From: an uncultured archaeon
GTDB taxonomy: Archaea > Asgardarchaeota > Thorarchaeia > Thorarchaeales > Thorarchaeaceae
Direction of reading: 5' to 3'
Length of the DNA: 33,157 nt
Assembly: GCA_964610875.1 (NCBI GenBank)
Contig: CAZSWP010000040.1
Location: 1-33,157 of the forward strand
Shown: in pieces, positions 1 through 33,157 of the stretch
Layout: each line of letters opens with the position of its first letter
How positions within the stretch are numbered: the first letter of the stretch is position 1
The notes under the pieces: generated by a model
Seen by the model: only the letters and a program-made list of their open reading frames with translations
Database searches by the model: none
What the model was told of the DNA's origin: nothing
Program-made: the position numbers and the translations under genes

Positions 1-2
1 CG

Positions 3-3000
3 ATAACCTTCAACCTAACATGGACTCCAACACCATCAACTCCTGATCCGGACTTAGATATCTCATTAGACCTTGATATAGAGCTTAACCTTTTTGCTAG
101 AAGATATGATGTAGAAACAGTATATGAAATAAAATCCACTAGCTATGGAGAGATATTCTCAATTGAAAATGGGACAGATGCTTACTATAGCACATATTTC
201 TATGCAGATATTCCTGAAGGATATCCAAATCGATACTTCTACAATGTAACGATACCTACGAATAGGGATGTCTATTTCTTAGCAAAACCACTGGATCCCA
301 GTACAAACCTTGAAACTGGCTGGACTGGAGGTGACCCCGGCGATGGCTATGTGAATGTATCAACATATGATATAGCTACAATTGCAGGCAGATATGGATA
401 TTGGAGAATGCTTAGCAATTCACCAAATATGATTACAAGTATGGAATTATATGATCCAGATACAACAAATTGGGTAAGGGATCTAGACCTACGTGCTGAT
501 CAGACCACTAGAATACAAGCTGATCTTGGGACTGAATTCGAAAACTCAATAGTAAACTTCACTATATACACTCCAGATGGTGATAAGTGGGATAGTGTTC
601 TTGCAACCACGGATTCCTCTGGCTATGCAACTACATCTGAGTTCACGTTTGCGGGATCAAATGCATCAGCTGGGTCATGGATGGTTCAAGCTTTCACAAA
701 TGATACGGGTACTAATGGTCAATGGCGATCGACTGGTTTCTTCAAACGTGCATTCACTGTTACTCATGCTGCTGAGTTATTATTGACATATCCAGAAGAG
801 GATAGCCCTTGGATTGTCAATGTGACATATGGTGACCTTTTGCTAATTGTGGTAAAAGCAAATGATACTGATAGTAATGTGCCAATATCTAACGGCATTC
901 TTGAGTATGACTTGGGTGTTGAAACAGGAACATTTGATGCAGGCAGCAATGGTGAATATACTACTGTATTAAATCAAACTAGTTTGTCGAGTAGTGGTCA
1001 GTTCCAGATGGACCTTGAATGGTCTAAATCTAGCTTCGACAATGCTTTGGCTACTCTGTATATCAATGTCAACTATCCTGCTGAATTGACCTCCCCAGAG
1101 TATCCAGGAATTGGTGGTGCGATTGAGCAGAATCAGAGCTTCACCGTTGATTTTCGTAATGCTAATGGAACTGGAATTACAGGAGCCACAATAACCACTA
1201 ACTGGACTGATGGGTATTCAGTACAAGAACTGTCTGATGGCTTGTATGAAATTGAACTAGATATAGATTCAGCTGGATTAGATGAATACCCAATCAATGT
1301 AACTGCTAAAGCGTCATTTGTTGAAACTCAGCATATGCTAATGTACGTAGAAGTTAGAGAAGTATACAATATCATCTCGTACTCTGCTAACCAGTTGTCA
1401 ATCCCACTCGGTGAGAATGCGTCATTTACAATTACATGGACTGATAGAGAAACAGGGGATCCGATAAATGGAAGTGCTAGTTACATCACGTGCAATTGGA
1501 CATCATTCCATTCCACTGGTGAAAAGAATTATACTATTGAAGAAACAGCAACACCCGGAAAATACAAAGTAACAATCCATACTGAGGATGATGATCCTCT
1601 TACTGCAGAAGATGAATTTCTGACTGTCAGATTCAATGTTTCGAGATATGCCTATCAGAATCATACGTTTGACATAGGAGTAAAGATTCGGAGTCATAAT
1701 ACATACTTTGCCTTGGATGAACCGATAGACCAGACTTCATTTGAAAGGAATATCACCGTTCTAGTTTATTATAGCGATACTGACCTACTTGAAGGAATAG
1801 TAAACACTACTGGAGATATCGGGTTGACAATTACCACTCCAGGTGTTTCAAATCTCATCTTCTATGTTACTGATTCTACACTTGGTGATGGACACTATAA
1901 CATAACAATTCCAGCAAATCAATGGGGTGAGATAGGATGGAAGAATCTCACGATCCTCATTGAATGGACTGGTACTTATACTAAATACTTTAGTCAGACT
2001 ATTGAAACTGAAGTAAGAATCTTAGGAACAGATACAGACCTCTACCTTGGTGAAGCTCCAACAGCTACATACTATCTGAATAACTTCACCTTCTCCATTA
2101 TTTACTACGATACTGTGAATGATACTGCTATTAGTAATGCATCATTGTTCAATGTACTCTATATGATAACTCCACTTACAGGAGGTCATCCTGTCGCTCA
2201 GAGTGATTTTCAAGTCATTGAATCCTTGACAAGTCCGGGTACCTATGAATTCAGTCTGAACACATCAAGATTTGATGCGATTGGTACATTCAAATTCCAG
2301 ATTGATTTCATGTGGAGTAGTGGTGTGACTCCATTATATGAGAATAGGACTCTATCAATCACTCTAGTAGTACTTCAGAGGCCCACCTATATTGACTATA
2401 CGCCTGCACCATCAACACCTTATGGTGAACTTGTGGACTTCTCATTTACCTACGTAGATTCCTTAGCAACAGAACGAATTCCTAATTCGAGCTCACTTCA
2501 AATCAGTTTGAGCGATATCGGAGTTAGTTATTCAATATCCTATAATGAAATACTAAATGAGTTCACAATTACCATTGATACAGGGACACTCTCTATTATC
2601 GGAGATAATACACTACATCTGAACGTTACATGGTCAGGAACACCATTCTACAAATCAATTACAAACACCGAATTCACGATAACTGTAACGCTCAGAAGTA
2701 CACAATTGACACATCTATCCTTTGCTCCTGGTCAGTGGGGCAATATTGTCGATATTGAATTCATTTTCACGGACCTTGTATCCGGGAGTTCATCAGGTAT
2801 GACGGGTGTTCTCACTCTGAATGTGAGTAGTATTTACTATACTGTCACACCACTTGGTAACGGTCATTATCTGGTCGAGCTGAATACCTCTGCTTATCCG
2901 TTACCAAGTATTTACACAATCAATGCCACTATCGTATACACTGGTAGCAACAATGCTGCTGATGCTATCGAGTTGTTCTCATTCTCCGTTCTGGAACGTG

Positions 3001-6000
3001 TTACACAATTTGGATATGAGAATCCAGATCCAACTTCTTTCTTAGAGAATGTAACATTCTACATATCCTATACAGATGATTCTACAAGCAAAGGAATAAG
3101 TGATGCTATCTTTGATATAGAGTGCGCTAACTCGACCGAAACTCTTGTACTAGATGATAATTTCTGGATTGAGTACATCTCGGATGGTCAGTATTTAATT
3201 CTTGTAAGCTCCACTTCTCTAGGAAATATTGGCATCTATATTTTGCAGATAGAGGTCTCTTATGCTGGTCAGCCTTTCTATGCATCTGCTACAAGGAATA
3301 TCACAACAAGAATAACACAAAGAACCACCCAGATTCTTATTACACAGACTCCTGGTGAAGTCGCATTTAATGAGAACCTCACTATTGCCTTCAAATATGA
3401 GGACTTTCTTACTGGACAATTGATTAAGATCAACAAATCGCATATAGTTCTGACACATGGTATTCTACACACATTAATTCCATCAATTAACTACACGTTA
3501 ACAAATTACACAACATATTACACCATATCCTTCAATTCATCATTACTAGATGACTCCGCCTTAGTTTCTGGACACTCGATCTATATCGTTATTGATCGTA
3601 GTGTTGGGGCTCCCTACTATGCACCTCGCAATACAGCAACGACTGCTACAACTACTGAGCGTCCAACTCAGATTCAATTCCCATTAATAGAAGATACTGC
3701 TTATGGCACAAATATCACGCTCAACATAAAGTTCATCGATTATCTCTCCGGAGATGGAATTGATGGTGCAATAATTGAGATTGCATGCAGCAATCTCACC
3801 ACACTTGTGAATTACACAGTCCCATTAGGTGATGGTTCATATCGTATTCTTATCCCTAGCGAACAGTTTGGAGGTCTCGGGATTGTTGAATTCGATGTGA
3901 CCGTTTCTAAGGATGGGCTACCATTCTATCAGACACGTGTGAGTCTTGGTGTACCCGCAACAATAAGACAAGTCCGTACATCCATCATTGTTTCAGCGCC
4001 ACCTGCTGGTACCATTCCTGTTGGAGATGCATTTGTTCTAAATGTGACTGTGACTGATGTTGATAATGACTTGCTACTATCAGGATTTGCAATTACTTGC
4101 AACTGGACAAATGGCTATAGTGTTGACGAAGTGGATAATGGGTTCTACCAGATTACACTCAATACAACAGGAGTAATTGCCCAAGCGTATCCGATACTTG
4201 TGGAGGCAAACAAGCAATTCTATGCAACAGCATCTGCTGAGTTATCTGTACAACCAGGTTCTCGGGTCTATGAAATTCAACTTGAGAAGAGCACATACTA
4301 CGCAGATTGGGGTGAGATGATCCAGATACGATTCATTGTGGTTGATAGCTATTATGGTAGCTACATTCCATTCATGAATGCATCACTGCTATTGAATGGC
4401 ACACTCACGTATTTCACAGACAATGAAGATGGTACCTACACCTACAATCTAGATACATCTATCAACGATTATGGAATCTTCACTCCAACAATCACCGTAT
4501 CACGGGAGTTCTATCAGACAAGACAGAGAACCTTCAATCTTGTCATTTACAAAGCAACTGGACAAATTATTCCCGATGAAACAACAGTCGAAATCGTACT
4601 AGAATCATCAGAAGAAGTGACTGTATATCTCAATGATACAGTGTCAAATACACCCGTTTCTGATGCATCTGTCACCATGGAGTGGAACAACACAATTTAC
4701 GATTTGACTTATACAGGCACCCCCGGCTATTACTCGGCAACTCTCGATGTGGCTGGATTCAGTATTGCATCATATGATCTAATCTTCAGAGTTGTGGCAA
4801 CAAATCATGATTTCCTCGACCGAACCGTTACTGTCAATATCATCCCCGTGCCTACTGAATTCGACCCTGCATCACTCCCTTCGTCCTTCTCCTTGTATTT
4901 TGGACAAAACATTGAGATATCATTCAACTATACTGACTCCTTCCATGGCGATGTAATTATTGATAATGCTAATGTCAGTTACACTATTGGAGGTCTCTCG
5001 GGCGTTTTAGAACAGGATGTCGATGGTGTATACAAAGCTTCTATTGACACATCTACACTAAATGTCGGATCATTGAGTCTAAAAATCACCGCCAAAAAAC
5101 AAGGATATTCGACTATCACCAAGACAATTCCTGTGACAATTCTCTCATTGCCAGTTGAGATTCTTGTACATTCATTCACAGTTGATGGCTATGTTGGTGA
5201 TACTGTCAGTTTCATGATATACTTCAATGATACTTTCAACAATGAACCGATAATGGATGCAATTGTTACAGCATCTTGGGAAGGAGAAGATGGCATTACT
5301 AGTGATCATGAAAATGGATCTTACTCTCTTGCTCTTAATTTGACATTGACAACACCCAGACTCTATGAAGTTTCTATTCAAGTGAGTGCTGTCAACTACC
5401 AGATTGCGGTCTTCACTGTGAATGTTATCATAAAGGCAACACCCGCTAAGATAATAGCTCCCTCTACTATATCGTTCCCAGTGAATGATACTGGCGTTGT
5501 TGTCGTGACACTCATAAACAGTCTGACCGAAGAACCAATCACCGATGTGAATGGTATTGCTTACTGGTCTGGTCTTGGAGAATCCTTCCTTATCTTAATG
5601 GAGAACGGTAGTTACAGGATGCCTATAATTGAGAATCTTCAGATTGCATCATATGAGGTTGAGATTGTCTTCTCCACTTCTCTCTATGATGTCGAATCAT
5701 TTACATTGACTGTGATTGTTCGCAATGTTCACACTGATTTATTATATGATGATTCAAGAATTAATACATCTCCTGGGTCTCCGCTTGTGTTGAGAATCAC
5801 GTATATTGACGTGGATCATGATAATATCGGAATTCCGGGTGTCATCCCCCTAGTTACTTATCCTGAGCAGAATATAACATACTATCCAAATCTGCTTGAG
5901 GATTACGGAAACGGTACGTATGACTTATACTTCCAGATAAATGCTGCATTCACTATGTCGATAACAGTACAATTCTCTTACGGACAATACGAAACACAAG

Positions 6001-6680
6001 AAGCAGAGTTTACGATACTTTCTGATGTAACAGCTGCACAGCAGGCTGCACAGATTGCTACAACAACAGGAGGAATTGGATTACTCGTTGTTGCCATGCT
6101 CTTATTCTTCTACATCCGAGTCTGGTCTGTACCACGACAGATTCGTGCAATGAATAGAATGATACGGCTTCTTGCGAAGGGTCGTATTCCTAAACCTGCT
6201 GAGGCTCCGTCAAGAGGTAAAATGGCATTACAAATACTGAGTGAAGAGCTGAAGGGAAGTGGAGTCGCAAAGACAATTGATGATGTTGCTCCAGAACCTA
6301 TCATTGCTCATGTTCCTGAAGTCAACGATTTGCTTGAGCGACTTGCTGAAATAACTGGTCTTGGAGAAACCGAAATTACTGCCTTCAGAGCTGACCTCGC
6401 AAGAATGAAACCAAGTGAGCGTCCCGGATTCTTGAAAGAAGTAATTGTTCAAGAAGAAGCTCGTAGAGCAGAAGAACTAGTAGAACCAGAATTAGTAGCT
6501 GAAAAAGAACCAGTTACAAAACGTCTTGAGGATCTTCCTGAAGAAACTGAAGAACTACGTCAGAAACTTTTGAGTAAAGGTCTTGCAAAGGAAGAGATTG
6601 AAGTGATCTTGGAAGAAGCAAAGAACCTCTCGAAAGCTGATTTGGAGGCACTATTATCAAGTCTTGGAATTGATCTATAG
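3..6680 (+). CDS. Giant single-pass cell-surface protein with many tandem Ig-like repeats, 5'-truncated (>2200 aa in window)
   Basis: The frame is open from base 3 to TAG 6680, so the GTG at 351 is internal. It has roughly 100-aa Thr/Tyr-rich beta repeats with a recurring 'GxGxYxIxLxT'-like motif and many N-x-S/T sequons. A TM helix (GGIGLLVVAMLLFFYIRVW, ~6070-6126) is followed by a charged helical tail of about 185 aa. Confidence 0.9.
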   Translation: MTFNLTWTPTPSTPDPDLDISLDLDIELNLFARRYDVETVYEIKSTSYGEIFSIENGTDAYYSTYFYADIPEGYPNRYFYNVTIPTNRDVYFLAKPLDPSTNLETGWTGGDPGDGYVNVSTYDIATIAGRYGYWRMLSNSPNMITSMELYDPDTTNWVRDLDLRADQTTRIQADLGTEFENSIVNFTIYTPDGDKWDSVLATTDSSGYATTSEFTFAGSNASAGSWMVQAFTNDTGTNGQWRSTGFFKRAFTVTHAAELLLTYPEEDSPWIVNVTYGDLLLIVVKANDTDSNVPISNGILEYDLGVETGTFDAGSNGEYTTVLNQTSLSSSGQFQMDLEWSKSSFDNALATLYINVNYPAELTSPEYPGIGGAIEQNQSFTVDFRNANGTGITGATITTNWTDGYSVQELSDGLYEIELDIDSAGLDEYPINVTAKASFVETQHMLMYVEVREVYNIISYSANQLSIPLGENASFTITWTDRETGDPINGSASYITCNWTSFHSTGEKNYTIEETATPGKYKVTIHTEDDDPLTAEDEFLTVRFNVSRYAYQNHTFDIGVKIRSHNTYFALDEPIDQTSFERNITVLVYYSDTDLLEGIVNTTGDIGLTITTPGVSNLIFYVTDSTLGDGHYNITIPANQWGEIGWKNLTILIEWTGTYTKYFSQTIETEVRILGTDTDLYLGEAPTATYYLNNFTFSIIYYDTVNDTAISNASLFNVLYMITPLTGGHPVAQSDFQVIESLTSPGTYEFSLNTSRFDAIGTFKFQIDFMWSSGVTPLYENRTLSITLVVLQRPTYIDYTPAPSTPYGELVDFSFTYVDSLATERIPNSSSLQISLSDIGVSYSISYNEILNEFTITIDTGTLSIIGDNTLHLNVTWSGTPFYKSITNTEFTITVTLRSTQLTHLSFAPGQWGNIVDIEFIFTDLVSGSSSGMTGVLTLNVSSIYYTVTPLGNGHYLVELNTSAYPLPSIYTINATIVYTGSNNAADAIELFSFSVLERVTQFGYENPDPTSFLENVTFYISYTDDSTSKGISDAIFDIECANSTETLVLDDNFWIEYISDGQYLILVSSTSLGNIGIYILQIEVSYAGQPFYASATRNITTRITQRTTQILITQTPGEVAFNENLTIAFKYEDFLTGQLIKINKSHIVLTHGILHTLIPSINYTLTNYTTYYTISFNSSLLDDSALVSGHSIYIVIDRSVGAPYYAPRNTATTATTTERPTQIQFPLIEDTAYGTNITLNIKFIDYLSGDGIDGAIIEIACSNLTTLVNYTVPLGDGSYRILIPSEQFGGLGIVEFDVTVSKDGLPFYQTRVSLGVPATIRQVRTSIIVSAPPAGTIPVGDAFVLNVTVTDVDNDLLLSGFAITCNWTNGYSVDEVDNGFYQITLNTTGVIAQAYPILVEANKQFYATASAELSVQPGSRVYEIQLEKSTYYADWGEMIQIRFIVVDSYYGSYIPFMNASLLLNGTLTYFTDNEDGTYTYNLDTSINDYGIFTPTITVSREFYQTRQRTFNLVIYKATGQIIPDETTVEIVLESSEEVTVYLNDTVSNTPVSDASVTMEWNNTIYDLTYTGTPGYYSATLDVAGFSIASYDLIFRVVATNHDFLDRTVTVNIIPVPTEFDPASLPSSFSLYFGQNIEISFNYTDSFHGDVIIDNANVSYTIGGLSGVLEQDVDGVYKASIDTSTLNVGSLSLKITAKKQGYSTITKTIPVTILSLPVEILVHSFTVDGYVGDTVSFMIYFNDTFNNEPIMDAIVTASWEGEDGITSDHENGSYSLALNLTLTTPRLYEVSIQVSAVNYQIAVFTVNVIIKATPAKIIAPSTISFPVNDTGVVVVTLINSLTEEPITDVNGIAYWSGLGESFLILMENGSYRMPIIENLQIASYEVEIVFSTSLYDVESFTLTVIVRNVHTDLLYDDSRINTSPGSPLVLRITYIDVDHDNIGIPGVIPLVTYPEQNITYYPNLLEDYGNGTYDLYFQINAAFTMSITVQFSYGQYETQEAEFTILSDVTAAQQAAQIATTTGGIGLLVVAMLLFFYIRVWSVPRQIRAMNRMIRLLAKGRIPKPAEAPSRGKMALQILSEELKGSGVAKTIDDVAPEPIIAHVPEVNDLLERLAEITGLGETEITAFRADLARMKPSERPGFLKEVIVQEEARRAEELVEPELVAEKEPVTKRLEDLPEETEELRQKLLSKGLAKEEIEVILEEAKNLSKADLEALLSSLGIDL

Positions 6681-6688
6681 AAGGAAAT

Positions 6689-6712
6689 GGAGATGGGTCA
6701 AAGTCCATCTTC
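6689..6712. terminator. Hairpin between convergent genes, putative terminator
   Basis: GGAGATGGGT-CAAA-GTCCATCTTC forms a 10-bp stem with G-U pairs on the + strand, in the 34-bp gap between two convergent stops, followed by a T-rich tract. Confidence 0.5.
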
Positions 6713-6714
6713 TT

Positions 6715-7728
6715 CTATTTTTGAAATGTAGTTTCGATTTCCTCTAGAATATCTGGATGTTTCTCAAAAAATTCTCGAGCAGGTGTGAGTATTTCTATTA
6801 ATCCTTCGGTAACTGCTTGTTTCACATCTAACGGATGCAATTCATTAGAGGTATAGGCTTTCTCAAATTCGTCAATGTCATCAAATTCTACATCTCCCCC
6901 GAATTTCTCCTTCCTTGGAATGAGTATTTTTTCCTTCCGCGGGAAAAGTATGTATCGCACGGTGGATGTTATAGCATTATCCTGCAAATCTCCCGCTGGA
7001 CAGTAGGCTTTCTTTATGGTTTCCCTTATACTCTTTGGCGAGTCGGTTACACGAATATGGGATAAGGGGTCACTAGCTGACATCTTACCTCCTCCGCCTC
7101 TTATTGATGGCAATAAAGGCATGAAGATGTAAGCTCCTTTTTGATATCCAACATCTTCCAGTAGTTCACGACCAAGCATGTAGATATTCCTTTGATCGAT
7201 GCCTCCAACAATTATCTCTGCACTCAGATACTTTACATCTAAAATTTGAAGAAGGGGATAGAGTAACTCGCCAACCTTAGCGTCGCCTTTCATTCGCACA
7301 ACTTCACTTGCCGCTCTCTTTGCCCTTGTTGTCGTGACCTTTGATGCAATTTTGTATAAGTCTTCAACATAGTCTCTCTTATGCTGATATTCAGAACCTC
7401 TAACAAACTTGAATTTTTTGCCATCATCTCCTAGGAGACCCTTGATACACTCTTCATAATATTTTGACCGGAGTTCCATTAGTTCAAAGGATGTCTTCTG
7501 AGCATCTAGGTGAGCATGATAATCTGCTAGAAGAATTGTTCCTTTACCTCCAATATCTGATAGCTGAATTAATTTGTTGAAGGGTATCAGATACGCAAAG
7601 TGGAATGGTCCTGTTGGTGCAGTTCCATAATAAAAGTTGAATGATTTCTTCTGGATAATCTCTGCAATCTCTTCTTCTGTTACCACTTCCTCTGCATTTC
7701 TTATTGCAAGTTCCAATTCTTCACTCAT
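6715..7728 (-). CDS. tyrS: Tyrosine--tRNA ligase (archaeal/eukaryotic type)
   Basis: Class I motifs: [14 protein letters not shown] (HIGH equivalent), [26 protein letters not shown], KMSAS (KMSKS), KKAYCP, HPLDVK. ATG 7728 is preceded by SD-like GGTGAG; the ORF track starts at GTG 7737. Confidence 0.95.
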   Translation of the reverse strand: [337 protein letters not shown]

Positions 7729-7764
7729 TGTGCTCACCGAATGCGCCGGATGACTATGTCTGTA

Positions 7765-8808
7765 TTAAGCTTGTGGGAGAGTACTGCATTCCCTATCTCT
7801 AATTCGTTTTGTAACAACTGCAAGTGCAATGAAACCAACTATCACACTAAACCAAAGTGTCACAAATCGAATGATGAGTGTTGCAGCTATTGCAATCGAG
7901 GGATTATTCACAACAAGGAGTGTTATCATATAAGCTGCAAACACCTCATATCCACCAAGACCAGCTGGGAGGAAGAAGAGAACCGCACCTACTGCGGAGG
8001 CACCAGCATGTATGAATGTAGCTTGAGCTAACAACATGATTGAACCCACAGTGAATGATGGGAGACCTTGCCCTGTCATAAGACCAAGCAATAACCAGAG
8101 CTCAAGACATTCCATAAACCACCCAGGAATGCTAACGGCTGTCCCTAAGAGCATGGGTTTCGGAGATAATGTCTTGACCATGGTGTCCTCAATCTGATCA
8201 CAACTTTCTTCGAAACGCTTGAGTGGTCCTATCGACATCATGCGTTTCAATATTCTATCATAAAATGCTGGTCGGGTTAACATCAGTGCTCCAAAGAAAA
8301 CAAGTGCTCCTGAGATAATGATTAAGAATAATTGGTTTCCTCCAGTGAACACTGCGAGAAATGCAAAACCGGCAAGTATCACCATTGCTAACAGATCTGT
8401 CACTCTCTCAGAAATAACGACAGGGACTGTCTTCGCAACAGGTGCTCCCTCTAGATCTTTACAGAAATAGCCCTTAATTGCTTCACCGATTTTGCCAGGT
8501 GAAACTGTCAATGTGAAACCTGCTAGAAATGTGCTAAAGCTATCTGCGTGTGACATATTTACATCGATTCTATGAAGGTAATATTGCCACTTGAAATATC
8601 GAATGATATAGTTAAGAAAAGATAGGCTTATCATGACGGGAATTACCCACCACAGTTCAAGACTTGACATCACCGATACTACCTCTTCAAATCTTGAATA
8701 GAAGAGCATAATGAGATAGATAATCATCGCCGCAAAGACAAAAACAAGTAGTTTCCGTACACTCACAAAGGAACTTTCTTGTTCTACTAATGGTTCACCA
8801 CTCGTCAT
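7765..8808 (-). CDS. Lysylphosphatidylglycerol-synthase-TM / UPF0104 flippase-like membrane protein
   Basis: About 8 TM segments with family motifs 'NYIIRYFKWQYYL', 'SPGKIGEAIK', 'ERVTDL', 'PAGLGGYE' and 'LIIRFVTLW'. ATG at 8808 overlaps the upstream gene's 3' end. Confidence 0.85.
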   Translation of the reverse strand: MTSGEPLVEQESSFVSVRKLLVFVFAAMIIYLIMLFYSRFEEVVSVMSSLELWWVIPVMISLSFLNYIIRYFKWQYYLHRIDVNMSHADSFSTFLAGFTLTVSPGKIGEAIKGYFCKDLEGAPVAKTVPVVISERVTDLLAMVILAGFAFLAVFTGGNQLFLIIISGALVFFGALMLTRPAFYDRILKRMMSIGPLKRFEESCDQIEDTMVKTLSPKPMLLGTAVSIPGWFMECLELWLLLGLMTGQGLPSFTVGSIMLLAQATFIHAGASAVGAVLFFLPAGLGGYEVFAAYMITLLVVNNPSIAIAATLIIRFVTLWFSVIVGFIALAVVTKRIRDRECSTLPQA

Positions 8809-9484
8809 ATGCAATTCTCCTAATCCGTTGCCAAAGCATGGTTGGAATATGAGTGAAGAAGATTGAGGGTGCCCCTGAAATTTGAGTCCGTCCCTGTTTC
8901 AGCTCAGTGTAGATATCTTCAGCATTGGTGATATCCTGTAACCATGTTCTAGCATGACCAACCTCAAGCCAAGAATGACCATCACTCCCTGCAGTCATTG
9001 GTTTTCCAAGTTTTCTGGCAAGATTTTGAGCCCAAGTATTGAACAAAGGTAGAATGCATCTTGCGTTTATTCCCTCTATCAAATCCACATGCTTAACAAT
9101 AAGGTCTTCAGGTAGTCCTTTCCTCATTGCCGTTTGTTTCCGCAGAGGGTCCATTGGATGAGGTAAGACTGTGAGCCCTCCCTGAGTATGGACATCTTCT
9201 GCAATTTCAGCGAACGTGCGATTCTTAACGTGATCATTTATGAAAAGACCTATGAGCTCACCGTAGTCAGTGGATTTGTATTCACATGCTGGAATGATGT
9301 ATCTACCATCTCTCTCAATAATCTTCAGTGTTGCAGCTCGCCAATGTTCTGTTGGTGCCAAGCCTCTAAGGTCATGTTTCCTCATCAATTTGAAGAGGTC
9401 TTTTGGTTTGTTGAGTCCATCCTTGGAATGCAGTGTATGCATGTGCAGGTCAAAGGATGAGATTCTTGATGCCATTTTATTCAC
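8795..9484 (-). CDS. PHP-domain metal-dependent phosphoesterase
   Basis: DLHMHTLHSKDG, PTEH, CEY, PHP, IEGINAR and GSDGHS are PHP-family metal ligand motifs. Confidence 0.9.
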   Translation of the reverse strand: MNKMASRISSFDLHMHTLHSKDGLNKPKDLFKLMRKHDLRGLAPTEHWRAATLKIIERDGRYIIPACEYKSTDYGELIGLFINDHVKNRTFAEIAEDVHTQGGLTVLPHPMDPLRKQTAMRKGLPEDLIVKHVDLIEGINARCILPLFNTWAQNLARKLGKPMTAGSDGHSWLEVGHARTWLQDITNAEDIYTELKQGRTQISGAPSIFFTHIPTMLWQRIRRIAYDEW

Positions 9485-10438
9485 CTAAGTAACAACAGGT
9501 GGAAACAACCCCTGAATAAACTCAAGTAATGGAATCCAGAATAGCAGTGTAACTATTAAGACGATTCCTAAAATTATTGTGCCTGCGATTATTCCCTTGT
9601 CCGTGAAAGCAAGATGTGGTTTTCTTCCTACGGGACTGCCAGACTGTATTAAGTAGACATATCTCAAAACAAGACCTGCTGCTACAGGGACAGTGAGTAT
9701 AATTGGTTGTGCTTCCAGTATTGCATGAAAATTGGCATAGCAATAGAGTGTGTAAAAGAATACCACCCAGGTGGCAGACATTGATATTGCTTGATCTAGA
9801 ATAGCATGATTATATTGAGTGAAAACCGATTTGTGTTTTGGAGCTTCTTCTCCCATCAATTGCAATTCATTCTTGCGCTTACCAAATCCTAGTACAAGTG
9901 CAAAGAAGAATACTCCCATTATCAACCATGATGTGAATGGAACATGAATGAGAAATGTACCTGCCACAGCTCTAATAACAAATCCTACAGCGATGCAAGT
10001 TACGTCCACGATAGCCCAATTTCTGAGATAGTAATTGTATAATTGTGAGTTAAAGATGTAGGCAACAACCAGTATGAAGAAGATACTATCGAGGATATAT
10101 GATAAGGCTAATCCTGTAACCAATAATATTGCGGCAATCGCTAATGATGTAGTTCTGTCAACTGCTCCAGAGGGTAGAGGTCGATGCTTCTTTTCCGGAT
10201 GTGCAGCATCCTTTTCAATATCCTGTACATCATTTATGATATAACCCGCACTTGAAACAGCACAAAATGCTGCAAATCCAAGAATCAATGGCGGATAGTA
10301 GCTCAAGTTAAATATAGCTGGTAGGGTATCCCATGGCCAAGTTGTTGGAAGTTCAACAAATATCAATGCAAGAAATACGAGGCTGTTTTTGTACCATTGA
10401 TGTGGTCTAAGTAATTTTAGATATTGCTTCAGATTCAA
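9485..10438 (-). CDS. UbiA-family polyprenyl-phosphate phosphoribosyltransferase (DPPR synthase / Rv3806c-like)
   Basis: Motifs LRPHQWYKN, YIINDVQDIEKDAAHPEKKHRPLPSGAV, GFVIRAVAG and FGKRKNEL, in a multi-TM protein. TTG start with SD GGAGTGA. Confidence 0.85.
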   Translation of the reverse strand: MNLKQYLKLLRPHQWYKNSLVFLALIFVELPTTWPWDTLPAIFNLSYYPPLILGFAAFCAVSSAGYIINDVQDIEKDAAHPEKKHRPLPSGAVDRTTSLAIAAILLVTGLALSYILDSIFFILVVAYIFNSQLYNYYLRNWAIVDVTCIAVGFVIRAVAGTFLIHVPFTSWLIMGVFFFALVLGFGKRKNELQLMGEEAPKHKSVFTQYNHAILDQAISMSATWVVFFYTLYCYANFHAILEAQPIILTVPVAAGLVLRYVYLIQSGSPVGRKPHLAFTDKGIIAGTIILGIVLIVTLLFWIPLLEFIQGLFPPVVT

Positions 10439-10444
10439 AGTGCT

Positions 10445-11527
10445 TCACTCCTCAGAGTAAGTCTTCCACAATGCGCCCCATTCAGTTTCATCCAAGAACC
10501 ACTTCACCCACTTCTTCCCCTTGAGGGGTAACCATATACCATCGTGATAAAGACCGCTTAGTTGAGTTGGTAACCACATGAGGGGTGATCTGAAAAGCAA
10601 TGTTTCCATACCTGGGAATTTTAGGAAACCTCTATTCCAAGTAATCACTGGCGACTTTCCAGTACTCATGTGGAAGTTTGGTAAGTCTTCCCAAGATTCA
10701 AAATCGCCCACTATATCGATTTTCTCTTTATCTGACACACCGAGGCCAAGTTGGTCAGCAATCTGAAGTTTGTGAACAAGTTTCTGATCAAGACCCATTA
10801 TTCGAGTTTGTACAGTGTCAGCGGCTACCATATCGTTGGTAGCCAAGAGGATATTGCCAATTTTAGGTACCATTGTTCGTGGACCTGCTCCGTCTCCCAT
10901 TACGGTTCCATCCGTCAACACAAATTCTGAATGAGAGATTGTCTGTTGCAAAAGCAGGAGGTCCACTAGGACTTCATGGATTTTCAAATGAGCAAGATGT
11001 CTATTCTTTGTTAGATACAATCCAAATGAATCCTTCATGGCTCCTGTCATTTGGGTATGGCCATGGGTCTTGAAAGTGGGAAGATGAATAATATTCGTAC
11101 CAAAAATCTCCTGTGGAGCAATTATCTCTCCAAATATCTTCTCTAAGACAAGGGTCTCTCGTGGTAATTCTACATCTACATAGTTTGCATTGATGAGCGG
11201 AAGAAATCGAATTTTGTGCTTCTTCATTACCGGATACCAATTGTTGCCCTTTGTTCCAGCGTAGATGTTAGTGACGACGGTTTCATTCTCAACCGCTTGT
11301 ATTGATCGTCTATCAAAGCCATCCGCAATCATTTTTCTTAAGAGGCCGTCAAAGATGTATGGATTTGTGGAGCACGCAGGATAGAATTTACTCCATGAGA
11401 GGTTCAATTTAATTGTTGTATCAACTTCCTTTGAAACATGCTTGTCATACTCTGCAAGATCCATGACTCGGGCGATATCTTCAAAGATTGTTATAGGCGT
11501 TGTTTTTACTACTGCTACTTTGACCAT
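10445..11527 (-). CDS. DUF362 domain protein
   Basis: IKLNLSW...PACSTNP, IHLPTFKTHGHTQMTGAMKDSFG, DGTVMGDGAGP and NDMVAADTV match the DUF362 pattern. Confidence 0.8.
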   Translation of the reverse strand: MVKVAVVKTTPITIFEDIARVMDLAEYDKHVSKEVDTTIKLNLSWSKFYPACSTNPYIFDGLLRKMIADGFDRRSIQAVENETVVTNIYAGTKGNNWYPVMKKHKIRFLPLINANYVDVELPRETLVLEKIFGEIIAPQEIFGTNIIHLPTFKTHGHTQMTGAMKDSFGLYLTKNRHLAHLKIHEVLVDLLLLQQTISHSEFVLTDGTVMGDGAGPRTMVPKIGNILLATNDMVAADTVQTRIMGLDQKLVHKLQIADQLGLGVSDKEKIDIVGDFESWEDLPNFHMSTGKSPVITWNRGFLKFPGMETLLFRSPLMWLPTQLSGLYHDGIWLPLKGKKWVKWFLDETEWGALWKTYSEE

Positions 11528-11639
11528 GAATATTCATCTCGCTGTTGTGGTCTTGATAGGCAAACCGCAGACGGATGTCTTGAATATAAGAAGTTGCCTC
11601 ATATTGAAATATTGTACGATGTGTCTGTTTCTACTCACT

Positions 11640-12512
11640 TCAATCTGGTTCTATATTAATGGGTAGTACTTCATTTTTTTGTTCTAAGATACATAATTTT
11701 GGTTTCACTTGACCTCGGTAAGATGCACTGAACACACTCACCAATCGTTGATTGAAGAAGTGTTGAATTCCATGAGGGAAGACTTCATGTGCTCGAAACA
11801 TGATTTCTATGCCAAGATTTCCGGTAAATTCATCAAATGCCTTTTTTCCATACGTTCTAGCTCGTCCTGACCTCATGTTTGGTCTGAATCCAAAATCTCC
11901 TTCTTGAGGGTCATTCCAGACCATTTGGAAGATGATATCTTCAGGAAAATCTGGATTATATCTGCTACAGGAATTGATATCTTCAAGGGACTTAACTCCC
12001 TCTGGAACACCTCCATGACATGCGAAAATACCACTCTTGCTGATTGCGGCAATTGGTAAGACTTGGTATGCTTCCATGATATAATAGAACGCCTTTGAGT
12101 TCACCTTTCTAATAGTATCATAATAAAATCCATATTTACCTGCTATCTGTTCTGATTCATGATTTCCTCTTAGTAGAGTTACTCTGTTTGGATATAAAAT
12201 CTTCAAAGCAAAGACGAACATCACACTCTCTAACTGCTCAGGACCTCTATCAGCATAGTCTCCTAGAAAGACTACATGGTGTTTCTTTCTCTTTTCCATC
12301 TCTTTTGCCACGGCTCGAACCGAGCCGAGTTCGCCATGGATATCTCCCACAAAGATAAGATGATTGGAGGGTATTGGTACCACATTCTTGGATTCATTAT
12401 AGAACCCTATAATTTGGTCTGCTAGTTCTTTTACATCTTGCTCTTCAAATTCCGATTTTCCTTGGAGAACATCATATATGAGTTGCATTTGGTGTTGCGT
12501 CCTCAGTGCCAA
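11640..12512 (-). CDS. PPP-family serine/threonine protein phosphatase
   Basis: Complete PPP signature: GDIHG, GDYADRG, LRGNHE, CHGG, WNDP, RAHE, SVFSAS. The start may be ATG 12488. Confidence 0.92.
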   Translation of the reverse strand: MALRTQHQMQLIYDVLQGKSEFEEQDVKELADQIIGFYNESKNVVPIPSNHLIFVGDIHGELGSVRAVAKEMEKRKKHHVVFLGDYADRGPEQLESVMFVFALKILYPNRVTLLRGNHESEQIAGKYGFYYDTIRKVNSKAFYYIMEAYQVLPIAAISKSGIFACHGGVPEGVKSLEDINSCSRYNPDFPEDIIFQMVWNDPQEGDFGFRPNMRSGRARTYGKKAFDEFTGNLGIEIMFRAHEVFPHGIQHFFNQRLVSVFSASYRGQVKPKLCILEQKNEVLPINIEPD

Positions 12513-13021
12513 TTTAGTTCACGAAATACTATGTCCACAGCTTCCTTTGCAGTTTCAGCTGCAAATACCTTATCCTTCCTTCGATGATCAATTTTGGTAT
12601 CAGCAAGTTTCGTTGCCCACCCTCCGGAATTTTTCAACGCAACAACTACAATATCTGAAAACCACGCTATTGCGATTTCACTCAAAGTACCAGCTGAACC
12701 ATCTATCGCAATGATGGCGTCTGATGCTTTGGCAACTAAGAAATTTCTAGCATATCCGAGTCCCGTTGGAATTGCAACATCAAGATAGGCGTTTCCTGCT
12801 TGCTTTTCATGAGTTGGAAGTATCCCGATTGTTAGACCATTGTGCAGCTTTGCACCTTTGCAAGCTGCTTCCATGACTCCTCCCATACCTCCACAGACTA
12901 GGACAACATCTCGCTTCGCAATCTCCTCACCAAGCTCATGTGCCGTCTTGATTCCAATATCAGAAGTTTCAGAACCACCGATTACTGATATTGTTCTTCT
13001 GGTCATCATATATCTACTCAT
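12503..13021 (-). CDS. TIGR00725-like SLOG/LOG-family nucleotide-binding protein
   Basis: ISVIGGS, LVCGGMGGVMEAACKGA, TIGILP, TGLGYARN, IDGSAGTLSEI. Confidence 0.9.
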   Translation of the reverse strand: MSRYMMTRRTISVIGGSETSDIGIKTAHELGEEIAKRDVVLVCGGMGGVMEAACKGAKLHNGLTIGILPTHEKQAGNAYLDVAIPTGLGYARNFLVAKASDAIIAIDGSAGTLSEIAIAWFSDIVVVALKNSGGWATKLADTKIDHRRKDKVFAAETAKEAVDIVFRELNWH

Positions 13022-14148
13022 TCAGATTCTATTGATGACCTAATTTTGTTGAATGCCCTCTTTAGACTATTGAATGCAGTTTGTGGTAGTTTCTTTTGCA
13101 TGAGTCTCTCTTTAGCGACATCAAGAAAATCACTATTCTCTTTCTTTAATACATAGCCTTTAATTGCTAATTCCGACTCAATTCTTATGCTTTCTTCAGA
13201 ACCGTCTGGTGTATAATACTTGCAGCTAGTTGCATATCTAATTTGTTTTTCCACATGATTGGGAATAATACGTGTCGATAGGGCATGTATCTTTGCCAGA
13301 ATAAGCATAGCTCGGGAGCCAATATCGTCTGTCGACCAACCATTGTCAACACCGATTATACAAATACCTGCATTGCGTTTACAGCTTCTTTTACAATTAT
13401 GGCAGGTCTTTGGTTTCAACCGAACATTACCTGAGCGCAAATCCATAGATATGTATCCCTCAGGGTAATCGAAACTACATGATTCATCTATACAAGTAAT
13501 CCCTTGCGTTCTTGCATATTCTGTTATGATCTCTAGTTCTTCATCGGTCACTGGGGGTAACGTCATGCGTGTTACATTACTAGTAAATCTTTCACATTCA
13601 TCAATACCAAGGACTACAAGTCCCATCTTCATTTTTTCTTCTCTATTTGCCTCATCTAAAAGCACTCCAAGAAGTTCTATTGAATCCTGCAAGTGTTCAG
13701 CTGAATAGAGCTTCAAAGGTTGACCAAGTATATTGTCAATCTCCCTTTTTTCAATCTCGGAGATGGGGTCATCAGATACAATAAGAAGGAGTACTGCTTG
13801 TGTCACGTCTTCTCGCAGATTTGTTATTGCATCAGAAATGCCATTAATATCTTCATGGTTGACGATGATTATGACTGCTTTATGTCCTTTGTAGAATTTC
13901 CTCAAAATATTCCCGTGTTCATAGTGTGTTGGTATTGACCATAGCTGAAATACATAATCGGTTTTCTCATCTATATGACAGCGTGTAACTCCGAGTGTAA
14001 CACCCAAGCTAGGAAATAGTTGACTTGAGAAACTCTCACCAGAAACCCCACTAACATAACCTGCCTGTAAATCGGGTTCTATGCCCATCACTATGGTCTT
14101 GTAGACGATAGTTCTCATATCTTCAGGTTGGGCACTACTCTGAGTCAC
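13018..14148 (-). CDS. Protein with degenerate Rab/Ras-like GTPase N-terminal domain and Cys-rich C-terminal domain
   Basis: YKTIVMG...FPSLGV...FQLWS...FYKGHKAVIIIVN follows the Rab scaffold, but the G1 GKS/T and G3 DxxG residues are missing. The C-terminal part has TCHNCKRSC..ICI..CKYY. ATGA overlap with the next gene. Confidence 0.65.
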   Translation of the reverse strand: MTQSSAQPEDMRTIVYKTIVMGIEPDLQAGYVSGVSGESFSSQLFPSLGVTLGVTRCHIDEKTDYVFQLWSIPTHYEHGNILRKFYKGHKAVIIIVNHEDINGISDAITNLREDVTQAVLLLIVSDDPISEIEKREIDNILGQPLKLYSAEHLQDSIELLGVLLDEANREEKMKMGLVVLGIDECERFTSNVTRMTLPPVTDEELEIITEYARTQGITCIDESCSFDYPEGYISMDLRSGNVRLKPKTCHNCKRSCKRNAGICIIGVDNGWSTDDIGSRAMLILAKIHALSTRIIPNHVEKQIRYATSCKYYTPDGSEESIRIESELAIKGYVLKKENSDFLDVAKERLMQKKLPQTAFNSLKRAFNKIRSSIESE

Positions 14149-14307
14149 AGTAATACTTTCTCACTTTTTCGCATATAACTGATGGTGTGGGTAATTATTG
14201 AACCTGTGGAGATTATATTTGTTACTACTGATATAATGAGGATGGTTTCACCAGTATGTTCAATTGCAATTCGAAAAGGTTTCCAACTCTCCTTAGGAGG
14301 ATAGTAT

Positions 14308-14436
14308 TTGTCAGCAAGACGGTTCAATAAACATACACTCAGACGCGACTCTCATGAGTCATTAGACGACGACGAATTCCCTGATATCATACCTGATTTG
14401 TCTTATGAGGAATTCAAAGAAAGCAAGAGAGATTGA
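14308..14436 (+). CDS. Small 42-aa basic/acidic protein (MSARRFNKHTLRRDSHESLDDDEFPDIIPDLSYEEFKESKRD), not in ORF track
   Basis: AGGAGG at 14295-14300 lies 7 nt before TTG 14308. TGA 14434-14436 converges on the 14447 stop with a 10-bp gap. Confidence 0.5.
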   Translation: MSARRFNKHTLRRDSHESLDDDEFPDIIPDLSYEEFKESKRD

Positions 14437-14446
14437 GCACTTTCCA

Positions 14447-16642
14447 TCAGATGTGTCTTCGTTTTCTTATGACACAAGCCAGAATGATTGCTACTGATAC
14501 AGCACCAATAGCAATTGTAATGTAGATCATATTGATTGGCATTCCCGTAGTGTTCGTAGGTCCCAACTCAGGATGATAGACAACAGGCATGCCATATGCG
14601 ATATTCATGCCCCAATCTTCAGCCCAGACTTTTATCTCAACGTAAATATCTACCGGAACTTGATTTATCTTGGCTATGTAGTGCGTACCGTTGAATTCGC
14701 ACCTCTTAGTTTCCACAGAGCTTCCAATCGTAACTTGAACTAGAACAATGTCAATTCCGGACTGACTGTCTGATGCCATCACCCATACATTTGTTGGACC
14801 AAGAAGCGGTGAGGATTCAGTTCCCCAACCGATAATTGTTGGTGGAACTGCATCAACAAGAGACCATCTCAGTCTTCTTGTCCATTCATTTGCCTCTACA
14901 AGAGCTTCATAACATTCTTGCCACTGCATGGAATTGAAGTAGTCTTCTGCGGCTTGGAAATGGTTTAGAGCTTGATATTCTGCTTTTGCTGAATCTTCGG
15001 GTTTAACTGATGATGTAACATCTTCTCGGTAGGTTTCAAAATCGAGTCTGACGTTTCCGTACATCTGGTCAAGATAAGTACCTTGGACCCAGTTCTGATC
15101 GAATTTTCCTGTCCCGTTGAATCTACCGAAATAACCCATTGGTGAAAATGAAAAATCTCCAACATAATGAGTTTCAGACCATGTGTGACCTAACCCGATC
15201 GCATGCATAGCTTCATGAAGCTGAACTCCAGAGATACCTGCTTTGGGAGTTGTTTCATCTGGGCGATAGTATCTCTCCCAGCTTTTCCAGATGCATGTTT
15301 GTCCACTCCCGCCAAGACCTGTGTATTGTCTTCCATATACATGCATCTCCATGTTCTTCTTGATGAAAATAGCTCCGAACACCGTAATGTTGGTATCAGT
15401 AGTATCAACATAGTTTGGCCTCATCTGATTATAGACTGCATTAAACATGCCATATCCATCAACAATAGTCTTACCTCCTGAATCGACATAAGCATAGTTC
15501 CAGAACAGATTAGACCAGTCATCATGTTCATTGATATCAACAAACTCAACATCAACCTCCCATTCAATAAATGGATGTAAGGTTTCTAGATGGTATTGCT
15601 GTAGTTCTTCACGAGTGACCCATTCAAGACTCTCTACCGATGTCCCGTCCGCTACATCCATACAGATAACCAATGTCTTCACATATCCCTTCTGAACATA
15701 TGCTGATGGACTATTACCTGGACTACCCATTGGTGAAACAGGTGCAAAGAGATGAGTGATAGGATCTTCTAGATATTCTCTGATATACTCATTGAGTTCT
15801 AAAATATCTCCGCTATCAGAGAGGTCAAGTTCTGATAGTTTCTCATCGAGATCTTTTGTACAGTATTCGTCTTCATTGGTGTATGGAGAATCACTCCACC
15901 AGATTCGAGCCCATCTGAGATACCATTGGTCTGCAGATGGGTCTAATACGAAGAGGTTATGTCGTCCACCGAAACCAGCATATTGCATCATCAAGTCTTG
16001 ATTCAGTTCATTATCCCACTCTAATCTAAACCAGTCCTGAATCTCACCTGTATCAGGGTCAGTAGGTTTGTAGTCGTACCAGTGTTCTAATGAGTGGTCC
16101 GTTGAATCAAACTCAGTGAAATTCAAAATATAGTATACATAACCAAGGTCTGGTTGTGTAACCGCAGGATGTTCATTAAGCCAATCCTCTACCGTTCTCG
16201 CATCAATTGATCTGCCATCTCTTGGATAGAACACTGCTCTTGGCATACTAGGGTCAGCTTTGTGTAACTCCAATTCTGCTTCATCTATTGATGTGCCTGT
16301 ATCTGTCCCATTGATTGAATTATCTAACATGACCTGCCTTAGTTGGTCAGTATAGGATTCATTCGCAAATGATACTTGATATGAGAATTCGTAGGTTAGA
16401 ATAGTGTTTGTTCCATCGTGGGTTCTTTGATTTGGCAAACCTGTAGTCATCATGGACTCATCAATAAGCTCTGCATCGTAATTGACAAATACGATGTGAA
16501 TCAGCCAGTTATGTTCAATTGTCCAATCATCCGGAACATCTGCGGGTTTATAATCCCCATGAGTGGTCTCAATCGGAACTGTGGTTGGTAATGATATAAC
16601 TGAAATGAGTATGATTAAAGCAAAGATGGTGAAGGCTCGCAT
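14447..16642 (-). CDS. Secreted, C-terminally membrane-anchored zinc metallopeptidase-like protein (metzincin motif)
   Basis: Signal peptide from ATG 16642 (MRAFTIFALII), HEAMHAIGLGH (HExxHxxGxxH), Met-turn-like SPMGY, an Ig-like segment, then a C-terminal TM and basic RKRRH. Confidence 0.8.
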   Translation of the reverse strand: MRAFTIFALIILISVISLPTTVPIETTHGDYKPADVPDDWTIEHNWLIHIVFVNYDAELIDESMMTTGLPNQRTHDGTNTILTYEFSYQVSFANESYTDQLRQVMLDNSINGTDTGTSIDEAELELHKADPSMPRAVFYPRDGRSIDARTVEDWLNEHPAVTQPDLGYVYYILNFTEFDSTDHSLEHWYDYKPTDPDTGEIQDWFRLEWDNELNQDLMMQYAGFGGRHNLFVLDPSADQWYLRWARIWWSDSPYTNEDEYCTKDLDEKLSELDLSDSGDILELNEYIREYLEDPITHLFAPVSPMGSPGNSPSAYVQKGYVKTLVICMDVADGTSVESLEWVTREELQQYHLETLHPFIEWEVDVEFVDINEHDDWSNLFWNYAYVDSGGKTIVDGYGMFNAVYNQMRPNYVDTTDTNITVFGAIFIKKNMEMHVYGRQYTGLGGSGQTCIWKSWERYYRPDETTPKAGISGVQLHEAMHAIGLGHTWSETHYVGDFSFSPMGYFGRFNGTGKFDQNWVQGTYLDQMYGNVRLDFETYREDVTSSVKPEDSAKAEYQALNHFQAAEDYFNSMQWQECYEALVEANEWTRRLRWSLVDAVPPTIIGWGTESSPLLGPTNVWVMASDSQSGIDIVLVQVTIGSSVETKRCEFNGTHYIAKINQVPVDIYVEIKVWAEDWGMNIAYGMPVVYHPELGPTNTTGMPINMIYITIAIGAVSVAIILACVIRKRRHI

Positions 16643-16804
16643 GCTATTTGTTTTGTAGAATTGAAATATTAACACAGTGATTGAAGCATTTGGGTATTTA
16701 TTTACGGGTCTTGCTACATTCTGTTAATTTCTCCTATTTTCCGAAGAACATTTGGGAATACACAACCAATGCATATATATTAGGATATGATATAACATAA
16801 TATA

Positions 16805-16903
16805 GGAGCGTCGGTACTAACATATCATCAAGTCCCTCAATACGCCATCCGGTCCCGCCGGGAGGCATCGCATGAATCTCCCACGATTTCTGCCGACGCT
16901 ACC
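16805..16903. ncRNA. Putative structured non-coding RNA, element E1
   Basis: GC-rich island in an AT-rich intergenic region. 10-bp closing stem AGCGTCGGTA (16807-16816) / TGCCGACGCT (16891-16900); inner stem GGGAG/CTCCC; minus-strand K-loop-like GCGUA-UUGA-GGGACU-UGAUGA-UAUGU. Strand unresolved. Confidence 0.45.
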
Positions 16904-16950
16904 CTCTCTTCACTTAAATTTAAACAATCTACTCCTCTCGCGAATTGACA

Positions 16951-16985
16951 GGTATTGGGTTTTACACTTCCCCTTTCCCAGTACC
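16951..16985. other. Intergenic hairpin, possibly part of E1 or a terminator
   Basis: GGTATTGGG/CCCAGTACC forms a 9-bp stem with one G-U pair on the + strand. Confidence 0.4.
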
Positions 16986-17153
16986 CGTCTAACCTTGTAT
17001 TGTTATTTATTATATTGATTATAAAAAATATAACCAAACATATTCTACCCCGTAGAAACTCCGATAGATAGAGAATATGTTATTGAGTGAATGGGTGTCA
17101 AATCCCCTTTCACTCTTCTTTCATAGTTATCTTGCGTAATTACAATGATTGTC

Positions 17154-17202
17154 AAAAAAAAGAGTTGGGCGATAAATTTCATAGGTTCCAAACATATCGC
17201 CC
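17154..17202 (-). terminator. Hairpin plus U-tract downstream of the subtilase gene
   Basis: GGGCGATA (17167-17174) / TATCGCCC (17195-17202), followed on the minus strand by a run of about 8 T. Confidence 0.55.
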
Positions 17203-17222
17203 TGAAGGAGTTTTTGAACGCT

Positions 17223-18257
17223 TTATCTTTGTATCAGGCCATATCCAAAACCTGGATCCCAACCTGATGCACCTAAATCAAGGGTTGTACTATGTAAGTA
17301 TCCTCGAATAGTACTGGTTCCTGTGTCTTCAAAAGTTCCAACAGGCATCTTCCCATTGAGAACAATGATTATTGCCACAAGTCCGGAAACATGAGGACAC
17401 GCCATAGAAGTACCTGATAACGTATCATATCCTCCGCCTTTGTATGTGCTGTAGACTGAAACTCCTGGTGCTACTACTTCGATGTAAGATCCTGTATTGG
17501 AGAACGAAGCAAGAGTATCATCTTTTGCAGTTGCTCCAACAGCGATAACCTCTGAATAGTATGCAGGGTATGAGATTTCTTCAGTGGATAGATCACCATC
17601 ACCTGAATTTCCTGCCGCAGCAACCAGAACGATTCCGAGGTTGTAAGCATGGATGATTGCATCATGCACTTCAGCAGGAGCTGATGAAGCTCCAAGACTC
17701 ATACTGATAACATCAGCATCGTCAGCATTGCCTTCTACACCATCGGGTCCTTGACAGGCCAGAAATATTGCAGTTATTAGATCATCCCAGCTTCCTGAAC
17801 CGGATGGTCCTAGAACCTTGATTGCATACAAATCCACATGTGCATACATGCCGACAACTCCAGAGTTATCACGAATGGCACCTATTGTTCCAGCAACATG
17901 TGTTCCATGCCCGTTCTGGTCATCTGGATTGTTCCTTCCAGTAACGTCCACCGCCCAAACTATATTGGGAGCTAGGTCTGGATGGTCAAGATCTATCCCC
18001 GAATCCAATATGGCGACTTGAACTGAAGTAGTATATTGGTCACCATCATAGTTACCATTATACACTCGTTCAATTCCCCATGGTGTTTCAGGATCATCGT
18101 CTTGCCAAGGATAAGTCGTATCATCTCCACCACCAATCCATGATGGTGGTCCTGGATACAGTCTGAATCCATCATCTACAACTACCATAGCATGTGATGC
18201 AATTGGTATAATTGTAAAAGCTAGGAAAAACAAGACTAATCCCGATATCGCTTTCAT
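17223..18257 (-). CDS. Secreted subtilisin-like S8 serine peptidase
   Basis: Catalytic triad motifs ILDSGID, NGHGTHVAG and SGTSMACPHV, oxyanion motif AAAGN, and a signal peptide from ATG 18257 (MKAISGLVLFFLAF). Confidence 0.95.
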   Translation of the reverse strand: MKAISGLVLFFLAFTIIPIASHAMVVVDDGFRLYPGPPSWIGGGDDTTYPWQDDDPETPWGIERVYNGNYDGDQYTTSVQVAILDSGIDLDHPDLAPNIVWAVDVTGRNNPDDQNGHGTHVAGTIGAIRDNSGVVGMYAHVDLYAIKVLGPSGSGSWDDLITAIFLACQGPDGVEGNADDADVISMSLGASSAPAEVHDAIIHAYNLGIVLVAAAGNSGDGDLSTEEISYPAYYSEVIAVGATAKDDTLASFSNTGSYIEVVAPGVSVYSTYKGGGYDTLSGTSMACPHVSGLVAIIIVLNGKMPVGTFEDTGTSTIRGYLHSTTLDLGASGWDPGFGYGLIQR

Positions 18258-18512
18258 TTTCAAATTTCTACACACCTTTCTCGTGAAAAAATCATGATGA
18301 TTTTCTACAAGATATCGTTCAGACACAACAGTATCTAATAAATGTTGGGTAAATTATGAATAAATTAGATACCAAATACATAATTCACCCATATTGAACG
18401 GATAAAACGCGAAATTATCCCTCTAGTATTTATCCGTAAACAAGAGGTAGGATTTTTCAAAATCCAGAGTGAAAATAGATTGTTTCATTATTGGAAAAAA
18501 AGCAAATTTATG

Positions 18513-18556
18513 AAAAACAGAAAAAACACGAGAGGATATCTTTCTCCCGTGTTTTT
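18513..18556 (-). terminator. Hairpin plus U-tract downstream of the phospholipase C-like gene
   Basis: AAAAACACG (18522-18530) / CGTGTTTTT (18548-18556) inverted repeat just after the stop, followed by T-runs on the minus strand. Confidence 0.55.
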
Positions 18557-18564
18557 GGATGGGA

Positions 18565-19875
18565 TTAAATAACATATGAGTCAGTGGTTTCTACATTCAA
18601 ACTTGGGTCATATATCCAGTTGCTCTTGACAACATCAGTTACACTTACAGTATGAGTGCCCGAGCTTACCGCTTGCTGGATAAAGGAAGCGATACCTTCT
18701 GTGTTTGTGATAACAGTCATAGTAACAATAGATCCATCTGGATGGGTCCAATCAATAGTCACTTCTGCATCTGTAACTGGATTGCCTGCTGTATCAAGAA
18801 TCGTTATCAGACAAGTGAGATCAATTGTGGGATAACGACCATGAATTGTCTTCTCACTCCAAGATATATCTGAAACATACATGGTATCTGTTTCACCACC
18901 ACCTCCGCCACTACCTGTGTCAGTGACTCCTGCAGCTGTGGATGCATGATAGATGATCTTTCCAATTGAGTGAGCACCAAGTTGCATCACTTCCACATTC
19001 CATGAGTAGAGCTGGTCGGTTGTTCCTTCAACACTCACGCCATGATGTACGGTGCAAATCTTGTTATTGAAACTATAGACAATCTCTTCAAGAAACTCTT
19101 GATAATGGTCCCCAACATCCTGACCTTCGTAGCCAGTTGTTCTACCAGTCCTATCTGAACCCATGTTGGCATATTCGGCACACCAGAGTGCTTCGTCATA
19201 GGCTGCATTGTTGACTAGATTTATTGTCACGTCTGGACGTATCGCATCGAATTCATATTCATAAGCATCCAGAGCTCTATCTGTGGCTTTCTCATGACAG
19301 CTGTGATAGCTCATTCTGTACATGTAATTTCCAATTCTTCCGCTATAGTCTTCATGTTCTTTCCCAGAGTCGGATGCGTCATCATCAGTATGCATTGGGT
19401 TGGATAAATCTGCGAGATAGTGCGCCAATAGCCCCATTGATTTACGAGCATCAGAAGCATATTGTGAATTCGCTGGTTGTCCTGCGTTTACCCAATAAGT
19501 TAGATTGCCCACTGTCCAATCATAGCAATTCTGTACCGCTTGTGGTCCTCCTCTATCAGGTGGTCCTCCACAGTAGCCATAGTCTCCAAAGTCATAGTTA
19601 TGGTTGGTCCAATCTTGGTAGACCATATCCGGTACTTCAGTCCAGTAAAAATACTCTGCAAGATCTTCTTCAAGCCATGTAACTAACTCTGGATAGTTAT
19701 TTTTCACATATAGCATTCCATATTTTGCAAATTGGTCATGAGTTCCATAATCTGGATTATTCTCATCATTACTAGCTCCACCGTTACTCCACGCAGCGCT
19801 TTGGTTAAAAGTAGCAAACACTGATGAAAATAACAAGCAGAGAACCAATATCACAAATCTTCTCCTAATCCGCAT
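18565..19875 (-). CDS. Secreted zinc-dependent phospholipase C / S1-P1 nuclease-fold enzyme with C-terminal Ig-like domain
   Basis: Signal peptide ending SAA|W gives a mature N-terminal Trp. Zn-ligand motifs GTHD, VPD, NHNY, AHYLADLSNPMH and HSCHE. Gly linker GSGGGGG precedes a beta-rich domain. Confidence 0.8.
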   Translation of the reverse strand: MRIRRRFVILVLCLLFSSVFATFNQSAAWSNGGASNDENNPDYGTHDQFAKYGMLYVKNNYPELVTWLEEDLAEYFYWTEVPDMVYQDWTNHNYDFGDYGYCGGPPDRGGPQAVQNCYDWTVGNLTYWVNAGQPANSQYASDARKSMGLLAHYLADLSNPMHTDDDASDSGKEHEDYSGRIGNYMYRMSYHSCHEKATDRALDAYEYEFDAIRPDVTINLVNNAAYDEALWCAEYANMGSDRTGRTTGYEGQDVGDHYQEFLEEIVYSFNNKICTVHHGVSVEGTTDQLYSWNVEVMQLGAHSIGKIIYHASTAAGVTDTGSGGGGGETDTMYVSDISWSEKTIHGRYPTIDLTCLITILDTAGNPVTDAEVTIDWTHPDGSIVTMTVITNTEGIASFIQQAVSSGTHTVSVTDVVKSNWIYDPSLNVETTDSYVI

Positions 19876-20042
19876 GAAAGTTTCTCCTTTTATTATGTGC
19901 TTTGTTTGTGATATTGGGTAGGATATTAATTTTTTGAGACATCCATAAACAATACATGCATAGAGTTAAATGGTCTGGCACGTAGTTAACAATATCTAAA
20001 AACCGATGAAACATCATCGTCCATGCGAGTGTGAAATAAGAA

Positions 20043-20606
20043 TTGAGTAAAACAAAAGCTGGAATAATTGTCATTGTAATACTTGCCGGACTTGCACTAG
20101 TTCCTATTGCATTATACGGCACAGAAGTTGAAGTTGCATATGTCAGTTTTGGCTTATCCGTGGACAGTCCGTTGTCTACAACAGGTTTCTCCGGATTGGA
20201 TATGTTGCAAATACCGGCATTCACAGCAGGTCTTAGCAATGTTGAAGTCGATGTAGATACAATGAATCCATATGAGTATATGTTAGCAAGAAATACAAAT
20301 CGCACTCAAGTTAGTGGTGCGGATACAACAGGTGTGGCTTTCGTTGAAATATCTATCACCTTCAATTTGACTACTCCCTCCAACCAGAGTTTGGTCTTTG
20401 TCCTTACTCCAGGAAGTGGTCAAGGAACCGGTGACCGAAATATTGTCACACTCCTAGGTCCAGAAGACGGACTCACGATATCTGGAACTTTCCATCTGTC
20501 TATTACCATTACTGTGAAAGTAACACCACCTGGATTTGATGAACCTGTTGTTGATCTTACTCTCGAACCTGTGAATCGGACATTTACGATTCCTAACAAT
20601 CCGTAA
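20043..20606 (+). CDS. Hypothetical N-terminally membrane-anchored beta-rich protein
   Basis: TTG start, N-terminal hydrophobic helix, Thr/Val-rich beta pattern, and a hairpin after the stop. Confidence 0.7.
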   Translation: MSKTKAGIIVIVILAGLALVPIALYGTEVEVAYVSFGLSVDSPLSTTGFSGLDMLQIPAFTAGLSNVEVDVDTMNPYEYMLARNTNRTQVSGADTTGVAFVEISITFNLTTPSNQSLVFVLTPGSGQGTGDRNIVTLLGPEDGLTISGTFHLSITITVKVTPPGFDEPVVDLTLEPVNRTFTIPNNP

Positions 20607-20622
20607 GGTGATGTCTATCATT

Positions 20623-20658
20623 AGGGGGTCAAAATGAATCCCCCTCCTCTTCTATTTC
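20623..20658 (+). terminator. Hairpin followed by pyrimidine tract
   Basis: AGGGGG (20623-20628) / CCCCCT (20640-20645), then CCTCTTCTATTTC. Confidence 0.45.
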
Positions 20659-20739
20659 TACAAAAGAAGCAATGGGTGTATTATTAAAAAAGGTGACGTA
20701 GAATTTATATTATATTCTTACCTCCAGAGATTGATACAA

Positions 20740-21234
20740 ATGAAACGACGTACTCTTGCAATTAATCTACTGCTGGTATTCGTCATGTTGGTTGGATTTC
20801 ATTTCGCACTTCCAGTTGTTTCAGCCTCTTCAGTTTCCATCAACAGTACAAATGACCAAGTTAATGTGACTGTGACTATTCTTGATGCATATTACTGCGA
20901 TGCTGATTCTGATGAAAATGAAGATGATGTTGTTGGCTATTTTGACATTACATTTTCTGGAAATGCTCGATACAATGTGGATATCTATCCTTCTTTGACA
21001 CTGCCCTCAGGTACAGAATATACCTATGCATATGTAGTGAATACACGTCTTGATGTACTTCATTGCGTAATGTATTTCTACAATCATGCAACCGAGTCTG
21101 GTAATTACACGTTTTCCGTTGAAGTGGTGTCCTACACTGGTGGTGTAGCGACAGGTGTAGCTTCTTACGTATTCGATCCACCCGGTGGTTCTGGTGATGC
21201 AGATCCATGTGGTTCACTTGTTGTAATGGATTAG
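20740..21234 (+). CDS. Hypothetical secreted protein (Ig-like, possible Ca-binding acidic loop)
   Basis: Signal peptide MKRRTLAINLLLVF..VSA, acidic loop DADSDENEDD, beta-rich body. Confidence 0.72.
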   Translation: MKRRTLAINLLLVFVMLVGFHFALPVVSASSVSINSTNDQVNVTVTILDAYYCDADSDENEDDVVGYFDITFSGNARYNVDIYPSLTLPSGTEYTYAYVVNTRLDVLHCVMYFYNHATESGNYTFSVEVVSYTGGVATGVASYVFDPPGGSGDADPCGSLVVMD

Positions 21235-21310
21235 ACGAATTACTGGATAAAGGAATACGGTTTCCCCTCAGAGATTCAAGGTAAGATGAAAGAATGTTTC
21301 GAGATGATAA

Positions 21311-22423
21311 ATGAGTATGAATTTGTCTGAACTAGATATGCAAATACTGCATATGTTAGAGATTGAACCAACTATTTCAGTTCGGAAACTTGCTGAAAAA
21401 GTAGAAGCGAGTTGGATTACTATCAATCGACATATTGAGAATCTTGAATCATCGGGGGTTCTTTCAAATCCTATTGCTGTCTTTAATCCAAGAAATCTTG
21501 GTCTAGAAAGACATGTTGTTTTTTTCCAAGTTAGAGATGAAACTCAAATCCAAATACTAGAAGCCATGTGTGATATTCATCCTTATACACATTATCGGAC
21601 TAGAATTTATGGTCCTTTTGCGGGTGTGTTTGCACAGTTTGATATTCCACCAGGAGGTCACTCAAATCTTATCAGACTCATAAAATCTCTTAAAGATCAA
21701 GATTACTGTATAGACTTCAATGAACTGGCAAGCATTGGAAATCGATTCTCAACGCATACAGACCTTAGTTTATTTGATGTGAGAACTCTAACATGGAACT
21801 ATGATTGGGATAGATGGGTAAAGACCTTAGAACAGTCTTCTACTAAAGTGCCAAGGATTCCACGGACATCTCGTACTCCATCTTTGAAAACAGTAGACCT
21901 GGAAATTCTTAGAGAGCTTACCGCCAATGCAAAAGTATCACAAAATAAGTTACAAGAAAAATATGGCGTTTCACAAAGCACAGCTAGTCGTAAGATGATC
22001 AATATAAATGAGTTATTTATCGAATCTATTAGACCACAGATTAATAGGTCGATATTCGATGTGACATCAACTAAGCTTTTCTATTGTGAAAAAGCCTCGG
22101 ATGAGAGCAGAGGGAAAATTTTCAATGCCATGCAAAGCGATGATGCTCCTCCTTTTCCAATGTCTTTAGATTTTTTGGAATATGGTGCTCTTGTCATCTG
22201 GGGTCGGATGCCACCTTCTCACGAACATAAATTGTACTATACATTATGGAAATATCTTCACGACCTCAAAGTATTCACAATGGATACTGTACGCGGTCAT
22301 AGTAGACTCTATTGGTTCTATCCTGAGAACTATGATACAAAAGCGAAGGAATGGAAAGAAGATCAGGAATGGATGATTGATGCTCCACTAAAGGCACTTC
22401 AAAAACATGTCAACGGATCTTAG
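21311..22423 (+). CDS. Tandem (duplicated) Lrp/AsnC-like winged-helix transcriptional regulator
   Basis: Two HTH units, LSELDMQILHMLE..ISVRKLAEKVEASWITINRHIENLESSGVL and VDLEILREL..VSQNKLQEKYGVSQSTASRKM, each followed by an alpha/beta (RAM-like) region. Confidence 0.8.
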   Translation: MSMNLSELDMQILHMLEIEPTISVRKLAEKVEASWITINRHIENLESSGVLSNPIAVFNPRNLGLERHVVFFQVRDETQIQILEAMCDIHPYTHYRTRIYGPFAGVFAQFDIPPGGHSNLIRLIKSLKDQDYCIDFNELASIGNRFSTHTDLSLFDVRTLTWNYDWDRWVKTLEQSSTKVPRIPRTSRTPSLKTVDLEILRELTANAKVSQNKLQEKYGVSQSTASRKMININELFIESIRPQINRSIFDVTSTKLFYCEKASDESRGKIFNAMQSDDAPPFPMSLDFLEYGALVIWGRMPPSHEHKLYYTLWKYLHDLKVFTMDTVRGHSRLYWFYPENYDTKAKEWKEDQEWMIDAPLKALQKHVNGS

Positions 22424-22564
22424 ATGTGAAAAGCTGTAGCCTATCAAGCTCATAGGATACATGATTGAATACGATTAGACTAAGTCAAATAATTCGAGCC
22501 ACTCCCACAAAACTTTATCACATCGTACATACTTATTATCAGATATTCAGTCGAAATAGGTTAG

Positions 22565-25500
22565 GTGCATCATGTGGGTCGATTGAAGGAGATTCTGAAA
22601 AAAGCAGGAAAAGGACTTGTTGTTACTGCGGCAAGCGTCATAGCTGGTGCAACATTGGGTCCTCTTGCTGCAGGTGCTGTTGGCTCATTCTTGTCAAAGG
22701 CAATGGGTGACATTGGAGTCAAGGTCAGTCAAGAAATAATCGATGAAGCCATAGAGGGTAAGATAATGGATGCTCCTCACAAATTGATGGAGCTCGGTCG
22801 CCCACAGGATATCGAAGAAGTTTCTGGAGATATTGCTGCAAAGACGGGATTACCTCAAGAGGAGATAAAGGCGGCACTACAGTACAGTCTTCGAGAACTT
22901 CAGAATTCGCTAGGCGACCTCACAATGGAGTTGCGTGGAAACACGATGCTTCTTGGAGAGGTATTCAAGTTAGCAAATGAATCGGATGCTAAGATTGATG
23001 TTGTTTTGGCTCAATCCCAAGAGACCCAAGATGCAATTGGTGAAGTCCTCAGACGTCTTGATGCAATGGAACGAGGATTAGACATCTCCTATCGAAAGTT
23101 CATCGGCAGTTACTCTGACCCGAAGAAACTGACAGTTGATAGACTTCGGGTGATAAGTAAACTTCAACGTCAGAGGACAATCGTGGCATCTGGCTTTGGT
23201 GTGCGATACGATTCAAATCTCTATGTTCCCCGTCAAGAAGAGGAATCTGTATTTAACAGGTTCATGGGCGACACTGGGATGTCAGATAGGAATATCTTCC
23301 TGGTGCTTGGAAATGCCGGTCTAGGAAAAACATGGTTCATGGCAAAGATGTCTGATTTGAGTCTCGAGATTGGTTCTCCAACCTTCTTTGTACCGCTAAG
23401 TCATGGTATCAAAGCATTGACCTCTGTGTTCCAAGTTGAAACGATTCCGGCATTAGTTGATCTGATTGACCCGCTACTTGATCAAGCTGGAGAACATGCT
23501 TTCATATTTCTCGATGGACTTGATGAGATGGACCCACGAAACATCCGGCATGTTCTAGGTTCTCTAGCTTCTGCTAGAAGTAACTCTGTATCATTCGTCT
23601 TATCATGTCGAGCTGCAGACTGGGCTACTAATCGCTCCATTGTTCAGGGTGCAAATGATCTGAAGTATTACATTTACGAGAACAAGGATGCAGAAGCAAA
23701 CGCACGAGCATTGCGAATCAATACCGCGGTATCTGTACTAATGTCGGAGTTTACTGATTCTGAGCTCCGTGCTGCAATGAAGAGGTATGGTCTTCCAGAG
23801 GAAGTTCCTTTTGATTTACTGCCATTACTTCATCGACCGTACATACTTCGACTTTCAACTGAATGGTATAATCAAGTAGGGTCATTGCCTTCTCCTTCCT
23901 CTCCGGAGTTTCTCGATTTGTTTGCAGGAGGACCAGAATATGCTGACTCAGTCTTCAGACGTTTGGGGATTCTTACGGAACGTGACTCACTATATGCTAC
24001 TGTAGAAAAGCTAATCGAAGCACAGCGTGATTCCCTTCCATTAGGACAATTACCTCTTGATCCTGAGTCTACTACATTCAATACTCTTGTTTCATCAGGT
24101 ATATTACAAATCACTCTTGGTAGAATAGGAACTACAATCTCATTGACACCAGAGTTCACTGTTCCATTGTTCTCCCTAACAATACTTAGACATCAGACTG
24201 ACCCTCCCAAGCTAAAAAAGTTACTCGATGTTGTAAAGGGTTACATGCCAGAACAAGCACCAGTTATTCAGAGGATTGTTGAGGAAATTGTTACACCTTC
24301 TGGCACAAGAATTGAACGTGTTGAACCAGTGATTCCTGAACCTGTAGTTGATGTACCTCATACCCCTACTCCAACCAGAACTGATCCTCCAATAAAGAAG
24401 GGCCTCTTACAGCCTGGAGATAAAGGTGCAACACTGCTTTCAGGTAGAGGTGCTAGTGTGGCTGTTCCTCCTAAAGAGGAACCGGAGCATGTCAGAGAGA
24501 AATCAGGGAAATATCCAGATGATGTAAAACATCTGATCTTTCTATTCAATGATAGAGAGATTCAAGTAAAACGAGCTGCTATGATGGCGCTAGGCATGGC
24601 TGCTTCACGTTTATCTGAATCCGATGCTAGAGTTGAACTTATAGAAGGTTTTCTAGAAGATGGTGATACTGATGTTCGTGTTGGAGCGACTCTTGGTATG
24701 TCAATGGTTGCTGCTACTCTGAAAAATGCAGGTGAAAGAATAGACCTCCTGAAGCCCTTGATTGAGGACTGGGAGTGGTCAGTAAGACGTACAGCTGCTT
24801 TCGGTCTTACCCTCATGGCAACCAAATTGAGTGATGAAGCAAAGAGAGATGAAATCATTAAACCTCTTCTTGAGGCTAGAGATGGACAAGTTAGGAGTGG
24901 CGCAGCTGAGGGTCTTGGTTTTGGTGCAATGTCATATCTAACACCAATGGATGCTCATCCTGTTATCCAACCATTATTGAAGGACAATTTCGAGGGTGTG
25001 AGAAAAGCTGCAGCTTTAGGCTTGGGTCTCTTGACTTCCACTCAAGCTGATTGTGATGCAACGGTTGAGCTTTTGACACCTATTACAAAACTCAAAACCG
25101 GGAAAGAACGGATAGGTGCCATAATGGGTCTTTGTCTTATTGGTAGTCGTCTTCCTGATTGTTCTGGAATTGTCAGGACTGTCACTCCCCTTCTTGAAGA
25201 CATGGATTATGAAGTAAGGAGTGCTTCGGCAATAGGACTGGGTCTTGCAGCCAGTGGTTTACCAGATCCATCGAGTATGTCAGATTTATTGAATCCACTA
25301 CTTTCAGATGATGAACCTGAAGTACAATACAGTGCTGCTTTGGGTCTTGGCCTCATAGCCTCAAAATTACCGAATCCCTCTATCTTCCTGAAGTCGTTAA
25401 TTGAGCACGATATTGAGCATGTTAGAAGTGGAGGTGCGATTGCCTTAGGAATTGTAGGAACACGATTTTCTGACCCCTCAGATATGATAGATCTCTTGAA

Positions 25501-25801
25501 ACCATTGGCGGAGGATACTGAAAGATCGGTCAGAAAAGGTGCTGTCATTGGCTTGTCTCTTGCTGCTACTAAGCTCAGGGATAAAGAAAAGCGGATTGAA
25601 CTGATAACACCATTTGCCAGTGATGAGGATGATGAGATTCGAAAGGCATCTGCTCTGGGACTCGGTATCATTAATACAGAACCCGAACTCGGAATTGGTA
25701 CAGTTCTTGGTGAAGTCTTCTGGGGTACAGCTCCATTGAATCATGATGAATGTATTGCCACCGGTATAGCTGCTAGTCTTTTACTTAGGTATGGACAATA
25801 A
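22565..25801 (+). CDS. STAND/NACHT-like P-loop NTPase with C-terminal 11 x ~36-aa PC/HEAT-like repeats
   Basis: Walker A GNAGLGKT (23309-23332), Walker B FIFLDGLDE (~23501-23527), sensor-1 VLSCR, RPYILRL motif, Pro-rich linker, and repeats with consensus PLLxDxxxxVRxxAAxGLGL. The start may be GTG 22574 (SD AGGTG). Confidence 0.85.
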   Translation: MHHVGRLKEILKKAGKGLVVTAASVIAGATLGPLAAGAVGSFLSKAMGDIGVKVSQEIIDEAIEGKIMDAPHKLMELGRPQDIEEVSGDIAAKTGLPQEEIKAALQYSLRELQNSLGDLTMELRGNTMLLGEVFKLANESDAKIDVVLAQSQETQDAIGEVLRRLDAMERGLDISYRKFIGSYSDPKKLTVDRLRVISKLQRQRTIVASGFGVRYDSNLYVPRQEEESVFNRFMGDTGMSDRNIFLVLGNAGLGKTWFMAKMSDLSLEIGSPTFFVPLSHGIKALTSVFQVETIPALVDLIDPLLDQAGEHAFIFLDGLDEMDPRNIRHVLGSLASARSNSVSFVLSCRAADWATNRSIVQGANDLKYYIYENKDAEANARALRINTAVSVLMSEFTDSELRAAMKRYGLPEEVPFDLLPLLHRPYILRLSTEWYNQVGSLPSPSSPEFLDLFAGGPEYADSVFRRLGILTERDSLYATVEKLIEAQRDSLPLGQLPLDPESTTFNTLVSSGILQITLGRIGTTISLTPEFTVPLFSLTILRHQTDPPKLKKLLDVVKGYMPEQAPVIQRIVEEIVTPSGTRIERVEPVIPEPVVDVPHTPTPTRTDPPIKKGLLQPGDKGATLLSGRGASVAVPPKEEPEHVREKSGKYPDDVKHLIFLFNDREIQVKRAAMMALGMAASRLSESDARVELIEGFLEDGDTDVRVGATLGMSMVAATLKNAGERIDLLKPLIEDWEWSVRRTAAFGLTLMATKLSDEAKRDEIIKPLLEARDGQVRSGAAEGLGFGAMSYLTPMDAHPVIQPLLKDNFEGVRKAAALGLGLLTSTQADCDATVELLTPITKLKTGKERIGAIMGLCLIGSRLPDCSGIVRTVTPLLEDMDYEVRSASAIGLGLAASGLPDPSSMSDLLNPLLSDDEPEVQYSAALGLGLIASKLPNPSIFLKSLIEHDIEHVRSGGAIALGIVGTRFSDPSDMIDLLKPLAEDTERSVRKGAVIGLSLAATKLRDKEKRIELITPFASDEDDEIRKASALGLGIINTEPELGIGTVLGEVFWGTAPLNHDECIATGIAASLLLRYGQ
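24530..25680 (+). repeat. Intragenic array of 11 helical repeats (~108 nt / 36 aa each)
   Basis: Units begin FLFND, GFLED, PLIED, PLLEA, PLLKD, PITKL, PLLED, PLLSD, SLIEH, PLAED, PFASD; one unit is 33 aa. Confidence 0.85.
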
Positions 25802-25986
25802 TCAAGTCTACTTCCTACTCTCGAAAACCTTGAAAGCAACAAAGCTGCTTTTGGTTTCACACTTATGGCAACTAAACTGAGTGATGAATCTAAGAGAAAC
25901 GAAATTATAATACCCCTTCTTCTCTATCTTATCAATGGAAGATGTTTGGATATAATATCGGGAAACTAAAGAAATTTGAGGATTAA

Positions 25987-27891
25987 GTGTCAATCATGAA
26001 AGTATTTCGAAGAATTGTTCTTCCATCACTACTTCTGCTATTATCATTTCAACTTCTAATATCATGCACAACTTCAACTCCTCATTTTGATTCTAAAGCA
26101 TCTACCCCTAACAACTTATCCACTGTTGATTTCCCTTATCCCATAGAGGAGCAGATAGGTGATACTGTTTTTCAAGATGATTTTTCTTCTACGCCACTCG
26201 GATATAATCGTGATATCTGGGAAATCAAATCCTTTGGTGAGCAGACTATTTCTTGGGAAGACAACACTGTCCTAGGGTTAAGTGTTGGGTCCTTTACCCA
26301 TTCTATTTTTTCAAGTTCCACAAAATTTTCCGTTGAAGCAGTAATGCAAGTTTCATTCTCCTTCACTTTTGGAGATTGTTACTTTGGAATTGGATGGGCG
26401 GAGAGGGCTGACACATTAGCAAATGAATATGTAGTTGACTTGAGAAGATCAGAAAACGGCGTCTTCATCGATTATTGGGATGGTAGTCTTTTTCTTACAA
26501 CAATAAAAGATGGAGAACGTGCTGTAGTCAAATCTCGAGAAATAGACCTTAGAAATATGCATACATTCACACTATCTTGGTCTGAATCAATGGTTAGATT
26601 GGAGATTGATGGATTCCAGTCTTTATACATCACGGATTACATTCCTGTTTATGATATGTTTTGTCACTTCACACTTTCTGGAAATCACTATTTATCTGGT
26701 TTCGATACGTTGAGATTAGATTTTATCAAAATTCATAGTCTCGAAGAACCTGAAATGGAGGAACCTGAAGTCCGTCTCTTATGGCCCACCAATAACTCAC
26801 ATCTGTATGAAACTGATCTTATCAATCTTCATCAATTTGGCTCTTCGCAACCTTTGAACTACAGTATTGATGAACAAACATGGCATATGTCGCATAGCCC
26901 GTGGGATATTTCTTGTTCAAATATATCTGGGATGGTAGTTCTTTTTGTCAAGACATTGAATGAACCAGATAATCCAGAACGGTTCATTTTCAACCGGATT
27001 GAGCCTGAGTCCTTTAACATAAGATCAGTCGATTCAAATCTAGCTCAGATTGATGGTGTCAGTAGTCAAAAAGAAATCAATGATTTTGGCAAATCAACTC
27101 TCAATTTCCGTGATGAAGGTGGCTGGAATTCGAGTGGAACTATGGTAGCAGGTTATTCTGGAGATAAACTATACCTATGTTTGGAATATGAAATTAATTG
27201 TGGTTATTATACCCACATTATTCTGTTATTGGATTGTAATTCTGATTCGTTATGGCATCATGGTTCTGAGGTGGACGCAGATGACGTAGCTATCTCTGTT
27301 GCTGCTCCAACCGCTTCAGCAGGTTATTCTAAAGTCATGACATCTCAAGGCTATGAAATTCCAAGCGGGACAATAAAAGGATTGGAAACCGCTTCTGGTT
27401 ATCAATCTGGAGTGCTTTGTACTGAATTCCTTATTCCTCTATCTCTGATGGGTAAAAACAACTCTGACTCAGTTTCCTTTGGTTTGCAAATAGTTGAAGG
27501 AGGAATTGTCCATTCATTCCCTGCATCATTTCAAGAAGATAGTCAAACTCTGACTAGAATCCATCCCAATCAATCAGTACCAATCCTTTTCTCTCTCTAT
27601 AGTATATTCCTGCTAATTTTTGTCAGTTTCATCGGAGTAGCTATTTTCTACTTATTTCAGAGAAATAGATTATTACTATTATCTCGTGGAATAGAGTCAG
27701 ATGTTATTGATCGTTTCGAAACACTTCTTTCTTCATATGATATGATTCCTGTTGAAAAAATCCTACAGATGGTTGACTTGGAAGAAGAGAAATTGGAATC
27801 AGTGATTTCAATTCTAAATAAAAGAAATCAGGCGACTCGAATATTCATAAGGGACCGAGTAATTCATAGGACAATTGTGGATGAGGAATAG
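25987..27891 (+). CDS. Single-pass membrane protein: ConA/LamG-like + Ig-like + CBM9/DOMON-like ectodomain, cytoplasmic winged-helix (PCI-like); paralog 1
   Basis: Signal peptide; 'FQDDF...HTFTLSWSESMVRLEIDG' (ConA-like); 'AQIDG...EFLIPLSLMG' (CBM9-like); TM ~27580-27657; tail LLSSYDMIPVEKILQMVDLEEEKLESVISIL. Confidence 0.75.
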   Translation: MSIMKVFRRIVLPSLLLLLSFQLLISCTTSTPHFDSKASTPNNLSTVDFPYPIEEQIGDTVFQDDFSSTPLGYNRDIWEIKSFGEQTISWEDNTVLGLSVGSFTHSIFSSSTKFSVEAVMQVSFSFTFGDCYFGIGWAERADTLANEYVVDLRRSENGVFIDYWDGSLFLTTIKDGERAVVKSREIDLRNMHTFTLSWSESMVRLEIDGFQSLYITDYIPVYDMFCHFTLSGNHYLSGFDTLRLDFIKIHSLEEPEMEEPEVRLLWPTNNSHLYETDLINLHQFGSSQPLNYSIDEQTWHMSHSPWDISCSNISGMVVLFVKTLNEPDNPERFIFNRIEPESFNIRSVDSNLAQIDGVSSQKEINDFGKSTLNFRDEGGWNSSGTMVAGYSGDKLYLCLEYEINCGYYTHIILLLDCNSDSLWHHGSEVDADDVAISVAAPTASAGYSKVMTSQGYEIPSGTIKGLETASGYQSGVLCTEFLIPLSLMGKNNSDSVSFGLQIVEGGIVHSFPASFQEDSQTLTRIHPNQSVPILFSLYSIFLLIFVSFIGVAIFYLFQRNRLLLLSRGIESDVIDRFETLLSSYDMIPVEKILQMVDLEEEKLESVISILNKRNQATRIFIRDRVIHRTIVDEE

Positions 27892-27911
27892 AACTTAGGG
27901 TGAGATAATCC

Positions 27912-33157: not shown

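What the first reader, a model, noticed from the sequence alone, without database searches (positions are those of the whole stretch)
13650..14148. Pseudo-Rab: small-GTPase fold with all nucleotide-binding motifs eroded, fused to a Cys-rich domain
Seen: YKTIVMG-IEPDLQAG (P-loop position, no GKS/T), FPSLGV (compare Rab PTIGV), FQLWSIPTH (compare LQIWDTAGQ) and FYKGHKAVIIIVN (compare YYRGAxGxxxVYD). No NKxD motif is present. The C-terminal half has CHNCKRSC/ICI/CKYY. Known: Asgard archaea have expanded Ras-superfamily GTPases. Inference: a catalytically dead pseudo-GTPase scaffold with a metal-binding domain, which automated annotation would likely miss.
Basis: partly seen in the sequence, partly recalled or inferred. 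Interest (0 to 1): 0.7.

Follow-up and report, generated by a model that had tools for sequence, protein, structure and literature searches.

The report
Dead Rab-like GTPase with cysteine-rich module
This Asgard-archaeal (Thorarchaeota) gene encodes a Rab-like GTPase that has lost every nucleotide-binding motif, joined to a cysteine-rich domain that may resemble a ubiquitin-E2 enzyme; it belongs to an old family annotated only as 'hypothetical'.

Summary
The full gene is 13018-14148 on the minus strand and encodes 376 aa; the finding's coordinates cover only the N-terminal domain.

- **Rab-like fold.** Residues 12-180 form a complete G-domain. The AF2 model has pLDDT 92, the top 50 Foldseek PDB hits are small GTPases (49 Rab-type), and a profile of 26 orthologs hits Rab35 at E=9e-11.
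- **No nucleotide motifs.** None of about 90 family members has GxxxxGK[S/T]. DxxG and NKxD are also gone in the Thorarchaeota clade.
- **Descent from real GTPases.** More distant members from Loki-, Hel-, Hod- and Hermodarchaeota pass Pfam Ras/Roc and keep remnants of G3 and G4. The erosion is therefore old and progressive.
- **Gene context.** In all 14 orthologous loci the gene sits directly upstream of a SLOG-cluster4 gene and a PPP phosphatase gene. That pair also exists without it.

Most likely function (inferred): a nucleotide-independent adaptor. The scan had noted this locus on this same window only.

The parts
13018..14148 (-). Whole gene, 376 aa (GTG start; an ATG at residue 11 is an alternative start)
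   Evidence: ORF list and translation. Full-length orthologs without internal stops in 14 related genomes.
13609..14115 (-). Rab-like pseudo-G-domain, residues 12-180, with the canonical order b1-a1-b2-b3-a2-b4-a3-b5-a4-b6-a5
   Evidence: AF2 secondary structure, Foldseek hits to Rabs, profile against PDB. Coordinates checked.
14059..14085 (-). Remnant of the P-loop (G1): GIEPDLQAG where Rabs have GDSGVGKS. G22, L27 and G30 are invariant; Lys became Gln, Ser became Ala, and the second Gly became Leu.
   Evidence: Alignments; regex scan; coordinates.
13924..13947 (-). Remnant of b3/switch II (G3): QLWSIPTH where Rabs have QIWDTAGQ. Q68, W70 and P73 are invariant.
13546..13608 (-). Interdomain linker, residues 181-201, lower model confidence. 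Contains C185, conserved in at least 90% of the Thorarchaeota orthologs.
   Evidence: pLDDT about 67 in this block; C185 near-invariant in A5.
13219..13545 (-). Cysteine-rich alpha/beta module, residues 202-310: a1, a four-strand meander, a Cys loop, a GW loop, then a2 and a3. Candidate UBC/UEV-like fold.
   Evidence: AF2 model with pLDDT 94. No Pfam family. Weak structural hits to UEV/E2/Atg10. hhalign against Asgard E2s, P=0.027.
13360..13404 (-). Cys cluster C249-x2-C252-x3-C256-x6-C263. C249, C252 and C263 are invariant in 84 sequences; C256 is present in at least 90%. C309 (13222-13224) is a fifth conserved Cys.
13334..13362 (-). I-C263-I-I-G-V-D-N-G-W271(-S272): the same Cys-x7-Trp-Ser spacing as the E2 active-site segment. 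In Asgard E2s this segment reads V-C-I/V-G-I-L-G-K-D/E/Q-W followed by S/T/R/L-P.
   Evidence: Asgard E2 sequences, hhalign alignment, family consensus.
13021..13218 (-). C-terminal helical extension, residues 311-376. A345 and R348 are invariant in the Thorarchaeota clade. Much of it is missing from the shorter distant members.
   Evidence: protein lengths.
12503..13021 (-). Downstream gene 1: SLOG cluster4 (PF18306) protein. Its ATG overlaps the target's stop codon (ATGA at 13018-13021).
   Evidence: Pfam E=5.3e-44; overlap read directly; conserved gene order.
11640..12512 (-). Downstream gene 2: PPP-type (calcineurin-like) Ser/Thr phosphatase with GDIHG, GDYADRG, GNHE and RAHE motifs
   Evidence: Pfam Metallophos E=4.8e-24; sequence; conserved gene order.

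Best explanation
The gene encodes a two-domain pseudoenzyme.

**N-terminal half (shown).** It is a genuine descendant of Rab-like small GTPases and keeps the whole G-domain fold. It also keeps the Rab-family sequence patches around the switch and interswitch region. All residues that hold guanine nucleotide and Mg2+ have been replaced: P-loop GKS became LQA, DxxG became SxP, and NKxD is gone.

**Consequence (inferred).** It probably cannot bind GTP or GDP, and most likely acts as a permanently 'locked' protein-binding surface.

**C-terminal half (shown).** It is a conserved alpha/beta module carrying five conserved cysteines.

**C-terminal half (inferred).** The cysteines probably hold a metal (Zn or Fe-S). 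The module may be a diverged UBC/UEV-type fold whose HPN loop was replaced by CxxCxxxC.

**Role in Thorarchaeota (inferred).** The gene is co-transcribed with a SLOG ligand-binding protein and a PPP Ser/Thr phosphatase. It most likely serves as an accessory adaptor or regulatory subunit of that module. The closest analogy is eukaryotic MRAS acting as a regulatory subunit of PP1 in the SHOC2-MRAS-PP1C complex.
For: - **Fold.** AF2 pLDDT 92 with canonical G-domain topology. The top 50 Foldseek PDB hits are small GTPases, 49 of them Rab-type.
- **Homology.** Ortholog profile against PDB gives Rab35 at 9e-11, with the 60 hits shown all Rab/Ypt/Sec4. Distant family members pass Pfam Roc/Ras: Roc matches 29 and Ras 25 of 37.
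- **Motif loss.** No P-loop in any of about 90 members that carry the Cys module. Invariant residues K17, G22, L27, G30, Q68, W70, P73 and G88 cluster on the former P-loop and switch II.
- **Real gene under selection.** Full-length orthologs at 24-32% identity occur in 14 of 24 same-family genomes.
- **Cys module.** pLDDT 94. C249, C252 and C263 are invariant; C256 and C309 are present in at least 90% of 84 sequences.
- **Operon.** The target is followed by SLOG and then PPP in all 14 orthologous loci, with an ATGA stop/start overlap.
Against: - No nucleotide-binding, metal or interaction assay exists, and I could not read Cys-Cys distances from the model.
- The SLOG-PPP pair is kept in 23 of 24 same-family genomes. 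Nine of these have no family member upstream of the pair, or anywhere in the genome, with my queries. The protein is therefore not an obligate partner.
- Distant family members are not next to SLOG or PPP, so the family's core function is independent of that module.
- The protein evolves much faster (24-32% identity) than its neighbours: SLOG 54-68%, PPP 40-48%.
- The UBC-like reading rests on weak scores (Z no higher than 4.8; hhalign P=0.027).
Confidence: 0.55

Rival explanations
1. The C-terminal module is an active E2-like (thiol-transfer) enzyme. C263 would be a catalytic cysteine equivalent to the E2 active-site Cys. The other four cysteines (C249, C252, C256, C309) would hold a structural Zn. 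The dead Rab domain would target the enzyme to a partner or a membrane.
For: - The spacing C-x7-W-S is the same as in E2s, followed by a helix and a conserved Pro, as in the E2 segment a2-NPxxP.
- hhalign's best alignment places C263 on the E2 catalytic Cys. Score 17.5, against 10.6 +/- 2.0 for column shuffles, with 1 of 60 shuffles reaching it.
- Secondary-structure spacings match the E2 layout as I recall it: 17 residues from b4 to the Cys and 15 from the Cys to a2. The E2 side of this comparison was not measured here.
- UEV, E2 and Atg10 recur among the weak structural hits.
- There are five conserved cysteines, which fits four metal ligands plus one free Cys.
Against: - No member hits Pfam UQ_con or any E2 family, even at E<=10. 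The A4 profile finds no E2 in PDB sequences.
- HPN is absent.
- Thorarchaeota seemingly lack ubiquitin (PMC9192718). Canonical E2 was not found in 23 of 24 same-family genomes.
- No E1, Ubl or JAB gene sits next to any member examined.
Confidence: 0.15
2. The Cys module is a redox or metal (Fe-S or Zn) sensor. The protein would relay that signal, in Thorarchaeota to the PPP phosphatase. In other architectures the same module would relay it to DNA-binding domains.
For: - Four cysteines lie within 15 residues, plus a fifth conserved Cys. In the Thorarchaeota clade there is a sixth, C185.
- The same module is fused to a winged HTH domain (P0078) and to a TFIIB cyclin repeat (P0088).
- Asgard archaea are anaerobes that use many Fe-S proteins (general knowledge).
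Against: - There is no similarity to a known Fe-S or Zn sensor family.
- The wHTH and TFIIB fusions are single representatives each.
- Cysteine spacing alone does not say which metal is bound, or whether the site is redox-active.
Confidence: 0.2
3. The N-terminal domain still binds a nucleotide or a related ligand through a remodelled pocket. It would then be a non-canonical switch rather than a dead scaffold.
For: - The residues replacing the P-loop and switch II are themselves invariant (L27, G30, Q68, W70, P73), so the pocket region is under selection.
- Some eukaryotic pseudoGTPases still bind nucleotide, for example the N-terminal domain of p190RhoGAP (PMC10211241).
- A SAE string sits at the G5 (SAK) position in this protein.
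Against: - The P-loop Lys, the Ser/Thr Mg ligand, the G3 Asp and Gly, and the whole NKxD base-recognition motif are all missing.
- A conserved Leu replaces the P-loop Gly; I infer that it would fill the phosphate site.
Confidence: 0.07
4. The gene is a decaying relic with no function.
For: - Fast divergence compared with its neighbours.
- Not found in about half of the same-family genomes.
Against: - Open, full-length frames in 14 of 24 genomes, and the Cys module is present in 29 of 59.
- 23 invariant columns across 14 orthologs at 23-31% identity to the window protein.
- The family spans 8 sampled Asgard families.
- Very confident AF2 models.
Confidence: 0.03

Closest known systems
Rab-family small GTPases (eukaryotic Rab35/Rab3/Sec4/Ypt1; Asgard 'Thor-Rab', PMC10933270)
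   Same: - Full G-domain fold in canonical order.
- Best sequence and structure matches are Rabs.
- The Rab-family patches are recognisable: LGVxxGV for IGVDF, LQLW for LQIW, ERxxGxT for ERFRTIT, FxRGH for YYRGA.
   Different: - G1, G3 and G4 motifs are absent.
- There is no C-terminal prenylation Cys motif; the protein ends in a helix.
- It carries a 195-aa C-terminal extension.
Eukaryotic pseudoGTPases that do not bind nucleotide (CENP-M; p190RhoGAP pG1/pG2), as reviewed in PMC10211241
   Same: - G-domain fold with eroded G motifs.
- Presumed scaffold or protein-interaction role.
   Different: - Archaeal, and Rab-derived.
- An independent origin is likely (inferred).
- Fused to a Cys-rich module.
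- My searches found no paper describing an archaeal pseudoGTPase.
UBC superfamily (E2 enzymes; UEV pseudo-E2 domains such as BRCC45; Atg10)
   Same: - Topology a1, four-strand meander, loop, a2, a3.
- A conserved Cys is followed at +8/+9 by Trp-Ser, then a helix and a conserved Pro.
   Different: - No HPN motif; a CxxCxxxC motif takes its place.
- No Pfam UQ_con hit.
- The sheet is much more compact.
- All scores are in the twilight range.
SHOC2-MRAS-PP1C holophosphatase (established knowledge; not checked in a paper here)
   Same: A Ras-superfamily protein would serve as a regulatory subunit of a PPP-family phosphatase. This is the functional analogy suggested by the conserved operon.
   Different: - MRAS is an active, GTP-dependent switch.
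- Here the G-domain is dead, no SHOC2-like LRR protein is present, and no interaction has been shown.

Membership tests
Ras superfamily / Rab family (active small GTPase) | G-domain fold (six-stranded sheet, five helices) | tested here: met
   AF2 pLDDT 92. Foldseek to Rabs: E about 1e-6, TM-score by target 0.6-0.7.
Ras superfamily / Rab family (active small GTPase) | G1 P-loop GxxxxGK[S/T] | tested here: not met
   The sequence reads GIEPDLQAG. The motif is absent from every member that carries the Cys module.
Ras superfamily / Rab family (active small GTPase) | G3 DxxG(Q) and G4 NKxD | tested here: not met
   WSIPTH stands in place of WDTAGQ, and VSDD in place of GNKxD.
Ras superfamily / Rab family (active small GTPase) | Significant match to Pfam Ras or Roc | tested here: not met
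   Roc E=0.061 at 14 bits, against a cut-off of 27. Distant relatives do pass.
Rab family | C-terminal Cys prenylation motif (CC/CxC) | tested here: not met
   The protein ends ...IRSSIESE within a helix.
PseudoGTPase (G-domain homolog lacking G motifs) | Demonstrable homology to GTPases together with loss of the catalytic and binding motifs | tested here: met
   Profile E=9e-11 to Rabs; motif loss.
PseudoGTPase (G-domain homolog lacking G motifs) | Experimentally shown lack of nucleotide binding or hydrolysis | not testable with these tools
   Needs a biochemical assay.
UBC/E2 superfamily | UBC fold | tested here: inconclusive
UBC/E2 superfamily | HPN motif upstream of the catalytic Cys | tested here: not met
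   Replaced by C-x2-C-x3-C.
UBC/E2 superfamily | Active-site Cys followed by W-[ST]-P at +8 | tested here: inconclusive
   C263-x7-W271-S272 is conserved, but the Pro is absent. hhalign P=0.027; 1 of 60 shuffles reaches the score.
UBC/E2 superfamily | Match to Pfam UQ_con or a related family | tested here: not met
   No hit at E<=10 for 84 members. PF00179 finds nothing in the window's own genome.

The most novel reading that the evidence does not exclude
An Asgard-wide, ancient family couples a nucleotide-independent Rab-like domain to a previously unrecognised, metal-stabilised E2-like domain that keeps a catalytic cysteine. It would be a new type of conjugating or thiol-relay enzyme, working even in Thorarchaeota, which lack ubiquitin. 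It would also link the two hallmark 'eukaryote-like' systems of Asgard archaea, small GTPases and ubiquitin-type chemistry, in one polypeptide.
Probability: 0.12. Interest if true: 0.8.

Novelty: new variant of a known kind. Interest (0 to 1): 0.55.

Why it matters
The expanded small-GTPase repertoire of Asgard archaea is a central argument for their eukaryote-like cell biology. The papers my searches returned described these proteins as presumed switches.

This family shows that part of the repertoire became nucleotide-independent pseudoGTPases long ago. The pseudoGTPase examples in the review I read (PMC10211241) are all eukaryotic, and my searches found no archaeal case. It also defines a new conserved Cys-rich module found in 79 of 251 sampled Asgard genomes. 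Finally, it offers a small, testable three-gene module (pseudo-Rab, SLOG, PPP phosphatase) for studying archaeal phospho-signalling.

Tried and rejected
- **Word-indexed homolog search.** With the single protein it found only the protein itself. With the A4 profile it found six proteins, all unnamed or 'hypothetical'.
- **Family libraries.** NCBIfam gave no hit. Pfam on the protein gave only sub-threshold Roc and ATP-synt_F.
- **C-terminal module against sequence libraries.** No Pfam family across 84 members, even at E<=10. The A4 profile against PDB sequences found nothing meaningful.
- **C-terminal module against structure libraries.** Foldseek PDB gave nothing below E=0.67. The VIA-wide list was dominated by the terminal helical hairpin. 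The ESM Atlas structure search gave TM no higher than 0.47, to CesT, DUF4304 and DUF3786. The Atlas feature search gave a top score of 0.75, which is noise.
- **Context of distant members.** They are not linked to SLOG, PPP or ubiquitin genes.
- **Upstream 60-aa ORF (14145-14327).** It has no counterpart in the orthologous loci and was treated as spurious.
- **Model coordinates.** They were not available to scripts, so Cys-Cys distances could not be measured.

Full report
**What is there.** The finding lies in a 376-aa ORF on the minus strand, 13018-14148 (translation). Relatives carry public names such as 'Candidatus Thorarchaeota archaeon', so the genome is a member of the Thorarchaeota (Asgard archaea). 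Public annotation of relatives is uniformly 'hypothetical protein'.

**The N-terminal half is a Rab-like G-domain.**
- Single-sequence phmmer against PDB sequences returns marginal hits (Rab38 E=0.008, Ypt1 0.009), almost all of them Rab/Ypt proteins. Pfam Roc is below threshold (E=0.061).
- Whole-genome searches of relatives found full-length orthologs in 14 of 24 genomes of the same family, at 24-32% identity. An exhaustive HMMER search of 1.84 billion representatives found 97 proteins.
- A profile of 26 ortholog N-terminal halves (A5) hits Rab35 at E=9.3e-11. In total 193 PDB sequences score at E<=0.01, and the 60 shown are all Rab/Ypt/Sec4.
- An AF2 model built on a 72-sequence alignment has mean pLDDT 92 and the canonical order b1-a1-b2-b3-a2-b4-a3-b5-a4-b6-a5.
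- The top 50 Foldseek PDB hits are small GTPases, 49 of them Rab-type, at E about 1e-6, probability 1.00 and TM-score by target of mostly 0.6-0.7 over about 175 columns.
- More distant family members (for example P0037, E=7e-15 to the query) pass Pfam Roc/Ras on their own: Roc matches 29 and Ras 25 of 37.

**The nucleotide motifs are gone, and this is a family trait.**
- A regex scan found no GxxxxGK[ST] in any member that carries the Cys module. The only P-loop proteins in the hit list are four canonical GTPases at the weak end, which lack the Cys motif.
- In the profile alignment to Rab35, GDSGVGKS corresponds to G-s-d-p-a-L-q-a. The P-loop Lys is Gln, the Mg-binding Ser is Ala, and the second Gly is an invariant Leu. 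WDTAGQ corresponds to W-s-l-P-s-s, and GNKxD to v-v-G-s-e.
- The Thorarchaeota clade has lost everything. The Loki-, Hel- and Hodarchaeota-type members often keep the Asp of G3 (WD..) and N.D remnants of G4, and one (P0072) keeps NKTD. Erosion was therefore progressive from a real GTPase ancestor.
- The replacement residues are themselves invariant among orthologs: K17, G22, L27, G30, Q68, W70, P73 and G88. The Rab-family patches around the interswitch region are still recognisable. I infer that the former switch surface is retained as a binding surface.

**The C-terminal half.**
- Residues 202-310 form a compact alpha/beta module, followed by a helical tail. A separate AF2 model on 84 sequences has pLDDT 94.
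- C249, C252 and C263 are invariant, and C256 and C309 are present in at least 90% of 84 sequences, as are I264, G270, W271, K286 and P296.
- The module has no Pfam family, no PDB sequence match and no significant Foldseek match.
- It also occurs in shorter proteins with no recognisable Ras/Roc domain. In one protein each it is fused to a winged HTH domain (P0078) and to a TFIIB cyclin repeat (P0088).
- It was found in 79 of 251 sampled genomes of the phylum, in 8 of 28 families, usually as a single copy.

**A lead: the module may be UBC/E2-like.**
- Its topology (a1, four-strand meander, long loop, a2, a3) is that of the UBC fold.
- Asgard E2s fetched from related genomes read ...HPN...V-C-I/V-G-I-L-G-K-D/E/Q-W, followed by S, T, R or L and then P. 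The family reads I-C263-I-V-G-x-D-x-G-W271-S. The Cys-x7-Trp-Ser spacing is the same, and a helix and a conserved Pro follow in both.
- hhalign of the module profile against 11 Asgard E2s picks exactly this alignment as its best: score 17.5, P=0.027. Sixty column-shuffled controls gave 10.6 +/- 2.0, and one reached the real score.
- Thorarchaeota seemingly lack ubiquitin (PMC9192718). Canonical UQ_con was not found in 23 of 24 same-family genomes, although it was found in 13 of the 16 other sampled Asgard genomes, from 11 of 13 other families. A classical ubiquitin-E2 role is therefore unlikely here.

**Gene context.**
- The target's stop codon overlaps the start of a SLOG-cluster4 gene (ATGA at 13018-13021). 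A PPP-type phosphatase with intact motifs follows.
- The order target, SLOG, PPP holds in all 14 orthologous loci.
- The SLOG-PPP pair is present in 23 of 24 same-family genomes. In nine of them no family member lies upstream, or anywhere in the genome, with my profiles.
- Distant members sit in unrelated contexts.
- The target is far more divergent between genomes (24-32% identity) than SLOG (54-68%), PPP (40-48%) or the DUF362 gene downstream (81-87% over its full-length matches).

**Interpretation.**
- *Shown:* a Rab-derived G-domain without nucleotide motifs; a conserved Cys-rich module; a conserved operon in one clade.
- *Inferred:* no nucleotide binding; metal binding by the cysteines; a role as an accessory adaptor or regulatory subunit of the SLOG-PPP module. 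The closest functional analogy is a Ras-family protein acting as a PP1 regulatory subunit in SHOC2-MRAS-PP1C (established knowledge).
- *Rivals:* an active E2-like thiol enzyme, a redox/metal sensor, a remodelled ligand pocket, and a decaying gene. Each is listed with the result that would refute it.

**Novelty.** The pseudoGTPase examples named in the review I read (PMC10211241) are all eukaryotic. My literature searches found no description of an archaeal pseudoGTPase or of this architecture. I rate it a new variant of a known kind. Earlier notes of this scan on the same window had flagged the three-gene coupling (e1-5563395), and I confirmed it by synteny. A note on another genome describes a different degenerate GTPase heading a Lokiarchaeal ubiquitin cassette (e1-5519616). 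That note is a thematic lead only and was not tested here.

Noticed in passing
L050:864-1400 (G027) and L047:2207-3169 (G032): In two other Asgard families the SLOG-cluster4 ortholog also neighbours a small GTPase. One is a canonical Ras-family gene, convergent to SLOG. The other is a RagA/Gtr1-like gene directly downstream. This could be chance, given how many GTPases these genomes encode.
   Followed up: partly
window 6715-7737 and L021:6617-7690: A TyrRS-type gene (tRNA-synt_1b) lies within a few kb of the pseudo-GTPase, both in this window and next to the distant family member P0042. This is either remnant synteny or coincidence.
   Followed up: no
window 14447-16675 (-): The upstream 742-aa gene has no Pfam hit. 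It has a HEAMHAIGLGH string (a zinc-metallopeptidase-like HExxH motif) and a C-terminal hydrophobic anchor. Orthologs lie upstream of the target in some related loci (L017, L013, L009).
   Followed up: no
same-family genomes G001-G024: Canonical E2 (Pfam UQ_con) was not found over the cut-off in any of 24 same-family genomes or in the window's own genome. It was found in most other sampled Asgard families. This agrees with the published absence of ubiquitin in Thorarchaeota.
   Followed up: partly
P0081: One short protein with the Cys module carries an NCBI label from a bacterial MAG (Candidatus Deferrimicrobium). This may be a binning error or a gene transfer.
   Followed up: no
window 14145-14327 (-): A 60-aa ORF's stop overlaps the target's GTG start (GTGA). 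It has no counterpart in the orthologous loci and is probably not a gene. TATA-like boxes lie in this intergenic stretch.
   Followed up: partly

Follow-up and report, generated by a model that had tools for sequence, protein, structure and literature searches.

We propose that a forward-strand gene of an uncultured thorarchaeon encodes an NLR-like STAND NTPase that carries, as a tethered sensor or platform, a PC-type toroid probably homologous to those of Rpn2, Rpn1 and Apc1, a reading to which we give a probability of roughly 60%. The gene lies in a window of 33,157 nucleotides, i.e., the whole stretch of DNA analyzed here.

Domain organization of the Asgard protein

An N-terminal helical domain is followed by a NOD, a disordered linker, an 11-repeat array and two hydrophobic helices. 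The sequence itself shows this order, the linker, the repeats and Walker A and B motifs that are intact; ring closure, the plug and the fold of the NOD are predictions. GTG at 22574 is favored as the start codon (yielding 1,075 amino acids), given that the database copy of the protein (P0002) has this length and that the orthologues begin with M-x-LK at the matching position. The features are as follows, with residue numbers referring to the 1,078-amino-acid translation.

22565..25801, + strand: whole gene, STAND-type NTPase with a predicted C-terminal PC-like toroid (open reading frame list and translation, 1,078 amino acids)
22565..23179, + strand: N-terminal helical domain, residues ~1 to 205 (many invariant columns in 15 sequences; predicted all-helical by AlphaFold2 [AF2], helices within 2 to 202)
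23207..24289, + strand: NOD, comprising P-loop NTPase, helical and winged-helix domains, residues ~215 to 575 (motifs, weak Pfam hits and AF2 fold)
23309-23332, + strand: Walker A, GNAGLGKT, residues 249 to 256 (invariant in 15 sequences)
23501-23527, + strand: Walker B, FIFLDGLDE, residues 313 to 321 (invariant in 15 sequences)
24290..24517, + strand: disordered Pro/Ser/Thr/Ala-rich linker, residues 576 to 651 (length and composition across orthologues)
24395-24412, + strand: conserved linker motif KKGLxQ, residues 611 to 616 (orthologue alignment)
24518..25687, + strand: eleven PC/HEAT_2-type helix-turn-helix repeats, residues 652 to 1041 (repeat parsing, AF2 model ma1779ca09d87, structural and HMM/hhalign matches)
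25688..25720, + strand: predicted axial (plug) helix 1, residues 1042 to 1052 (model helix 393 to 403; inside the superposition on Rpn2 347 to 785)
25742..25792, + strand: predicted axial (plug) helix 2, residues 1060 to 1076 (model helix 411 to 427)

The sequence-only reading of this gene had recognized 11 repeats with the pattern VRxxAAxGLGL, followed by two hydrophobic segments, and both observations hold. The repeats correspond to 11 hairpins in the predicted model, starting at residues 652, 686, 722, 758, 794, 831, 867, 902, 938, 972 and 1007 according to the AF2 helix boundaries, with periods of 34 to 37 amino acids, a mean pairwise identity of 31% and the consensus LL.PL.ED....VR..AA.GLGL.A..L.D, which contains that pattern. 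Position 24530, where the array had earlier been taken to start, is residue 656. The repetition is much stronger than chance would produce (Pfam HEAT_2, E 9e-34; HEAT, E 6e-23), while no tandem repeat was found at the DNA level in the repeat region, suggesting that the repeats are old. This region had no Rfam match, and its antisense open reading frames had no Pfam match. As for the terminal segments, LGIGTVLGEVFW forms helix 1042 to 1052 of the AF2 model and CIATGIAASLLL lies within helix 1060 to 1076; both are conserved in 14 orthologues (mean majority fraction of ∼0.6). In the orthologue alignment, the inner helices of the repeats are better conserved (0.54 to 0.69) than the outer ones (0.38 to 0.54), and the plug likewise lies above the outer helices.

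The repeat array is predicted to close into a PC-type ring

We predicted the fold of the C-terminal ∼430 residues with AF2, using an alignment with 14 orthologues (model ma1779ca09d87). The best model reached a pLDDT of 95.2 and a pTM of 0.93, with all five models between pLDDT 93.9 and 95.2, and consists of 24 helices, i.e., 11 hairpins (22 repeat helices) plus 2. Ring closure was judged solely by superposition on solved toroids, and the AF2 training set included Rpn2 structures. Superposed with VIA-align, model residues 1 to 429 match Rpn2 347 to 785 (Z 33.7, rmsd 3.7 Å over 397 amino acids; PDB 4ADY, Z 32.1), and the model also superposes on Rpn1 (Z 25 to 27, rmsd 4.0 Å) and on Apc1 1034 to 1616 (Z 18 to 21, rmsd 4.0 to 4.4 Å), a range that agrees with the published Apc1 PC domain (1013 to 1616). 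In a structural search of 48,161 PDB representatives, ranks 1 to 4 and 8 were occupied by Rpn2, Rpn1 and Apc1, which were the only proteins there to align over the full length at an rmsd of ≤4.4 Å and, among the high-scoring entries, the only ones to reach model residue 429. To our knowledge, the only solved structures with a closed 11-repeat ring around two central helices are those of eukaryotic Rpn1/Rpn2 and Apc1.

Open solenoids compare less well with the model. Rpn2 chains reached Foldseek TMq values of 0.67 to 0.75 versus 0.31 to 0.45 for open solenoids; AlphaRep, PP2A-A, ARM designs, YibA and CpcE/F gave either TMq values in this lower range or rmsds of 5 to 23 Å. AlphaRep, YibA, CpcE/F and PP2A-A (rmsd 5 to 17 Å) align no further than residue ∼390, and for the alphaRep designs, YibA and CpcE/F, which were solved as open solenoids, residues 393 to 429 stay unmatched. 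Prokaryotic HEAT_2/PBS-lyase HEAT-like repeats (PF13646 and PF03130) share the signature D..VR..AA.ALG with the Asgard array, but have a length of ∼31 amino acids versus 34 to 37 in the Asgard ring, and we know of no axial helices in their solenoids.

PC domains are defined by repeats of 30 to 40 amino acids with Gly/Ala small-residue inner helices (PMC7344625). The Asgard array consists of eleven hairpin repeats within this length range, with small-residue inner helices, and the predicted model closes them into a double ring, with two axial helices after the last repeat; this model is not an open superhelix. The proposal that the domain is a closed toroid rather than an open HEAT solenoid is therefore favored by the prediction, with a pLDDT of 95.2 and a full-length Rpn2 match that includes both terminal helices, and the fold comparison that had been suggested as its check points the same way (Rpn2, Z 33.7; Rpn1, Z 25.2; Apc1, Z 20.6 and 18.1). 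We consider it very likely, on the strength of this model, that the C-terminal domain adopts a closed PC-type fold.

The closest likeness is to Rpn2/PSMD1 (4ADY, and chain U or N of 26S cryo-EM entries), which also has eleven ∼35-amino-acid hairpins with small-residue inner helices, closed into a double ring with two axial helices C terminal to repeat 11. In Rpn2, an additional insert separates repeat 11 from the plug, and there are an N-terminal rod and a C-terminal Rpn13-binding domain, both missing from the Asgard protein, whose own ring shares ∼20% identity with that of Rpn2 and is fused to a STAND NTPase via a disordered linker. Rpn1/PSMD2 (7UJD and 7UIH) and Apc1 (4UI9, 5A31 and 8A3T) have the same ring and plug but only 12 to 14% identity, and both carry long inserts and other flanking domains.

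Sequence relationship to PC domains and HEAT_2 repeats

A comparison of Pfam HMM scores, also proposed in the sequence-only reading, did not favor the PC family: HEAT_2 scored 116 bits (cutoff, 27.7), HEAT_PBS 17.1 and PC_rep 13.7 (below its cutoff of 21). Only five of the 14 orthologues match PC_rep (PF01851) at an E value of 0.01 or better (best, 8.5e-13). The Pfam hits of the Asgard protein recur, however, in a eukaryotic Rpn2 (P0020), so that the HEAT_2 match does not discriminate between an open solenoid and a PC toroid. Among the best 60 of 120 PDB matches to an HMM of the family, Rpn2 was the best natural match (E 7e-40 to 3e-23), and others were the designed AlphaRep (6e-26), Rpn1 (3e-14), YibA (8e-13) and PP2A-A (3e-10); Apc1 was absent from these 60. 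Aligned by hhalign with six Rpn2 sequences, the family matched with 99.3% probability (E 2.8e-20) over columns 128 to 421, keeping the register of the structural superposition and extending through axial helix 1 and the following W-x3-P-L-x-H motif. A plug-only HMM (last 39 family columns) run against Rpn2 and 150 HEAT_2 hits retrieved nothing significant, and the likeness of W-x3-PL-x-H to Rpn2 thus stays suggestive.

This profile homology to the PC domain of Rpn2 is not exclusive, since other HEAT_2 proteins score similarly. In the reverse search with an HMM of the Rpn2 PC domain, the Asgard protein had the top non-Rpn2 single-domain score (68.8 bits), and other HEAT_2 proteins were interleaved with the Asgard family. 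We rejected Rpn2 as the uniquely closest relative, as giant HEAT_2 proteins outrank the five Rpn2 sequences among the top 150 of 24,654 HMM hits; the high-ranking hits outside the family are assorted HEAT_2 fusions (with KAP NTPase, PNP_UDP and others) that lack PC_rep. The language-model neighbors are generic prokaryotic HEAT_2/HEAT_PBS clusters, and bacterial HEAT_PBS proteins (Nitrospirota and Nitrospinota), as modeled in the ESM Atlas, match ring residues 1 to 390 with TM scores of 0.63 to 0.66, so the ring may not be special to Asgard archaea and eukaryotes.

Strong Pfam PC_rep scores (105, 96 and 70 bits) do occur in other Asgard proteins. The 466-amino-acid stand-alone proteins P0173/P0091 and the 668-amino-acid P0174, which has an uncharacterized tail, share repeats of 35 to 36 amino acids and a hydrophobic, Trp-rich C-terminal plug with the STAND-fused ring, but they lack the NTPase, belong to other Asgard families and have PC_rep scores of 105 and 70 bits. 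By hhalign, one of these Asgard PC-repeat proteins matches the STAND-ring family with 99.4% probability over columns 7 to 391. The sequence-only reading had suggested a prokaryotic relative of the Rpn1/Rpn2/Apc1 domain; at the level of the domain this stands, as a probable homologue (99.3% by hhalign), and a common origin of the toroid and the eukaryotic PC domain seems to us somewhat better than an even bet. The protein is not an Rpn1/Rpn2/Apc1 orthologue: it has no N-terminal rod or C-terminal domain of the Rpn1/Rpn2 kind (RPN2_N and RPN2_C are absent by Pfam), its N-terminal half is a STAND NTPase, and no proteasome or ubiquitin context was found.

The N-terminal half resembles STAND NTPases

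Walker A (GxxxxGK[ST]) and Walker B (hhhhD[GD]xDE) are both intact, and the predicted N-terminal half (AF2, pLDDT 77) shows the effector-NOD-repeat order of STAND proteins, with helical and winged-helix domains following the NTPase. Its fold matches ORC/Cdc6, NOD2, Avs4, ZAR1, CED-4 and NLRC4 at Z 12 to 14, the alignment with Avs4 covering residues 183 to 577 and that with ORC2 residues 209 to 545. Since these Z scores tie with ORC/Cdc6 and NSF, they do not single out an NTPase subfamily. All Pfam STAND models stay below their cutoffs (nSTAND_NTPase5, 21.2 versus 34; NACHT, 14.3 versus 26.7; NPHP3_N, weak), the NCBIfam models of the NACHT antiphage proteins EruA/HyoA are far below theirs, and a sequence search of the PDB with the N-terminal half yielded nothing meaningful.

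Within the N-terminal domain lie a basic helix and, at residues ∼17 to 48 (nucleotides 22613-22708), a hydrophobic hairpin that is rich in Gly/Ala and conserved; we regard the domain as a putative output or membrane-active module. It had no Pfam or PDB sequence match; a weak feature lead points to the N-terminal helical domains NNH2/NNH3 of bacterial NACHT proteins (score, 0.77). The linker spans 76 to 149 amino acids in the orthologues, with a P/S/T/A/G fraction of 0.40 to 0.69, and is unalignable apart from KKGLxQ.

STAND/NLR-like NTPases (Avs4, bacterial NACHT proteins, NOD2/NLRC4, plant CNL resistosomes and Apaf-1/CED-4) thus share with the Asgard protein the domain order, the Walker motifs, the predicted NOD and winged-helix fold, and a patchy accessory distribution. 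In contrast to NLRs, in which a repeat solenoid packs on the NOD, the Asgard protein would hold a closed ring on a 76- to 149-amino-acid tether.

Distribution and genetic neighborhood

About 15 full-length orthologues (47 to 57% identity) were found, all in Thor- and Lokiarchaeota MAGs. The gene occurs in 13 of the 76 genomes of its family, patchily by genus and with one to three matches per genome, and the flanks differ at each of the orthologue loci L002/L003, L004 and L005; patchy presence and variable neighborhoods are the behavior of an accessory gene. With the toroid domain alone, a protein homologue search gave nothing at an E value of 1e-10 or better, its profile only three hits, and a search of genome contigs with this single domain no relatives. 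PADLOC reported no defense system, only generic HEAT models, and no match to a ligand or partner was found.

Two adjacent, codirectional genes downstream encode single-pass membrane proteins with PCI-matching cytoplasmic tails; in the product of 27912-29804, the tail reaches 34.5 bits with Pfam PCI, above the cutoff. A conserved module with these PCI-tailed membrane proteins was rejected, as such genes are absent beside the three orthologue loci. No proteasome gene was present among the neighbors examined in the window or beside the orthologues. Pfam ubiquitin and E2 models had no match in the 95%-complete genome, a weak negative given that control genomes could not show these families either.

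Alternative explanations

Convergence is the alternative that calls for the most discussion: an ordinary HEAT_2/PBS-type array whose 36-amino-acid period closes by chance, with no closer kinship to Rpn1/Rpn2/Apc1. The predominance of HEAT_2 over PC_rep in Pfam, the generic language-model neighbors, the many prokaryotic HEAT_2 proteins that equal Rpn2 in score per residue, the ring-like bacterial HEAT_PBS models and the lack of significant Rpn2 similarity in the plug alone would all fit this. We nevertheless consider it unlikely, because repeat number (11) and the number and position of the axial helices are identical to those of the eukaryotic rings in a full-length superposition at 3.7 Å, because the hhalign match is in register, continues into the plug and has W, P-L and H residues in common, and because of the Asgard proteins that score strongly on PC_rep, one of which aligns with the family. 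It is much less probable that the ring is an artefact, i.e., that the array is an open HEAT solenoid on which AF2 has imposed a memorized Rpn2 shape. The ring is known from prediction, the alignment had only 14 sequences, Rpn2 was in the training set and the repeats are HEAT-like at the Pfam level; against this, all five models are highly confident, two conserved hydrophobic C-terminal helices would be pointless in an open solenoid, conservation is highest in the small-residue inner helices, and a second predictor (ESMFold, in the Atlas) models related repeat proteins as ring-like.

Two further explanations concern function. Rpt coiled coils and Ub/UBL domains are binding partners of the eukaryotic PC ring (PMC7344625 and PMC4192671), and this binding, together with the resemblance to Rpn2 and Rpn1 in fold and sequence, could suggest a working archaeal counterpart that docks PAN or the proteasome, or binds ubiquitin-like proteins, and links the STAND switch to proteolysis. 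We find this very improbable, given the absence of RPN2_N/RPN2_C, of ubiquitin/E2 matches and of nearby proteasome genes, and a patchy distribution unlike that of a core proteasome subunit. Slightly less probable still is a three-gene signaling module in which the PC ring would pair with the PCI winged helices of the two downstream membrane proteins: gene order, orientation and the PCI score speak for it, but none of the three orthologue neighborhoods has such genes, and the PCI match is only a 49-amino-acid winged helix overlapping an HTH_AsnC hit.

Proposed function and implications

In the reading we prefer, an NLR-like STAND NTPase with a tethered PC-type toroid, the 11 hairpins would close into two concentric helical rings around the two C-terminal axial helices. 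Carried on its long disordered linker, the ring would most likely serve as a rigid platform for protein binding or sensing, and its occupancy would control the nucleotide-dependent switch and oligomerization of the NOD; the conserved N-terminal helical domain, which holds the hydrophobic Gly/Ala hairpin, would be the output, possibly membrane directed. The sensor role, oligomerization and membrane-active output are all inferred, and we put the chance that the ring serves an NLR-like switch as its sensor or platform at about even. The long flexible linker, which is unlike canonical NLR sensors that pack on the NOD, was counted against it.

We found no paper describing a prokaryotic PC toroid or these Asgard rings. 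It is conceivable, though we hold it only tentatively and think it rather doubtful, that the PC toroid predates eukaryotes and that one of the Asgard rings, STAND fused or stand-alone, was the source of Rpn1/Rpn2 (19S base) and Apc1. The value of the finding is tempered by the structure being predicted, by similar bacterial HEAT_PBS rings that may exist and by the inferred sensor function. It would nonetheless show that the PC fold also operates elsewhere, in an NLR-like ATPase that carries it as a tethered repeat module. A PC-type ring predicted with confidence in Asgard archaea, the nearest archaeal kin of eukaryotes, also gives a candidate source, open to testing, of the largest scaffold proteins in the proteasome base and the cyclosome.

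Repeat domain of the STAND gene

The last 40% of the 1078-aa product of the STAND gene (window 22565-25801, plus strand) is a repeat domain. Residue 656 corresponds to position 24530, where the sequence-only reading had begun a feature of 11 repeats and two hydrophobic terminal segments. Both elements were borne out by the helices of the predicted model, and the repeats are significant Pfam matches (HEAT_2, E 9e-34; HEAT, E 6e-23).

Residues 652, 686, 722, 758, 794, 831, 867, 902, 938, 972 and 1007, plus strand: starts of the 11 helix-turn-helix repeats, from helix boundaries of the predicted model
Residues 1042-1052 and 1060-1076, plus strand: two hydrophobic segments following repeat 11, both helical in the predicted model

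The repeats have periods of 34 to 37 aa, share a mean pairwise identity of 31% and follow the consensus LL.PL.ED....VR..AA.GLGL.A..L.D. No tandem repeat was found at the DNA level in this region, so the repeats are old. The antisense ORFs of the region gave no Pfam match and the region itself no Rfam match, and the window genome holds a single copy of the domain.

The repeat domain is predicted to be a closed PC toroid

We modeled the repeat domain with AlphaFold2 from a 14-sequence orthologue alignment, obtaining a mean pLDDT of 95.2 (≥93.9 in all five models) and a pTM of 0.93. The 24 helices of the model form 11 hairpins and two terminal helices, as in the PC domain, the closed 11-repeat ring with two axial helices (the plug) known from Rpn1, Rpn2 and Apc1. 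A Foldseek search of the PDB returned two classes of match, namely Rpn2 chains (TMq 0.67 to 0.75, rmsd 4.6 to 8 Å) and AlphaRep, designed ARM, PP2A-A, importin and Integrator solenoids (TMq 0.31 to 0.45, rmsd 12 to 23 Å). When Foldseek's list was realigned with VIA-align, human Rpn2 superposed over 397 residues (Z 33.7, rmsd 3.7 Å; model residues 1-429 on Rpn2 347-785), followed by yeast Rpn2 (4ADY, Z 32.1) and Rpn1/PSMD2 (Z 25 to 27).

A second structure search, independent of Foldseek and covering 48,161 PDB representatives, was headed by Rpn2 (Z 29.7), Rpn1 (25.2), human Apc1 (20.6 and 20.4) and yeast Apc1 (18.1). Among these representatives, only the Rpn2, Rpn1 and Apc1 entries aligned the whole model at an rmsd of ≤4.4 Å; the best open solenoid reached a Z of 19.4, yet with an rmsd of 16.9 Å. 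The human Apc1 range aligned to the model, 1034-1616, agrees with the published PC domain, 1013-1616 (PMC5717348). The proposal that this region is a closed PC toroid rather than an open HEAT solenoid is therefore upheld by the model comparisons, which returned neither an open solenoid lacking axial helices nor PBS-lyase HEAT proteins as best matches. The inner helices and the plug are conserved (0.54 to 0.69) and the exposed outer helices variable (0.38 to 0.54). On the basis of the model, the repeat domain is predicted to be a rigid closed ring.

Sequence kinship to Rpn2 and its limits

Rpn2 also ranked first when all PDB sequences were searched with the family HMM (human Rpn2, E 7e-40 if overlapping registers are allowed and 3e-23 over one continuous stretch; yeast Rpn2, 1e-25), with Rpn1 at E 3e-14. 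The best natural non-PC proteins were YibA (8e-13) and PP2A-A (3e-10), and the only proteins near Rpn2 were the consensus-designed alphaRep proteins (6e-26). An hhalign comparison of the family with six eukaryotic Rpn2 sequences gave a probability of 99.3% (E 2.8e-20, columns 128-421) in a register that agrees with the structural superposition; the alignment does not stop at repeat 11 but reaches the first axial helix, where one Rpn2 has W, P-L, H and C in common with the family. In the reverse search with an HMM of the Rpn2 PC domain, the STAND-gene protein scored highest of all non-Rpn2 proteins for a single domain (68.8 bits), and family members were interleaved with other HEAT_2 proteins.

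The comparison of Pfam models came out the other way, since HEAT_2 scored 116 bits on the repeats, HEAT_PBS 17.1 bits and PC_rep 13.7 bits, below its cut-off of 21; PC_rep was matched in only 5 of the 14 orthologues. An exhaustive family-HMM search of 1.8 billion representatives yielded 24,654 matches, with many giant HEAT_2 proteins scoring above Rpn2, and the language-model neighbors were generic prokaryotic HEAT_2/HEAT_PBS clusters. An HMM of the plug only found no significant match to Rpn2. Models of bacterial HEAT_PBS proteins in the ESM Atlas (380 to 470 aa; Nitrospirota and Nitrospinota) matched residues 1-390 of our model, without the plug (TM 0.63 to 0.66, rmsd 3.8 to 4.1 Å). Judging from these models, ring-like HEAT arrays may extend beyond Asgard archaea and eukaryotes, and HEAT rings that are closed, or nearly so, may be common among bacteria. 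The STAND-gene protein is not an orthologue of Rpn1 or Rpn2.

PC repeats in other Asgard proteins

Of 301 Asgard genomes, 8 had Pfam PC_rep matches above the cut-off; the proteins concerned include orthologues of the STAND gene and three others.

Locus L007, 985-2385, plus strand: stand-alone protein P0173 (the same as P0091), 466 aa, PC_rep 105 bits
Locus L008, 1-2004, minus strand: P0174, 668 aa, PC repeats at the N terminus and a 250-aa tail without assignment, PC_rep 70 bits; the ORF runs off the locus at one end
Locus L006, 1-1755, plus strand: partial ORF, PC_rep 96 bits, above HEAT_2 at 53 bits

P0173, which ends in a Trp-rich hydrophobic segment, aligned with the STAND-gene family by hhalign at 99.4% over columns 7-391.

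N-terminal half and linker

The N-terminal half contains a P-loop NTPase domain whose two motifs are invariant in the orthologues, and it is joined to the ring by a linker with one conserved motif.

Residues 249-256, plus strand: Walker A, GNAGLGKT
Residues 313-321, plus strand: Walker B, FIFLDGLDE
Window 24395-24412 (residues 611-616), plus strand: KKGLxQ(xF), conserved in the aligned orthologue linkers

Pfam and NCBIfam gave only subthreshold matches for this half (nSTAND_NTPase5, NPHP3_N, NACHT and the NACHT antiphage models EruA and HyoA). In the AlphaFold2 model of residues 4-580 (pLDDT 77), a helical N-domain precedes a P-loop NOD, after which comes a helical/winged-helix region. With Foldseek and VIA-align this model matched ORC/Cdc6, NOD2, Avs4, ZAR1/NRC4/Sr35, CED-4, Apaf-1 and NLRC4 at Z 12 to 14. 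The model thus places this half in the STAND/AAA+-like class, with no single subfamily favored, because NSF-type AAA+ proteins tie with these matches. Residues 1-205, which include a basic helix and a hydrophobic, Gly/Ala-rich hairpin that hardly varies, had no Pfam match and no sequence match in the PDB; a weak lead (score 0.77) points to the N-terminal helical domains NNH2/NNH3 of bacterial NACHT proteins. The linker between NOD and ring measures 76 to 149 aa in the orthologues, is rich in P/S/T/A/G and cannot be aligned except at KKGLxQ. It may serve as a short linear motif for docking or cleavage.

Distribution and genomic context

About 15 full-length orthologues (47 to 57% identity) were found, all from Asgard MAGs and, where named, from Thorarchaeota or Lokiarchaeota. 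Their mean column identity is 73% in the N-terminal 575 residues versus 54% in the repeat domain. The database copy of the protein has 1075 aa and the orthologues start with M-x-LK, at GTG 22574; from these sequences, the listed GTG start (window 22565-22576) is probably 9 nt too early. Searched with a profile of the N-terminal half, 23 of 301 Asgard genomes were seen to carry the gene, 13 of 76 in the window's own family, with 1 to 3 matches per genome. It was present in 5/5 genomes of one genus and 0/25 of another, an accessory, patchy distribution.

21311-22423, plus strand: tandem winged-helix regulator directly upstream, 370 aa, two winged-helix HTH modules (HTH_24, E 1e-16)
25987-27891 and 27912-29804, plus strand: two paralogous proteins of ∼630 aa each, downstream

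The upstream regulator also matches the HTH parts of the CRISPR-associated CasR/Csa3 models in PADLOC, which found no defense system. Both downstream products combine an apparent signal peptide and a large ectodomain with a TM-like hydrophobic segment near the C terminus and a short tail. In the 27912-29804 product, this tail matches Pfam PCI above cut-off (34.5 bits), overlapping an HTH_AsnC match. A conserved PC-PCI module is not supported, because at three orthologue loci the neighbors are quite different and no such PCI-tailed receptors lie beside the STAND gene. Two orthologues are closely followed downstream by giant secreted-type proteins that carry TSP3_bac repeats (2163 to 2173 aa; L002:13811-19243 and L005:11890-18411), and the window opens with an ORF of >2200 aa at 3-6680, 16 kb upstream of the STAND gene; a recurring association with giant ORFs is possible. 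Nothing ties the STAND gene to the proteasome, and Pfam matched neither ubiquitin nor an E2 in the 95%-complete window genome.

Proposed mechanism and significance

The protein carries an intact P-loop switch in the order helical N-domain, NOD, disordered tether and repeat domain. We propose that the ring would serve as a tethered protein-binding or sensor platform, whose occupancy would gate nucleotide-dependent oligomerization of the NOD. The conserved N-terminal helical domain would then be the output, possibly directed at the membrane by analogy with CC-NLRs and bacterial NACHT proteins. The ring differs from canonical NLR sensors in its long tether, which would also be compatible with an Rpn1/Rpn2-type recruitment platform.

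According to a 2017 review, no PC repeat domains other than those of Rpn1, Rpn2 and Apc1 were known (PMC5717348). Our literature searches turned up no account of a PC toroid in prokaryotes; a preprint from 2026 on Asgard-eukaryote structural clusters is among the papers covered, and Rpn1, Rpn2, Apc1 and toroids are absent from it. If the predicted models hold, what is new here would be the presence of a known fold in a prokaryote, together with a new architecture.
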